From the NCBI GenBank assembly GCA_963674825.1, contig OY771587.1, positions 480,001-544,000 on the forward strand: a stretch of DNA of 64,000 nucleotides, given 5' to 3'. This stretch comes from Candidatus Cloacimonadales bacterium. GTDB taxonomy: Bacteria > Cloacimonadota > Cloacimonadia > Cloacimonadales > JAIOQZ01. Position numbers and translations under genes: made by a program. Of this stretch, positions 1-64,000 are shown piece by piece. The notes beneath the pieces are model-generated. The model was not told where the DNA came from and did not search any database. It saw only the letters and a program-made list of their open reading frames with translations. Position 1 is the first letter of the stretch, and the number at the start of each line of letters is the position of its first letter.

Positions 1-2393
1 TCTGCCGGAACCAGGGCATTGTTGATTCCCTTCGCAAGCTGGATGTCGTCAGTTGAACCGCGAAGGATGTTGTAGCCGGCCATATCGTTCTCGGACTGCG
101 TCGTCCACTTCAGCATCGCGAAATTCTCGGATGTTACTGTTGCGGAGAATGCCGAAAGCTCGACTGGAAGGGTACCACCGCCGTTATCCACGATGAATTC
201 TTCTTCCCCACGACTCGTTGCACTATAATCGAATGTCACAGATCCCACACCGAAGGTCGCGAACGCGCTGATGTCTTCCCACCGATCGCTGTTCCAGCGA
301 TAGAGCTGATCCGGCGTAAAGGTAGTGCCGAAAGTGAAGGTCAGCGTTGTGGTGATGCCAGCCGGGAACGTGGCGTTGAATGCCGCACCGCAATTCTGCA
401 GTTCAGCAACGGGATGCATAGGAAGATCGGTCACCTGGCAGCCGAGAATCGGGATGTTTGGTACCGACCCAAAGGAGAAATCGAATGTCGGCTGTACATT
501 TCCTGCGCCGAGGTTTATCACCGGCAAGGTAATCGGTGCCGGATCAGGATCGGTGACATCGGTCATTTCCGTATAAACAACCGAAGCGGGATACTCCTCA
601 TCACCGACCGGCTCATCCGCCACGGTGAAGCTCCAGGATGCGTAGCCTGTTGTAACACCGGTTGCGTTGTAGGCTACCACATGCCAGCTCACAACCTCGC
701 CCCAGGCTGCCTGCGCAAGCTGTTTTGTATAAACGATATCGCCGCTCCATAAGATATCGGAGCCAATCTGTGTCGCCCCCTGATACACACGGAAGCCTGT
801 CGGAGCTCCATTGCCTTCCCAACGCCAGTCGATGGTAACCTGCCGTGGCAGTCCTGTAGCGTTGTTTTCCGGAAAAACATGACTTGGCTGATCGGGAATC
901 GTTGTAAAGTTGAGGGCTGTTCCATAGCTTGTCCCCTCGCTGTTGGTCGCGAAGGCGCGTACGTAATAAGTCGTGTTTGGCTCGAGTGACGACATGGAGC
1001 ATGTGTAAGACCCAGTTCCACTGCCGTTTACTACCGTGCTGTTTGAGATCGTAGGTGAACTGGTCGAGCTGGAATAAGCGATACCGCGCGATGTCACAGC
1101 GCCACCGCCGTCAGCGGTTACCTGGCAGGAAACAGACGCCGATGTCTCGCCCACGCTAGAGACCGAATTCGTTACAACCGTAGCCGGATTGTTGTCGCGG
1201 CCAAGGGAGTAAAAAGCGTCTCCAGATGGCGTATATCCGTTGAAATAGACCAAATCGCCCGAAATACTGCTGCCGGAAGCGACAACCGAGTAGGTACTCG
1301 ATGTACTGGTTCTACGCATCAATTTGTAGTTCGACGCAGCGAGTTCGCTATCATAGAGGTCGCTACCAAAGTCACTGATATCGAAGCGAACGTTGATCGC
1401 ATCGTTGGCATTGTCGTCGAGGAACCACTCCCTTGCGGACCGCAAATCGACGTCAGAGGGAAGATACGTTGTTGCCGTGCCAGTCGAAGAGCTACAGCCA
1501 TAGGAGTAAAATTCTGTCGCGCTGATGGAAGCGGTGCTATAGTCCTGCATTTCCATACCATAGTTATTGCTGGTCCAGGAGGTCCCGAGATAGTTCCAGA
1601 GCGATTCGGGGTGCAAACCGGTGAACGTTGAGAACTGCCCTACCGGAGCGTACGAGGTTACCCAATCCGAGGATGAGTCCATGTTGACCATCGATCCCGT
1701 ATAGGTATAGGAATATTCGTTATGTACATAGCTGCCCGAGGTTTCGTTCATTTTCCAATAACCAATAAGATTACCACCGGTGCTGGGGAGTTCGCCGTAC
1801 ATTCTGTCCTGTATCTCCGTCGCTGTAAGATCGTCCGACCACAAGCGTACATCGTCGATCCGTCCATCAAAATAGTAGTTCTCATCATCGTCTTTATACG
1901 CGCCAATGGTAAAGAAATTCGGGATTGTCTCCCAACGGATCGTGCCAGCACCCTTACTGTACGAGTCCACAAGAGCACCGTTCTTGTAGAGATACATCAT
2001 ACCGGTCGAGCTGTTATACGTTCCGGCTATATGCGTCCAGGTGTTTGTGCTCAACGTGGTATGCGGATACGATGAATAGCTGTCGGTCGTTCCACCCAAG
2101 CGCTGAAGCCACCAGGTAAGATAACCGTTGTAGAAAAAGAAACCATATCCGTTCTCGTTACCGCCGCTATCTTCCAGGTAGGTTACAACACCTTCCCATG
2201 AGCCGACACTATTGACGTATACCCAACATTCGAGTGTGATGTAATTGCTCTGCCGAAGAGCACTGTAGGTGCCACAATTGACATAGTCGTTCGAGCCGTC
2301 AAAGTCAAGGCAATTGCCATAGGCTGATAGCTCGCCAAGTCCGAAGATGGTAAATAGTAAGATCATAAATACAACCGAATGATTTTTATTCAT
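1..2393 (-). CDS. Secreted LamG/concanavalin-A-like domain protein, probably with a T9SS/FlgD-type C-terminus (3' end outside the window)
   Basis: Not in the ORF track (no stop in window). ATG at 2393 follows GGAGGATAA. Reads MNKNHSVVFMILLFTIFGLGELSA (signal peptide), then CLDFDGSNDYV...TLECWV...WTHIAGTY...FDGRIDDVRLW (LamG), YYVRAFATNSEGTSYG (FN3-like), and GTLPVELSAFSATV...LKWTTQSE near the window edge in the same frame. I translated both ends and selected internal segments, not every codon. Confidence 0.85.
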   Translation of the reverse strand, partial: MNKNHSVVFMILLFTIFGLGELSAYGNCLDFDGSNDYVNCGTYSALRQSNYITLECWVYVNSVGSWEGVVTYLEDSGGNENGYGFFFYNGYLTWWLQRLGGTTDSYSSYPHTTLSTNTWTHIAGTYNSSTGMMYLYKNGALVDSYSKGAGTIRWETIPNFFTIGAYKDDDENYYFDGRIDDVRLWSDDLTATEIQDRMYGELPSTGGNLIGYWKMNETSGSYVHNEYSYTYTGSMVNMDSSSDWVTSYAPVGQFSTFTGLHPESLWNYLGTSWTSNNYGMEMQDYSTASISATEFYSYGCSSSTGTATTYLPSDVDLRSAREWFLDDNANDAINVRFDISDFGSDLYDSELAASNYKLMRRTSTSSTYSVVASGSSISGDLVYFNGYTPSGDAFYSLGRDNNPATVVTNSVSSVGETSASVSCQVTADGGGAVTSRGIAYSSSTSSPTISNSTVVNGSGTGSYTCSMSSLEPNTTYYVRAFATNSEGTSYGTALNFTTIPDQPSHVFPENNATGLPRQVTIDWRWEGNGAPTGFRVYQGATQIGSDILWSGDIVYTKQLAQAAWGEVVSWHVVAYNATGVTTGYASWSFTVADEPVGDEEYPASVVYTEMTDVTDPDPAPITLPVINLGAGNVQPTFDFSFGSVPNIPILGCQVTDLPMHPVAELQNCGAAFNATFPAGITTTLTFTFGTTFTPDQLYRWNSDRWEDISAFATFGVGSVTFDYSATSRGEEEFIVDNGGGTLPVELSAFSATVTSENFAMLKWTTQSENDMAGYNILRGSTDDIQLAKGINNALVPA

Positions 2394-2767
2394 TTATCCT
2401 CCGTTATTATGTCCATATAACGATTTTTCAATTCACCCGGCATGAATTGTATGATATATGATAACATAACCACGAACAACATTTCGTCAAGCTCATTATT
2501 TAACTTCGAATACCTTTACCTGACAGTTCCATACATTTTATTGCTGATTCAATCGATACCCAAAGACAAGCTATCGTACTTTGATATGCATTCATTCAGT
2601 TTTTCCCATCCTGTTGCCAGATATGCCTTATCTCTATATACACGCACCACGCAGCAGATTCGTTCAAGCCCGAGCAGCTGTGTTCATCCACTTCGAAGAC
2701 GTGGTGTTACACGGCGTCGCGAAAGGATTGGGCGAATATGCGACGTGACTGGTATAAGCATATAGGG

Positions 2768-2863
2768 CTCTCTGCTCCTGCTCTTTTCCATAGGGGGAGG
2801 CAGGATGGGTATCCATTGTCCTTCTTCTATTAAGGGGAGAGGGTTGGGGGGAAGGTCTCTTTC
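2768..2863. repeat. Purine/pyrimidine-biased REP-like element, family C copy 1 (degenerate)
   Basis: Starts CTCTCTGCTCC and ends GGGAGAGGGTTGGGGGGAAGGTCTCTTTC, the same termini as 6043-6096. Confidence 0.6.
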
Positions 2864-2898
2864 ATAACTCGTAACGAAATGATTTGTGGCAAAAAAAA

Positions 2899-2975
2899 TG
2901 GCACGCCAGCAGGGACTCGAACCCCGGACCTACGGCTTAGAAGGCCGTTGCTCTATCCGGCTGAGCTACTGGCGC
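2899..2975 (-). tRNA. tRNA-Arg(TCT)
   Basis: Reverse complement GCGCCAGTAGCTCAGCCGGATAGAGC...CTTCTAA...GGTTCGAGTCC...CCA folds as a cloverleaf; anticodon TCT; CCA encoded. Confidence 0.97.
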
Positions 2976-2980
2976 GCGCT

Positions 2981-3023
2981 AAAATAAAAAATGCTTATCG
3001 TCCGCCGCGGCATAGATAAGCAA
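2981..3023 (-). terminator. Intrinsic terminator-like hairpin between tRNA-Met and tRNA-Arg
   Basis: TGCTTATC...GATAAGCA inverted repeat followed on the minus strand by TTTTTTATTTT. Confidence 0.55.
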
Positions 3024-3028
3024 ATATA

Positions 3029-3105
3029 TGGTAGCGGCACAGGGACTCGAACCCCGGACACTCGGATTATGATTCCGATGCTCTAACCAACTGAGCTATG
3101 CCGCC
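3029..3105 (-). tRNA. tRNA-Met(CAT), probably elongator
   Basis: GGCGGCATAGCTCAGTTGGTTAGAGCA-TCGGA-ATCATAA-TCCGA...CCA; paired 1:72; lacks the three consecutive G:C pairs of initiator anticodon stems. Confidence 0.92.
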
Positions 3106-3120
3106 ACGTCTATTCAAAAA

Positions 3121-3197
3121 TGGTAGCGAGGGGAGGATTTGAACCTCCGGCCTTCGGGTTATGAGCCCGACGAGCTACCTGACTGCTCCACCTCGCG
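3121..3197 (-). tRNA. Initiator tRNA-fMet(CAT)
   Basis: CGCGAGGTGGAGCAG...TCGGG-CTCATAA-CCCGA...CCA; unpaired C1 and GGG/CCC anticodon stem typical of initiators. Confidence 0.96.
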
Positions 3198-3307
3198 TCA
3201 CGTGCTGGACATAAAATAGCAGCCTGATTTCGTGTCAAGGAAAATCCAAAAAGAAATTGCTTGACGCTGGAAACGATATCACAGGAGTATATTCGTGGAG
3301 TTAGTAA

Positions 3308-4816
3308 ATGTTTAATGAAATCATTGTAAATGTACATCCCTACGAAACCAGAGTCGCCATCCTTGAAGATAACAGGCTGGTCGAACTCTTCGTAGAGAAA
3401 AGAGAACAGCAGAATATCGTAGGTAACATATATAAAGGATATGTTCAGGACGTCCTTCCAGGAATGGGAGCGGCCTTCATCAACATCGGGCTTGAACGTA
3501 CCGCGTTCCTGCATTACTCGGATATTGTGACCGACTTCTTCGACCTTGTTGATTCGGACAATAGTGCGCCCAGTAAGCTGGCGAAGGATTCGTCCAAGAT
3601 AGGCAAGTACCTCAAGGAAGGCCAGGAAATCGTCGTCCAGGTGCAGAAAGGCCCACTCGGGAAAAAAGGCGCAAGACTCACCGGACAGATATCGCTTCCG
3701 GGAAAGTTCCTCGTATTCTTCCCCAATAAAAACCGCGTCGCCGTTTCGCGCAAAATAAACACTTATGCCGAAAAGAATCGAATCAAGACAATCATCAGCC
3801 AGATAAAACACAAAGATATCGGGCTGATTGTGCGCACCGACGCCGAAGGCAATTCACTGGAAGAATTCGAAACCGAGTACAATGGCCTTTATAAAACGTG
3901 GAAATATCTTGAGAAACAGATTCAATACGCCAAGCCGCCTGTTTGCATCTTCAATCAGAGCGACCTGACAAACACGCTTATTCGTGACCTGTTCAACACC
4001 AAAATAGACCGCCTCGTCGTGGACGACCGAGCCTTCCGCGAACGACTCATCCAGAACTTGCAGCTCGGAGCACCGGAACTGGTCGAGCGAATCGAGCTTT
4101 ACAAAGAAGATTCCCCTATCTTCGACGCCTACGGCATCGAGAAAGAAATCGAGAAGATGTTCAACGCCCGAGTGGAACTTCCCAGCGGTGGTAACATCGT
4201 CATCGAACAAACTGAAGCGATGGTCTCCATTGATATCAACACCGGTAGCTACACCGGACGACGAAACTACGAAGACACCATTCGCCAGACAAACGTCGAA
4301 GCTGCCGAGGAAATCGCACGGCAGATCCGGCTTCGCGATCTGAGCGGTATCATGGTTATCGACTTCATCGACATGGAAAGTGAATCAAGCAAAAGCCAGG
4401 TGCTCGACACCCTGCGTCGCTGCCTCAAGCGAGATCGCGCGCGCAACAAGGTCTTCCCGTTCGGACCTCTGGGACTCGTCGAGATCACCCGTAAACGTAC
4501 ACGTCCAAATATCATTCTCGCTTATTCGGAGAGATGCCCCTGCTGCCATGGCGCTGGGCGCATTATCTCTCGCGATTCTGTCGCGATGAAAATCTTCCGA
4601 TGGATCAGCAGGTCGGAATATTTCCTCAAGGATAAACCACTGCAGATCCTTGTCGCACCACCCGTGAAAGAGTACCTCGACAACAACCCCGAGTACCTTT
4701 CACACGTTAAGAACAAACTCGAGATCACTGTCGATGATGAGATTGCGCTGGACGGATTCCGCGTACTCGACCTTCAGACAGGCAAGGAGATCACAACGCA
4801 TTTCAAGGCGCACTAA
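3308..4816 (+). CDS. rng: Ribonuclease E/G family (RNase G-sized, 502 aa)
   Basis: GNIYKGYVQDVLPGMGAAF S1 domain, IDINTG, LRDLSGIMVIDFIDM, CPCCHG Zn-link. Confidence 0.93.
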   Translation: MFNEIIVNVHPYETRVAILEDNRLVELFVEKREQQNIVGNIYKGYVQDVLPGMGAAFINIGLERTAFLHYSDIVTDFFDLVDSDNSAPSKLAKDSSKIGKYLKEGQEIVVQVQKGPLGKKGARLTGQISLPGKFLVFFPNKNRVAVSRKINTYAEKNRIKTIISQIKHKDIGLIVRTDAEGNSLEEFETEYNGLYKTWKYLEKQIQYAKPPVCIFNQSDLTNTLIRDLFNTKIDRLVVDDRAFRERLIQNLQLGAPELVERIELYKEDSPIFDAYGIEKEIEKMFNARVELPSGGNIVIEQTEAMVSIDINTGSYTGRRNYEDTIRQTNVEAAEEIARQIRLRDLSGIMVIDFIDMESESSKSQVLDTLRRCLKRDRARNKVFPFGPLGLVEITRKRTRPNIILAYSERCPCCHGAGRIISRDSVAMKIFRWISRSEYFLKDKPLQILVAPPVKEYLDNNPEYLSHVKNKLEITVDDEIALDGFRVLDLQTGKEITTHFKAH

Positions 4817-4913
4817 CTTTTTCGCCCTGAAATCTCTATTGTTCTTGACAATCAAACGCAACGATAATTATTTGGCTATTCCGTTTATTATAAATGGATA
4901 TAAGGAGTCTGAA

Positions 4914-5231
4914 ATGTATGCGATCGTAGATTTTAAGGGTCAACAGCTTCGGATGGAAAAGGACAAGACCGTTAAGGTCCCGTATCTTGCCGAACTCGAG
5001 CCCGGAAACGAGTTGGAACTCGACGATGTGCTTCTTCTGAAAGATGATAAAGATAACGTGCTTGTCGGTCAGCCTACGCTCGACAACGTAAAAATCGTGG
5101 CTGAAATTGTTGATCACGGCAAAGATAAAAAAATCGTCGTCTTCAAGAAGAAACGCAGAAAAGGTTATGCCAAGAAAACTGGTCACCGGCAGAACTACAC
5201 CACCATCCTGGTTAAGGATATTATTCAGTAA
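4914..5231 (+). CDS. rplU: 50S ribosomal protein L21
   Basis: [11 protein letters not shown]...[24 protein letters not shown]; start corrected to ATG 4914 after AAGGAG. Confidence 0.97.
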
Positions 5232-5248
5232 CCCCAGGGAGATGAAAC

Positions 5249-5509
5249 ATGGCACATAAAAAAGGTGTTGGCAGTAGTAAAAACGGACGGGACAGCAATC
5301 CGCAATATCTCGGCGTAAAACGTTATGACGGTCAGTTTGTGCTGGCTGGGAACATTATCGTTCGCCAACGCGGTACCAAGTTCCACCAAGGAAACAACGT
5401 GGGCCTGGGTAAGGACTACACGATCTTCAGTCTTGTCGACGGCTATGTCAAATTCCAGACAAAAGCCGGCGGAAAGAAATTCGTGAACGTTATCCCCGCT
5501 GAAGCCTGA
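5249..5509 (+). CDS. rpmA: 50S ribosomal protein L27
   Basis: [16 protein letters not shown]...[15 protein letters not shown]. Confidence 0.98.
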
Positions 5510-5528
5510 TTATAGTTTTTTCCGTACC

Positions 5529-5558
5529 AAAGGCAGCTACTACGTGGCTGCCTTTTTC
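5529..5558 (+). terminator. Intrinsic terminator after rpmA (probably bidirectional)
   Basis: AAAGGCAGCTAC-TAC-GTGGCTGCCTTTTT. Confidence 0.8.
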
Positions 5559-5563
5559 TATTC

Positions 5564-5911
5564 TCACTCTAACACATATGCATCCCAACATGAACAATGA
5601 CTCAATCTTTCTCCCAACATTTGATCAATATTTTCTGGATCCCTTCCACCACCATGATAATGCTCTTCACCACAAATAGGACATTTAACTATAAATGACA
5701 ACTGTCCATCACTCCACTCTCTCTTTGCTTTGAAATGTGGGCGACCTAATTCATCCACAGGAATTTCATCTCTGGATTTTAAACCCCTTTTCAAAATGAA
5801 TTTCTTACAGGATTTACATGTCACTTCTCTTATATCATCATTTGACTTCACTCCCGCACGATAACTATGGGCACAACCATGGATATTATCAAAAACAAAG
5901 TGAATCTTCAT
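5564..5911 (-). CDS. AT-rich hypothetical protein with Cys/His metal-binding motifs
   Basis: ATG 5911 after GGAGG; VTCKSC and KCPICGEEHYHG...RLSHC motifs; visibly AT-rich relative to flanks. Confidence 0.7.
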   Translation of the reverse strand: MKIHFVFDNIHGCAHSYRAGVKSNDDIREVTCKSCKKFILKRGLKSRDEIPVDELGRPHFKAKREWSDGQLSFIVKCPICGEEHYHGGGRDPENIDQMLGERLSHCSCWDAYVLE

Positions 5912-6042
5912 ATTTACCTCCACAATTTACTTACTTGATATTATAATTGGAAATTAAGTGTTTCCAAGAGTTTTCTTCAATAACTTTATCTCGTACCAAC
6001 CGATTTCCAAAGTTTCGACTGAATGAGCATCTGTGAGTACCA

Positions 6043-6096
6043 CTCTCTGCTCCCTCGCCCATGGAATGGGAGAGGGCTGGGGCGAGGGTCTCTTTC
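6043..6096. repeat. Purine/pyrimidine-biased REP-like element, family C copy 2
   Basis: CTCTCTGCTCCCTCGCCCAT-GGA-ATGGGAGAGGGCTGGGGCGAGGGTCTCTTTC; hairpin CCCTCGCCCAT/ATGGGAGAGGG. Confidence 0.65.
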
Positions 6097-6156
6097 TCCA
6101 TCCTGCTAATCGTGGTAATCCTGTAAATCATTTGAGGGGATTCAGGCAAAGAAGAG

Positions 6157-6183
6157 ATGCAGGCAAGGATGCCTGCGCTCCAG
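6157..6183 (-). repeat. REP-like hairpin, family A
   Basis: Reverse complement CTGGAGCGCAGGCATCCTTGCCTGCAT; same architecture as copies at 38958, 39811, 49545, 50229 and 59181. Confidence 0.7.
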
Positions 6184-6189
6184 AAAAGG

Positions 6190-7287
6190 CTATACCTCAG
6201 CCTTAAGTACGAAGAAGATACCGGCGATGGTAAATACGATATTGGCGATCCATGCAGCAAATAGTGGCGATAGAACACCGTTATAGCCGAGGCTCATGCT
6301 CACCCGCTGTGCTGAAAGATACATGAAGCAGATGACAAGCCCCAGCAGGAAGACCAATCCGCGTCCCCTGCTACGCGTTGATGTGGAAGCTAAAGGTACA
6401 CAGAATAGCAGGATAATCAGGTTCGCAAACGGAAACGACAGTTTGAAGTGAAGGTCGACAAGCTCCTTGCGGTACTTCTCCCCCACCTTCTTCAAGCGAT
6501 TGATGTATTCCCGCAGCTCGAAATAGTTCATCGACATCGGATCTTTCGCGCTCTTGATGAAATCCAAAGGCGTCGCATCCAGCTCCGGCACAACCGTCTC
6601 CGGATGAAACTCGGTGAGTGCTTCGATCTCACGACCTTCATGATCGAATGTGCGGATGTAGCAATTCTCCAGCACCCATTCCTCGCCATTCCAGTCGGCC
6701 TTACTTGCTGTTATCTTACGACTGATCGCCCCGTTCTCATGGTCGAATGTCGTGATGTCGATAGTCTTCAGGACATTGCGATAACCATCGAAGAATCCGA
6801 TGAAATAGAGGTTGTTACCGGTTCCGCGATAGTAAATGTTGCTGCGCATCTTGATATCTTCTATCTTGCGATTCTTGATCTTCTCGGTATAGATATACTG
6901 CCTTATCGCTTCGGATTTGGGCAGTACATACTCCCCGAAGATCATCACGAAAATGCTGAAGAACAGCCCGAACCACAGAATCGGTGACACCATTCGCAGA
7001 ATGCTGAGTCCAGCCGCGCGGATCGCGATCGATTCGTTATATTTGGATAGCGAATTCATGAGGAACAGACCGCTGAGCAGTACAGCCACAGGCGAAGTCA
7101 ACACAAAAAGATAGGGTATTCTCGAAATGAAGTACATCACAATGTCGTTTAACTCCGCATTATACCGCAAGAGCCGCGGCAAGCGGTCGAATATGTCCAC
7201 CACGATGAAAATCACCGAGAAAGACGCAGTGATCACCAGCAGCGTGATCAGATATTCTCTAAGGATGTAACGGTCTAATATCTTCAT
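6190..7287 (-). CDS. LPS export ABC permease, LptF/LptG (YjgP/YjgQ) family, most like LptG
   Basis: MKILDRYILREYL start, NESIAIRAAGLS motif, 3+3 TM helices around a periplasmic beta domain, LSPLFAAWIANIVF end. Confidence 0.9.
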   Translation of the reverse strand: MKILDRYILREYLITLLVITASFSVIFIVVDIFDRLPRLLRYNAELNDIVMYFISRIPYLFVLTSPVAVLLSGLFLMNSLSKYNESIAIRAAGLSILRMVSPILWFGLFFSIFVMIFGEYVLPKSEAIRQYIYTEKIKNRKIEDIKMRSNIYYRGTGNNLYFIGFFDGYRNVLKTIDITTFDHENGAISRKITASKADWNGEEWVLENCYIRTFDHEGREIEALTEFHPETVVPELDATPLDFIKSAKDPMSMNYFELREYINRLKKVGEKYRKELVDLHFKLSFPFANLIILLFCVPLASTSTRSRGRGLVFLLGLVICFMYLSAQRVSMSLGYNGVLSPLFAAWIANIVFTIAGIFFVLKAEV

Positions 7288-7311
7288 ATTCCGCTTAATA
7301 AAATCAGTGGG

Positions 7312-8412
7312 TTAATTCTGCAAGATATTTCTGTAGATTTGCAGGAATCGCGCTTGAATTACGTCCCGTTCAAAGTGCTCGTGAACGTAGTTGTACCCCT
7401 TATCGCCCATCGCTATCCTATCGCTCGCGGCAATCCGCCTGATGCCATCGGCCAGGGCCTGTGCATCGCTGTGTTGCACCACGATGCCATGACCGGGTAT
7501 GATATCCGGCAGGATACCGGCGTCAGTCGTGACAAGCGGCTTCCTCATTGCCATGAATTCCAGCGCGACACGGCTGTTTGCCTCGGATCCGATCGATGAG
7601 ATAACACCCGCATCCGAAGCCGCGATCAGCTCCGCGACATCATCCGCCCAACCAGCCAGTCGTACGCGTCCGTTAATCATGGGCTTGACCTCATCAAAAT
7701 GCGGATAATCGGTGTTGCCCACCAGGAGCAACGTAAAGTTGAATCCCTCGCTCTCCAGAATCTTCGCCGCCTCCAACAGGTACATATGGCCCTTTATCGG
7801 CTCGAATCTTCCGATGTGTACCAGGCAGAATTCATCGCCGATACCCAGTTTCTTTCTGGCAGCTTCACGATTATATTTCTCCAGGTTGAAATGCTCCGTA
7901 TCCAGCGGGAAATGCAGCGTTGCCACCCGATCTTCCGGCAGCCCGAAATCCAGAAGCTGTTTGCGCTCACGATCTGATGGAACGATAGTCAAATGCGTAT
8001 TACTCTGATAGAGGATGCGATTGCCCAGATTTCGGCGGATCGGCGTGGCGGTTCCACGCGTGCGAATAACGGTCGTACACGAGCCGGTCAGCCAGTTTGC
8101 CAGTATACCCAATGAATGCATGATAGATCGATAATAGATATGCAGTACGTCCGGTTTCTGTCTACGTAGGATCTTGATGATCTCCGCCAGGCCGATTATA
8201 TGATTGACGGGGCTCTTACGCGAACAGATGTAACGCGATTCAACGACCTTGATACCGATCTCTCGCGCCTGCTTCGTTACACGTGATTTCGGGCCCAACA
8301 CGACACATTCATACCCAGCCTCATGCGCGAACTGGAGATTCTCCCAAAGATTCTGGGCCTCAGCGTTATAGCCCTCGTAATTGAACAAAAATGCTATCTT
8401 ACGGCGTGCCAT
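7312..8412 (-). CDS. Glycosyltransferase family 4
   Basis: IGRFEPIKGH and EANSRVALEFMAMRKPLVTTDAG (EX7E) motifs. Confidence 0.9.
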   Translation of the reverse strand: MARRKIAFLFNYEGYNAEAQNLWENLQFAHEAGYECVVLGPKSRVTKQAREIGIKVVESRYICSRKSPVNHIIGLAEIIKILRRQKPDVLHIYYRSIMHSLGILANWLTGSCTTVIRTRGTATPIRRNLGNRILYQSNTHLTIVPSDRERKQLLDFGLPEDRVATLHFPLDTEHFNLEKYNREAARKKLGIGDEFCLVHIGRFEPIKGHMYLLEAAKILESEGFNFTLLLVGNTDYPHFDEVKPMINGRVRLAGWADDVAELIAASDAGVISSIGSEANSRVALEFMAMRKPLVTTDAGILPDIIPGHGIVVQHSDAQALADGIRRIAASDRIAMGDKGYNYVHEHFERDVIQARFLQIYRNILQN

Positions 8413-9436
8413 AGGTCTTTACAATATACTGGAGAACCGTTTCGGGCTTGATATCGAGCATGCAACGATGGTGCTTCCGGGGGCATCTGTCGCCGCCGTG
8501 TTTCCCGCATGGGCGGCAGGCCAGATCAATCTCAAAGATGTGATCTTTCTCACCAATCGGCTGATAACCAAGCGCTCCGGTCGTGGGACCGAAGAACGCG
8601 ACCACCGGCGTCTGAACCGCGTTTGCCGCGTGCATCAGGCCGCTGTCGTTGCATATGAGCATCCTGCACTTGGAGATCACCGCGGTAGCTTTCAAAATCG
8701 TGGTACGACCCGCCATGTTGATCGCTTCAACACCCGATTTCTCGATGATTTCGCGGCATGTATCAACCTCAGCAGGAGCACCGAGGAAGATGAGCTGGAA
8801 ACCTTTCTCATAGAGTAGCCTTGTCAACTCGGCATAATGATTCATTGGCCAGCGCTTGGTGAACGACATCGACCCAGGCGCTATCGCGATACGGGGCCGT
8901 TCCGCATAAGGAAGCATTACCGTCTCAGCAAATTCATTGTCCGATGTGGATGGATACAGGTGCGTCTGGATGGGAAACGCTTCGTCCGTAATAGGCTTTA
9001 GCAGCGTCATGTTCTTTTCGACACGCCGCATTCCCTTTGGCCAAGGAACTCGGTAGTTATAATACTTCCCGGAAAAACCCTGATCGTACCCGATCCGATG
9101 CGGAATCCCCGCTATCTTCAGCATGAAGCCTGTTGTCACCGACCGGTGCGCGGACACAGCCAGATCGTAGTCGGTTCCCTGAATACGGGAAACCATCCCA
9201 AGAATTGAGAGCATCTTGAAAGGCCAGATCTTTGCAAGCGGAATGATGTTGTCGATCGCGGGATTGTTTTGCAGCACAGCCTGAAACTTCGCGTTGACCA
9301 TCACATCGATTGCCGCATCGGGATAGCACTTTTTCAGCGCACTGATGAGCGGCGTAATCAGGATCACATCACCGATAAGAGCCGTCTGGACAACCAGGAT
9401 GCGCTTGGGCTGGAAGGTTACGGGAAGATTCTTCAT
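8399..9436 (-). CDS. waaF: Glycosyltransferase family 9, LPS heptosyltransferase II-like
   Basis: RILVVQTALIGDVIL, APGS...KRWP, ICNDSGLMHAA, FFGPT; start moved to ATG 9436 (the longer ORF overlaps serC and its terminator). Confidence 0.85.
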   Translation of the reverse strand: MKNLPVTFQPKRILVVQTALIGDVILITPLISALKKCYPDAAIDVMVNAKFQAVLQNNPAIDNIIPLAKIWPFKMLSILGMVSRIQGTDYDLAVSAHRSVTTGFMLKIAGIPHRIGYDQGFSGKYYNYRVPWPKGMRRVEKNMTLLKPITDEAFPIQTHLYPSTSDNEFAETVMLPYAERPRIAIAPGSMSFTKRWPMNHYAELTRLLYEKGFQLIFLGAPAEVDTCREIIEKSGVEAINMAGRTTILKATAVISKCRMLICNDSGLMHAANAVQTPVVAFFGPTTGALGYQPIGEKDHIFEIDLACRPCGKHGGDRCPRKHHRCMLDIKPETVLQYIVKTYGTP

Positions 9437-9446
9437 AGTCTGCCTT

Positions 9447-9480
9447 GAAAAGAGAAACAGCCCGGTTGACCCGGGCTGTC
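9447..9480 (-). terminator. Intrinsic terminator after serC
   Basis: Minus strand GACAGCCCGGG-TCAA-CCGGGCTGTTTCTCTTTT. Confidence 0.7.
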
Positions 9481-9492
9481 CATATAAGTTGG

Positions 9493-10575
9493 TTAGCCGT
9501 TGTTCTTTTCGAATTCGATCATGAAATCTCTGAGCTGCTGGCAAGCCTCGATCGGGAGTGCATTGTATGTCGATGCGCGGCATCCGCCGACATCGCGATG
9601 ACCCTTGAGGTTGCTCATTCCAGCCGCCGCGCTTTCGGCGATAAACTTCTTCTCGAGATCTTCGGACGGAAGACGGAAGACGATGTTCATCAGCGAGCGA
9701 TCTTCCGGGTTCACCGGTGAGCGGTAGAATTCGGAGTTATCGATCACGTCGTAGATCAGTCCGGCTTTCTTGATGTTGTGCTGTTCAACTGCCACCAGTC
9801 CGCCGTTGTCTTCGATCCACTTGAGCATGAGACCGACGATATAGATCGGGAAGCAGGGAGGTGTGTTGAACATTGAGCCCTTATCGGCATGGGTCTTGTA
9901 GGAAAGCATGGTGGGAAGCCCGGAGTTGAGCTTTTCGAGCATGTCTTTGCGGATCACGACCATGGTCACGCCAGCAGGACCAATATTTTTCTGAGCGCCT
10001 GCATAGATGAGCGCGTGCTTATTGAACGGCAGCGGCTTGCTCAGGAAGTTCGAGGACATATCCGAGATGAGCGGGATGTCGCCAACTTCGGGGGTATATT
10101 TATATTCTGTACCCATGATGGTGTTGTTGGTAGTATAATGAAGATACGCGGGATTCGCCGAGAGGGTGAATTCCTTCGGAATGTACGTGAAACTTTTGTC
10201 TTCAGATGTAGCGGCTACATTGCAGCCCTTACCGATCTTCTTACATTCCTTGATGGCCTTTGTTGACCATACGCCAGTGTTGATGTAGTTCGCCTCTTTC
10301 CCATCCGGGCAGAGGTTCATGGGCAGCATCAGGAATTGCATGCTGGCACCGCCGCCAAGGAACAGGACTTCGTAGTCGTCACCCAGTTCCATGATGCGTT
10401 TTGCGCGATCCATTGCATCGTCGATGATTCCCTGATATACTTTACTGCGATGGCTCATCTCCATAACGGAAAGCCCGTGGCCCTTATAATTGAGTAAATT
10501 CTCCTGCGCTTCGAGCAGCACTGATTCCGGTAATACCGCCGGTCCGGCGCTGAAATTCGCGATTCTGCCTTTCAT
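9493..10575 (-). CDS. serC: Phosphoserine aminotransferase
   Basis: NFSAGPAVLP, EMSHRS, DMSS, YAGAQKNIGPAG (PLP Lys), NTPP, GHRDVGGCRAS; ATG 10575 after GGAGGA. Confidence 0.97.
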   Translation of the reverse strand: MKGRIANFSAGPAVLPESVLLEAQENLLNYKGHGLSVMEMSHRSKVYQGIIDDAMDRAKRIMELGDDYEVLFLGGGASMQFLMLPMNLCPDGKEANYINTGVWSTKAIKECKKIGKGCNVAATSEDKSFTYIPKEFTLSANPAYLHYTTNNTIMGTEYKYTPEVGDIPLISDMSSNFLSKPLPFNKHALIYAGAQKNIGPAGVTMVVIRKDMLEKLNSGLPTMLSYKTHADKGSMFNTPPCFPIYIVGLMLKWIEDNGGLVAVEQHNIKKAGLIYDVIDNSEFYRSPVNPEDRSLMNIVFRLPSEDLEKKFIAESAAAGMSNLKGHRDVGGCRASTYNALPIEACQQLRDFMIEFEKNNG

Positions 10576-10713
10576 CAATCCTCCTGAATCGGTTTTCTTT
10601 GAAATCCGTTGATCTAACCTGCGTAGCTCACAATGCAATCGCAGCATTTATGCTGAATTTTTCCCTGCTGTGATTCCACGCAAGTTATTTTTTTGTCTCA
10701 CCCCTAATTATCT

Positions 10714-11205
10714 TTATGTCATATTCTCTCGTGAAAATCTGTGGTCGCTTCGGTGCTTTCTCGCCTCGATAGCCTTCTTGTCCAGCCATCCTGTTTTCAC
10801 TTCCTCAGCCGATTCGAAATCAGGAACATAGGGCTTGATATCCAGCAGCGGTGTATCATCCAACATATCCGCGCCGTCGAACACGATGCGATTACCATCA
10901 ATGGAAATGAGCTTTACCAGCGAGAGCCCGATCGGGTTCGGTCTGCTGGGAGCTCTTGTAGAAAAAACGCCACGTGTTGTATTATCCAGGAATGGTTTGA
11001 CCAGAAGCTTGCTGTGCTCCATGCGGTGAAAGTGGTATAGCAGGTAGATGTGCGAGAATCCGTCGAGGTCTTTCAGGCCATCAACATATTGCTCATACAC
11101 GATGATCTCACCCTGTGCTCCAGCTGCTCCAACGGGCTGGATTGGCATCCCTTCGGGTTGCCGGTGAGGTGTGTGAATAACTCCGATTGGCTCGAACGTG
11201 ATCAC
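10714..11205 (-). CDS. tsaA: tRNA (t6A37)-N6-methyltransferase TrmO/TsaA
   Basis: LDGFSHIYLLYHFH, GVFSTRAPSRPNPIGLS, DDTPLLDIKPY. Confidence 0.92.
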   Translation of the reverse strand: MITFEPIGVIHTPHRQPEGMPIQPVGAAGAQGEIIVYEQYVDGLKDLDGFSHIYLLYHFHRMEHSKLLVKPFLDNTTRGVFSTRAPSRPNPIGLSLVKLISIDGNRIVFDGADMLDDTPLLDIKPYVPDFESAEEVKTGWLDKKAIEARKHRSDHRFSRENMT

Positions 11206-12392
11206 TTGCCGCTATATTTCCTGACCTTCAAGAATGTTATATCATCCGGTACATGTTCGCCGCTGATGTCAAATTTACCAACAAGCTCTTCCAGCGTAAG
11301 ATCAAGGCTTTGCATCTGTGCGAGCAGGTAATCGTTTTTTTCCTGTGGTGTGGGATAATCCAGCAGATCGAGAATTCCGTCTGAAACCAGATAGAGTGCG
11401 AATTCATCGGCGAGCGGGATCTCGACATCCTCATACTGAGTAAAATCGAAAACGCCGATCGGGAAACTCTTCTGTGGAATAAACTTACATTTGCCATCAA
11501 ACATGATCGGGAAAGGATATTGCCCGCCGTTCGCGCAGAGCATTGTCTGCTTTTCGGTATCGATCACACCGAAGAAAATGGTGAGAAATTTATCGATCTT
11601 CTGGTAGAGTATTTCTTCGTTGAGTTCCTTGAGTATCTTCGAGGGACTCAGGATGGTCTGGTCGCCTTCATCAGCGAATTCTCGCAACTGACGAGACATG
11701 AAGCTCTTCAGAAGAACCGTCACGAATGCAGAGGACACGCCGTGACCTGAAACGTCTGCAATATAGAAGCCGATGTGTGTATCGTCGATCGCAAAATAAT
11801 CCAGGAAATCGCCGCTGAGGAAAGTCGATGGAATCAGGTGCCGGCTGAATTCGTAGTCGCCGAACATCTGGATTTCCAGCGGAAGAAGCTGAAACTGGAT
11901 CCTTCTGCCGGATTTCTCGTCTTCTTCCAGCTTATAGATCATATCGTTCAGTTCCTGATTTGCTTTGATCAGGTGTTCGCGTTGCATGCGGTTGTCCCGA
12001 AGGAGGTGTGCACGCTCGAACGATCGTTCCAGCGAGTGCTGGAATATATCGAGCTTCGATACAGGCTTGAGGATGTAATCCCAGGCCCCCTGCCTGATCG
12101 CCTTGACCACCTCTTGAACATCGTTCAGGCCGGAAACAGCGATAATCGGAATTTCAGGGTACTTTTGGCTCACTTGAGCAATTACCTGGAATCCGTTCAC
12201 TTCCGGCATCATGAGGTCAACCAGAATCATATCAACGGATTCGTGTTTCAACGTCTCCAGCGCGATACCGCCGTGAGACGCTTCAAGTGTCTCGTAACCA
12301 AGCCTGTTTAGAATCGTGCACAGCGTATAGCGTACGATTTCCTCATCTTCGGTTACAAGAATCCTCTTTTTAATGTCGCTTTTCTGCATCAT
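11202..12392 (-). CDS. Response regulator with SpoIIE/PP2C phosphatase output
   Basis: N-terminal REC (VTEDEE, DLMMP, YILKP), coiled linker, then SGDFLDY, IADVSGHGVSSA, VSDG and DDIT PP2C motifs. Confidence 0.9.
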   Translation of the reverse strand: MMQKSDIKKRILVTEDEEIVRYTLCTILNRLGYETLEASHGGIALETLKHESVDMILVDLMMPEVNGFQVIAQVSQKYPEIPIIAVSGLNDVQEVVKAIRQGAWDYILKPVSKLDIFQHSLERSFERAHLLRDNRMQREHLIKANQELNDMIYKLEEDEKSGRRIQFQLLPLEIQMFGDYEFSRHLIPSTFLSGDFLDYFAIDDTHIGFYIADVSGHGVSSAFVTVLLKSFMSRQLREFADEGDQTILSPSKILKELNEEILYQKIDKFLTIFFGVIDTEKQTMLCANGGQYPFPIMFDGKCKFIPQKSFPIGVFDFTQYEDVEIPLADEFALYLVSDGILDLLDYPTPQEKNDYLLAQMQSLDLTLEELVGKFDISGEHVPDDITFLKVRKYSGK

Positions 12393-12498
12393 ATTTCCTG
12401 AATCACCCACTCGTTAGTGTTTGCTTAAAATGTCTCAAATACCTACACGTTTACATTTGCATCAAATCAACGATATATCGCTTAACCTGTCAACTTTT

Positions 12499-15400
12499 TC
12501 ATGATTCTTCAACCGAAATCTCATTCTTTTCCTGAACAGCGATCACTCTTTTAAGTACAGAGCCGAGTTCTTCGATCCTGTATGGTTTGGGTATCACATC
12601 CAGAAAACCATATTTTTTATAGGTTTCGATTTTCAATTCGTTGCTGTATCCGCTTGACGCAATTGCTCTTACATTGGGGTCGATCTCGCGTAATTGAACA
12701 ACGCATTCCTTTCCACCCATAGCGCCGGGAACCGTCAGGTCCAGAATTACCGCCGCATAGGGATTCTTCTCATTCAGCGATTGTCTGTATTTCTCAATTG
12801 CAACTTCACCATGATCGGCAAATTCGGCCTGGTAATTGAGAAATTCCAGGAAATTTCCTAAAGAATCCTGCACGATCATGTCGTCGTCCATTACCAGGAT
12901 CCGCTCCCGATTTCCTTGATAGTTCTGCGTAATGTAGTTCCGCGATGCCGAAACGCCATCGATAACAGGTAGATAGATATCGAATCGAGCTCCTTCGCCA
13001 AGATGAGAGTCGAGTAAGATATGTCCACGATGACGCTTAATGATGGAATAAGTCATTGCGAGCCCTAAACCATTGCCTTCGGACTTGGTCGTGAAATACG
13101 GGTCGAAGATTTTATCCTGAATCTCCTGAGGAATTCCGGGCCCGTTATCCTCGATAGTAAGCCGCACATACGAACCAGCCTCCAACGAAACAATCTGGTC
13201 TTCCTTCACGGTCACGTTCACGGCAGAAACCTTTATAATACCGCCATTCTTCATTGCTTGAACAGCATTGATCGTGAGGTTGTTGATTACCTGGCTGATC
13301 TGACCGGGATCGACATTGACCTGATTTAAATCTGCATCAAACTCCATCTCGCTTCGCACACTTGATCCACTGAGTACGAACGTCATCGTCTCTTCAACGA
13401 TATTCCGAAGATCGGTCGATTGCTTGATCGGATCGCCACCCTTGGAAAATGTGAGTAGTTGATGCGTCAGGTCACGCGCCTGAAGTGCTGCTTTTTCAGC
13501 GTTCGTTATCTTCTCGATAACATTGGAAGAATCTTTCGCGTAAATTTTCGCCAGCGAGATATTACCGATAATGGCTGTTAGGATGTTGTTGAAATCATGC
13601 GCGATACCACCCGCCAGAAGGGTCAGTGTCTCCATCTTCTGCATCCTGGTTATCTCGCGTTCAATATAGTGTTTGTCTGTGATGTCGCGGAATACGAGCA
13701 CAATACCGATTGTGTTTCCTTCATGGTCCCGAATTGGCGCACCGCTATCCGCAATCAGCCTCTCGGTTCCGTCGGCTGAGATCAATAATGTGTGATCGGG
13801 TAGCTCGATGATCTTGCCCGATTTCAGAACATCCATCACCGGGTTTACGGTCTTCATGCGCGTGGTTTCATGCACAACATTGAAAATCTGCGTCAATGGC
13901 TTGCCAATCGCATCCGCGAACGTCCATCCAGTCAGTTCGGACGCCACTTTATTAATCAGCGTGACATTTCCGTTGATGTCTGTCGCGATCACAGCGTCAC
14001 CGATACTCGAAAGCATGACGGACAGGTGCTCTTTTTCAGCTGCGAGCTCTCGTTCGGCTCGTTTCTGCCTTGAAATATCCTGTACCGCGACAATGAGCTG
14101 CTCCTGGTCATCCAGTCGGACTCTATTTCCAGCCGATATCACAGGAATGCGTTCACCATTCTTCCTTTGATTCTCGAACTCGGCGATGAACCAACCCAGC
14201 GATTTCACATCATGGGCATAATTCATCATTTCCTCGATCCGGTCCGGAGGCAGCAGACTCGCAACATTTTTCCCGATCAGCTCTTCGCGCGTATATCCCG
14301 TCATCGTCAGAGCAACTTGATTACAATCGAGAATTGTGCCGTCGATCGATTCCTGATAGAGGGCAACCGGAGTCGCTTCGAAGATCATCTTGAATTTATC
14401 CTGGTTTTCCTTCAGCTCGCGCTCGACAGCCTTACGTTTCGAGATATCGCCATAAATACCGAACACGCCAATCTGCTTGTCACTCATGTAGATCGGGTAA
14501 CCCAACACCGATACTTCGACCATAGTGCCGTCTTTTCTCATACGCTGCGTGTCTTTCTGAATCGACTTATGGTTGAGAACCACTTGTGAGATAGCGGTTG
14601 CATCTTTGTGTAAATCCTCAGGTACGATCAGAGAGTTGATCGTGCGGCCTACACATTCGGAAGCTTCATACTGGAAAAGGTGCGTAAAGCTGGCATTCAC
14701 TGACAGAATCTCATCGTGATTGTTCACGATGATGATCGCTTCGGGTGAGTTTTCGAAAAGCTGCTCGAAATATGCCTTCTGTACCTCGAGCTCGTTCTGC
14801 TTTGTTTTAATCTCGGTGATATCCGTGGTTATCGCGTAAAAGCCCTGGATCAGCCCATTCATATCGTAAATCGGGTTGATCGAAACCACTACAGCTATTT
14901 CTTTCGAATCGCGCGTTACCAGCTTGGTCTCGAAGCTGGCAGATTGTATCGCGGAACCATCCGTTGTTATGTACTTCTTCAGATCTGTTGGATCTTTATC
15001 CGCACAGAAATCGAAGAAGGTATAATTATAAACATCCTTCTGTTCGATCCCACTCATAAGACAAAAGCGTTCGTTTGCATACTGTATTTTACCATCCTGC
15101 CGGATCATCACAAAACCTTCGTTCATCGCCTCGATGATCTGCTCAAAACGAACCTGGCTCTCATAGGTCTGCTTTTCGGCTTGCTGGCGATATTCTCGTT
15201 CAGACTGAAGCTCTCGATCACGTTCGAATAACGTTTTCATCTTGGCTCGAATCTGCCTTCGGGTGAAGATTAAAAGCGCAATAGACACCAGAACAACAAG
15301 TATTAGTATATACTGGAGTATCGTGAGTTTGAGGACCTTCGTCGTATCTTGTGAGGGCATTGTTGCTGGAGTGATATTGAACCACTTGTTCATCGAGATG

Positions 15401-16110
15401 TGATAAGCTGACTTCGGGTCAGCTTTCATCACCGTAAGATGCCTGTCGATCGCCTTCAACAGGTCGTTGTTTGTCCCCTTTCGGCTGGCAAAACGAAGTT
15501 CGATCGGCTTGAAAATGATGCCTGTGGGACGAATATCGAACCGTTTCTCGTGAATCCTGCCGTAAAATCGAGCAACCACACCGGCTTCTGCAGCACCCGA
15601 TTCAATCTTCTGGAGTACGTCTTCATAATCTTCCGAGAGGACGAATTCTGCCTTGATCTCGAATTTCTCGAGTTTCAGTTTCAAATCTTCGTAGTAAATA
15701 TCGTCGGCAACATACGCGATACGAACGTTCTCCAGATCGAGAATCGATGAAATTTCCGAATCCTCGCGAATGTAGATCCGGCCCCAATTCGTCAGGACAG
15801 ATTGCGCGTTGTAGTCGTATCGCTGCGCTCGTGCATCCGTGTAAGCAATTGCCACCATCAGATCGACCCATCCCTGTTCGAGCAGATCGAGACATTCAGT
15901 AAATGAACCGCCGACAAAGATCAACGACCAGCCTTCCTGACTGGCAATGTCATTCAGAACATCAATGTATAGCCCTTCGATTTCGCCTTCGTCGTTTGTA
16001 AATACAAGTGGGTTGTTCTCGTAGATCGCGACCCGCACGATTGTTTCGGCATGAAGCGTCATCAATGATAGCACAAGAAGCGCTATCATGACCCAAAAAG
16101 TCTTTCTCAT
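12499..16110 (-). CDS. Hybrid sensor histidine kinase (SBP-family-3 sensor, TM, four PAS/PAC, HisKA, HATPase, REC)
   Basis: Signal peptide; periplasmic binding fold; repeated PAS/PAC ending DIT/DIS; LAGGIAHDFNNIL H-box; FDPYFTTK...GLGL; C-terminal REC. Confidence 0.93.
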   Translation of the reverse strand: MRKTFWVMIALLVLSLMTLHAETIVRVAIYENNPLVFTNDEGEIEGLYIDVLNDIASQEGWSLIFVGGSFTECLDLLEQGWVDLMVAIAYTDARAQRYDYNAQSVLTNWGRIYIREDSEISSILDLENVRIAYVADDIYYEDLKLKLEKFEIKAEFVLSEDYEDVLQKIESGAAEAGVVARFYGRIHEKRFDIRPTGIIFKPIELRFASRKGTNNDLLKAIDRHLTVMKADPKSAYHISMNKWFNITPATMPSQDTTKVLKLTILQYILILVVLVSIALLIFTRRQIRAKMKTLFERDRELQSEREYRQQAEKQTYESQVRFEQIIEAMNEGFVMIRQDGKIQYANERFCLMSGIEQKDVYNYTFFDFCADKDPTDLKKYITTDGSAIQSASFETKLVTRDSKEIAVVVSINPIYDMNGLIQGFYAITTDITEIKTKQNELEVQKAYFEQLFENSPEAIIIVNNHDEILSVNASFTHLFQYEASECVGRTINSLIVPEDLHKDATAISQVVLNHKSIQKDTQRMRKDGTMVEVSVLGYPIYMSDKQIGVFGIYGDISKRKAVERELKENQDKFKMIFEATPVALYQESIDGTILDCNQVALTMTGYTREELIGKNVASLLPPDRIEEMMNYAHDVKSLGWFIAEFENQRKNGERIPVISAGNRVRLDDQEQLIVAVQDISRQKRAERELAAEKEHLSVMLSSIGDAVIATDINGNVTLINKVASELTGWTFADAIGKPLTQIFNVVHETTRMKTVNPVMDVLKSGKIIELPDHTLLISADGTERLIADSGAPIRDHEGNTIGIVLVFRDITDKHYIEREITRMQKMETLTLLAGGIAHDFNNILTAIIGNISLAKIYAKDSSNVIEKITNAEKAALQARDLTHQLLTFSKGGDPIKQSTDLRNIVEETMTFVLSGSSVRSEMEFDADLNQVNVDPGQISQVINNLTINAVQAMKNGGIIKVSAVNVTVKEDQIVSLEAGSYVRLTIEDNGPGIPQEIQDKIFDPYFTTKSEGNGLGLAMTYSIIKRHRGHILLDSHLGEGARFDIYLPVIDGVSASRNYITQNYQGNRERILVMDDDMIVQDSLGNFLEFLNYQAEFADHGEVAIEKYRQSLNEKNPYAAVILDLTVPGAMGGKECVVQLREIDPNVRAIASSGYSNELKIETYKKYGFLDVIPKPYRIEELGSVLKRVIAVQEKNEISVEES

Positions 16111-16194
16111 AGCCTGTCGCTTGCTTTTGGTTATGTGAAATCGAGAAAACTATCGACAATATATCGTAGCCCCAACAACTGCAAATCGAGGCAT

Positions 16195-17133
16195 TTACTC
16201 CATTATCTTGTAGAACGTTCCACGCTCGAGTACCTGTGTATCGACCCGGTGGTCTCGAACCATTTGTTTCAGCTCGCCTAATAGATCTTTTTCTGCTACA
16301 CCGAGCGCTGCCGAGATATCTTCCGCTGTGCAGGGGCGCCGACGAATCATAGCGAGAATTCTGTCTGCAAGGTCCGCAGCCTTATCAGCATAATGATCGA
16401 CAAGCGAGAACCGCGCGATGATCTCCACCGGCAGATCCTTCCACATCTCCGCGATACGCTTCATCTCATCTTGAGGCATCGGGTGAACCCATTCGACTGC
16501 ACCAGGACGATCCAGCGTGTTAAGTTGAACCCGACCTGGTTTGATCCTGAGAATCGCTTCATGGAGACGTTCGAGCTCCTCCGGCGAGTCGTTGATTCCG
16601 TGCAGAAGAAAGACCTCCAGCCAGATATCGCCTTCGAATTCGCTGCTGAACGCCACCAGCCCTTCGATCACATCTTCGATCTGTACACCCGGCGCTGGAC
16701 GATTGATCCTGAGAAAAACATCTTGCGATGCAGCATCCAGTGATGGAAGCACCAGATTGCATTTCGCGATGTCCTTCCGCACGCTCGCATCGGTCATGTT
16801 GAGCGAATTTGTCAGCAAAGCCAGCGGATATTGCGGATAATGCGAACGGATATAATCAGCGATACGTCCAAATCCCACATGCAATGTTGGCTCACCTGCA
16901 CCGGAGAATGTGATGATATCGAGCTTGGGAGAGCCGGACAGATATTGATCGATCTCATGAATAATCGAATCGGTGGGATACCATTCCCTGCGCTCTGTCG
17001 TGAGCGTAAGGGTTCTTCCAGCTTCGCAGTACATGCAATTCAGGTTGCATGTCTTGTGAGGGATCAGATCGACGCCGAGTGACATCCCGAGACGCCTCGA
17101 CGGGACTGGTCCGAAAAGGTATTTGTATTTCAT
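16195..17133 (-). CDS. Radical SAM protein (Tyw1-related Fe-S oxidoreductase group)
   Basis: FGPVPSRRLGMSLGVD, CNLNCMYC, TFSGAGEPTL. Confidence 0.88.
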   Translation of the reverse strand: MKYKYLFGPVPSRRLGMSLGVDLIPHKTCNLNCMYCEAGRTLTLTTERREWYPTDSIIHEIDQYLSGSPKLDIITFSGAGEPTLHVGFGRIADYIRSHYPQYPLALLTNSLNMTDASVRKDIAKCNLVLPSLDAASQDVFLRINRPAPGVQIEDVIEGLVAFSSEFEGDIWLEVFLLHGINDSPEELERLHEAILRIKPGRVQLNTLDRPGAVEWVHPMPQDEMKRIAEMWKDLPVEIIARFSLVDHYADKAADLADRILAMIRRRPCTAEDISAALGVAEKDLLGELKQMVRDHRVDTQVLERGTFYKIME

Positions 17134-17178
17134 AATCGTATTCTTGGAGGGAGCCGAAGCCCCCTCCCATATCGTTGT

Positions 17179-18531
17179 TTAGCTGAATTTCGCGATGCGT
17201 TCCTCGACCAGCTTTTGGATTTCTTCCAAGCGCTGCTCTGTCTCCGCTTCGAACCTCATGACAAGCACCGGCTGCGTGTTGGACGCGCGAACCAGTCCCC
17301 ACCCATCCGAATACGTAACGCGCATTCCGTCGATATCGTTGACGTTCGCGCCTTCTTCGATGAAGGAGTCACGCACTTTATCGACTACCTCAAACTTGGT
17401 CTCGTCCGGGCATTCCACGCGGATTTCGGGTGTGTTGAACATCTTAGGCTGATCGGCCAGGAACTGGCTGACCGGCATATCGGCTTTTGCCATGATTTCC
17501 ACAAATCGGCAGCACGCATAGATGGCATCGTCGTATCCGAAATAGCGATCCGCGAAGAAGATATGGCCGCTCATCTCACCGCCCATGCGGACGTTGTCTT
17601 CTTTCATTTTCTTCTTGATCATCGAGTGACCCGTCTTGTACATGATGGGCTTTCCGCCATGCTTGGCGATGTCATCGTAGAAGTTCTTGGAGCATTTAAC
17701 GTCACCCACAACCATCTCGCCAGGATAGTTTTTCAGGAAATCGCGCGCGAAAATATTGAGAATCTGGTCGCCATAAACGGGATGTCCGTTCTCATCGACA
17801 ACGCCGATACGGTCAGCGTCGCCATCCAGGCCAAGACCGACTTCCGCGTCGGTGGTTTTCACCTCGTGGATAAGATCCTGGATGTATTCGATCACGGTGG
17901 GATCGGGATGGTGATTCGGGAAAGTTCCGTCCATCTCGCAATATAGCTCTTTGACTTCGCATCCAAGTCTGCGTAGAATATCGGGGAGAATCGGTCCGCC
18001 TGCGCCGTTACCGGCATCGACCACGACCTTTACCTTGCGGTCGATTTTCAAGTTCGCCACCAGGTAGTCCTGATAGATGGGGATGATTCCCTCGAAGACC
18101 TTCTTTGTGCCCTTGCCTTCGGTGAATTCCTGCTTCTGGATAATGTGCATGATTTTCTGGATCTCTTCACCGTAAATGCTCATCAGGCCGATATTGAGCT
18201 TGAAACCGTTGTATTCGGGCGGATTATGGCTACCGGTGATCATCACGCCTGCGTCGGCTTCCTGATGATGGATCGAGTAGTAGAGAACCGGTGTCGCGAG
18301 GATACCCATGTCCGTTACATCGCAACCACATTCGAGAAGCCCGGCGGTGAAACGTTCCTTGAAACGCGGTGAGCTGAGCCTTGCATCGCCGCCGATAACG
18401 ACTGTCTTCAGGCTGTGACGGCGAAGATATGTACCGAAACCGCGTCCAAGCAGAAAGACGGTATCGTCAGTCAGATCTTTGTCAACGATTCCACGAATGT
18501 CGTATTGGCGGAAAATTTGAGGATTGATCAT
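17179..18531 (-). CDS. Phosphomannomutase/phosphoglucomutase (AlgC-type)
   Basis: FRQYDIRG, ITGSHNP (phospho-Ser), DGDADR, GEMSGH, LVRASNTQP. Confidence 0.95.
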   Translation of the reverse strand: MINPQIFRQYDIRGIVDKDLTDDTVFLLGRGFGTYLRRHSLKTVVIGGDARLSSPRFKERFTAGLLECGCDVTDMGILATPVLYYSIHHQEADAGVMITGSHNPPEYNGFKLNIGLMSIYGEEIQKIMHIIQKQEFTEGKGTKKVFEGIIPIYQDYLVANLKIDRKVKVVVDAGNGAGGPILPDILRRLGCEVKELYCEMDGTFPNHHPDPTVIEYIQDLIHEVKTTDAEVGLGLDGDADRIGVVDENGHPVYGDQILNIFARDFLKNYPGEMVVGDVKCSKNFYDDIAKHGGKPIMYKTGHSMIKKKMKEDNVRMGGEMSGHIFFADRYFGYDDAIYACCRFVEIMAKADMPVSQFLADQPKMFNTPEIRVECPDETKFEVVDKVRDSFIEEGANVNDIDGMRVTYSDGWGLVRASNTQPVLVMRFEAETEQRLEEIQKLVEERIAKFS

Positions 18532-18560
18532 AAGGCCTCCAATTCGTTTATTTCTAATGT

Positions 18561-19166
18561 TTATTTCGTGTTTATCAATTCATCCAGCAGGGGAAGGATG
18601 TTGCGAAAAGCACGTCCGCGATGGCTGATCTCATGCTTGGCGGCTTCGCCCATTTCGCCGAAGGTTTTCCCCGTCTCGATTGCTTCGAATACTGCATCGT
18701 AGCCAAAGCCGTTCTCGCCTCGTTCTTCTTCGGTGATCAGACCTTCCACGCTACCGGTCGCCGTACCGACAAGTCCCTGAGGACCTGCAAGCGCAACGAC
18801 GGTGCTGAATCGCGCGACGCGATCTTCCTTACCCCTCATTTCGGAGAGCATTTTCAGCCTATTGTCACGGTAACTGCAACCTTCACCCGCGAATCGGGCT
18901 GCCATGACACCAGGTTGGCCATCGAGCGCATCGACAAACAAACCCGTGTCGTCCGAGAGTGTAAGATATCCGGTCGCCTGGGCAATCTCGGTCGCTTTTT
19001 TAATTGCGTTGGCTTCGATGGTGTCCCCATCTTCGATAACGTCCGGGACATTAGGGACGTCGTCCGCGCTGAGGATTTTCACTTGTGGCAGCGACGACAT
19101 GATTTCTTTGATTTCGCGCACCTTGTCACGGTTGTGCGTTCCAAGTAAGACGGTTAATTCATTCAT
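18561..19166 (-). CDS. rdgB: dITP/XTP pyrophosphatase (Ham1/RdgB)
   Basis: THNRDKVREI, DDTGLFVDALDGQPGV, GFGYD, KHEISHRGRA. Confidence 0.95.
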   Translation of the reverse strand: MNELTVLLGTHNRDKVREIKEIMSSLPQVKILSADDVPNVPDVIEDGDTIEANAIKKATEIAQATGYLTLSDDTGLFVDALDGQPGVMAARFAGEGCSYRDNRLKMLSEMRGKEDRVARFSTVVALAGPQGLVGTATGSVEGLITEEERGENGFGYDAVFEAIETGKTFGEMGEAAKHEISHRGRAFRNILPLLDELINTK

Positions 19167-19684
19167 TTATTACTCGCTTTCACGTTTTTATGTATCCAGG
19201 AGCGAATCTTGTCGAGATTCTTTTTGCCGACGAAGCGATAAGCATGCTCAGTAATCTCGCGAATGGAAAGGAGCAGGTTCTTTTCTCCGCTCCAGTGATA
19301 CTCCAACACTTCCGGATCAACATCGTTCAGGATCGTATTCAGCCCGAAAACGACGATCAGAAGATCATCGATATAGCCAATGAACGGGATGAAATCGGGA
19401 ATGATATCGATGGGAAGAATCAGGTAGCCAATGATTGAACCAATGAAGATGCGGAACCGCATCGGAATGCGCTTTTCGGTAAGCAAACGTACGATCAAAA
19501 TCACCAGATCCGGCAACAGAAAGAGATATTCCATGAGTGGATGCTTTTTATCGCCATAGCGTGAAAGCCGCTTGCGTAGTTTCTCGTAGAAACCGAAGAG
19601 CTTCTTCTTGCCACCCGGTACTACTTCTTCCAGTATCTGATCGGTTTCCTGGTTGTCCCAGTTGTTCATATCTTCAGGATTCAT
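19163..19684 (-). CDS. YkvA/DUF1232 family membrane protein
   Basis: YLILPIDIIPDFIPFIGYIDD signature. Confidence 0.88.
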   Translation of the reverse strand: MNPEDMNNWDNQETDQILEEVVPGGKKKLFGFYEKLRKRLSRYGDKKHPLMEYLFLLPDLVILIVRLLTEKRIPMRFRIFIGSIIGYLILPIDIIPDFIPFIGYIDDLLIVVFGLNTILNDVDPEVLEYHWSGEKNLLLSIREITEHAYRFVGKKNLDKIRSWIHKNVKASNK

Positions 19685-19697
19685 GCGTCCCCCTGGA

Positions 19698-20540
19698 TCA
19701 CAGTTGTTCTGTTATCAGTTTTCGTATGTTCAGTTCATGCATAACAGGCACCCAGAAATCTTCCGATTTGGTTCCTGGCAGGCACGACTGCTGCGGTATT
19801 GCTTTGAATGCCATTTCGGCTATTTTATCCTCTTCGAGACCCACAACCTCCTGATTCAAGCGGAAGTTGCCAAAAGCCTTCTTGAGATTGTTCAGATAAA
19901 GCGAATGCTGCTGAACGATTCCCATATCTGCCGGATCGCCATGCCCTGGAATGATCGTGTCTATATCCAGCCAGCCAAGTTTGTCCAGAGAAAGGAGATA
20001 AATATCGCTATCACCCCAGTAGAAATAAGGCACCGATACCTTGTCGCTCGCGCCGCTGAGAACCGTATCGCCTGCAATAAGGACACGATCTTCGTGGATG
20101 TAAATCACCGAGCTGTCCATGGTGTGACCGGGTGTATGCAGGATGTTGATCTCGACAGGATGCTCGATTCGTGTTGAACCGAAGAAGGCAATATCAGGAA
20201 AAACCAGATTCTTGCGATCGAGAATTGATTTCGCCTGCGGAGCTATGACGTTACGCTCGCTGGTAATGGTGTCCATGTAGTCCGCATGAGCAATGATCGA
20301 TGTATGTGGATCTTTTAAGAAGCGATTCCCATAGCAGTGGTCACTGTGCCAGTGAGTATTGATAATATAACGAACCGGCTTGCCGTTGAGACGCTGCTTC
20401 AGCTCGCGAGAATCTTCAGGCAAATGCAGGGTATCGACGACAATACAGTAATCCCCACAATCGATGACTGTCGCGTTCAACATAGCGCGGCTCGCTTGAT
20501 ATACAGTGATGCGCTCGTTGATACGGGTTTCCTTCAGCAT
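19698..20540 (-). CDS. Metallo-beta-lactamase-fold hydrolase
   Basis: INTHWHSDH, TPGHT, IAGD, IPGHG; ATG 20540 after AAGGAG. Confidence 0.9.
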   Translation of the reverse strand: MLKETRINERITVYQASRAMLNATVIDCGDYCIVVDTLHLPEDSRELKQRLNGKPVRYIINTHWHSDHCYGNRFLKDPHTSIIAHADYMDTITSERNVIAPQAKSILDRKNLVFPDIAFFGSTRIEHPVEINILHTPGHTMDSSVIYIHEDRVLIAGDTVLSGASDKVSVPYFYWGDSDIYLLSLDKLGWLDIDTIIPGHGDPADMGIVQQHSLYLNNLKKAFGNFRLNQEVVGLEEDKIAEMAFKAIPQQSCLPGTKSEDFWVPVMHELNIRKLITEQL

Positions 20541-20665
20541 ACAAACTCCTTCATCATATCCAAAAAACACTGCGCAATCATGTCAACGAAAATTGTAATT
20601 AGGATAGCTCTACAGATATAGGTATGTTGTTGCATAGATACAACTTGTTACCGCTGGATTACGAT

Positions 20666-20863
20666 TCAGGATATCTTTCTCGGAATCCCTGAGCTCAAGC
20701 CCATTGAAAATCGCTTGAGAAGAATCACATATTTACTACCGCAGGCTTCACACTCGAAGTGCCTGCTATCCGGTAATAACCGCATCCATCCAAACCGAAC
20801 GAGACGATTAGCCCTGTTCGAATCGCAATACGGGCATGTCTGGGATCTGCGGATTGTCATCAT
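20666..20863 (-). CDS. Small zinc-ribbon protein
   Basis: CPYC...CEAC in 65 aa; start overlaps the upstream stop (ATGA). Confidence 0.6.
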   Translation of the reverse strand: MMTIRRSQTCPYCDSNRANRLVRFGWMRLLPDSRHFECEACGSKYVILLKRFSMGLSSGIPRKIS

Positions 20864-21651
20864 GGCTCGATAAATCCTTCGATCGATTCGCCCAGCTTAC
20901 GAGATTTTTCTTCGAATGGCAGATTGCGTTTGAAATCAAGAACCAGTTTCAGCCACGAGCCGGACATGGCATTGGGTAGCACGATGAAACGAGAACCGAA
21001 TTTGTCCCGGTTTTCGTCTGCAAGCGCTTTACGTTCCGCTATATCAGAAGTTTCCCGGAATATTCGGTCGAAGTCGTTCAGATTATCACCGACCAATAGA
21101 AGAATCTCATGCTTTTCCATCACGATTTCACGTCTTGCTTTCTTGTTGAGCCTACCGACGCGTAACATCACATGAACCGAATCCACCTGCGGGAATCCCA
21201 AATTGATCAGGTTTTTCATCGTCCCTTCGATATAGCTGTCGTTGCGATCCGAAATGTAGAATATCGCACATCCATGTTCATCTGCGTACTTCAGGAAATC
21301 CACAGCTCCCGGAACGGCTGAAGCCATCGCCTGCTGATTCCATCGCGCAAAATCGTCGGGATAGGTCGTGCCTCTGAGCGCGTCTTCGGCGTTGTACCGG
21401 CTGTTATCGAGAACGGTCTCGTCGATATCGACAACAACTGCCGGCGTCTTGGTGTATTCTTCATTAAGAAGCTGCTCAAGCCTGAGTGTCGCGATGTTGT
21501 ATGCCTGATAGCAAAGGGCCCTGTATTCCGCGGAATTCTGTTGCCATGATACAGGCATAAGAAGTGTGGGATCCTTTATAGCCAGGGAGTCCTGTGAGAA
21601 CAGGAAACTCGTGATAAAAATGACGACTATGATCGCCGTGATACGTCTCAT
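20860..21651 (-). CDS. 5'-nucleotidase e(P4) family / class C acid phosphatase (HAD)
   Basis: SAEYRALCYQAYN, VVDIDETVLDNS, LVGDNLNDF, FIVLPN; signal peptide. Confidence 0.92.
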   Translation of the reverse strand: MRRITAIIVVIFITSFLFSQDSLAIKDPTLLMPVSWQQNSAEYRALCYQAYNIATLRLEQLLNEEYTKTPAVVVDIDETVLDNSRYNAEDALRGTTYPDDFARWNQQAMASAVPGAVDFLKYADEHGCAIFYISDRNDSYIEGTMKNLINLGFPQVDSVHVMLRVGRLNKKARREIVMEKHEILLLVGDNLNDFDRIFRETSDIAERKALADENRDKFGSRFIVLPNAMSGSWLKLVLDFKRNLPFEEKSRKLGESIEGFIEP

Positions 21652-21710
21652 TGTTCGCTCCAATAATCGTTTCAACCAAATTTACCAGAACGTCCTAAAA
21701 AATCAATTAA

Positions 21711-21788
21711 AAAAAAACCGTCATGCGTTAGCCAGGCGGTTTTTCATGGCTTTTAAAAAAAACCGCCACACCTAAGTATGACGGTTTT
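21711..21788. terminator. Twin terminator hairpins after the MCP gene, forming one imperfect inverted repeat
   Basis: AAAACCGTCAT (21714-24)/ATGACGGTTTT (21778-88) and GGCGGTTTTT (21735-44)/AAAAACCGCC (21758-67). Confidence 0.7.
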
Positions 21789-21812
21789 CCGTGGTATCTA
21801 TCGATTCACGAC

Positions 21813-24800
21813 CTAAAAGTCAGTGTGCGAATCATCGTATCCATCATCCATCGGCAGGACGATTTCGATGTCGTCGCCAGCGTATTTATTACTTGATTTT
21901 CCGGTGCTTGGAGCTGGTGGGAGCGACTTTCTCTTCGCAGGAGCCGGAATACTCGGACCGCGGTCTTCGAAACGGCGACCTGCTCCGGTGTTCATCGACT
22001 GGCTCAATTGGAATTCCTGAACCATCGAGCGAAGTTCGGCAGCCTGTGAGTTCAGCTCTTCAGCAGCACTTGCGGATTCCTCGGCGTTCGCCGCGTTACC
22101 TTGGGTAACCTTGTTCAGCTCGCCGACCGCTACATTCACCTGACGAATGCCTTCCGATTGTTCATCGGACGACACAGAGATTTCCTTAACGATATTGTTC
22201 ACCTTAGTGAAACTTGCTTGGATGTCTCCGAACGACTGGGTTACTTCTTCAACGATCTTCGCGCCGTCTTCGGAATTCTTCAGCGAGGTTTCGATCAGTT
22301 CGTCGGTGTTCTTGGCTGCTTCAGCGCTACGCAGCGCGAGGTTCTTCACCTCTTCCGCCACGACAGCGAAGCCCTTGCCTGCCTCTCCTGCATGCGCAGC
22401 TTCCACAGCGGCATTCAGTGCGAGGAGATTGGTCTGGAACGCGATATCGTTGATCGTCTTAATGATGTTGCTGGTTTCATGCGCCGATTGAGTAATCGCC
22501 GCCATTGCACTATTCATACGGGACATCGCGCTGTTTCCGGAATGTACATGTTTCAGGGATTGCTCGGAAAGAACCATTCCCTGTTTTGCATTCTCTGCGT
22601 TGTTCAGCGTGAGTGAGTTCATCTGCTCGAGGCTGGATGCGATTTCTTCCAGCGAGCTTGCCTGTTCGGATGAACCGGAAGCCAACGATTGGCTACCGTT
22701 CGAGATCTCACCCGATGCTGAAGAAATCTGCTGAACCGCACGATCGACCTGAGTCAGTGCGTCCTCTAAGTTATCACCCGCATTATTGATATTCTGTTTG
22801 AATTCGTTGAGATCGCCCTTATAGTTTCCGCGAACTCGAGCTGTCATGTTCTTGCTTGCCAGTTCGCTCATGACATTCATTGCTTCAGTCAACGGGTTGA
22901 CAACCGCGTCGAGCAGCCTGTTGATACCTTCCACGAGTTCCTGGTAAGCGCCTTTGTGTTTCGCGGCATTCGCACGTTTTTTCAATCTGCCGTCGGTCGC
23001 CGACTGGACAAGTTCCTGAGCGTCGTTGATAAGCTGCCCAAGAGCACCCTTCACGTCTGCAAGACTCTGATTGATTGCCTGGAAGCGCTTTCCAGTCTCT
23101 TCGGTATCTTTATCAGTCGATCCAACAGATGTCTCGAAGTTCACATCGCCATCTGCAAGAAGTTCCAGACGACCCAGAACCTTTTTAACTTCCACTTCCT
23201 GATAGGCGTTAATTTTTTCTGTTATCCGTTGAGCGGTTCTGATTACCGTAAGATCGGTTACTACCTCAAGTGCACCAACGATATCACCCTGACGATTCCG
23301 AACAGGAAGTCCACGGTATTCGATATCGAGATTCTTGCCCATCGGGTGTGCTTTGGTCTCACTCTGCATTGCGGCACCTGATCTCATGCACTTGCCAAGC
23401 GCGCACTTCTCGTTATTACAGTCATCCGTCTTGATATGATCGTAGCATTTCTGTCCAACAAGACTCTGTTGCGTTTTTCCGACCATTTCAGCGCCGCTCT
23501 TGTTCATGAACTGGATATTGAAGTTTTTATCAACAATCATATTGGGAGTTGGTGACATGTCGATGATTCCAATGATCGTATCGACGACTTCATTCACACC
23601 GGCCATGAGATTTTGATAGCTACCCTCGTGACGCTTTGCATCAGCGCGGGTCATGAGCTTACCAACAACAAGATCATTTACCAGTTGATCCACGTCGTCC
23701 AGCATACCGTTCAGCGTTGTGATACACTGGTTCAGGTTGTCTTTGATCTCGTTGAAATCGCCATTGTACTTGTCGGTAATCAGCGGAGGCATGATACCTC
23801 TGGATATCTTGCCAACGTAGTCAAGTGTAACATTGATCGGTTTGACGAAGGCTTCGATTAAGCTGTTGATACCGTTAACTGAATCGGTAAAATCCCGTCC
23901 AACCGTGGAGGAATCAAGGCGATCTTTCAACTGGCCTTGGATTACAGCATCAATGACGCTTTGAATCTGGGCATTTACACCCTTGATCTGCTTACCAATC
24001 GAATGTCCGAGATAAATTCCGATAAGTGTGAAGATTACACCAAGAACCAGCGCGGTTATAATAATGGTGATCAACATTTTGTGGACAGGGGCCAGGGCTT
24101 CGGAAGCATAAGAACCCATCGCGATTGACCAGGTTGTGCCTTCGATTGGAGAGTATCCCATATATCGGACTTCACCCTCGTAAAAGTAGTTACCTGTACC
24201 AAGCTTGCCATTGATCATCTCAGTCATAACCATCGCAAGTTCTTTAAATTTGGCATCTTTCTTAGATTCATTGATATAGTTGACCTGATTAAGAATCAAA
24301 TCTGCATTCTTGTGGCCAACCATAGTCCCTTCCGAATCAATAACAAAGGAGTAGCCCTTCTCACCATATGAAAGGCTATTTGTGATATCTGTAAGAAACG
24401 TTCCCGGAAGTCTTCCGATTAATACTCCCTGGATTTGTCGGTTGGAATTACGTATTGGAGTTGCAACAATGAATACTACCTGATTGGTCGCACGGCTGAC
24501 GATCGCATCGCTTATTACCGTTTTTCCGGCTAACGCATCTTTAAAATATTTGCGATCACTTACATCAAGCTGCTTTCCGTCAGGATACGTTGCATTTCCT
24601 GATTGATCTACAACTGCCATACCGATGAATTGAGTTGCACTCACTTCCTTTATCATTGCTGAGCGCTGCTGTTCCCATTCCCAGGATGTCATGACGTTGC
24701 GATCTGCAATTGTTTCAAGCTGTCTTTCAACAACCTCAATGTTTGCCGATACTGCTTTCGAACCAGTTTTGGCCAGTTCGACAAGTGTCAGCTCCAATGC

Positions 24801-24917
24801 ATTGATCAACGCCTTGGATGACGACATATAATTGATCGTGCCAAGTATCAGTACGATTGACAGTACTACCCCGACAATCAGTATCAGCACTTTGTTGCCA
24901 ATTGTGAGACCTTTCAT
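21813..24917 (-). CDS. Methyl-accepting chemotaxis protein (dCache, TM, poly-HAMP, PAS, MCP signal)
   Basis: Two TM helices around a Cache domain (DVSDRKYFK); IAFQTNLLALNAAVEAAHAGEAGKGFAVVAEEVKNLA signalling hairpin. Confidence 0.95.
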   Translation of the reverse strand: MKGLTIGNKVLILIVGVVLSIVLILGTINYMSSSKALINALELTLVELAKTGSKAVSANIEVVERQLETIADRNVMTSWEWEQQRSAMIKEVSATQFIGMAVVDQSGNATYPDGKQLDVSDRKYFKDALAGKTVISDAIVSRATNQVVFIVATPIRNSNRQIQGVLIGRLPGTFLTDITNSLSYGEKGYSFVIDSEGTMVGHKNADLILNQVNYINESKKDAKFKELAMVMTEMINGKLGTGNYFYEGEVRYMGYSPIEGTTWSIAMGSYASEALAPVHKMLITIIITALVLGVIFTLIGIYLGHSIGKQIKGVNAQIQSVIDAVIQGQLKDRLDSSTVGRDFTDSVNGINSLIEAFVKPINVTLDYVGKISRGIMPPLITDKYNGDFNEIKDNLNQCITTLNGMLDDVDQLVNDLVVGKLMTRADAKRHEGSYQNLMAGVNEVVDTIIGIIDMSPTPNMIVDKNFNIQFMNKSGAEMVGKTQQSLVGQKCYDHIKTDDCNNEKCALGKCMRSGAAMQSETKAHPMGKNLDIEYRGLPVRNRQGDIVGALEVVTDLTVIRTAQRITEKINAYQEVEVKKVLGRLELLADGDVNFETSVGSTDKDTEETGKRFQAINQSLADVKGALGQLINDAQELVQSATDGRLKKRANAAKHKGAYQELVEGINRLLDAVVNPLTEAMNVMSELASKNMTARVRGNYKGDLNEFKQNINNAGDNLEDALTQVDRAVQQISSASGEISNGSQSLASGSSEQASSLEEIASSLEQMNSLTLNNAENAKQGMVLSEQSLKHVHSGNSAMSRMNSAMAAITQSAHETSNIIKTINDIAFQTNLLALNAAVEAAHAGEAGKGFAVVAEEVKNLALRSAEAAKNTDELIETSLKNSEDGAKIVEEVTQSFGDIQASFTKVNNIVKEISVSSDEQSEGIRQVNVAVGELNKVTQGNAANAEESASAAEELNSQAAELRSMVQEFQLSQSMNTGAGRRFEDRGPSIPAPAKRKSLPPAPSTGKSSNKYAGDDIEIVLPMDDGYDDSHTDF

Positions 24918-24956
24918 TATTTGCTCCTTACGTCTATAAAATTTACTTGTATTTGC

Positions 24957-25454
24957 CTATTTCTTCTGGCTGGCTTGCAGTTCCCGCATCTCGGTCAATT
25001 CCTTGCGTGAGAGTATCCGACCTGTATCGAGAAGGGTTATCACCTTCCCCTTGATCTTCGCCATACCTTCTATATAGTTATTATCGATGCTGGAACTCAT
25101 CGTCGGTAATTCGTCGATGAGCTGATCGTCGATATCGATAACCTCAAGCACATTATCCACAATCATTCCGATGATCACTTCGCTACCCTGCACCGGTACT
25201 TTCACCACGATAATGCTTGTGCGGTCGTCATATTCGCGTTCCGGCAGGTTAAGCCTCAACCGGAGATCCATTACAGGCGTGATTCGTCCGCTTCGATTGA
25301 TTACACCTTTGATATACGGCGGTGTTTGTGGTATTGGTGTGATTTCAGGAATTGCAATGATCTGGACAATGTTATCAACATTGATACCGTATGGCTGTTC
25401 TTTAAGGAAAAAGGCGAGAAACTTGATGTTGTTCTGGCTGACGTGATCGTCCAC
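24957..25454 (-). CDS. cheW: Chemotaxis adaptor CheW
   Basis: ITPIPQTPPYIKGVINRSGRITPVMDLR, IGMIVDNVLEV; GTG start after AGGAGG. Confidence 0.93.
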   Translation of the reverse strand: MDDHVSQNNIKFLAFFLKEQPYGINVDNIVQIIAIPEITPIPQTPPYIKGVINRSGRITPVMDLRLRLNLPEREYDDRTSIIVVKVPVQGSEVIIGMIVDNVLEVIDIDDQLIDELPTMSSSIDNNYIEGMAKIKGKVITLLDTGRILSRKELTEMRELQASQKK

Positions 25455-26083
25455 AAAACCTCCTGACGTGATAGGATTTTTTTTCTAGATAGCTGTTTGA
25501 ACCTGTTTTCGCAGATTAGCTCCTGCTGATAATAATCACCCCGGCATTGGACTGCATTAACGAATTTGATTCTCATGATCTCGGCTGCATTTCATAAAAA
25601 TGCATTCACATTTCAACGTCACCATTCATCAATTAACCTAATCCGATCTTTGAAATTTGCAAGGAGAAAAAAATGAACATTCCAGCTCTATATCTTCATA
25701 CAAACACAGTAACGAGACATGATGAGCGATTAAATCGTACTTCATTTCAAAATCTAACCAATTCGAATGTGAATCTACATTAAGGCTATCGTAAAGGTCT
25801 GTTCTCAGTTAGCTCATTCTGAATGAATTTCGTGCTGTTTCTTCATATAAGGACTGATACCAACAAATCGGATAATTTCCTTTTTTCTCTGCAATTATTT
25901 TCTCAGTAAAATTTGATCGAATCAGTTTACGTGATGGAGTACCAAGGAATAATTTGACAAATATCAAAGCGCACCTTGAGAATGTCGTGAAGCATTATCT
26001 ATCTCATTGTTCCGAATCAGTGGATATATCCGGACGTATTAACGCTTGAATTTTCCTACCGGAAGATCGTAAAGGAGGCAACA

Positions 26084-27166
26084 TTGACAGGTAGAAATAC
26101 GCTGTATCTAATAGTCTCGCTCATTTCCCTACTTCTTATCACGTCATGCGGTAAGAAATCAGATCGGAATGATACCACTCAACCCGACCGCATAAAGATC
26201 GGCCTCGCTCTTGGATACGACGGCATTGGCGACATGGCTTTCAATGACATGCAATACCGTGGTCTTATCCAGGCAAAGCACAAGTACCCGATCGACGTGG
26301 TTTATAAAGTCCCAAAACATGAGAGCGACGATGACCAGGGTCAATGCATTCAGGAACTGATTGATGAAAAATGTGATTTAATCTTCTCATCTGGAATCTT
26401 TTCTATCAATGGTATTAAACACTTTGCGCCGGATCACCCTGAAATCCGATTCGTCCTTCTGGATAATCCCATCAAAGGGTTTGAAAACGTCACATCGGTT
26501 ATCTACGCACAGCACGAAGGCTCGTTCTTGGTCGGATATTTAGCCGGTCGTTTTACAAGAACAGGAAAAGTTGGGTTCATTGGCGGCGTGGATATTCCTG
26601 TGATCAAGGCCTTTTACCAAGGATACAAAGAGGGCATCGAATATGCCAATCCCAACGTCGTTATCGATGTGAAGTACTGTAGCTTCTCTCCTGATTTTTC
26701 AGGTTTTAATAACCCCGAAAAAGGGCACACCCTCGCCAATGAGATGTACGATCGTGGTGTCGATGTCATCTATAACGTCGCCAGCGCTTCTGGAAACGGT
26801 ATTATCACCGCTGCAAGCGAACGCGGTAAATATGTAATCGGTGTCGATTCCAATCAGGACGCCCTGGCCAAGGGATACGTCCTGACAAGCATGATGAAAC
26901 GGCTCGATCTTTCCATTACTGACATCGTAGGAAAATATTTAAACAACGAACTCGTAGGCGACTCTATCTACGTTTACGGATTGAAAAACAACGGTGTCTC
27001 CCTCACCGATATGGAATTCACTCGTGATTTCATTGGTGATCAGACGATCGAAGAACTCGAAAAAATCAAAGAAAAGATCATAGACGGCAAGATTATCGTA
27101 ACCAATCTCCATGAGGAATACCTGAAGGACTACCTTGATGAACAGAATGAGGAAATTGAAAAATAA
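26084..27166 (+). CDS. BMP-family (PnrA/TmpC/Med-like) substrate-binding lipoprotein
   Basis: TTG start after AAGGAGG; lipobox LITSC; GDMAFN, HEGSFLVGYLAG, VIGVDSNQ, LTSMMKRLD. Confidence 0.92.
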   Translation: MTGRNTLYLIVSLISLLLITSCGKKSDRNDTTQPDRIKIGLALGYDGIGDMAFNDMQYRGLIQAKHKYPIDVVYKVPKHESDDDQGQCIQELIDEKCDLIFSSGIFSINGIKHFAPDHPEIRFVLLDNPIKGFENVTSVIYAQHEGSFLVGYLAGRFTRTGKVGFIGGVDIPVIKAFYQGYKEGIEYANPNVVIDVKYCSFSPDFSGFNNPEKGHTLANEMYDRGVDVIYNVASASGNGIITAASERGKYVIGVDSNQDALAKGYVLTSMMKRLDLSITDIVGKYLNNELVGDSIYVYGLKNNGVSLTDMEFTRDFIGDQTIEELEKIKEKIIDGKIIVTNLHEEYLKDYLDEQNEEIEK

Positions 27167-29939
27167 CCTGTTTGCCAAATTCATCCTGACAATCAGCCTC
27201 TTGCTGGTGTCTTTTTTCTTCATCTTCGGCACAATACTGGTTCAGATTCTGGAAAACAGCATCCTTGATGAGGTGGAAAAAGGCACAGACAAACTCACGA
27301 AATCAATAGCCATGATCAGCGCTCCATATATCGCAAACTATACATATATGTCTTTGGAACAGAGCACATTGCAGCTTCAATCGGAACAAGATGGGCAGCT
27401 CGATATCCTATCTGTGCAGATCTTTGACGCGAATGGCTTTAAGCTAAACCTGAGCGGTACTGATACAAACAACATCAAAGTCCCCCGTAAATACTGGCTC
27501 ATCAAGAACGCGCCGTGCTTCATCAAGGATATTCACGGTAACGAAAAGCGCGTTGGTTATGTGCGAATCGTCTTCTCCCTTCAGTCGGCCATCGAACGCG
27601 TGCTGACATTCCGAATGTTCTTTATCATCGCAGTTGTGTTCATTATCGTGCTTCTCGATTTCCTGGTGATTCTGTTACTTTCAAAAACCGTTATCCGGCC
27701 TATCAATCGCTTGAAGCAAGCCGCTACGAAGCTCTCCGAGCGAGATTTTGATATCAAGTTCAATAATACACCTAAGGACGAACTTGGTTTCCTCATGAAT
27801 TCGTTCCAACAGATGGGGCATGATCTGAAAGAAAGTTTTAATACCATTCAGCAGCAATACCGCCAACTCCAGATCGACCACGATGAGATCAAGAAGAGCG
27901 AAGAGACCTTCTCGCTGTTGAACCAGTGCTTCCTCGAACTGGGTCCAAATTCGGAAGACAACATCAACCTCATTGCCCAGACAGCCGGCAATATGCTGAA
28001 AGGCGAGTTCGTGCTCTACAATCGTTATAACGAAGATACGAAGTTGATACAAATTCGCGGCTCCTGGAATTCGCCATCAGAGATCGGACCAACCATCGAC
28101 CCTGAAGGTAAAATATGCTACGATGTAATCACTGGAAAAAGTGATGAAGTAATGGCAGTAGAAAACCTGGAAGAGCATAAATCCTGGGGAACGGATCCGA
28201 TACTGAAAAAATACGGGATTAAATCGTATCTTGGTGTCCCCGTCACCTTGCACGATCGCATCGTCGGTTGCCTGAGCCTGTTCGATTGCAAAAACCGCAT
28301 TTTCAAGCCTGAAGAAATCAAAGCGATGTCAATGCTCGCGCAAGCTTTGCGAAACGAAGAAGAACGTGTGAGTTCCGCCCGTGAGCTGAGAGAGACACGT
28401 AACTACCTTCGCAACGTTTTCGATTCTCTCTCTTCATCGCTCATCACGATCGATGAAAACGATACCGTCATCGAATGGAACAACGAAGCCGACCGAACCT
28501 TCAAGCTTTCCGATATCAACAACGAAACGATGGACCTCTGGCAACTGATCCCAGCGCTGAACAAAGTAAAAACGCGGATCAAGCGCGCGATTGATCAGCA
28601 AGAGCCCATCAGCATGTATCGCATCGGTGTTAAGCTCGACGATATGCAATATTTCGATCTGTCGGTAGTTCCGCTGACACTCAGGGAAGCGAAGGGTACC
28701 GTTATCAGGCTCGATAACGTTACTGATCTGGTGAAGAAGGACAACCAGCTCCTCCAGGCCCAGAAGATGGAGACCGTCGGCAATCTTGCCGGTGGACTGG
28801 CCCACGACTTCAACAACGTCCTCTGCGGTGTAACGGCTACGGTTAGCCTGCTTCGCTACTATCTTGAGATGAAAAGCATCGATGATCCGCAGGTGTTCAA
28901 CTACATACGAACCATGGAGCAATCATCCAATAGAGCTTCCGAGATGGTGCAGCAGCTTCTCATGCTTTCCCGAAAACAAGAAGTATCTTATGACGCGATC
29001 AAGCTCAATGACTCCATCAACAACGTCATGGAGATATGCAAGAATACGCTGGATAAATCAATTCATCTTCATTTGGGTGCTATCGCGAACGATGCTTATG
29101 TCACCGCCAACCAGACGCAGATAGAGCAGGTTCTTCTGAACCTCTGCGTGAATTCTTCCCACGCCATGACGATCATGCGTAAACCCCATGACAAAAAAGG
29201 CGGCAGATTGGATGTATCGCTGTACAAGTACTTTGTGGAGAAGAGCTTCAGCTCCTATCACCCGGACGCAAGAGAAGGCTATTACTGGGTCTGCGCCGTA
29301 CACGACGAAGGTGTCGGCATGAGCGACGACGTCCTCAAACGCATCTTCGATCCATTCTTCACGACCAAAGACAGCTCACAGGGAACTGGTCTCGGCCTGG
29401 CGATGGTCTATAACATCGTGAAGATGCACAACGGATTTATCAATGTCTATTCAGAAGAAGGAGTTGGCTCTACGTTTCAAGTCTATCTGCCCGTCCTTTC
29501 ACGTCAAGTTGATGTGGAAGCGCTTGATGTACCCGAAGCTTCGCTTTATCATGGAGAGGGTACCATCCTGGTGGTTGATGACGAAGAGCATGTGCGCTTG
29601 ATCTCCGAAAACATCCTGCGGGAATGCGGCTATGAGGTGATTACTGCCGAAAACGGCCGCGAAGCGCTTCAGATATTGGAGGACAATCCAGATATTAGCC
29701 TGGTTCTACTAGACCTGTCCATGCCGATCATGTCGGGCAAGGAAGCCTTTACCCGAATCAAGGAAATCTACCCGGAGATGAAGGTTATTCTCACTTCCGG
29801 TTTCCGTCAGGATAAGCGCATCAACGAGATTATTAGCGCCGGCGCGGAGCAATTCATCCCGAAACCATTCACCATGGAAGGTCTCACCAAGACTATCTAC
29901 GCAGTGATGAACAGTAAAATAAACGGAGATAACGCATGA
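27138..29939 (+). CDS. Hybrid sensor histidine kinase (TM, HAMP, GAF, PAS, HisKA, HATPase, REC)
   Basis: Two TMs, HAMP (KDELGFL), GAF (IKSYLGVPV), [30 protein letters not shown]; overlaps the BMP gene end. Confidence 0.92.
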
Positions 29940-30694
29940 CCGACAATCCGACCATCCAGCTGATGAAAAACCGTAAATCGATCCGAAAATACACCGACCA
30001 TATACCTAATGACGAAGCAATTCAAGCGCTCGTCGAAGCAGCAATATCAGCACCTTTTGCAGCCCAGACATACAGTATCCTGATGCGCAGGGAGGCATCG
30101 AAAAATCCGATGGGAGCTCCGCTATTCTTTATCTTCTGCGTGGATGCATTCAAACTGGAGAAGATCATGCACAAACGCGGCTGGGAAATGGGCCAAAACG
30201 ACCTCTCCTTCCTCATTCTCGGTATTCAGGATACGGCCTATGCGGCAGAAAACATGGTCATCGCTGCCGAGAGCATGGGTATGGGAAGCTGTTATCATGG
30301 ATGGGTTCCGTTCATGGCAGAGAAATTCAAAGCATCGTTCGAATTACCGGATCGCGTATTTCCGTTGGTGGGCCTTACTGTAGGTTATCCTGCGGAGAAT
30401 CCGCCTGTACGTCCGCGCTATCCGCTTGCCTACACGCTGCATGAAGACACCTATAAACAGCCGTCGGAAGAGTTGATCGAAGAAGCCATGCGCGTCATGG
30501 ACGAAGGCTATCTCGCACAGGACTACTATCGCAAGGTGAACTACATGGTAAAACTTGACGAAGAGATGGAAGAAACCTTCACGTTCGACACATACAGCTG
30601 GACCGAGCACATCTCACGCAAGAATGGGCTCTGGCATAAGGATATTAACGAAATCCTTCAGCAGATGAAAGCGTGCGGATTCAAGCTAAGTTGA
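29936..30694 (+). CDS. Nitroreductase family protein (NfsA-like)
   Basis: NRKSIRKY, IAAESMGMGSC, LTVGYPA...RPRYP. Confidence 0.88.
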   Translation: MTDNPTIQLMKNRKSIRKYTDHIPNDEAIQALVEAAISAPFAAQTYSILMRREASKNPMGAPLFFIFCVDAFKLEKIMHKRGWEMGQNDLSFLILGIQDTAYAAENMVIAAESMGMGSCYHGWVPFMAEKFKASFELPDRVFPLVGLTVGYPAENPPVRPRYPLAYTLHEDTYKQPSEELIEEAMRVMDEGYLAQDYYRKVNYMVKLDEEMEETFTFDTYSWTEHISRKNGLWHKDINEILQQMKACGFKLS

Positions 30695-33118
30695 TCAGAA
30701 CCCGATCTTGATTCCCGCCAGGAAGGTCCTTCCCCACTGATACACTGTCTCACGTTCGTGTTCGCCAGTATCTTTGTCCACGATGAAGTTATAATCCCAC
30801 ACATTCTGCGTATCGAATATGTTATCCACTTCCACATAATACTCGATTGTCACACTGTCCATAAGCCAGTGGTGATGCAAATGAAGGTCGAGCCTTTTAT
30901 AATCGGGAAGCCGCTTATTATTTATCGGTGTATCCTGATCTAAATACCATTTTCGAGATGTCTCGGAGAACGTCATCTCCGTGTAAGGCCTGCCACCCAT
31001 GTAACGGAATTTAAGCGAAATCTCAGCCTGATCGGATGGCACAATCCCCAAGAATCCCATGCAGAAAAGCCAGTCGCGGTTTTGAATATACCAGTCGTAT
31101 TGAAGGAAATCGAACTGGTATCCCAGAACGATCGAGAAGACATTTCGGTAATCGAATTCGAAGGGTACGCGCTTATCAGCGTATCTGTAGTCTTTCATGT
31201 AAGCTCTGGAAAGCGAGTATGCAACCGTTCCGAACCAGTTGTTCTGGAGCTTCTTCTGGAGGAAGGCCTCGATACCATAGCTCCACGATTCGCCGCTATT
31301 GAGCGTCCTGCTCGACCAGTCGAGCGTATCCACCGTTGCGTCATGTTCGCGCACAAACATATCGCCGTATTCCTTATAATAGGTCTCAATCCGGAACATG
31401 GCCGCTTCGGAAAGCAGAGCATCCCATCCCAAAACCAGGTGATCTGCGTATTTAGACTTCAGATCCTTGTTACGATCGTCGTACGAGAGCGTTAGGTTAT
31501 CGACCTTCTGGTAGTAGCGACCAAAGCCGAAGCGAAGATTGGAGAACTTTGTGATGCGGTATTTGGCACCAAAGGTAGGTGCGATCGTGGTTTCATCCGT
31601 ATAATCGAAGTAATCCACGCGACCACCGGCCGTGACATTCAGCTTGCCGAAGTTCTTATCCCATTGCAGATAAGCGCCAAGTTGAAGCGTCTGGAAGTCT
31701 TTCCGACTCCAGTCGATATCCCCTTGCCCGAATCCGTCCACACCGAGCGTATCAATGATTTCACCAGTTTCGGTGTCGTAAACAAAGGTTGTATCTGGCC
31801 GGAAATAGAGGTCTGAATCAATATAATCGTATACAATGGAGATTCCCGGCTCGAGCTTCCCGATGTCTGTCTCCGGCAGGAAGTGAGAATACTTGAATCC
31901 AAGCCTGTTTTCATCCGCGATGTATTCGGTCGAGAGGTGTTCGTCGTTCTTCTCACCTTCGATGTAAGTTTGCAGATCCCACCAGCGATGGCTGTTATAG
32001 ATTGTATAGACCGAATAATGGCCGTCGTACACCTTTTTGTAGGTTGCTCCAAACATGTATTGGCCTGACTTCAGATAGACATCTTCCCCATCGGCGCTGG
32101 ACGTGAACCCGGATGAATCCTCGTGCGCAACTTCCGCTTTGTTTTCCGCCCAGAGCTGCGTGAAGGTAAGTTTGTCGGTCGGCGTGACACGTACAGTCTC
32201 TTTCGCGTAAATTGACTGGTAGTCTGGATCAGCGTTGAGTCCGATCTCATCCGCAATCAGGTTCAGAAAACCGTGGTGATAAAATGCCAGGAAGGAACTC
32301 TTATCCGTAATAGGGCCTTCCACATGGCCACCGTAGCCGGTCAGGCTTGCATCGAGCGCTACCTGGTATTCTTTCTCGTTGCCGTCCCGGGTCTTGAGAT
32401 CGAGAACGGAAGAAGCCTTGTTACCGTAACGTGATGGGAACGCGCCGCTATAGAGGGTCAGTTCTTTAACCATCTCCGGTGTGATAAGGCTAATGGGACC
32501 GCCACCATAGTTGGGAAAAGCAAAGTGATTCGGATTCTGGAGTTCGATATTGTCGAGAATGAAGAGGTTTTCGCCGTAATTTGCACCACGAATCATGATT
32601 TCATTCATAGCGTCGGAACCGGAAACAACCGAAGGTGTCACCTGCACGGCACGCTGGATGTCGTAAGCTCCAGCAGGTTGAGTACGAATCTCCTCAATAT
32701 CGAGCGTCTTGGTGCTGACGGGAGCGTCCTCGGGCTCGCGGAAATATGTTTCACCCGTTACGGTATATTTTTCCATCTTGAGAACCTGAACCTTCATCTC
32801 CACGTTCAGCGTGATCGTCGTATTGGCTTGAACCATGACGTTGATCTTAGTTCGCGGTTCGTATCCTACACGGCGGTAGCTGACCTTATGGACGCCCGTC
32901 GGGATGTTTTGTATCAGGTACTCACCTTGCGGATTAGAATATCCCCAAGCACTGTCGTCGATATAAATCGCGACTTGTTCGATTGGTTTCGAGGTATCTT
33001 CATCTTTGATTCTTCCGGCGATATGCCCCGTTTGCTCACGCGCAAAAAGCGTAAAGAACAGAATATACAGCACAAGTGCGAACAGCGTTCCTTTTTTGGT
33101 TCCCAATATCTTCTCCAT
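30695..33118 (-). CDS. TonB-dependent receptor with N-terminal carboxypeptidase-regulatory-like domain
   Basis: N-terminal Ig-like domain, plug (IMIRG...ENLFILDNI...NPNHF, GAFPSRYG), beta-barrel ending in C-terminal Phe. Confidence 0.9.
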   Translation of the reverse strand: MEKILGTKKGTLFALVLYILFFTLFAREQTGHIAGRIKDEDTSKPIEQVAIYIDDSAWGYSNPQGEYLIQNIPTGVHKVSYRRVGYEPRTKINVMVQANTTITLNVEMKVQVLKMEKYTVTGETYFREPEDAPVSTKTLDIEEIRTQPAGAYDIQRAVQVTPSVVSGSDAMNEIMIRGANYGENLFILDNIELQNPNHFAFPNYGGGPISLITPEMVKELTLYSGAFPSRYGNKASSVLDLKTRDGNEKEYQVALDASLTGYGGHVEGPITDKSSFLAFYHHGFLNLIADEIGLNADPDYQSIYAKETVRVTPTDKLTFTQLWAENKAEVAHEDSSGFTSSADGEDVYLKSGQYMFGATYKKVYDGHYSVYTIYNSHRWWDLQTYIEGEKNDEHLSTEYIADENRLGFKYSHFLPETDIGKLEPGISIVYDYIDSDLYFRPDTTFVYDTETGEIIDTLGVDGFGQGDIDWSRKDFQTLQLGAYLQWDKNFGKLNVTAGGRVDYFDYTDETTIAPTFGAKYRITKFSNLRFGFGRYYQKVDNLTLSYDDRNKDLKSKYADHLVLGWDALLSEAAMFRIETYYKEYGDMFVREHDATVDTLDWSSRTLNSGESWSYGIEAFLQKKLQNNWFGTVAYSLSRAYMKDYRYADKRVPFEFDYRNVFSIVLGYQFDFLQYDWYIQNRDWLFCMGFLGIVPSDQAEISLKFRYMGGRPYTEMTFSETSRKWYLDQDTPINNKRLPDYKRLDLHLHHHWLMDSVTIEYYVEVDNIFDTQNVWDYNFIVDKDTGEHERETVYQWGRTFLAGIKIGF

Positions 33119-33353
33119 ATTCACTGTTTATAACGTATTTTGAGTTTCTCATTCACTGGGTTCACGTTAGGAAATTTGTTCAAGGTTCCCCGGTCAAGAA
33201 AAAAAGCGATAGAAAAAAGCATGATTCAAGAAAAAGTATAGAAAACAAAAATTTGTTCTTGCCATGCTGCCTCGATTGGAATCTAACTTGTATGATTAAT
33301 CCCCTTATCGCATGGCATACGTAGAATTGAAATAAACTAACAAGGAGTAATTT

Positions 33354-36300
33354 GTGAAAAAAACGGTACTGATCCCCATTCTTCTAGCGCTTTCGATTGT
33401 GATGCTGTTTTCTCTCGACAGTCAGAACCTCACCACCGAAGACGTATTCAGCTACAGCGCTACCAGCTCCGGTAACGTCGAAATGCAGTTCTCCACACCT
33501 GGAATGTCCCTGGAATCGTTCGAATCAGAACTGGGAACCTTTTCCAAGGTCAACATCGCAAGTCGCGATATCCCCTTTGTAACCGTGAAAGAAGGCATGC
33601 CAGAGCTGCCTTTCTTCAGCACGATGATCGCAATCCCGAATCACGGCTCTGTCGTTCTCGATCAACTGACTCTCAGCGAAAACCGGATTCCCTCCAATCC
33701 CGTGTATCCCTTCCAGAACACGGAAGAAGAACGCTCTGCCTTGATGGTAAACAACACGTTCTACCAGAGCGGATCAATTTATCCGGCAGAAGCTGTGCAG
33801 GTTGGCGAACCGGTCATCATGCGCAACCTTCGCATGGTTCCTGTGAATGTCTATCCTTATGCTTACGACCCGCAGACTCACGAGCTTGTCGTTCGCGATG
33901 ACATTTCATTCCAGATCAACACGAATAACACACCAGGTGTAAACGAGATTAACACCGACCGTCCGCTTTCGCGCAGTTTCGAGCCAATGTACCGCTCGGT
34001 TATCCTCAACTACGACGACATTCGTGATGAAAACCCCGTATATCAGAGACCTTGCATTTTAATTGTTCAGTGCGATAACTCCGCGGTTGACGATCAGGTT
34101 GCACAGCTTGCCGATTGGAAGCGCACCAAAGGCTTTGAAGTAACTGTTGTCAGCACTTCCGAGACTGGTGTTACTACCAATGGTATCAAGTCGTACATCC
34201 AGACAGCATACGATACATGGGAAAATCCGCCCGAGTACGTGATCCTTATCGGCGATGCCGGCGGTAGCTACGATATTCCCACCTGGAACTCGACAGGCGA
34301 CCACCCCTATACGCAGCTCGATGGCGGTGACATCCTGCCCGAAGTATTTATCGGACGCCTTTCCATCAGCAGCCCAACCGACATGATGACAATCCTCCAG
34401 AAGATCAACCTCTATGAGCGCGACCCTTATCTGGACGACCTGTCCATGTATCATCATTCATTGCTCGTGGGCGACACCAGTCCTTCCGGACTTTCCTGTG
34501 TCCTCACCAACAAGTACAATAAAGAACGGATCCTAACGTATGATCCGACCCATACTTTCACCGAGCTTTATGATAGCCAGCCAAGCCCAAGCCTGATGGA
34601 CAACGCCATCAACGCCGGTTCGCTCTTCTTCTCATACCGTGGTTATATCGGTATGAGCGGCTGGACGACAAGCAATGCCAACAACCTAAGCAATGTGAAC
34701 ATGCTGACCAACGCGGTAATCATCACCTGCGATACAGGCACTTTCGCATCGACCTATGATATCGCGCGTACGGAAGCCATACTCCGCGCCGGAACTCCAA
34801 CTGCGCCCAAAGGCGCTTGCAGCGCGATTGGTATGTCAACTTCCAGCACGCACACGCAGTTCAACAACATCCTGATGGGCGGTATCTTCCACGGCTTGTA
34901 TTCCAACGGAATGCACAACATGGGCCAGGCCATTATGTCCGGTAAGCTATACCTCTATCTCGGTTACGGAAATGTCAGTTCATCTACAGTCCAAAACTTC
35001 ACACAGTGGTGTAATCTGATGGGAGACCCGTCAATGGACATCTGGCATGGCGGACCAATGGAAATGACAGCCACCTACGAAACCTCCGTAGGCAAGGGAC
35101 AGGGCTATATCGATGTCTATGTTTGTGATGACAACAACGAACCACTCGAAGGCGTATGGGTTACCGCTCGCAAAGGCGAGGACGAACTCTTCGGTACCGG
35201 CCTGACTGACGATGCCGGTATGGTTACCGTCTCCTTCGATCCCGATCAGAGTGGCCTGGCAAATCTTACGATCACCAAGCCGGATTATATCCCGATCCTT
35301 GGTAGCTTCACCATCGAAACTACCGGTGGAATCGCTACAACCGATTTTACCGTCGATGACGACGATACAGGCTCTTCCAGCGGTAACAACAACGGAGAAC
35401 CAAACTCCGGTGAAACGATCGAGCTGTTCCTGAACCTGCATAACTACGACAATTCTTCAGCATCCAACGTAACCGCGGAGATTTCCACGGATGATGTATG
35501 GGTCGATGTTACACAGGATACTGATTCTTTCGGCACCATCTCTGTCAATGGTAATGGCGAAGGCCAGGCAGGTTTCGTTGTAGAAATCGCGGCAGACGCA
35601 CCCGACAAACACATCGTTCGTTTCGATCTCTCAATTACAGACGACGGCGGAAATAGCTGGGACAATAGCTTCTGGATGGAGATCAAAGGTAATGACGCCG
35701 ACGTTGAAGCAATACAGTACGTTGATGGCAACGATGGCGAATTGGAACCTGGCGAAACCAGCGACCTGGTCATCACCCTTCGTAACAACGGCGAAACCCT
35801 GCTTCAGGGAGTTTATGGCGCACTCAGAACCAACAGCTATTACCTGCGTGTCGATGACTCTCTTGCATACTTCGGCCCAATCACCCAGAACGGACAGGCA
35901 AGCTGTACAGCCGATCCATTTACCATTACCGGTCTTGGTATCGCGCTGCCAGGTCTCACCGTAAAAGCTCAACTTCGTCTATTCAACGATAACGGGTACG
36001 AGGAATTCGAAGACGTCATCATTCATGTCGGCGAAGCCGGCGCAGGCGACCCGATCGGTCCCGATGAATACGGATACGTCTGCTATGACTCTGAAGACAC
36101 GGACTACACGGATGCTCCTGTTTACGACTGGATCGAGATCGATCCGACTCACGGTGGATCCGGCACAAATACAGGAATTTCAGATAACTACGAAGAAGGC
36201 GACGACCTCGAGTATGTCGATCTGCCATTCACATTCAAATTCTATGGCGAATCTTACAATGAAATCGGTATCTGTTCGAATGGATGGATCACATTCATCG

Positions 36301-38825
36301 AGACCGAGCAGATGACATTCCGTAACTGGTATATCCCCGGTGCTCTCGGACCAGCAGCGATGATCGCGGCATTCTGGGATGAACTCAGAACAGGTAGCGG
36401 CGGAATCTATACATGGTACGACAGCACAAACGACTATTTCGTCATTGAATGGTCTCGCGTACAAAACTGGGTCGGTAGCGCGGAAGAGACTTTTGAAATC
36501 ATCCTCTACAATCCCGAGACCTACATCACACAGTCCTTCGACGGCATGATCAAGATTCAGTACATGACGTTCAACAATACTGACGCGAACCTCGACCCGT
36601 ACAACGAGCAGGGTAACTATTGTACCGTCGGTATCGAAGACCATACCGAATTACGCGGTCTTCAATATACCTATAATAACGAGTATGGCGAATCTGCAAT
36701 GCCACTCGGTGACGAGACTGCGATCCTTTTCACCGGTTTGCCGATGAGTTCGCAGGACAGCTACCTGATCCTCAATAGTGTCTTCCTGCACGATGCAGAC
36801 GGAAGCGGAATGGCGGATGCAGGCGAAAGCGTCGATCTGAGCATCAAGGTCGATAATGTAGGCATGTCTCCCGCAACGGGAACAACCGGTACGATCGTCT
36901 GCGATTCACCGTATATCGATATTACGGACGGTTCATCACCGTATGCAGACATCCCCAGCACCTACAATGGCTTCAACCTCGACCTCTTCAGCTTCGATGT
37001 ACTGCCTTCATGTCCGAATCAGTACGAAGCGCATTTCACTTTACAGCTGAATAACGACGATGGCTACTGGGAATACCCCTTCACGATAATCGTTTACAAA
37101 CCCACCGTCGATATTCTCTCTGCGATCGTGTATGATACTACCGGCAATAACGACGGCGTCTTCGATCCGGGTGAAGAAGGCTACCTCATTATCAACCTCG
37201 AAAACAACACCAACTCGCTCGCTCGCGAAGTATCCGCTGAGTTATCTGTCGATAGCGACCTCATCACCATCGGCGAATCGACAATGGAATTCGGAGATAT
37301 CGGCGCAGGCATGAACATGCAGAAAGCATACCCGATAACCGTGGATGCATCCATCCCCGTAGAATCTATGGTTCTCTTCACGGTGGATGTCGATTTGTAC
37401 GGTGGAACAGGCCAGACATTCGACTTCCAGGCTGGTATCGGTATTTGGGGCGCTCAGTCTGACTTCGAAGAAGACAATTGGAGCTTCACTCCGACCGGTA
37501 GCTGGGAATGGGGTACACCAAGCCTTGGCGCTCATTCGGGCACAAAGGCATGGGCGACTCGCCTTTATGCCAACTACTTCAACAACGCAGACTGGAAGCT
37601 CGATTCAACCGAATTCTATATCGGCCCATGCACAGAGCTCCACTTCTGGCATAAATATCAGACACAGACCGGCTACGACGGTGGCAACGTGAAGATCTCG
37701 ATCGACGGTGGAAACACCTGGAACGTTGTAGAGCCAAACGGCGGGTATCCTACCGCTTCGATCTCGAACGGTACTGCCGGCATCGGTGGAGAACCTGCCT
37801 ATTCCGGTTATCAGAATGAATTCACCGAAGCGGTTTTCGACCTCTCAGCATACAGTGGAAACTACGGTATCCTTCGCTGGCACTTCGGTTCAAACGGCTC
37901 AACTATCGCCTATGGCTGGATCATCGATGACGTTCTGGTCACCGGCAGTCAGGAAAAGGGCGCCGGTATCTCAGGTACTGTGACCCTGAGCGAAAACATG
38001 GCCGATATCGAAGATGTCGCCGTGACAACCGGGCTCTACACGACGCATCCAGACGCAGATGGGAACTACCTGCTCTACGTCTCCGAAAACACCTACGATC
38101 TCCAGGCCAATCTCGAGTACTTCGAAAGTGGCCTGATCGCTGACTTCGAAGCCGTTCCGGGAACTATTTCCACCGGAAATAACATGGTGCTGACATACCT
38201 GCAACCGGTTACGAACGCCGAGTGGTCACAGCTCAACGGTAGCGTTACCCTGACCTGGAACTACGAAGCACCGATACGGCATGAAGCACGCAACCAGAAA
38301 GGCCAGAGAACCACCTCCCGCGAGGAGTTCGAAAGCTTCAAGGTTTATCGTCAGGAAGAGACTGGACCGATGGTACTTGTCGGATCAGATATCACCGACT
38401 ACCAGTTCGTAAATCAGATCGATTCCCTCAAGACCTACACATATCAGGTTGTAGTAGAGTACGATGCCGGCCTCAGCGTACCGGTTGAGGTAGAGGATGT
38501 CTATTGGGATGGCACATTCTTCGGAAACGAGCCGAATGCTCCGTCCTATGTCAACAACCTCGGATCGAATTACCCGAATCCGTTCAATCCCGAAACCCGC
38601 ATCGATTTCAGCCTGAAGAACGCATCTCAGACCACACTCAAGATCTACAACATCAAGGGTCAGCTGGTCAAGACGATGGTCGATGCGAAATTGTCTGAAG
38701 GTGAACACCAGGTTATCTGGCGTGGAATCGATAATCGTAACCAGCCTGTTTCATCCGGTATCTACTTCTACCGGCTCGATACCGATGGTTATTCATCCAC
38801 CCAGAAAATGCTGCTGCTGAAGTAG
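33354..38825 (+). CDS. Peptidase C25 (gingipain-like) multidomain secreted protein with T9SS/FlgD-type C-terminal domain
   Basis: Propeptide (GMPELP), LADWKRTKG, PEYVILIGD, PEVFIGRLS, NLMGDPS; C-terminal NYPNPFNPET...SSGIYFYRL...KMLLLK. Confidence 0.92.
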   Translation: MKKTVLIPILLALSIVMLFSLDSQNLTTEDVFSYSATSSGNVEMQFSTPGMSLESFESELGTFSKVNIASRDIPFVTVKEGMPELPFFSTMIAIPNHGSVVLDQLTLSENRIPSNPVYPFQNTEEERSALMVNNTFYQSGSIYPAEAVQVGEPVIMRNLRMVPVNVYPYAYDPQTHELVVRDDISFQINTNNTPGVNEINTDRPLSRSFEPMYRSVILNYDDIRDENPVYQRPCILIVQCDNSAVDDQVAQLADWKRTKGFEVTVVSTSETGVTTNGIKSYIQTAYDTWENPPEYVILIGDAGGSYDIPTWNSTGDHPYTQLDGGDILPEVFIGRLSISSPTDMMTILQKINLYERDPYLDDLSMYHHSLLVGDTSPSGLSCVLTNKYNKERILTYDPTHTFTELYDSQPSPSLMDNAINAGSLFFSYRGYIGMSGWTTSNANNLSNVNMLTNAVIITCDTGTFASTYDIARTEAILRAGTPTAPKGACSAIGMSTSSTHTQFNNILMGGIFHGLYSNGMHNMGQAIMSGKLYLYLGYGNVSSSTVQNFTQWCNLMGDPSMDIWHGGPMEMTATYETSVGKGQGYIDVYVCDDNNEPLEGVWVTARKGEDELFGTGLTDDAGMVTVSFDPDQSGLANLTITKPDYIPILGSFTIETTGGIATTDFTVDDDDTGSSSGNNNGEPNSGETIELFLNLHNYDNSSASNVTAEISTDDVWVDVTQDTDSFGTISVNGNGEGQAGFVVEIAADAPDKHIVRFDLSITDDGGNSWDNSFWMEIKGNDADVEAIQYVDGNDGELEPGETSDLVITLRNNGETLLQGVYGALRTNSYYLRVDDSLAYFGPITQNGQASCTADPFTITGLGIALPGLTVKAQLRLFNDNGYEEFEDVIIHVGEAGAGDPIGPDEYGYVCYDSEDTDYTDAPVYDWIEIDPTHGGSGTNTGISDNYEEGDDLEYVDLPFTFKFYGESYNEIGICSNGWITFIETEQMTFRNWYIPGALGPAAMIAAFWDELRTGSGGIYTWYDSTNDYFVIEWSRVQNWVGSAEETFEIILYNPETYITQSFDGMIKIQYMTFNNTDANLDPYNEQGNYCTVGIEDHTELRGLQYTYNNEYGESAMPLGDETAILFTGLPMSSQDSYLILNSVFLHDADGSGMADAGESVDLSIKVDNVGMSPATGTTGTIVCDSPYIDITDGSSPYADIPSTYNGFNLDLFSFDVLPSCPNQYEAHFTLQLNNDDGYWEYPFTIIVYKPTVDILSAIVYDTTGNNDGVFDPGEEGYLIINLENNTNSLAREVSAELSVDSDLITIGESTMEFGDIGAGMNMQKAYPITVDASIPVESMVLFTVDVDLYGGTGQTFDFQAGIGIWGAQSDFEEDNWSFTPTGSWEWGTPSLGAHSGTKAWATRLYANYFNNADWKLDSTEFYIGPCTELHFWHKYQTQTGYDGGNVKISIDGGNTWNVVEPNGGYPTASISNGTAGIGGEPAYSGYQNEFTEAVFDLSAYSGNYGILRWHFGSNGSTIAYGWIIDDVLVTGSQEKGAGISGTVTLSENMADIEDVAVTTGLYTTHPDADGNYLLYVSENTYDLQANLEYFESGLIADFEAVPGTISTGNNMVLTYLQPVTNAEWSQLNGSVTLTWNYEAPIRHEARNQKGQRTTSREEFESFKVYRQEETGPMVLVGSDITDYQFVNQIDSLKTYTYQVVVEYDAGLSVPVEVEDVYWDGTFFGNEPNAPSYVNNLGSNYPNPFNPETRIDFSLKNASQTTLKIYNIKGQLVKTMVDAKLSEGEHQVIWRGIDNRNQPVSSGIYFYRLDTDGYSSTQKMLLLK

Positions 38826-38867
38826 GACTACGAGCCTGAGCCTGGAGACAGGTGAAAGCATAATGAG

Positions 38868-38901
38868 AACCGCCCGTCGAATGATGGGCGGTTTTTTTTT
38901 T
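38868..38901 (+). terminator. Intrinsic terminator
   Basis: AACCGCCCGTC-GAAT-GATGGGCGGTT followed by a long T run. Confidence 0.85.
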
Positions 38902-38923
38902 ATTGGCCCAAAGGAGAAGAGAA

Positions 38924-39053
38924 AGGCAGGAACAGGAGCCTGCCCCTACGGTCTGCCCTGGGTACGCGGACGTCCTCGTCCGCATCGCCAAATTCCCTTC
39001 TCTCTTCAACCATCCCGAGTCAATAAATCAACATCCAGAATATGATTTCATGG
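38924..39053. repeat. Composite REP-like element copy 1 (GTAG-type REP, family A REP, conserved tail)
   Basis: Reverse complement GTAGGGGCAGGCTCCTGTTCCTGCCT (38924-49), CTGGGTACGCGGACGTCCTCGTCCGCAT (38958-85), tail ATCAACATCCAGAATATGATTTCATGG. Confidence 0.75.
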
Positions 39054-39067
39054 GATTCCGGATAGAG

Positions 39068-39093
39068 AAAAGGGCAGACTCAGTAGTCTGCCC
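39068..39093 (-). terminator. Terminator after ispF
   Basis: Minus strand GGGCAGACT-ACTG-AGTCTGCCCTTTT. Confidence 0.75.
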
Positions 39094-39113
39094 ATCGTAA
39101 AATGTAAGATTGG

Positions 39114-39593
39114 TTATTCAGCTACAGCAGTAACGATCGCAAACGCCTGAACGCCTTCACCACGACCGAAATCGGTGAGTCCTTCGCCCGTTGTGGCAGT
39201 AATGCCAATATCCTGCGGATCCAGTGGAAGCAGCTCGGAAAGCCTCTTGCGCATCGCGTCCATGAATGGCGTAATCATCGGCCTCTTGCATTCGATACTG
39301 ATGGATAGATGCGTCAGCTTGAAATCACCAAGATACTTAAGCGCTTCTTGAAGATATACCGCACTGTCGTCGATGCCCTCTTCCAGGCATATTCGGTCAC
39401 TTTCCTTACCGATGATATTCACGCCCGTGATACCAGAGATCGCGTTTGTAATCGCGTGCATCACGGCATCAGCGTCGCTGTTGCCTTTAAGCCCGGGAAG
39501 CCCAGGAAATTCGATTCCGCCGAGTATGAATGGCTTGCTATGATCGTCACCCATGCGGTGACTGTCTTGTCCGATACCAGTTTTAATTCTCAT
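39114..39593 (-). CDS. ispF: 2-C-methyl-D-erythritol 2,4-cyclodiphosphate synthase
   Basis: GIGQDSH, SDADAVMHAITNA, ATTGEGLTDFGRGEGV. Confidence 0.93.
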   Translation of the reverse strand: MRIKTGIGQDSHRMGDDHSKPFILGGIEFPGLPGLKGNSDADAVMHAITNAISGITGVNIIGKESDRICLEEGIDDSAVYLQEALKYLGDFKLTHLSISIECKRPMITPFMDAMRKRLSELLPLDPQDIGITATTGEGLTDFGRGEGVQAFAIVTAVAE

Positions 39594-39782
39594 GCGCTGA
39601 AGATTTCATTGGCCCATTCGATTGTCAATATTTATCCAGCGACATGCGGAGAGCAACGCTGGAGCATATCGAAGCACGATACGGCATTTCATGATGCATT
39701 CGGCGTCACTTCGTAGCGCTCGACCTCCTGTGTGTTTGCATACAAACACGAATCCCGAGTGAAACGATAGCGAGCCTGAGGA

Positions 39783-39906
39783 AGCGCTGTTCGGAGATCA
39801 GCGCCTACACCTGGGAACGCGGACGTCCCCGTCCGCATCTTCACTCCCCCCTCTGCTTCTAACATCCACCATCCATGACATCAACATTCAAAAGATGATT
39901 TCATGG
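39783..39906. repeat. Composite REP-like element copy 2
   Basis: Reverse complement GTAGGCGCTGATCTCCGAACAGCGCT (39783-808), CTGGGAACGCGGACGTCCCCGTCCGCAT (39811-38), tail ATCAACATTCAAAAGATGATTTCATGG. Confidence 0.75.
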
Positions 39907-39953
39907 AGGTGCGCACATTAGGATGGGATAAACCATATGATATACTGGGATAG

Positions 39954-39980
39954 AAAAAGGCAGGTCAAATGACCTGCCTT
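39954..39980 (-). terminator. Terminator after the second C25 gene
   Basis: Minus strand AAGGCAGGTCA-TT-TGACCTGCCTTTTT. Confidence 0.75.
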
Positions 39981-40066
39981 CTATTTATTAACGATCCACT
40001 TTCGCTATTTCGCTACGCGAAAGGCTTTCGTTTGATGATTTCGTTTTTGCTTCGCAAAATCCGAAA

Positions 40067-43000
40067 TTATTTCAGGAGCAACATCTTACGGCTGTAAGAC
40101 TTGCTCGAAGTTGAAAGGCGATAGAAATAGATACCGGACGATACGGGCTTGCCGTTTTCGCTGGTACCGTGCCAGGTAAGGCTATGCTCGCCGGCGGACA
40201 TTCTTTCATTCACCATCGTCTTGACCAGCTGACCCTTGATGTTGTAGATCTTGAGGGTGACAGGCTGCTTGCTGTCGCTGGCGGAGAGGCTGAACGAGAA
40301 GGTTGTTTCCGGGTTGAACGGATTCGGATAATTGCCAACGAGGGCAGTAACCGCTTCCGGAACGTCGGTTTCTTCATTCGCTACAATCGTCTGCGTGCAG
40401 GCTGTGCGGCCGATATCGCCATAAAGGAACGGCCATGCGCTCAGGTTGCCGCAGCTATTCTTGAGATCCCACAGAGCGATACCGGTATTGGTGCCGGCCA
40501 CGAGTTCTGCGGATCGTTATGATCGACATTGCAGAGGCTGACAGAGCTCTGAGTCGGTACACCATATCCGATCGGGAAGTATGCCAGGTTTTCACCAGCG
40601 GCATTGAGTCCCTGAATGGTACCTTCAGAATTGATCACGATAAGATCATTCATTCCATCACCATCGACATCACCGGCAACCGGTGTTCCGTCGATGCCGG
40701 AACCGAGGTCGATCGGCCAACCGGTAAGCGCGGTGCCATCGTCTTCCATGATATAGGTGTTACCGTTTTCGAGCGAGAATGCCAGTTCGTAGTCGTTGTC
40801 GCCGTCGAAATTCGCAGCGATAACAGACTTGGAGATCTTGGCACCCATGTCGAGGTCGGTGATCACAGAGCCGTCTTCGATGATATAGAGATGGTTATTG
40901 TTGCTGCTGATCGCAATACGACCGTCACCGTAGATAACCGGTGTATTGATAATCTGACCACCGAGGGTCACAGATGCGTAAGTTCCATCATTTTCGACAA
41001 TGTAGAGGTTTCCATCGAAACAGCCAACCACAACTTCGTTCGTTCCGTCGCCATCGACGTCGCCAAGCGCTGCGCCACCAAGGATACGTTCCGGCATTTC
41101 AAGCGGGAAGTTTTCCTGAGAAACACCATTAGCGTCCATGACATACAGATAGTGGTTCATGTTACCAACGATCAATTCTTCACGGCTGTCGCCGGTGAAA
41201 TCGCCGATTGTCGGTGTGTTCATAAATAACTGGTAGTCTTCGCCCTGGAACAAGATCGAACCGTCGTTATCGATGATGGTGATCTTGTGGTCGTACGATG
41301 CAGCAGCGATTTCGAGCTGCGGATCGTTGTCCATGTTACCAATCGCGAGGCTGGTTCGGATGTTTGCGCCGGTTTCAACCGGGAATCCCGAGATGTCGCC
41401 GCCATTCACGTTCAGAGCATAAATGTAACCGGACGCGTCAGCCGAGATGATCTCTTCGTTACCGTCGTTATTGAGATCGACAACGACCGGAGCGGAGTAT
41501 ACGGAAGTCTCGGTTGTGTACGGGAAGTTCGGGTAGTAAAGCAGCACGTTGGCTGTCAGGGTATATTGCTTCACGAAGTAGGTGTCGGTTCCTTCATTGG
41601 CAACCAGCTCGACAGTGAATTCATTCTCACCGACCGGGCAATCTTCAGAAAGCTGAATGATGAAAGGATCTTCGTAGTTATCGGAGGTCGATCCCGGTCC
41701 GAGAGTACCGAATTCGCGATATCCGTCTATGACTTCGATGTACGGATTGTCTGAAACAAGCGTAGCGCTCGAGTACTGAGCTGCGCCGGTACCAGGATTG
41801 TTGATAAGCATTACGACAACCTGAGCCTGTTCGCCCGGGTTGAGGATGCCGTCGCCGTCACCCTCGTATTCGGTAACCTGCTGATAGAAGATATCGAGGT
41901 CGGGCATGTTGCCTTCACCGTTGTAGATCGCAACTTCAGGATCACCGAAGAGCACCATTTCAAAGTAGACCCAACGATAGGTTCCACCGGTGGTTGCGTA
42001 AGCGGCAAGCTCTTCCTTGGAATAGCTAAGCGCTTTACCCATCTCGCGGATGTTTTCGAAGAAAAGACCGCGGAAGTATTTCTTGTCGAATTGCTGAGAA
42101 GCACCATTGGTGCTGCCGTTTGCATACCAGCCGTAGCGGGTGTTACCGACGAATGCGAACCAGCCGTGGTCGTCGAACAGCATGTGCTCGCCGATACATT
42201 CCACGTCACCGCTTGTAGCCTGATCGAAAGCCAGCGCATAGCAGCCCTGGGAGTAAACGAACGGGTATTCAGTGTTACTGAGGTTCTGAATCATACCGGG
42301 GGTCATACCCATTGCGTAGTTGTAGTCGCAGTGTCCCATGTGATTCATAAGACCAGCCTGATCATCATTGATATGAGCAGTCAGGTCGTCTGTGTTGAAG
42401 GTTCCGTCTCTTTCGTAGAGAGTCGTGACATTGTAGTAGCTCGGGAGCATCTGTGTGTTGTCGCCGATCTCATCTTTGTAGTCGCCACCCCAGGTAGGAA
42501 CATCGTCAAGCTGCTCGCCGACGAGCGTACACTTGTCGATCGAAGCTGCCGGGAAGTCAACATACTGGATGGTCTTGTAGATCATGTTTTCGAAATCTTG
42601 CATGGTGTCGCCGGGATAACGGCCCACGTGAACTTCCGCGAAGAGGTCGACGTTGTCGTTGGTCTCGCCGAAGATCTGGTCGCCATCGGCGTTCCAGCTA
42701 CCGTCAAGTGCTCCGTAGTACAGATCGCAGGGGATACTGTTATCGGTTTCGTTGACATGGCCCCATACGCCACGGATCGGGATGATTTCATCATCACCGG
42801 CCAGTAGTACGTATTCGAGCGGGGTATTGGTGGAAGCATAGGTTTCGTACGCGTCTGTGATGAACGCACGAAGCTTGCCGGAGGTTGTTCCAGTGTATTC
42901 GGAGTAGATATCGGTGATGCTGAACACGCCGGCGGTTACGCCATGCTCGCCCTTCCAGTCTGCGTATTCCTGGAAAAGGTCAACGTAGTCAGCGCCACAA

Positions 43001-43677
43001 ACGATGATGTACTGATACGGATCGTTAATATCAACGAGGTCGCGGTTGAGCTGCGGGGTGTTCTGATTCGGGTAGCTCTGGACCTGCTGCGGGTTACGGG
43101 CAAGGATATTTACCCGCTCCATGATGCTTTCGGATTTACAGATCATGCGGCTCTGTTCTTCGCGAACAGACGCATCCGCTTCGGTTTCGATGTGGATATC
43201 GACTGAACGATAGTAACCAAGACGTCCTGAAACGGGCATATATTTGTAGGGATAGACGTTGACGATTGCCATGTCCATACCGGCGAGGCGCTGAACGGAT
43301 GCAAGCTGGAAGTCGTATGCAGGATACGCTTCATCCGAGCTGTAGATCGCTTCGTTGCGTGATGTTTCAGTGATGTTCATGCCGGTGTGTACGGGCGTGA
43401 AATTGAATGGAATATCCCAGTCGCCTTCGAGTTCCGTGTAATCGGAAAGCTCGACAACGATGTCGCTGATGGATGTTCCGTAGGGGAGCATCAGGTTGTA
43501 GCTCTCGAACGGAAGCATCGGGGCTCCGACTTCGGGAATTACGAAGTTGGCATCAGTCGCGGGGTTGCCGCTTCTGGTGATAGGTGGAGTATTGACGGTC
43601 GTGCTGTAGTCAACCGATTCGGCTGCCAGCGATACGAGGGTCAACACCAATACGATTGTAAGTAGCAGGTTTCGCAT
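40067..43677 (-). pseudogene. Peptidase C25 + FG-GAP repeat protein with T9SS/FlgD-type CTD, split by a 1-nt frameshift near 40515 (real or sequencing error)
   Basis: ORF 40441-43677 carries the C25 domain (MNHMGH...SQGC) and FG-GAP repeats; ORF 40067-40501 carries the CTD. Adding one base at AAC G[G]A TCC joins them as CNVDHNGSAELVAGT. Confidence 0.85.
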
Positions 43678-43750
43678 GTGTTTGATCTCCTTAGTATTCT
43701 TTCTGTTCGTCTGCTTTATTTAAATATTTGCGTATGCGTTCATTTCATTA

Positions 43751-44551
43751 TTACGTTCGATAAAACTCTGGATGCCGGTCTTCCAGAAGATGATTTCTTC
43801 CTGTTAACATCTTGTCGAAAGCCTTGTCCGGATCAATCGCGCGGACCACAAGTTCGTCGGATTGCTCCGATGCGCGGTAAACCAATTCGCCGCGGTTGGT
43901 GACGATCTGGCTTTGTCCGGTGAAATTTAACAAATTTCCGTTGCATGTCTCCTCGCCGTACCGGTTAGCGGTGACTGCAAACACCCCGTTTTCCAATGTC
44001 CTTGTCAGCATGGCTCGCTGGCACCACGGCAGCACCAGGTTGACTGAATGACAGATGACCTGCGCGCCGGCCAGTGCGAGCGAACGCGTTGCCTCTGGGA
44101 AAATCCAGTCGAAGCATATCATCAAGCCGACCTTCACGCCGCCTTTCGCTTCATAAACCGGAAATCCCAGGTCTCCGGAATCGAACACCAGTTTCTCAGC
44201 ATCGAACAGGTGAACTTTCCGATAAAGTTGTACGGAGCCGTCCGGATTGACCAGCATGGACGAATTATAGATGCGATCATCATCACGCTCGGCAAATCCC
44301 ATGACATAGCTGGTGTTACGCTGTTTCGAAAGCTTTTTGAGAAGTGTGGAGGAGGGTCCGTTGTTGGCGGGTTCGGCAAGATTCGACAGCTCGTCGCGGT
44401 TCTTGAACATATAGCCTGTAACCGCGAGTTCAGGCAGTACGATCACGTCTGCATCCGGCGCTTCTGAAAGGCGCTTCTCTATATACGACAAATTCGCTTC
44501 CGGCTTAAGATGCTCCGGTTTGAACTGCAGGAATCCTACCCGGTAATCCAA
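43751..44551 (-). CDS. Carbon-nitrogen hydrolase (nitrilase superfamily)
   Basis: VLPEL, YRKVHLF, MICFDWIFPE (Glu-Lys-Cys triad); TTG start after GGAGG. Confidence 0.92.
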   Translation of the reverse strand: MDYRVGFLQFKPEHLKPEANLSYIEKRLSEAPDADVIVLPELAVTGYMFKNRDELSNLAEPANNGPSSTLLKKLSKQRNTSYVMGFAERDDDRIYNSSMLVNPDGSVQLYRKVHLFDAEKLVFDSGDLGFPVYEAKGGVKVGLMICFDWIFPEATRSLALAGAQVICHSVNLVLPWCQRAMLTRTLENGVFAVTANRYGEETCNGNLLNFTGQSQIVTNRGELVYRASEQSDELVVRAIDPDKAFDKMLTGRNHLLEDRHPEFYRT

Positions 44552-44789
44552 GATTTCCTCCCAATCTCCCTTATGCTTTCCCCGAAACCGGGTAACTCCG
44601 TCTCATTCCCGTACATAGATAGTATAATGCAAAACGTGTTCCGTTGCACATTGCAATGCGTTAATTCTTTCCTCGTAACCATGCTGTCCGTGTTATGATA
44701 CATTTTATGAAGAATGTTGGAGGTCGCCCATCGTGTCAATGATTTTTCTCATGAAGGTGATCCAGATGCCACGAATTAGAATGATTGGC

Positions 44790-45395
44790 TTATTCCTCAT
44801 ACTCGATCGCACCCGATTGCTGAAGCTCGTCAAGCAGCGCGACCAGCGGCCCGGCATCCTTTTCCTCGACATCAACAGTCAGCGTCACTTTGTCCGTGTA
44901 TTCGGCGTCGGTTATTTCTCCGCTCAGGCTGGTCACTTTGTATTTCAGCGATTCGGAGAAACCGTAATCGACGGTTACCAGAAAGCTCTTTACATGCACA
45001 ATCTTCTTCAGTGGCTCAACCTGCACGCAATCTTCCACAGCCTGCCCATAGGCCTCGATCAATCCTCTGATCCCCAGCTTGATCCCTCCGAAATAGCGCG
45101 TCACCACAACCGCTACGTTGGTCAGATCGTGACGTTTCAAGGCGTTAAGCATGGGCTTTCCCGCTGTTCCCGAGGGTTCTCCAGCGTCGGATGCGTGAAA
45201 GGTCTGTCCAGCATCGCCAACAACATATGCCCAGCAATTATGGTTCGCCTGCTTATGCTGCGCGGCGATTTCGGAGATGAACAGCTTGGCGTCCTCCATG
45301 GTCGTGACATGCCGCATGGCGCAAATGAAGCGCGAACGCTGGATTTTAATCTCGTTCTTGCGATCGGAATCAACGGTGTAGAAGTATTCGGGCAT
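44790..45395 (-). CDS. YigZ/IMPACT family protein
   Basis: ANHNCWAY, SDAGEPSGTAGKPML, VTRYFGGIKLG. Confidence 0.95.
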   Translation of the reverse strand: MPEYFYTVDSDRKNEIKIQRSRFICAMRHVTTMEDAKLFISEIAAQHKQANHNCWAYVVGDAGQTFHASDAGEPSGTAGKPMLNALKRHDLTNVAVVVTRYFGGIKLGIRGLIEAYGQAVEDCVQVEPLKKIVHVKSFLVTVDYGFSESLKYKVTSLSGEITDAEYTDKVTLTVDVEEKDAGPLVALLDELQQSGAIEYEE

Positions 45396-45397
45396 AA

Positions 45398-45910
45398 TCA
45401 GATGAGAGGTCGGACGAATTCTTCGGTCTGGCGTCGTTCAGGCAATTGTTTGGTCTCGTTCGGGAAACCTATCGGCGTCACGGTGGCAACATAGTGGTTC
45501 TGGGGGATACCGAGTAGTTCTTTGACAGAATCCCTGTTCATATCCGCGATCCAGCAGGTACCAAGTCCATTTTGCCAGGCTGCCAGAAGCAAATAGGTCG
45601 CTGCGATACAACCATCTTCCACAGCGCGGCTGGTTTTTTCAGATTCTACGCATACGGCAACAGCGAGTGGTGCTTTGCCGATGGGAGCTGATGCACCGGG
45701 TCTGGTCTCCGCAAGCTTTTCGATGGTTTCGCGATCCCGGATCACGATATAATAATAGGCTTGGGTATTACGCGCTGTCGGCGAAAAGCGACAGGCTTCA
45801 AAGACCCTCCCGAGAAGTTCATCGGAGGGGATTTCACCGGTATAATTGCGAATACTGCGGCGTTCCTTAAGAAGCTCTTCCCCGTTCATAGCGGTTACCT
45901 GTACTGACAT
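45398..45910 (-). CDS. Nitroreductase family protein
   Basis: RRSIRNY, SPTARN, LAAWQNGLGTCWI, PIGFP; ATG 45910 after GGAGG. Confidence 0.9.
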   Translation of the reverse strand: MSVQVTAMNGEELLKERRSIRNYTGEIPSDELLGRVFEACRFSPTARNTQAYYYIVIRDRETIEKLAETRPGASAPIGKAPLAVAVCVESEKTSRAVEDGCIAATYLLLAAWQNGLGTCWIADMNRDSVKELLGIPQNHYVATVTPIGFPNETKQLPERRQTEEFVRPLI

Positions 45911-46058
45911 AGTTCCTCCATTTCGGCCATGATTCCTCATTCCGATATTCTGTCAAGAGCAGGATGTTGATAAGCGCTCACAGTTTCATGTCTCTTTTTC
46001 TTGACATTTTTTTACGCATTCAGGGCTGTTAAGTTGGAAAGAAATGTAAGGATGCGTA

Positions 46059-46769
46059 ATGAATAAGAACACTGCTATCATCGTTGCCGGTGGATCGGGA
46101 AAACGGCTCCCCGGCAGCCAGAAGAAACAGTTCTTGCAAATCGGTGGTGTCCCCATCCTGATTCTGGCGATCAGCCCATTCATCGCCGATTCGTCCGTAA
46201 AAAGCCTGGTAATCGTACTTCCGGAGGATGAGATCGAAGTCGGCAAAAGCCTGATCAAGAACTCCTGCGCGGCATGTATGAAGAAGGAAATTACCCTCGT
46301 TGTCGGAGGTAACAGCCGGCAGGAATCGGTATTCAACGGACTTCGGGCCTGCCCGGAAGATACGGAATATGTGCTCATCCATGATGGCGTCAGGCCGTTC
46401 ATTGAGTACATGCTAATTCCGAATCTGCTCCAAGCTGCCGAACAGCACGGCGCTGCCATTCCGGTAACGCCTGTGCGCTACACTCTTAAAGAAGCACATG
46501 ACGGCATGATCAAAAGCACCGTCCCGCGCCAGAATCTTTTCGCAGCGCATACACCGCAGGTCTTCGCGTTCCAAACGATCCTCGATTGTCACCAGAAGCT
46601 GCATGAATCGCACGAGGAATTCACCGATGACGCAGCGATCTTCGAGCATTTTGGAAAACCGGTGGCGATCGTTCCATGCGATGAAACGAACATCAAGATC
46701 ACCTGCCCTTCCGATCTCATCCTTGCTGAAAAAATCTATGAAATGAAATGTAATAAGGAGAATTCATGA
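46059..46769 (+). CDS. ispD: 2-C-methyl-D-erythritol 4-phosphate cytidylyltransferase
   Basis: AGGSGKR, KKQFL, GGNSRQESV, LIHDGVRP, TPQVF, TDDA, NIKIT. Confidence 0.95.
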   Translation: MNKNTAIIVAGGSGKRLPGSQKKQFLQIGGVPILILAISPFIADSSVKSLVIVLPEDEIEVGKSLIKNSCAACMKKEITLVVGGNSRQESVFNGLRACPEDTEYVLIHDGVRPFIEYMLIPNLLQAAEQHGAAIPVTPVRYTLKEAHDGMIKSTVPRQNLFAAHTPQVFAFQTILDCHQKLHESHEEFTDDAAIFEHFGKPVAIVPCDETNIKITCPSDLILAEKIYEMKCNKENS

Positions 46770-49498
46770 CTTTACGCCGATTGATCGACAAGATCGAAAA
46801 CATCGAATTCACGCTCCGCATTCCGGTATTCGGATTGGGCTGCGGCGTGCTGGGGTTGACCCTCGCAAAATCGCATATCAAAATGGGAAAATGGGCATCC
46901 AAACTGCTCAAATCCCTTGAATATCGCGGCTACGATTCGACAGGCGCAGCCTTCCAGGACGATAAGAAGAACGTCGTACTGCTCAAGGACGTCGGCGCAC
47001 CGAGCGTGCTCGTGGAAACACTTGGCATTGAAAAGCAGGAAGGTAAAATCTTCTGCGGTCAGGTTCGCTGGGCAACGTTTGGCGCGGTGGATCGCGTTAA
47101 TGCACAGCCACACAACGTAAGCTGCAAACGCCACATCTTCGGCGCGCACAACGGCAATATCACAAACACGCGCGAGCTCAAGCAGTTTTTGCAGCGTGAA
47201 GGCCACGCAGTGTTGTCTGATAATGATGGTGAAATGCTGGTTCACACCGTCGAGCACTATTTCGATATCGAGCTCGATAAGCTCTCGGCTGCCGATCAGA
47301 AAAGAAACGATGCCCGTAAAGCCGCTATGCGCCGTGCGATCCTGGAAGCAACCAGCCAGACAATCGGCTCGTTCGCAGCGGTTATATCCGATCCCGTAAC
47401 GGAAACCCAATGGGCAATCAAAGCCGGCAGCAGCCTCTATTTCGGCGTCGGCACCATCGAAGATACCCCCTTTGCGTTAGCATCATCCGACCTCACCGCC
47501 GTTCTCCGTTTCACCAAAGACCTGGTTAAGCTCCAGCAAGGCGAGTTCGTCGAATACACTGCCAGCGAATTTCAGGTTTACGCCTATAACGACATCCGCA
47601 TCCGCAAGCTGAATCAGCCGGATGAAGTTTACAAGCGCGGTGACCGTATCGTTCGTAAAGCGGTTCGATCCAAACTCCGCGCGGAAGACACCGAGCTTCA
47701 GCCACAATTCAAGTACTTCATGGAACAGGAAATCTTCGCCGAAATCGAATCGACCGGGAAGCTGGTCAAGATGTTCCTGGGCGGCTCCAATACCGGGCGC
47801 CACATGCGCAATTTCCTCAACGAAGTACAGCAGCTCAAAGAGATTGAAAAGCTCTGCGAGAAGATCATGAAGCAGGGATCTTACGAGAAGCAGGTGAAGG
47901 TGTTTGACGAGTACATCGAATCCGATCGCTCCGAACTCTTTATCGAGAATATCAAGCAGCACTACCGCAGGCTTTACGACGAGGTGTTCAAGGAAGACTT
48001 CGACAAAAAATACTTCTTCTCCAACGACAAGAACGCCTTCATCGATATCGCCGGTGAGCCATTCGACAAGAAGCGAATGCTCATCGCCAAAGCACTGGAT
48101 TCCGTCTCTGAAAAGCAGGATATCCAGGAATTCGATACCATCGTCTCAGGATTCATCGAGCTGATTCGCAATACCCTGCGCAACAGCCGCAACATCTACA
48201 CCGTAGCCTGCGGAACATCCTTCCACGCAACCAAGCTTGCAGCAGTCTTCTTCAACGAAATCGCCGGTGTCGAGATCATCCCGATCCTTCCGGGTGACTA
48301 CCGCGGTCAGTATTCCAAGTGTATGAAGGAAAACGACGCCATCATCGGCGTATCGCAGAGCGGCGAGACCAAAGACCTCATCGATATCTTCAACGACATC
48401 GATTCGCTCGATATCGGCATCAAGAAGATCGTGCTGGTCAACAACATGAATTCTACGCTCGGTCAGGAAAAGAGCGATATTTCCATCCCGATTTTCTGCG
48501 GACCTGAGATAGCAGTACCTGCTACCAAGAGCTTTATCAACCAGATGACGCTGTTCTACTACCTGGCGATCAAAGTCGGGGAAATGCGCTTCGAAGAGTG
48601 TAAGAACACGATGAGCCCCGAGCAGCTCGCGCAAATGGATTACGAAATCTCTCGTCGTTACAAGACCCTGCTCGTAATTCCGGAATTGATCAAGGAAACC
48701 ATATATTCCAGCGAAGAATCGATCGAATTCGTGGCTTCGAAGATCTACATGGAGCCCTCCATGCACATCCTTGCGACCAAGCTCAGCGGCGTCGCAAAAG
48801 AAGGAGCGCTCAAGATCCGCGAAACGGTGCTCAACCACTGCGAAGGCGGTGAAGCAAGCGAGTTCAAGCATGGGCCAAACACCATACTCGGCATCAACAC
48901 AGTCTTCGGTATGAAGAATATCAAAGCGATGGTGAAATACTTCCAGAAGAAGATCAACGAGATGGAGCGCGAAGGCGTTAGAATGGGTCTGAAGAATGAA
49001 GAAATTCGCGAGATGATCAAGGCATTCAGCACTTATATGTTCACGCGCACCATGCCTTTCAGCCTCACAGGCGAGGGCCTCGCGCTCTTCAAGAAGATCG
49101 CCGCCGACTACGACATCTTCACGCCGCTCTACCGCAACTATCCACTGATCTACGTAACCGGTCCGGACGAACGCGATGTCAACCTGACTATCTCGCAGAT
49201 CAACACCCATAAAATCCGTGGCGCTGACACCTTCGTAATCGCGGAAGAGAACGATCGCCTCATGGAAAACGCCTCTTCCAGCCCGGATCAGAAGAAATAT
49301 TACGGCTTCGGATACATCATCCTGCCTCGTACCGGAGACAGCCTGCTGACCGCCTTCTCCGCGTCGATCGTGCTGCAATTACTTGCACTGAGGATGAGCG
49401 TCCGCAAGATGGCCTACCTCGACAGGGTCGAATTTGTGGATCACGGAGTACATCCGGACGTACCGAAGAACGTGTCGAAATCGATTACGGTGGATTAG
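46766..49498 (+). CDS. glmS: Glutamine-fructose-6-phosphate amidotransferase-like protein, enlarged (910 aa)
   Basis: CGVLG, LEYRGYDSTG, RWAT, HNGNITN, ACGTSFH, SQSGETKD, GPEIAVPATKSF, EGALKIRE, EFKHGP, C-terminal PKNVSKSITVD. Confidence 0.88.
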   Translation: MTLRRLIDKIENIEFTLRIPVFGLGCGVLGLTLAKSHIKMGKWASKLLKSLEYRGYDSTGAAFQDDKKNVVLLKDVGAPSVLVETLGIEKQEGKIFCGQVRWATFGAVDRVNAQPHNVSCKRHIFGAHNGNITNTRELKQFLQREGHAVLSDNDGEMLVHTVEHYFDIELDKLSAADQKRNDARKAAMRRAILEATSQTIGSFAAVISDPVTETQWAIKAGSSLYFGVGTIEDTPFALASSDLTAVLRFTKDLVKLQQGEFVEYTASEFQVYAYNDIRIRKLNQPDEVYKRGDRIVRKAVRSKLRAEDTELQPQFKYFMEQEIFAEIESTGKLVKMFLGGSNTGRHMRNFLNEVQQLKEIEKLCEKIMKQGSYEKQVKVFDEYIESDRSELFIENIKQHYRRLYDEVFKEDFDKKYFFSNDKNAFIDIAGEPFDKKRMLIAKALDSVSEKQDIQEFDTIVSGFIELIRNTLRNSRNIYTVACGTSFHATKLAAVFFNEIAGVEIIPILPGDYRGQYSKCMKENDAIIGVSQSGETKDLIDIFNDIDSLDIGIKKIVLVNNMNSTLGQEKSDISIPIFCGPEIAVPATKSFINQMTLFYYLAIKVGEMRFEECKNTMSPEQLAQMDYEISRRYKTLLVIPELIKETIYSSEESIEFVASKIYMEPSMHILATKLSGVAKEGALKIRETVLNHCEGGEASEFKHGPNTILGINTVFGMKNIKAMVKYFQKKINEMEREGVRMGLKNEEIREMIKAFSTYMFTRTMPFSLTGEGLALFKKIAADYDIFTPLYRNYPLIYVTGPDERDVNLTISQINTHKIRGADTFVIAEENDRLMENASSSPDQKKYYGFGYIILPRTGDSLLTAFSASIVLQLLALRMSVRKMAYLDRVEFVDHGVHPDVPKNVSKSITVD

Positions 49499-49502
49499 GA
49501 GA

Positions 49503-49544
49503 AGGAGACGGGAGTCAGGAGTCAGGAGTCAGGAGACAAGAGAA
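49503..49544. repeat. Heptamer tandem repeat (AGGAGWC-like, six units)
   Basis: AGGAGAC GGGAGTC AGGAGTC AGGAGTC AGGAGAC AAGAGAA. Confidence 0.85.
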
Positions 49545-49570
49545 ATGCGGACGGGGACGTCCGCGCTCCA
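49545..49570 (-). repeat. REP-like hairpin, family A
   Basis: Reverse complement TGGAGCGCGGACGTCCCCGTCCGCAT. Confidence 0.8.
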
Positions 49571-49650
49571 TAGAAGAGAGCCTGCTTCGAGATTGCTCTG
49601 CCCTATATTGATAAAATTGGATTTCATTAACCATAAAGAAGGAGTACAAC

Positions 49651-50214
49651 ATGTTTTGCCGAAAATGCGGAAAAGCAATTCCTGACGACAGTGTATTTTG
49701 CCCTCACTGCGGTGAAAAAAGCGAATCGGACGTTCGACCCGGATTCATGGGGTTAGCCATCGTGGATGATGAGCCGCAACCAGTACGATACGCTGGATTC
49801 TGGCTTCGTTTCTGGGCGTATCTGATCGATGGAATCCTGCTCTCGCTGGTTCTCACACCGACACAATATTTCATGGGCGTACCGATGTTCAACTTCGACA
49901 CCCCACCCGTCATGGATTTTCACTACCTCAAGCTTGTTTGGGGGTCGTCATTCCTTACCTGGGTGATTAGTATGCTCTACTTTGCACTGATGGAAAGCTC
50001 AAGCAAACAGGCGACCATCGGCAAGATCATATGCGGAATCTATGTCACGGATGAAAAGGGCGAGCCAATCGGCTTCGGCAAAGCGCTTCTTCGCAATATC
50101 TCAAAGCTCATCTCCGGCGCGATCATCCTTATCGGCTACATGATGGCTGGTTTCACCAAAAAGAAACAGGCTCTGCATGATATGCTCGCTGAATGCCTGG
50201 TGGTAAGAAAGTAA
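49651..50214 (+). CDS. RDD family membrane protein with N-terminal zinc ribbon
   Basis: MFCRKCG...FCPHCG; YAGFWLRFWAYLID; QATIGK; KQALHDMLA. Confidence 0.92.
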   Translation: MFCRKCGKAIPDDSVFCPHCGEKSESDVRPGFMGLAIVDDEPQPVRYAGFWLRFWAYLIDGILLSLVLTPTQYFMGVPMFNFDTPPVMDFHYLKLVWGSSFLTWVISMLYFALMESSSKQATIGKIICGIYVTDEKGEPIGFGKALLRNISKLISGAIILIGYMMAGFTKKKQALHDMLAECLVVRK

Positions 50215-50228
50215 AATAGTTACGTGTT

Positions 50229-50256
50229 TGGGGATTGCGGACATCTTCGTCCGCAT
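50229..50256 (+). repeat. REP-like hairpin, family A
   Basis: TGGGGATTGCGGACATCTTCGTCCGCAT. Confidence 0.75.
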
Positions 50257-50269
50257 CCCTCCTTGGTTT

Positions 50270-51556
50270 CTACCGCATACTCTCCAGCGAACGATCCGAC
50301 ATCATCTGCTTCTTCAACTTCTTATCGCGAACATTCTCTTCCAGAGGCGGCAGTAACCCGAAATTAGCATTCATTGGCTGGAAATCTTTCACAGGTGTGA
50401 CAATATGCCGTTGCAACTGCCCCAGTATCGTAACATCGGGAAACAACCTGTATTCACCCGCAACACTCAGGGCTGCCAGCAATCCCCCCATGATCGATTC
50501 GATATACCCTTCCACCCCGGCAAGCTGTCCTGCCAGGTAAACGCCCGGCGCTTTCTTCAGGGAGAGGTCTTCGTTCAGGATTTCAGGCGATTTCAGGTAA
50601 GTATTGCGATGAATAGAGCCATAGCGCAAGAATTCCGCGTTCTGTAGTCCCGGGATCAAGCGAAAAATCCTTTTCTGCTCGGGATAACGCAACATCGTTT
50701 GGCACCCGACGAGGTTGTACGCGGTTCGCTCTTCGTTCTCGGCACGAAGCTGAATCGCGCCCCAGGGCCTTCTGCCAGTGCGCGGATTCTCAAGTCCCAC
50801 AGGCCGCATGACCCCAAATCTAAGGGTGTTCTCGTCACGCGAGGCAAGCTCTTCGATCGGCACGCAATTCTCGTAGAATCTGTAGCCAATCTCCTGAAAC
50901 CACTTCGTCTCGAATTCGTGCGCTTCGTGCTTTTCACCTTCTAGCAGCGCTTCGACAAATAGTCTGTATTGCTCCTTGTCGAACGGGCAGTTGATGTAGT
51001 CGTCATCGCCCTTGTCGTAGCGAGACTTGCTGTAGCAGATATCCATATCGATCGAATCAGCTGCAACGATAGGCGCGATTGCATCGAAGAAATAGAGCTG
51101 CTCCTCGCCAATCAGTGTCAGGAGCGAAGTCACCAGCGCTTCGGAGGTTAGCGGCCCGGATGCGATAATCGCCGGAGCTTGCGGAATGGTTTCGATCTCT
51201 TCCCGTATCAGCTCGATATTGGGATGCGCCTGGATGCGGTCGAGAACAGCCTGGGCAAACTGGATGCGATTGATCGCCAGCGCGTTTCCTGCCGGAACGC
51301 TATGCTGCTCGGCCATCTCGAGGAGGCGGCAATCGAGCTTCCGCAATTCAGCTTTGAGAAGTCCGGACGCGGTGGTGATGAGGTTGGATTTCAGCGAATT
51401 GCTGCAAACCAGTTCGGCGGGTAGATCGGTCTCGTGCGCCGGGGTCATCCGGTGGGGGCGCATCTCGTAAAGCCGCACATTCCAGCCACGGTCTGCAAGC
51501 TGAAACGCCGCTTCACAACCGGCCAGACCAGCTCCAACGATCGTGATTTCTTTCAT
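50270..51556 (-). CDS. trmFO: Folate/FAD-dependent tRNA (U54) methyltransferase TrmFO
   Basis: GAGLAGCEAA, YEMRP, AELVCSNS, FFDAIAPI, RYGSIHRNTY, AGQLAGVEGY, FQPMNANFG. Confidence 0.96.
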   Translation of the reverse strand: MKEITIVGAGLAGCEAAFQLADRGWNVRLYEMRPHRMTPAHETDLPAELVCSNSLKSNLITTASGLLKAELRKLDCRLLEMAEQHSVPAGNALAINRIQFAQAVLDRIQAHPNIELIREEIETIPQAPAIIASGPLTSEALVTSLLTLIGEEQLYFFDAIAPIVAADSIDMDICYSKSRYDKGDDDYINCPFDKEQYRLFVEALLEGEKHEAHEFETKWFQEIGYRFYENCVPIEELASRDENTLRFGVMRPVGLENPRTGRRPWGAIQLRAENEERTAYNLVGCQTMLRYPEQKRIFRLIPGLQNAEFLRYGSIHRNTYLKSPEILNEDLSLKKAPGVYLAGQLAGVEGYIESIMGGLLAALSVAGEYRLFPDVTILGQLQRHIVTPVKDFQPMNANFGLLPPLEENVRDKKLKKQMMSDRSLESMR

Positions 51557-51628
51557 GAAAACTCCTGCTGTATGATTCGATTCTTGACACCAAAAGCAAA
51601 GGTTGAATCTTGGTGAAACGAGGTCAAC

Positions 51629-52603
51629 ATGAAAAAGCGAATTCTGATTATAACGACAGGCGGAACCATCGCCATGAAGTTCGAAGAGGACAAGGGCGTA
51701 GTGCCCGGTGCCGATCCCATCAGTTTTCTAAAATCGTTCCCTCAGCTGCTTCACGCTGCCGAGATCGAAGTTTTTGAATTTGCCAACATCCCCAGTCCCT
51801 ACATGACACCAGCAAAGATGTTCGAACTGGCACGACTGGTCGATGTAAAAATCGTCGATTACGACGGAATTGTGATTACGCACGGTACCGACACGCTGGA
51901 GGAAACCTCTTACATGCTCGATCTGGTGCTGACATCCCGGAAGCCGGTCGTTTTCACCGCAGCTATGCGCAGTGGCACTGACCTCGGCTTGGACGGCCCA
52001 CGCAATATCGTCGGCGCAGTTCGGGTTGCAGGAAGTGAAGAATCGATCGATAAAGGCGTGCTGGTAGTGATGAACGACGAGATTCACGCCGCACGCGATA
52101 TCGTCAAAGCCAACACCGGCAAGGTCGAATCTTTTATTTCCAAGGACTACGGCATCCTCGGCATCGTAGATCCAGACAAGATCGTTTACCACCGGCAGAT
52201 GATCCGGCGAGATTCCGTATGGACCGATGAAATCGAGACCAATATCGACATGATCCGCGCCTGTGCTGGCATGGACGGGCGCTTTGTCGAACGCTCTATT
52301 GACTGCGGCGCAAAAGCGATCGTCATCGAGGCATTTGGACGAGGAAACCTTCCACTTGAGATGCTTCCGTCAATCGAAAGCGCTATCTCGAAAAACATCC
52401 TGATCGTAATTGTGTCTCGCTCTTATTCCGGGCGCGTGCTTCCTGAATATGGGTACGACGGTGGTGGTATGCATCTGGAACGAATGGGCGCAGTTCTGGG
52501 TGGTGACTTCAGAGGCCACAAGGCGCGTATCAAACTGATGGCGCTCTTTGGAAAGTACAAAGATGCCGAGTTGGTCAAAAAGTTCTTCGTGAATTCGCTT
52601 TAG
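51629..52603 (+). CDS. L-asparaginase (cytoplasmic)
   Basis: TTGGTIA and THGTDTLEET catalytic motifs; no signal peptide. Confidence 0.93.
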   Translation: MKKRILIITTGGTIAMKFEEDKGVVPGADPISFLKSFPQLLHAAEIEVFEFANIPSPYMTPAKMFELARLVDVKIVDYDGIVITHGTDTLEETSYMLDLVLTSRKPVVFTAAMRSGTDLGLDGPRNIVGAVRVAGSEESIDKGVLVVMNDEIHAARDIVKANTGKVESFISKDYGILGIVDPDKIVYHRQMIRRDSVWTDEIETNIDMIRACAGMDGRFVERSIDCGAKAIVIEAFGRGNLPLEMLPSIESAISKNILIVIVSRSYSGRVLPEYGYDGGGMHLERMGAVLGGDFRGHKARIKLMALFGKYKDAELVKKFFVNSL

Positions 52604-52640
52604 AAAAGCAGGTAATGATTCGGCGATCTGCCAGGAAACA

Positions 52641-53756
52641 TCACTTCATGGAACGAATCGCATCTTCGTATATTTCAAGAAGTTTATTCGTGCGAATAGC
52701 AGATGTCATGTTGTTCTGAACGAATTGCCAGGCATTTTGCGCCATACGAGCCGACTCCGATGGATTTTCGCGTATCCTCTTCATACTGGCGACAATCGCC
52801 TTGGGGTCGCGCATAGGAATTAACAAACCCGTTTCGCCATCGAATATCATCTCGCGGTTGCCGGCAACATCGGTAGATATTATCGGCAGCCTCATCGCGG
52901 CTGCTTCACGCACGGTACCCGTCAGGCCCTCTTCCGCAACGCCAGTGAAAACGAATGAATTGAATGCCGCATAATAATCCTGAGTATTCTGCCTGAATCC
53001 GGCAATAACAACGCTTGATCCCATCCGGTCTTTATACGGTTTTAGCTCGGGATTGTTTTCATCGACCCCTACCAGCATCAATTTATCATCCGTGTAATCT
53101 TTGCGATACTCCAGAAAACCTTCCATCATGTATTCAAAGCCTTTTCGAGGACCGGTATTACCAACAAAGCCCCAAACAAATGTCTCGGTAGAAATCCCAA
53201 ATTGTTCCCGAACATTACTCTTCAGATCCGGATAGAAAACGTTTGGATCAATCGAGCCATAAACCACTGTGATTTTATCTGGATTGATCCCGCCAGTCTT
53301 GACCATCACATCCTTCACCGCCTTCGAAACGGCAATGATACGCCTCACCCTGGGATAATGATATTTTCGCGAATTGAAGAAATCGAGAGCATTGGTCACA
53401 CCGCGGTTGGCGATAACGGGAATGCGGGTTCCCATTGTGGCAAGAATCGCATAGTCAGTGGCCCTACCTTTATGGGCATGGATGATTTCGATTTTATGTT
53501 CGCTAATGAATTTCCGCAAATGAGCCACGGTTCGCATGGTTCTGATGGCAAGGATCGGCTTCCTCAGGTCGTCGATCATAAAATCGATACCCTGATCGAG
53601 AAACCTCTCGCGATTCTCTCTCGAGCAGTCAGGCCCGATACCGCAAACCACGCTAACTTCATGACCCAGACGGTGAAGTTCGTTTGCCAGACGTACCATT
53701 TGAATTGTGCCACCACTTCGAAGTTTGTTTTGAGCTGATAGCTGCATTATTCTCAT
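52641..53756 (-). CDS. Glycosyltransferase family 4
   Basis: RIIAVSKAV, PRKG, EGLTGTVREAAAMRLPIISTDVAG. Confidence 0.9.
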   Translation of the reverse strand: MRIMQLSAQNKLRSGGTIQMVRLANELHRLGHEVSVVCGIGPDCSRENRERFLDQGIDFMIDDLRKPILAIRTMRTVAHLRKFISEHKIEIIHAHKGRATDYAILATMGTRIPVIANRGVTNALDFFNSRKYHYPRVRRIIAVSKAVKDVMVKTGGINPDKITVVYGSIDPNVFYPDLKSNVREQFGISTETFVWGFVGNTGPRKGFEYMMEGFLEYRKDYTDDKLMLVGVDENNPELKPYKDRMGSSVVIAGFRQNTQDYYAAFNSFVFTGVAEEGLTGTVREAAAMRLPIISTDVAGNREMIFDGETGLLIPMRDPKAIVASMKRIRENPSESARMAQNAWQFVQNNMTSAIRTNKLLEIYEDAIRSMK

Positions 53757-53815
53757 TGAACATCCCCCTGTTCACTGATATGCGAATATAACTCAGAAAT
53801 TCATTTTCGTTACAT

Positions 53816-53853
53816 AAAAAACCGGTATTGAAAGCCAAAGCCTCAATACCGGT
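53816..53853 (-). terminator. Terminator after the response regulator
   Basis: ACCGGTATTGA...TCAATACCGGT followed on the minus strand by TTTTT. Confidence 0.75.
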
Positions 53854-53882
53854 ATCTATACAGTTGTTGTTTGATTTTCCCT

Positions 53883-54554
53883 TTATTCGTCCTTCATGAT
53901 ATAGCCTTTTCCACGCACCGTGTAGATGAGCTTCTTGCTGAAACCGCGATCCATCTTGTTACGCAGGTGGTGGATATAGACATTAACGACGTTGGTTACT
54001 GGGTCGTAGCTCATGTCCCAGACATTCTCCACGATTTCCAGTTCGGAGACCACGCGGCCCTTGTTGCGCATGAGGAATTCGAGCAACGCGTATTCTTTGC
54101 CTGTCAACTGAACGACTTTACCCGCGCGATTCACCCTGCGGCTGAGGAGATCGAATTCAAGATCGGCTACTCTGAGCACGATTCCCTTGTATTCATTGTC
54201 ACGGCGAAGCAGTGCGCGTATACGTGCGATCAATTCGCTGAACGAGAAAGGTTTGCAGAGATAGTCGTCAGCTCCAGCATCAAGACCTTTGATCTTGTCT
54301 TCGATCGTGTCTTTACCCGTGAGCATAATAACGGGTGTCAGGATTCCCTGTTTGCGCATGGTCCGGCAAACTTCCACGCCATCCTTTCCTGGAATCATGA
54401 TATCCATTACGACTAAATCGTATGTGCTTTTCGAAATTTTATCAATGGCCTCATTGCCATTTGCTGTAACTTCCACCACGAAGGACTCTTCCTCAAGACC
54501 CTTCTTGATGAACGCTGCAACCTTTTGTTCGTCTTCAACCAGTAGTATTCGCAT
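53883..54554 (-). CDS. OmpR/PhoB-family response regulator (CusR/CzcR-like), no adjacent kinase
   Basis: MRILLVEDE, GLDAGADDYLCKPF, LTGKEYALLE, VYIHHLRNK...TVRGKGY; ATG 54554 after GGAGG. Confidence 0.93.
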   Translation of the reverse strand: MRILLVEDEQKVAAFIKKGLEEESFVVEVTANGNEAIDKISKSTYDLVVMDIMIPGKDGVEVCRTMRKQGILTPVIMLTGKDTIEDKIKGLDAGADDYLCKPFSFSELIARIRALLRRDNEYKGIVLRVADLEFDLLSRRVNRAGKVVQLTGKEYALLEFLMRNKGRVVSELEIVENVWDMSYDPVTNVVNVYIHHLRNKMDRGFSKKLIYTVRGKGYIMKDE

Positions 54555-54641
54555 ACTGCGTACCTCCATTTAATCTAAAACCAAAACTCACTTGCATGAT
54601 TCTAGTTAAGACACTCTATCTTTTTTTTATCATAGATATAT

Positions 54642-54668
54642 TAAACCGTCGCGCCAAATTGCCGATAA
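54642..54668 (+). promoter_or_regulatory. Sigma-28 (FliA/SigD) promoter
   Basis: TAAA (54642-45), a 15-nt spacer, then GCCGATAA (54661-68): an exact match to the consensus. Confidence 0.85.
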
Positions 54669-54681
54669 AAAAATGTATATT

Positions 54682-54716
54682 TTTTCGCATGGATGCAAAA
54701 TTGATTCAGGGAGGAA
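54682..54716 (+). promoter_or_regulatory. Two CsrA/RsmA-type binding sites in the 5' leader
   Basis: GCATGGATGC hairpin (54687-96, ANGGA) flanked by T/A runs, and ATTCAGGGAGGAA (54704-16) overlapping the Shine-Dalgarno. Confidence 0.7.
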
Positions 54717-54719
54717 GAA

Positions 54720-54860
54720 ATGAGCATTCGCAATGAATCACGTCAAACCGTGTCACTGAGCATCGATTCGATCGAAAAACTGGCCGGTCTGACGCACAAT
54801 CAGATTATCGAGCATCGCACAGACGCGATTATCGCACAGGTAGCACAGATACCTGCATAA
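54720..54860 (+). CDS. 46-aa flagellin-C-terminus-like microprotein
   Basis: MSIRNESRQTVSLSIDSIEKLAGLTHNQIIEHRTDAIIAQVAQIPA; GGAGG SD; residues 16-45 match the flagellin tail pattern D-x7-(L/F)T-x-N(Q/N)I(L/I)-x5-A-hh-AQ-x2-Q-x-P without gaps. Confidence 0.7.
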   Translation: MSIRNESRQTVSLSIDSIEKLAGLTHNQIIEHRTDAIIAQVAQIPA

Positions 54861-54905
54861 TTCGTCAACGCTTTGTTTCGAAAACGTCTTCCTTTGACGT
54901 TTATG

Positions 54906-54943
54906 AAAATGCCGCTCTGGAAACCCTGAGCGGCATTTTTTAT
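54906..54943 (+). terminator. Bidirectional intrinsic terminator closing the sigma-28 unit and the ABC operon
   Basis: AAAATGCCGCTC...GAGCGGCATTTTTTAT. Confidence 0.85.
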
Positions 54944-55024
54944 CATCTGAGAGGCTCGCTTGTCTTAGAATTCGATCCCTCTCTATTCTCTATTCATTGT
55001 TCACTGTACTTCGTAAATTATCCC

Positions 55025-56836
55025 TTATCCTGTTAGCAACGCTTTTTCGTTCTCCTCCAAGAACTGGTTCGTGTAGAGCTTGTAGTAATAGCCCTGCAAG
55101 CGAATCAGGTCGTGATGTGTTCCCTCTTCGATGATCTCGCCATTGTTAATTACCAATATCCTGTCGGCTGAACGAATCGTCGAAAGCCTGTGCGCGATGA
55201 GGAAGCTCGTCCTCCCTACCAACAGCTTATCGATAGCGTCCTGGATAAGGTGCTCAGTTTCGGTATCGATCGAGGAAGTCGCCTCGTCGAGGATAAAGAT
55301 CTGCGGATCGGATATAATCGCGCGCGCAAAAGAAAGCATCTGCTTCTCGCCGGTGGAGAGCATGTTACCGCCTTCGCCCACGCTCGTATCGAGTCCCTTC
55401 TCCATGCGAGCGATGAGCCTGTCGGCATTGACCATTTTCAGTGCTTGCATGATCTCTTCGTCGGTCGCGTCCAACTTCCCATAGCGGATGTTGTCACGGA
55501 TTGTGCCATTGAAGAGGTGCGGTGTCTGAAGCACCACGCCGATGTTCGACTGCAATTTCTCCAGGGGGATATCGTGGCTATCGACGTCATCGAACCGGAT
55601 GTTTCCCGATTGCGGCTGATAAAACCTGCAAAGCAGATTTACGAGCGTTGTTTTGCCGGAACCGGTCTCCCCCACCAACGCGATCTTTTCGCCGGCGCGG
55701 ATGGTGAGATCGAAATCATTGAACACGGTCTCGCCTTCCTTGTAGGAAAAGTTCACTTTATCGAAGCTAATCTCCTTTTCGATGCGGAATGGCTTGTTAC
55801 CCCAGCTCTTGATACGCTCTTCGTCGTCTTTGATCTCAACTTCTGTGTCCAGGAGTGAGAAGACGCGTTCTGCTGAGGCTTGCGCGTTCTGCATCTCCGC
55901 GAAGATTCGAGCGATTTGCCAAACCGGCTCGAAGAACTGAACGATATAAGAGGTAAACGCCACCAGCGTACCGTAAGTCATCACTCCAGCGATGACCCCC
56001 GAACCACCGAACCACACAACGAGCCCCGAACCCAATGCGCTGATAAACAGCACGACCGGGAAGTAGATCGCCGAAAGAACCGCAGCCCGAACCGACGCTC
56101 CGTACATGGAGCCGCTCAGCGTCTGGAATTCCTTCAGATTCGCCTTCTCGCGCACCAGCGTCTTGGTCGTCTTGGCGCCGTTGATGCCTTCATTGAAAGC
56201 ACCTGTTATCTTCGAATTGATCTTGCGCACCTTACGATAGGAACCCAGGATCACCTTCTGGAATTTCAGGCTGACGATCACCAGAACCGGCACCACCGAA
56301 AGCGCGATGAGCGCCAGCTTCCAGTTGAGGATCAGCATCACGATCGATATACCGATCATGAGGGCTGTTCCCCACACCATATCGACAATACCCCAGGCGA
56401 TGGTCTCGCCGAGGCGTTCGCAGTCGGAAGTCAGGCGAGCCATGAGCCAGCCGACCGGCGTGCGGTCGAAGTATGTGAAAGAGAGCTGTTGCAGTTTATT
56501 GAATCCGTCCCTGCGGATATCGTAGATCATGTTCGTTTCCAGCTTTCCCGCGATCAGGATAAACAAGCAGATCACAAACCCGAAGAGGGTAACGATACCG
56601 AAGTATAGCGCAGCGAAACCCCAAATGCCATCGAGGTTCTTCGGGACAATGTAGTGATCGATCACGTATCGCGTGAACAGCGGAAACACCGTGTCCATGA
56701 GTGCTGTCAGCAACATGCAGGCGAGGAGTATCCCCACCAGCACCTTGTATTTCATCGCATAACGGAATACACGTACCCACAGCTTGAGGTCGAATCGCTT
56801 CGTGTAATCTTGTTCTTCGAATGCTGTATGTGCCAT
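55025..56836 (-). CDS. ABC exporter subunit (TMD-NBD fusion), multidrug/peptide type
   Basis: Six TMs; GETGSGKT; LSTGEKQ (non-canonical signature); ILDEATS; IAHRLST. Confidence 0.94.
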   Translation of the reverse strand: MAHTAFEEQDYTKRFDLKLWVRVFRYAMKYKVLVGILLACMLLTALMDTVFPLFTRYVIDHYIVPKNLDGIWGFAALYFGIVTLFGFVICLFILIAGKLETNMIYDIRRDGFNKLQQLSFTYFDRTPVGWLMARLTSDCERLGETIAWGIVDMVWGTALMIGISIVMLILNWKLALIALSVVPVLVIVSLKFQKVILGSYRKVRKINSKITGAFNEGINGAKTTKTLVREKANLKEFQTLSGSMYGASVRAAVLSAIYFPVVLFISALGSGLVVWFGGSGVIAGVMTYGTLVAFTSYIVQFFEPVWQIARIFAEMQNAQASAERVFSLLDTEVEIKDDEERIKSWGNKPFRIEKEISFDKVNFSYKEGETVFNDFDLTIRAGEKIALVGETGSGKTTLVNLLCRFYQPQSGNIRFDDVDSHDIPLEKLQSNIGVVLQTPHLFNGTIRDNIRYGKLDATDEEIMQALKMVNADRLIARMEKGLDTSVGEGGNMLSTGEKQMLSFARAIISDPQIFILDEATSSIDTETEHLIQDAIDKLLVGRTSFLIAHRLSTIRSADRILVINNGEIIEEGTHHDLIRLQGYYYKLYTNQFLEENEKALLTG

Positions 56837-56925
56837 TTTAATTTCTCCATCTCTGTAACTACCATTTGTTATGCGTCTTATTCCTGTTCAGGCCGTCGAG
56901 TGTGTAAGGATAGTACAAGACGTCC

Positions 56926-58797
56926 TTACGCCGGTTTCGGCTCTTCTTTATCTTCCATGTCGGTACGTTCAGATAGTATATCAGTTTCATCATCCAATTC
57001 ATGATGAACATCCTTCTCCAGTGCGTTCTGGATATTCCATATCCGCTGATACAGACCTTCCTGTCCCACAAGATCCCGGTGCGTTCCTTTCTGGACGATC
57101 TTTCCTTCGTCCAGCACCAGAATCATATCCGCCTCCACCAGCGTGGTGATGCGGTGAGCGATGATGAAGGTCGTAACCTTGTTCTCTTTCTTCTTCAGAG
57201 CAGCGCGAATGCGTGAATCGGTCTCCGTATCGACTGCGCTAAGCGAATCGTCGAAGATCAACACCGGCGCGTTCATGATGATTGACCGCGCGATAGCCAC
57301 TCTCTGTTTCTGTCCACCGGAGAGGGTCACACCTTTCTCTCCGACAACGGTTTCATAGCCCTTGTCAAAACGCTCGATCACGTCATGGATCGATGCGACT
57401 TCGGTCGCCTGGGCTACATGCTCGAAGGTCGCTTCGGGCGTTCCCAGACGGATGTTCTCTTCCAGCGTGCGCGAGAAGAGGAAGGGCTCTTGCAGTACGA
57501 TCGCGATATTCTGCCTGAGGTATTCGCGGTCGATCTCGGTGATGTCATGCCCGTCCAGCTTGATCTTTCCTGACGTCGCATCGTAAAGCCGCGGGATGAG
57601 GCTTACCATGCTGGTCTTTCCAGACCCTGTCGGTCCCAGGATTGCCACGGTTTTGCCAGCTTCTACTGTGAAGCTGACATCCTGAAGGACCGGGTTTTTG
57701 CCGTCATAATCAAAGCAGACGTTCTCGAATTCGATTCGACCACGGATAGGCTCGGGCTTGATCCCGGTATTCTCGAGCGGTTCCTCCGGCTCGTCCAATA
57801 CCTCCTGGATACGCGTCACCGAGACGAACGTCTTGCCCATGTCGGTGAGGATGCGTCCCATCTGACGGATAGGCCACAGGAGCGAGTGGACGTAGCTCAC
57901 GAAAGCGACCAGCGTACCGATGGTTATCTCGCCATGAACGGCGCGGTATGATCCGATGATCATGATGACCAGCACCTGCAGGAAGCAGAGCGTGTCCGAG
58001 GATCCCCAGTAGAATCCCATCAGCCGGATGAACCGGTACCATTTATCGCGGTTGTCCAGATTCCTGGACGCGAATTTATCGATCTCGAACTGCTGCCGGT
58101 GAAACGCCTTCACCACGCGGATGCCGGAGAGATTCTCCTGGAGCATCGCCGACATGGCACCTTCGGCTTCATCAGCCAGCTTGAATTTCTTCTCGACCTT
58201 CATGAAAAAGATCACCGCGAAGGTGAAGATGATCGGGATCACCGACATCGACGCCAGCGTCATGCGCCAGTCGAGCGAGATCATGATCGGCAGCACCATC
58301 GCCAGCATGAATAGCGCGCGACCCACTTCCACAAACTGCATCGCCAGGAAGCGGCGGACGGTCTCGACGTCCGAGGAGCAGCGCTGAATCAGGTCACCCG
58401 TCTCCACCTTGACGTGGTAGGAGAAGGGAAGCCGCTGGATGTGATTATAGAGCCGGTCGCGAAGGTTTTTAGCTGTCGATTCCGCTGCTTCCGCCAGCCA
58501 TTTTCCTTTTACAAAGAAGAAGATGCCCTGCGAGGCGGTGATCAACACCAGGATGCTCGCTAGCCGCCACAGGTTTGTCTGTAATGTATCTCTTCCACCC
58601 AATGCGTTCAGGAATCGCTCGCTGAGGGTTCCGCTGGCGACATGCATATCGCCGATCACTGAGTCGATGGTGATCCGCATGACCAGCGGTGACAGGAACT
58701 GGAAGAATGCGGCAATAATAATCGCCACGACCGAAAGCAGATAGAGCGTTCGGTTGCCCTTCATATATCCCCATAAAATCATTAACTTTTTCTGCAT
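56926..58797 (-). CDS. ABC exporter subunit (TMD-NBD fusion), heterodimer partner
   Basis: GPTGSGKT; LSGGQKQR; IFDDSLS (Asp in place of the catalytic Glu, typical of heterodimeric exporters); ATG 58797 after GGAG. Confidence 0.93.
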   Translation of the reverse strand: MQKKLMILWGYMKGNRTLYLLSVVAIIIAAFFQFLSPLVMRITIDSVIGDMHVASGTLSERFLNALGGRDTLQTNLWRLASILVLITASQGIFFFVKGKWLAEAAESTAKNLRDRLYNHIQRLPFSYHVKVETGDLIQRCSSDVETVRRFLAMQFVEVGRALFMLAMVLPIMISLDWRMTLASMSVIPIIFTFAVIFFMKVEKKFKLADEAEGAMSAMLQENLSGIRVVKAFHRQQFEIDKFASRNLDNRDKWYRFIRLMGFYWGSSDTLCFLQVLVIMIIGSYRAVHGEITIGTLVAFVSYVHSLLWPIRQMGRILTDMGKTFVSVTRIQEVLDEPEEPLENTGIKPEPIRGRIEFENVCFDYDGKNPVLQDVSFTVEAGKTVAILGPTGSGKTSMVSLIPRLYDATSGKIKLDGHDITEIDREYLRQNIAIVLQEPFLFSRTLEENIRLGTPEATFEHVAQATEVASIHDVIERFDKGYETVVGEKGVTLSGGQKQRVAIARSIIMNAPVLIFDDSLSAVDTETDSRIRAALKKKENKVTTFIIAHRITTLVEADMILVLDEGKIVQKGTHRDLVGQEGLYQRIWNIQNALEKDVHHELDDETDILSERTDMEDKEEPKPA

Positions 58798-58860
58798 AGT
58801 ACAATCTCCGGTAAAATCGTTTACTGTCTGTGTCCTGTCCTGTCTGAAGCGTCCGTAGCG

Positions 58861-58940
58861 AAAAAAAGCCACCGATCCGTTTGGACCCGTGGCTGGGCAA
58901 AAGAAAAGCCACGGACATTTTTCAGAACGTCCGTGGCTTT
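58861..58940 (-). terminator. Tandem attenuator terminators in the ABC operon leader
   Basis: Minus strand AAAGCCACGGAC...GTCCGTGGCTTTTCTTTT, then AGCCAC...GTGGCTTTTTTT, both upstream of the ABC start codon. Confidence 0.8.
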
Positions 58941-58955
58941 ATAATAATTTTAAAT

Positions 58956-59054
58956 TTATTTCATATTCACCAACGGACGCATTTCGCCCTGCGAATCGAA
59001 GATAACGACTGCATTATACTTGCGAATCGTCATCAGAATGATTAAACTGGACAT
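58956..59054 (-). CDS. Putative 32-aa leader peptide
   Basis: GGAGG-TATGG-ATG; MSSLIILMTIRKYNAVVIFDSQGEMRPLVNMK*; stop lies about 15 nt before the first terminator. Confidence 0.65.
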   Translation of the reverse strand: MSSLIILMTIRKYNAVVIFDSQGEMRPLVNMK

Positions 59055-59180
59055 CCATACCTCCGTTATTTTTATTTTGATCCTATCTTTCTCAGCCGTT
59101 CCATCCTGTCAATATGTTTTTATCGTTTCATATACACTTTTTTCTGAATGCAAAGAAAACCCAGTTCCCCCTCCTATATC

Positions 59181-59206
59181 GGGAATGCAGACATCCCCGT
59201 CCGTAA
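59181..59206 (+). repeat. Degenerate REP-like hairpin, family A
   Basis: GGGAATGCAGACATCCCCGTCCGTAA. Confidence 0.55.
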
Positions 59207-59443
59207 TTTATATATGAGCAAATGCGAACGGATTATCAACCGGTGACAGAAATGAAACGCTGGATGAGCAACTTGCTTCAGTCGAAGCATTTTCTCTGTT
59301 ACATAATGTTCGTATCACCGTTTCACTCGTAGTTGATCAAGCAATAACGGATTATGCCCCCCAAATATCCGAAAAAAAGCTTTACGTTGAAACCATGTTC
59401 GTACGTTATGACGTGGTTTATTGTATCGTATATCGGAGGTTTA

Positions 59444-61684
59444 ATGAGTTTCAAGCGCTATCTGCTGATTACCCTGCTGCTGCTCATCGGTGCAGTCGGG
59501 CTGTTTGGCGTTGGTGAAAATGTAATTATGGATATCCGGATCGAAGGCAACCAGAACATCGATTCGGAATTGATTTTCTCTGTCGTGACGCTCAAGTATG
59601 GTGATTTCCTTACTGCGGACGAGGTTGCCAATTCGATCAAGAACCTCTACCAGTTGGGTGTTTTCAATAACATCGTGGTTGAAGCTGAAGAATTGACAAG
59701 CGGCGTCGGCGTAGTGATACGCGTGGAAGAATTCCCTATCGTAGAGGAAGTGAATTATATGGGCTACGACGAACTCGACGAAGATGATTTCGAGGAGATC
59801 GTCACTCTTCGCAAAGGCAGCTACTGGTCACCGTATCTGATGGCGGAAACGCGCCAGAAGATGATCGAGAAGTACCAGGAAAAGGGCTACCACTTCGCGA
59901 CCGTCGATTTCGAGACCGAAGAGCTGGATAACAACCGCGTGAATATCACCGTCCTTATCGATGAAGGCGCAGAGATTCGTATCAAGAAAATCCATTTCCA
60001 CGGCAATAAGGAAATACCCTCCGGAAGACTTCGTTACGAGATGTCCGATACAAAGCAGAAAAGCCTCTTCTACTCGGGTAAGTTCGACCAGGAGAAATTC
60101 GAAGCCGATCTGGATAAAATCATCGACTTCTACAGCATCCGCGGTTACATCGATGCACGTATCATCTCGTGGGAAACCAATATCCTCGAAGAAGAGTACA
60201 TGTACATCGACATATTCCTCTACGAAGGCGAGCAATTCATGTTCGGCAACGTCACGGTAGAAGGTAACGAACGCTTTACCGACGAAGTGCTGATCAATCA
60301 GTTTGATTTCGCCGAAGACGAGGTGTTCGACCGCGAGTATTATGAAGAGCAGCTCATGAACCTCAGCTCGCTCTATTACGAAGAAGGATACATATACGCG
60401 CAGTTCGACGAGTCGCTTGAAAAACGTGGCAATTACGTCGATATCCACGTCAGAATCAAGGAAAACACACGTGCGCGTATTCATCAGATAAAAATCACGG
60501 GAAACCGAACAACCAAAGAGAAGATCATTCGCAGGCAGCTTTCGATCGCGCCGGGCGACTATTTCCAGCGATCAAAGCTGATTCAGTCGCAGCGCAACAT
60601 CTACAACCTCGGTTTCTTCGAGCCGGATATGTATCCGGACTGGCGTCAGATCAACGAAAATGGTGATATCGATCTGATCCTTCATCTGAACGACAAACAC
60701 TCCGGTACCGCAAATGGTGGTGTCGGCTACAACAGCACCGATAAGTTCGTCGGACAGCTTGCCGTCTCGCACAACAACCTTTTTGGTAACGCGTGGCGGG
60801 CCAGCTTCCAGTACGAATTCGGTAAATACACGCAGGATTTCCAGCTCGATCTGAGCGATCCATATCTGTTTGACTCCTACTACTCCGGCGGCGTGAGTCT
60901 CTATCGCACGGAGAAGGACTACACATCGTCTAACTTCAACGTTCAGACGAACGGCGGAGGACTCCGCGTGGGGCATTCGGTCGCATTCCTCGATTATGCG
61001 AAACTCACGCTCGGATATTCATTGTCATCCAAGAAGTATCAGGTCCTCGATTACGACGATTCCTATTCGAACACAATCGAAGAACTCGAGGAAAAGGGCT
61101 GGCAATACAACAGTAACGTTTACCTCACTTTCGCTCGCGATAGCCGCGACAATGTGTTCTTCCCCACTTCGGGAACCCAGTTCACCGTTTATCAGGAACT
61201 GGCTGGCGGCCCGATGCAGGGTGACTTCGACTACTATAAGAACATCCTCGAGTTCCGTTACTACCTGAAGACCTTCTGGGAATTCGTGCTCCGAACCAAG
61301 GTTCGCATGGGTTACGTGACAGAGTATGGCCGTTCCGACGAGGTTCCGCCTGAGGAGCGTTTTTACCTTGGCGGTACTGGTTCCGACGGTGTACGCGGTT
61401 ATTCCGACCGTTCCATTGGCCCTACCGACGGTGGTCACAGAGAGATTATCTTCTCAGCCGAATACGCGTTCCCGCTCGCGGGTGACGAAATCATCGGACT
61501 CTTCTTCTTTGATGCCGGCGACAGCTACGACAGCATCGATGAATTCAATTTCTGGAGTCTGAAGAAAGGTGGCGGTATTGGTCTTCGCCTCAGAAGCCCA
61601 CTTGGCCTCATCGGTTTCGACTACGCGTATAACTTCGATGAAGACGACTGGGAGCCACACTTCCAGCTCGGATATACATTCTAA
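59444..61684 (+). CDS. bamA: Outer membrane protein assembly factor BamA
   Basis: POTRA repeats (IRIEGNQ, IHFHGN, IKITGNRTTKEKIIRRQL), ERFYLGG...VRGY loop, SPLGLIGFDYAY, C-terminal F; ATG 59444 after GGAGG. Confidence 0.95.
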   Translation: MSFKRYLLITLLLLIGAVGLFGVGENVIMDIRIEGNQNIDSELIFSVVTLKYGDFLTADEVANSIKNLYQLGVFNNIVVEAEELTSGVGVVIRVEEFPIVEEVNYMGYDELDEDDFEEIVTLRKGSYWSPYLMAETRQKMIEKYQEKGYHFATVDFETEELDNNRVNITVLIDEGAEIRIKKIHFHGNKEIPSGRLRYEMSDTKQKSLFYSGKFDQEKFEADLDKIIDFYSIRGYIDARIISWETNILEEEYMYIDIFLYEGEQFMFGNVTVEGNERFTDEVLINQFDFAEDEVFDREYYEEQLMNLSSLYYEEGYIYAQFDESLEKRGNYVDIHVRIKENTRARIHQIKITGNRTTKEKIIRRQLSIAPGDYFQRSKLIQSQRNIYNLGFFEPDMYPDWRQINENGDIDLILHLNDKHSGTANGGVGYNSTDKFVGQLAVSHNNLFGNAWRASFQYEFGKYTQDFQLDLSDPYLFDSYYSGGVSLYRTEKDYTSSNFNVQTNGGGLRVGHSVAFLDYAKLTLGYSLSSKKYQVLDYDDSYSNTIEELEEKGWQYNSNVYLTFARDSRDNVFFPTSGTQFTVYQELAGGPMQGDFDYYKNILEFRYYLKTFWEFVLRTKVRMGYVTEYGRSDEVPPEERFYLGGTGSDGVRGYSDRSIGPTDGGHREIIFSAEYAFPLAGDEIIGLFFFDAGDSYDSIDEFNFWSLKKGGGIGLRLRSPLGLIGFDYAYNFDEDDWEPHFQLGYTF

Positions 61685-61698
61685 AGATAATTTTCATC

Positions 61699-61732
61699 AA
61701 AGGGATATGGATACTCTCCATATCCTTTTTTT
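61699..61732 (+). terminator. Terminator after bamA
   Basis: AAGGGATATGGA-TACTC-TCCATATCCTTTTTTT. Confidence 0.85.
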
Positions 61733-61904
61733 ATTCAACTCATTAGCTCTTATTACCAATCCCTGTGCCCTCAGATAGATAATTTCACCGATAGAAATCT
61801 CACCGCACCCGCCTTTCGAACTCTCCCAGGAAAATAACTTACTTGACATTACTTTTCACCATAGGAAATTATTACTTTCGATTTACCCATCAAAGGAGCC
61901 TCCT

Positions 61905-64000
61905 GTGAATCAAGAGAAGAAACATCAGGAAACGTTTTACAAGTACAAAGAATATGAATGGATCGCAAGGTCGCGAAAACTTGTCCTTGAAAAAGAATTG
62001 ATGAAAACAGATCTCCTTTACAAAGGCATCATGATCGCGACCCTAATTATCTGCTTGTTAGCAATTTCATCCCCTGTTATCATGAAAGTAATGTACGGGC
62101 AATACTCCAAGAAATTTGGTACACTTAAATGCATTATCGATCCATCACTTCAACTGGGTTTTACAATTCTCCTTATCAACATCGTTCTTGCATGGAGCAT
62201 TCGTAAATATGCGATTTGGCGTTCGCGCAAACCTTCAAGTATTCCACACCGTTTTTCGATACCATGGATGCTAACTGCATACGCTGAAATTAATTTCATC
62301 ATTCTCATCATCTTCAGTTTTCGACTATCCCAAAGCTTTGCATTGATAAACCACAACTTTGCCCAGCTTGGTGTTATCCTTATTCTTCCCTTTCTTAGCT
62401 TATATATTCTACAATCTTTCAGGAAAAAAATCCTGACCGTTTTGAGCCTGTTGCCAATTGCACTAGCGGTGTTCTTCGTCACATATGTAATCAAACATCA
62501 AGATACTGGACGATCTTTTATGCCGGGAGCATTGGGGTATATCGCTATTGATATGTTTATCATGTCATTTCTGTTTTTCAGTAAAACGATGCTGGGAATT
62601 GCTCGGAAAAAGCATATCGAGGAAGAAATAAAAGCGCGCATGCTCTCCTCGATTTATAGTGGTTTCAACCTTTTAAGCTCTCTTGCTGTAATCGGATTTA
62701 CTTTCTTCCCGATTGTGAAAGTTATTCTGGAAAGCCATAGGTTTCCTGTTTTCGATGTAGATCCGTCAATCATAGCAGGAATCAAAGCACTTTTCTCTCA
62801 GTTAATTACAATTGCGACAATTGCCCTGACTTATCTTTTTACTCGAAAAGTCGATCGACTACATAGAAAAGACCAAACCTGGCTCCGGAAGCTCAGGACA
62901 GGCTTTTTCACTCTGTTGCTTGTGCTTGCTCAAGGTGCTTTTCTGACTGCATGGACAAAATCAATCATCATGAATACGCCGATCCTATCCATAACCGTTT
63001 GGAGAGAAAGCAACTACGTTCTGTCTACCGTCATAGTCCTCCTCGTATATTTTTGTCTGATTTTTATGAAGACTCACATAAGAAGCAACTCTATTGAATT
63101 TATAACCTCGCTCACATTGATTAATGTAGCTTTTATATTCAACAATATACTATTCTTCTCGCGGCTAACGGTTGATAACAATTACCATTGGTCAACGTTA
63201 CTGCAGATCAATGCTTTCGTAGGAGTTTTATTTGTCCTCCTATACATCAGCCGCAAGTTGATTAGCATTTTCCTGGAATACAATCAACCCGAAAAGCAGA
63301 GAATGATGTTCCACGGTGTGCAAAAGCGAAATATTGAAAACCAGATACCTCACCTTTTCTGGACTTATTACTTGAAAGCTGCGTCATATTACTACATCAT
63401 TTTCCCGATTTCTCTCTTATGGCTTGCACTGAGCACTATTATTACTTTCATATCAAACTCTCAATACATCATTCTATCAATACCGGGGAATCAAGAATTC
63501 AATAATGAATTGTTTTTCCAAAAATGGATTAACGGGCCTGATTGCCTGATTGCGTTTTTCAGTGCATTTACGGCAGCTGCATTCACTTTTATCTATGTAT
63601 TCCAGGATCATCATAAAGTATTGCGTGAATTCACATCAAAAACAGTTCTTGATTCGATGTTGAATCAGATGAACGATCACCTGATTATTATTGGTATGCA
63701 ATGCCTTGGTGGCAATTTGTTACGAACTGTCTTCCCCGATATCCATATGAGCGAACGCGGTCATCCCCATAAAAGGAGCATCTCTCGTATTCTATTCAAA
63801 ATACTTATAAAAATTCTGAGTCCATCAGGAAAGTCAATCCGCACAACCAATGAAAGTGAACGTTCATTCCGAGTCATCGTTGATGAGAACCTCGGTGTTT
63901 ACCTCGTCTCCACCAAAGTGCTTGTTATCGATAAAGATGAATCACAATTCCGTATGCTTATGGAGAAGCGCTCCGATTATTCCGTAGGTTTTTATACTCC
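61905..64000 (+). CDS. Large AT-rich polytopic membrane protein with a probable RCK/TrkA-N (Rossmann) domain (3' end outside the window)
   Basis: Not in the ORF track. GTG 61905 after AAGGAG; I read it open to the window end (about 698 codons); a dozen or more hydrophobic segments, then MNDHLIIIGMQCLGGNLL...KVLVIDKDESQF. Confidence 0.8.
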   Translation, partial: MNQEKKHQETFYKYKEYEWIARSRKLVLEKELMKTDLLYKGIMIATLIICLLAISSPVIMKVMYGQYSKKFGTLKCIIDPSLQLGFTILLINIVLAWSIRKYAIWRSRKPSSIPHRFSIPWMLTAYAEINFIILIIFSFRLSQSFALINHNFAQLGVILILPFLSLYILQSFRKKILTVLSLLPIALAVFFVTYVIKHQDTGRSFMPGALGYIAIDMFIMSFLFFSKTMLGIARKKHIEEEIKARMLSSIYSGFNLLSSLAVIGFTFFPIVKVILESHRFPVFDVDPSIIAGIKALFSQLITIATIALTYLFTRKVDRLHRKDQTWLRKLRTGFFTLLLVLAQGAFLTAWTKSIIMNTPILSITVWRESNYVLSTVIVLLVYFCLIFMKTHIRSNSIEFITSLTLINVAFIFNNILFFSRLTVDNNYHWSTLLQINAFVGVLFVLLYISRKLISIFLEYNQPEKQRMMFHGVQKRNIENQIPHLFWTYYLKAASYYYIIFPISLLWLALSTIITFISNSQYIILSIPGNQEFNNELFFQKWINGPDCLIAFFSAFTAAAFTFIYVFQDHHKVLREFTSKTVLDSMLNQMNDHLIIIGMQCLGGNLLRTVFPDIHMSERGHPHKRSISRILFKILIKILSPSGKSIRTTNESERSFRVIVDENLGVYLVSTKVLVIDKDESQFRMLMEKRSDYSVGFYT

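Follow-up and report, generated by a model that had tools for sequence, protein, structure and literature searches.

What does a free-standing ORF of 46 codons do behind control signals of the flagellar type? The ORF lies in a 64,000-nucleotide stretch of a Candidatus Cloacimonadales genome (contig OY771587.1; hereafter the window), and the original prediction, made from the letters alone, regarded it as a miniature flagellin, reduced to the C-terminal helix, that is controlled by sigma-28 and CsrA and acts as a cytoplasmic decoy. Flagellin homeostasis, which involves FliS, FliW, CsrA, and sigma-28/FlgM, is a textbook partner-switching circuit. All the sequence elements that had been listed (promoter, two-GGA leader, Shine-Dalgarno sequence, ORF, and terminator) were found in the sequence. 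The transcription unit, entirely on the plus strand, runs from a sigma-28-type promoter (54642 to 54668) through a 5' leader of ~45 nt with two GGA sites, a predicted CsrA-type dimer site (54669 to 54719), and a GGAGG Shine-Dalgarno sequence to the ORF, which encodes 46 aa (54720 to 54860, stop codon included), and ends with a strong intrinsic terminator (54906 to 54941) composed of a 13-bp stem and a 10-nt loop with a GGA, followed by a U-run. A small 7-bp hairpin (54883 to 54903), seen in the RNA fold and not conserved in orthologs, separates the stop codon from the terminator.

The predicted fold of positions 54672 to 54945 has an energy of -84.5 kcal/mol (z = -3.8), and none of 200 shuffled sequences was as stable. 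A simple terminator scanner with a loop limit of 8 nt reported no site at the locus because the loop of the terminator exceeds 8 nt. Every ortholog carries a hairpin 3' of the stop codon, in sequences that cannot be aligned with each other (12/100 columns invariant). On the minus strand, the unit is flanked by a divergent OmpR-type response regulator gene, lying outside the unit (53886 to 54554), and by a convergent ABC transporter gene (55025 to 56836), which we used as the syntenic reference when assigning positional orthologs. The response regulator is 90% identical in genome G001 and absent from the locus of the second genus described below, and outside its genus we found only paralogs with 34 to 36% identity. 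The CheW (24960 to 25454) and MCP (21816 to 24917) genes announced for the window were both found, on the minus strand.

We then asked how the ORF has evolved. Orthologs were found in all three other genomes of the genus, all of them 46 aa long, 67 to 72% identical, and free of stops. Among the four genus genomes, the dN/dS ratio over the whole ORF was 0.11 to 0.18, at a dS of 0.7 to 2; it fell to 0.05 to 0.13 for codons 14 to 46 and was 0.24 to 1.0 for the N-terminal 13 residues. The microprotein consists of a variable N terminus (residues 1 to 13) and a conserved helical core (residues 14 to 46). Codon positions 1 and 2 were invariant at 64 of 92 sites of the genus alignment, versus 15 of 46 for position 3. 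A second genus (G004 and G007) carries a positional ortholog of 49 aa between the same asparaginase-like and ABC transporter genes; the peptides of the two genera are only 21% identical, and the motif A-x-x-A-Q-V-x-x-I-P is kept in both. The length of the ORF is maintained without stops in all six carrier genomes, and a full-length flagellin is encoded at this locus in none of the relatives. These results bear out the earlier view that the gene is selected and not decaying. It is a genuine microprotein gene, young at the genus level and under purifying selection, found at one syntenic site in two flagellated genera of the Cloacimonadales.

The distribution of the microprotein is narrow. A profile built from the six peptides and run against 111 genomes of the order retrieved exactly these six (E <= 1e-20; next match, 0.03). 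In G006, the ABC transporter ortholog is present with no small convergent ORF beside it, and G005 is uninformative, since it is 81% complete and its ABC transporter match reaches only 40%. A search of 5.8 billion protein clusters returned the peptide itself and one relative with 72% identity, a scan of genome contigs returned only the three metagenome-assembled genomes of the same genus, and a profile search of 1.84 billion representatives returned its own cluster and two long repeat proteins. We dismissed the latter, an RTX-repeat protein and a RING/B-box protein, as similarities of composition. Neither Pfam nor NCBIfam has a family for the peptide; a match of the two genus-2 peptides to DUF3945 (E = 0.029) was taken as noise.

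The promoter is composed of TAAA (54642 to 54645), a 15-nt spacer, and GCCGATAA (54661 to 54668), a pattern that we take, following work on E. coli and B. subtilis, to be the sigma-28 (FliA/SigD) consensus. It matches this consensus at 12/12 positions, and its -10 element ends 51 nt 5' of the ATG. The exact 12-base pattern TAAA-N15-GCCGATAA has a single occurrence on the two strands of the 3,893,010-bp genome (3.89 Mb), for an arithmetic chance expectation of ~0.46 per genome. In the four genomes of the genus, the positions of the elements are invariant (12/12) whereas the spacer has drifted (4/15 invariant; Fisher one-sided P = 1e-4). At the corresponding place, the second genus has TAAA-N15-GACGATAT, a 10/12 match in which the CGATA core is kept, with a spacer that differs from that of genus 1 and also between the two genus-2 genomes. 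The sigma-28-type promoter is therefore both present and conserved, and transcription would start at about position 54675.

The genome encodes FliA (TIGR02479, 268 bits; cut-off, 190), and we looked for other promoters of the same type. Searching outside long ORFs with at most one mismatch gave eight rows, two of which correspond to the microprotein promoter; the six other sites, as well as two looser candidates, are not located upstream of any evident motility gene. No strict sigma-28 motif precedes cheW-MCP (best match with 4 mismatches), and the best matches upstream of flagellins 2 to 4 mostly have 3 to 5 mismatches, a lone 2-mismatch site there being found in G002 and unshared by the other genomes. 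The only conserved sigma-28-like site of a flagellin gene has 2 mismatches and lies 319 to 331 nt upstream of flagellin 1. In eight genomes, the relaxed motif was no commoner than its backward control, so that these data do not establish a sigma-28 regulon for the clade.

The upstream site of the leader, GCATGGATGC (54687 to 54696), contains a GGA at 54691 to 54693, and the GGA of GCAUGGAUGC at this place sits in an apical loop. The other GGA is part of the Shine-Dalgarno sequence CAGGGAGG (54707 to 54714), whose GGAGG is 5 nt 5' of the ATG; the GGA motifs of GCAUGGAUGC and CAGGGAGG start 19 to 22 nt apart. The predicted two-GGA leader was thus confirmed, and the same architecture heads all four of the tandem flagellin genes: the pattern CAWGGATG-N6-20-RGGAGG occurs five times in the genome, in the four tandem flagellin leaders and in the microprotein leader, and the CAUGGAUG hairpin plus GGAGG is common to the microprotein leader and the flagellin leaders of these genomes. 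The backward-read control gave 0 to 1 match per genome in eight genomes of the family, and in the remaining families of the order that have flagella almost every match to the motif was on a contig with flagellin genes. The alignment of the genus has 40 invariant columns out of 52 in the leader, versus 82 out of 141 in the coding sequence, and the locus of the second genus carries the same leader, near-identical between the genera. The first leader GGA is kept in 5/6 microprotein loci, G001 having GAA instead.

The leader motif matches the CANGGANG hexaloop described as the high-affinity CsrA site in a study of Campylobacter jejuni flaA (Dugar 2016, PMC4894983), and its spacing is near the optimum of ~18 nt between GGA motifs given there. 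The csrA (74.5 bits) and fliW (139.7 bits) genes are both within the flgK/flgL cluster. From the GGA architecture and the presence of these two genes, we infer that the leader is a CsrA-repressed leader of the flagellin type. The transcript does not resemble the CsrA-sequestering small RNAs of the CsrB/RsmZ type, as it has 2 to 3 GGA sites and Rfam gave, over positions 54400 to 55100, a sole match with an E value of 0.75, located on the terminator. Of the predicted dual control by sigma-28 and CsrA, the motifs and the fliA, csrA, and fliW genes are thus in place, and the control itself is a prediction from the sequence. The genome also possesses fliS and five flagellin genes, four of them in tandem. 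Of the 61 Cloacimonadales genomes searched, 23 yielded flagellin genes.

We then analyzed the sequence of the peptide. The original prediction had lined it up without gaps to a flagellin tail. With the genome's own flagellins such a line-up is real: residues 15 to 45 of the G000 peptide, encoded in the window, align ungapped to residues 281 to 311 of a 319-aa flagellin with 9/31 identities and E = 0.001 in a single comparison. It is, however, statistically weak. In a BLASTP search of the genome translated in six frames, flagellin ranked about 10th of 72,057 frames (E = 6.9), with nine unrelated frames scoring higher. The hhalign comparison with the five flagellins gave E values of 0.082 and 0.083 and a probability of 0.7%, and BLASTP aligned neither the G001 peptide nor that of genus 2 (G007) with flagellin at E <= 100. 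None of the six peptides matched Flagellin_C (PF00700) or Flagellin_N (PF00669) of Pfam at E <= 10. By these searches the peptides show no similarity to Flagellin_C above background, which is formally the outcome that the original prediction had itself named as telling against it. The ESR tripeptide said to precede the aligned block is found in the G000 copy only (the orthologs have EAR, EPL, and EKP) and needs an offset of 3 residues.

When the four genus-1 peptides were aligned ungapped with the five flagellins, the conserved proline fell on the proline of the flagellin C-terminal D0 segment (D0-C) in 20/20 best alignments, with shuffle P values of 0.003 to 0.22 for pairs that are not independent of each other; the genus-2 peptides were in this register in 1/10 pairs. 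In the ESM Atlas, 28 of the 30 clusters nearest to the G000 peptide carry Flagellin_C, and the top three (scores of 0.91 to 0.92) contain this domain in 13%, 57%, and 54% of their members, yet they share with the peptide 125 to 141 of 256 features, when true family members typically share 170. The G001 ortholog had no usable match in the Atlas. The aligned part of the peptide ends 8 residues short of the flagellin C terminus, and an N-terminal D0/D1 domain is impossible, since the protein has only 46 aa. Having no Pfam Flagellin_C match, the microprotein is not a flagellin and cannot polymerize. Homology with flagellin is not demonstrable from these sequences; the peptide may be of flagellin descent or may have come to resemble the flagellin tail by convergence.

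The fliS gene product of this genome is related to FliS proteins of solved structure, and we modeled its complex with the peptide. The model reached an ipSAE of 0.77 (0.77, 0.76, and 0.85 in the separate runs), compared to 0.00 for the best of three controls; 116 of 157 solved complexes attain the mark applied to this score, as do 2 of 215 mismatched pairs. The runs agreed in at least 80% of the contacts, the pLDDT of the partner was at least 69, and the interface comprised residues 12 to 46 of the peptide. The model was built with the genus-1 alignment only, headed by the most flagellin-like copy, and its score may echo the numerous solved structures of FliS with flagellin. Of the two targets suggested for a decoy, FliS is thus favored by the complex model, and FliW is unlikely because the literature places it away from D0-C, where FliS binds: Altegoer 2018 (PMC6070490) assigns FliW to the first 72 residues and D1-C of flagellin and FliS to D0-C.

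We propose, in what we judge to be an evenly balanced case, that the product is a microprotein of the flagellar regulon that occupies the flagellin groove of FliS and may form a CsrA-controlled, flagellin-matched, self-limiting brake or tuner of flagellum assembly. RNA polymerase with FliA would transcribe the gene late in flagellar assembly. CsrA would repress translation of the microprotein and of the flagellins together, FliW would relieve this repression, and as a consequence of the shared control the peptide would be made in step with flagellin. According to the model, the conserved helical core (about residues 12 to 46) would wrap around FliS in the manner of the flagellin C-terminal D0 segment. 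The peptide would then compete with flagellin for FliS and, as a speculation drawn from other bacteria, with an FlgM-like protein encoded beside fliS. Less free FliS would slow down flagellin export, flagellin staying in the cytoplasm would hold FliW, and the CsrA so freed would reduce flagellin translation along with that of the peptide.

The same co-regulation with flagellin would be expected if the microprotein belonged to the flagellar regulon and had another partner, acting as an FlgM-like anti-sigma-28 factor, a ligand of FliW/CsrA or of the FlhA export gate, or an exported small substrate with its export signal in the variable N terminus. The fast evolution of the 13 N-terminal residues would suit the last possibility, as in disordered export signals. 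Complex modeling covered one partner, FliS, and FliS binds FlgM, a small protein of the sigma-28 regulon, in Salmonella (cited in PMC8527033), so that a contact with FliS need not mean flagellin mimicry. On the other hand, none of the six peptides matched the FlgM anti-sigma-28 family (PF04316), and the gene adjoining fliS already encodes an FlgM-like candidate, a protein of 179 aa in which two FlgM-like domains score weakly (19 bits each; cut-off, 25). The binding sites of FliW on flagellin (PMC6070490) also speak against a FliW ligand, and the score of the FliS model is high against controls of 0.00 at best. We therefore regard a different partner as improbable, while keeping it in view.

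Alternatively, the RNA could be the main actor: a short transcript that mimics a flagellin leader would bind and titrate one CsrA dimer and thereby increase translation of flagellin while sigma-28 is active, the ORF serving mainly for ribosome loading or stability or making this a dual-function transcript. The leader is the best-conserved part of the unit, and its near identity between genera whose peptides have diverged to 21% identity fits an RNA-centered function at least as well as a protein-centered one. The correspondence to the CANGGANG high-affinity site with a 19- to 22-nt spacing, the extra GGA in the terminator loop of G000, and CAAGGATG in the terminator stem of genus 2 argue in the same direction, and a CsrA antagonist derived from an mRNA has a precedent (PMC4894983). 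We nevertheless find this reading rather unlikely. Purifying selection at the protein level is clear in codons 14 to 46, with A-x-x-A-Q-V-x-x-I-P kept across the genera, and 2 to 3 GGA sites mean that each RNA would hold at most about one CsrA dimer. In addition, G001 has lost the first GGA, and the transcript belongs to no Rfam family. The RNA and protein readings are compatible with each other.

A combined version, which we consider doubtful, would have an ancestral flagellin gene collapse to its promoter, CsrA leader, and D0-C helix and then be retained by selection as a double decoy, the RNA competing with flagellin mRNAs for CsrA and the peptide with flagellin for FliS. If this were true, one 270-nt unit would report sigma-28 activity into both the translation and the export arms of flagellin homeostasis, and its product would be the first microprotein dedicated to mimicking the substrate of a flagellar export chaperone. 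An origin as a collapsed flagellin pseudogene, or as an accidental ORF next to a fortuitous promoter match, would agree with the ~0.46 exact promoter matches expected per genome, with a peptide that belongs to no family, and with its weak flagellin similarity, but it is very improbable and close to refuted by an ORF unbroken in 6/6 carriers, a dN/dS far below 1 at saturated dS, invariant promoter elements around a drifting spacer, a leader conserved across genera, and relatives without a full-length flagellin at the locus.

We return to the proposal of a FliS-binding microprotein to compare it with known systems. One is flagellin D0-C as a client of FliS (1ORY, 4IWB, 5MAW/6GOW, 6CH3, and 6LEA), in that a helical segment of ~35 residues is likewise predicted to lie around FliS, the best alignment in genus 1 keeps the register of the conserved A-Q...L/I-P of D0-C, and the flagellin genes have the same leader and ribosome site as the microprotein gene. 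The microprotein differs from flagellin in that it lacks D0-N, D1, the variable domain, and the last 8 residues and is free-standing, with 46 to 49 aa. The leader recalls that of C. jejuni flaA, which is a dual-function CsrA target and titrator (PMC4894983): both have a transcript of the sigma-28 class, as predicted here, a leader of ~45 nt, and two GGA motifs ~20 nt apart, the first within the loop of a hairpin and the second in the Shine-Dalgarno sequence, within a FliW-CsrA system without CsrB-type small RNAs. Here, in contrast to flaA, the leader heads a separate microprotein gene and CsrA binding is predicted from sequence.

FliS also has partners other than flagellin. Its interaction with FlgM in Salmonella and Yersinia (as cited in PMC8527033) and the reported co-chaperone HP1076 of Helicobacter pylori (PMC7248283) resemble the present proposal, since FliS is bound by a flagellar-regulon protein other than flagellin, which links the availability of the chaperone to regulation. 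FlgM has no sequence relation to the microprotein, which is much smaller than either protein and is predicted in the flagellin groove. The components of the partner-switch circuits described for Hag, FliW, CsrA, and FliS in B. subtilis (PMC6070490 and PMC6529632) and in Borrelia burgdorferi are all present in this genome. In B. burgdorferi, loss of FliS function lowers flagellin synthesis via FliW and CsrA (PMC12327847), which is the logic proposed here for a competitor of FliS. None of these described circuits has a dedicated small FliS ligand that bears a flagellin leader, and among the matches listed from the literature on flagellin and FliS-FlgM we found no small protein that copies both the chaperone-binding tail of a substrate and the translational control of that substrate.

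If the peptide binds FliS, it would provide a FliS ligand that is both natural and minimal (46 residues), a means of testing feedback from chaperone availability to translation, and an example of a microprotein regulator that arose beside, or from, a structural gene. The present data document flagellar control signals in the Cloacimonadota, an uncultured phylum. The genus-2 ortholog, which an earlier peptide search had missed, was found through the leader pattern, and regulon-specific scans of leaders can thus reveal fast-evolving microproteins that escape protein searches.

We located the small gene in the window (480001-544000 of the complete 3.89 Mb genome) as a compact plus-strand unit at 54642-54941. 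It comprises a promoter (TAAA at 54642-54645, a 15-nt spacer, and GCCGATAA at 54661-54668), a leader with the motifs GCATGGATGC (54687-54696) and CAGGGAGG (54707-54714), an ORF of 46 codons (ATG at 54720, TAA at 54858-54860), a 7-bp hairpin, and a terminator with a 13-bp stem and a U-run (54906-54941). The elements listed in the original prediction, including the Shine-Dalgarno site, are all in the sequence, as are CheW and an MCP, 30 kb away inside the window. The predicted transcript fold has an energy of -84.5 kcal/mol (z = -3.8), and none of 200 shuffles was as stable; a consensus terminator scanner returned zero sites because the loop exceeds its 8-nt limit. The neighbors are a divergent OmpR-type response regulator and a convergent ABC transporter. 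Immediately 5' of the -35 element, the block TTTTTTTATCATAGATATAT (54614-54641) does not vary among the four genus-1 genomes and contains the palindrome-like TATCATAGATA, genus 2 having only a T-run and TATC there; the divergent regulator may act at this block, or the block may be the -10 region of that regulator's gene.

We then evaluated the leader. At 686.9-691.2 kb, where four flagellin genes stand in tandem, each has CA[AT]GGATG and, 11 to 14 nt later, CAAGGAGG immediately before the start codon, and the 10-mer GCATGGATGC is common to the small gene and flagellins 3 and 4. The pattern CA[AT]GGATG-N6-20-[AG]GGAGG has exactly five matches in the genome, the four tandem flagellins and the small gene; as it was composed after inspection of these sequences and ∼1.7 matches are expected by chance, its specificity counts rather than a P value. 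Reading the pattern backward gave 0 or 1 match per genome in eight genomes of the family, and across the order (111 genomes), the matches in other flagellated families were nearly all on flagellin-bearing contigs. The small gene's GGA spacing is 19 to 22 nt, with the motif of a CANGGANG apical-loop site, as in the Campylobacter jejuni flaA leader, for which the available part of Dugar et al. (PMC4894983) gives a CsrA dimer optimum of 18 nt. One other genus-1 genome (G001) has GAA for the first GGA. The flgK/flgL cluster includes both csrA and fliW. Given the shared leader, the matching site, and these two genes, CsrA control of the small gene is a well-founded reading of the sequence, and the two-GGA leader of the original prediction holds up. 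The apparent minus-strand order at G000:C1:1955683-1957811 (loci L006, L009, and L010) is flgK-like, csrA, flgL-like, fliW, and csrA therefore lies between two hook-associated protein genes, not after fliW. A GGA in the terminator loop (54918-54927) and CAAGGATG in the genus-2 terminator stem (L067, ∼1700-1760) could give CsrA a third contact with the transcript or could be chance.

Each tandem flagellin (G000:C1:686.9-691.3 kb, L001 to L004; orthologous clusters L041 to L043) has its own leader, and upstream of flagellins 3 and 4 all four genomes share the block GATTGGTTTGGTT and an 8-bp hairpin (TATAGGAC..GTCTTATA). No sigma-28, sigma-54, or sigma-70 promoter was recognizable for flagellins 2 to 4. 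A fifth flagellin-like gene (294 aa; G000:C1:3740430, L005), upstream of the fliS-containing region, has a near-consensus TTGACA-N17-TATATT promoter without the CAWGGATG leader, and seems from its sequence to be under different control.

The promoter consensus TAAA-N15-GCCGATAA, which we take to be of sigma-28 type from the consensus of other phyla, occurs exactly once in the genome, both strands counted; since about 0.46 chance matches are expected, a single match says little by itself. Conservation argues more strongly, with 12/12 element positions invariant in four genomes versus 4/15 in the spacer (one-sided Fisher test, P = 1e-4), and fliA is present. The sole other conserved near-match, TAAA-N15-TCCGATAT, precedes tandem flagellin 1 by 319 to 331 nt. 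No sigma-28 motif was found upstream of cheW-MCP, none of the near-consensus sites examined outside long ORFs preceded an evident motility gene, and a relaxed pattern showed no excess over its backward control in eight genomes. The proposed sigma-28 promoter is thus exact and conserved, but the motif is not general to motility genes, and a broad regulon of sigma-28 built on it is disfavored.

The leader scan also gave a non-flagellin match in both genus-2 genomes (G004 and G007). Each of the two has a 49-codon ORF with the same leader and a TAAA-N15-GACGATAT promoter ahead of it and a hairpin with a U8 terminator after it; the promoter spacers of the two genomes differ. On either side of this ORF lie orthologs of two genes from the window, the asparaginase-like gene and the ABC transporter (61% identity), the latter convergent as in the source genome; we therefore consider the ORF a positional ortholog missed by the peptide search. 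The peptides of the two genera align gap-free in the core (residues 14 to 46), yet with 21% identity; L21, A36, A39, Q40, I44, and P45 are among the invariant residues. A profile of the six peptides matched exactly its own members among 111 genomes of the order, and neither it nor protein database searches revealed relatives outside the two genera; in a further genus (G006), the transporter ortholog is present and the locus has no comparable ORF. As flagellins occur in 23/61 relatives, every one of the 7 in the family among them, the small gene is an accessory of two genera. Between genera the leader is far more conserved than the coding sequence, which favors action of the transcript as an RNA decoy, a possibility compatible with a role for the peptide.

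The coding sequence itself is also under selection. Among 61 genomes (the source and 60 relatives), the 3 others of the genus carry full-length, stop-free 46-codon copies (67 to 72% identity), and the best match in the remaining 57 had an E value of only 0.36. Nei-Gojobori dN/dS (custom script) was 0.11 to 0.18 for the whole ORF and 0.05 to 0.13 for codons 14 to 46 (dS, 0.7 to 2). In the four-genome alignment, 64/92 sites at codon positions 1 and 2 were invariant versus 15/46 at position 3; the leader had 40/52 invariant columns and the 100 nt 3' of the stop, nearly unalignable, 12/100. These comparisons show a real gene, and the intact copies, low dN/dS, and codon-position pattern exclude for practical purposes a decaying remnant, in line with the selection originally proposed.

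We then compared the peptide with flagellin. Pfam matched 0/6 peptides and NCBIfam 0/4, hhalign against five flagellins gave E values of 0.082 and 0.083 (probability, 0.7%), and in BLASTP against the genome's 72,057 six-frame ORFs, the best flagellin (E = 6.9) scored below nine unrelated frames. The G001 and G007 peptides gave no flagellin alignment at E ≤ 100, and the "ESR" said to precede both tails is not conserved among orthologs. In a single pairwise comparison, residues 15 to 45 aligned with flagellin residues 281 to 311 of 319 (E = 0.001). The best ungapped segment placed the peptide's conserved Pro on that of the flagellin C-terminal segment (D0-C) in 20/20 genus-1 pairs (4 peptides by 5 flagellins; shuffle P, 0.003 to 0.22, the pairs not being independent) and in 1/10 genus-2 pairs. 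An ESM Atlas feature search returned Flagellin_C-bearing clusters for 28 of the 30 nearest to the source peptide (scores, 0.91 to 0.92), with only 125 to 141 of 256 features shared, and no match for the G001 peptide. The "mini-flagellin" claim therefore stands as a resemblance in the FliS-relevant part (A-Q...I/L-P and hydrophobic register), descent from flagellin being unproven.

FliS was chosen for complex modeling on the basis of Altegoer et al. 2018 (PMC6070490), the available part of which has FliS wrapping D0-C and FliW binding D1-C and the N-terminal 72 residues. The fliS gene occurs in 18/41 genomes searched. With a 16-row FliS alignment and the genus-1 peptide alignment, the model reached an ipSAE of 0.77 (runs, 0.77, 0.76, and 0.85), the best of three controls scoring 0.00. 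This mark is attained by 116/157 solved complexes and 2/215 mismatched pairs, counts that are rough here because our own alignments were used. Runs agreed on at least 80% of contacts (partner pLDDT, at least 69), with 105 to 108 contacts over residues 12 to 46, the selected core. The prediction supports FliS binding, short of showing it; several FliS-flagellin complexes being already solved, the score may mirror likeness to them, which is the hypothesis itself. FliS mimicry is plausible, the case for and against it being about level.

We conclude that this is a real, unusual flagellar-regulon microprotein; all functional claims for it, in organisms that are uncultured, rest on sequence logic and one structure prediction. 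Late in assembly, sigma-28 would transcribe the small gene, CsrA and FliW would gate translation of the peptide jointly with the flagellins, and the peptide would occupy FliS. In Borrelia burgdorferi without FliS, cytoplasmic flagellin accumulates, FliW is sequestered, and CsrA represses flagellin synthesis (PMC12327847, available part). A FliS competitor would drive the circuit in the same direction, and the peptide would repress its own synthesis via its leader. In the portions of the literature covered, neither a microprotein that mimics flagellin nor a small, dedicated ligand of FliS under a flagellin leader is described.

The ORF directly following fliS (179 aa; G000:C1:3735908-3736447, minus strand; L033, 1291-1830) contains a tandem pair of FlgM-like domains, both weak (19.4 and 19.3 bits; cutoff, 25), and possibly encodes a double-domain anti-sigma-28. 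As Salmonella FliS also keeps FlgM from secretion (PMC8527033, available part), the peptide could, by analogy, affect sigma-28 activity too. Elsewhere in the window, the C-terminal sorting domains (Por_Secre_tail/FlgD_ig) of two very large proteins of the peptidase C25 (gingipain) family (33354-38822, plus strand; 40070-43677, minus strand) suggest that this genome of a flagellated member of the Cloacimonadales encodes a type IX secretion cargo system.
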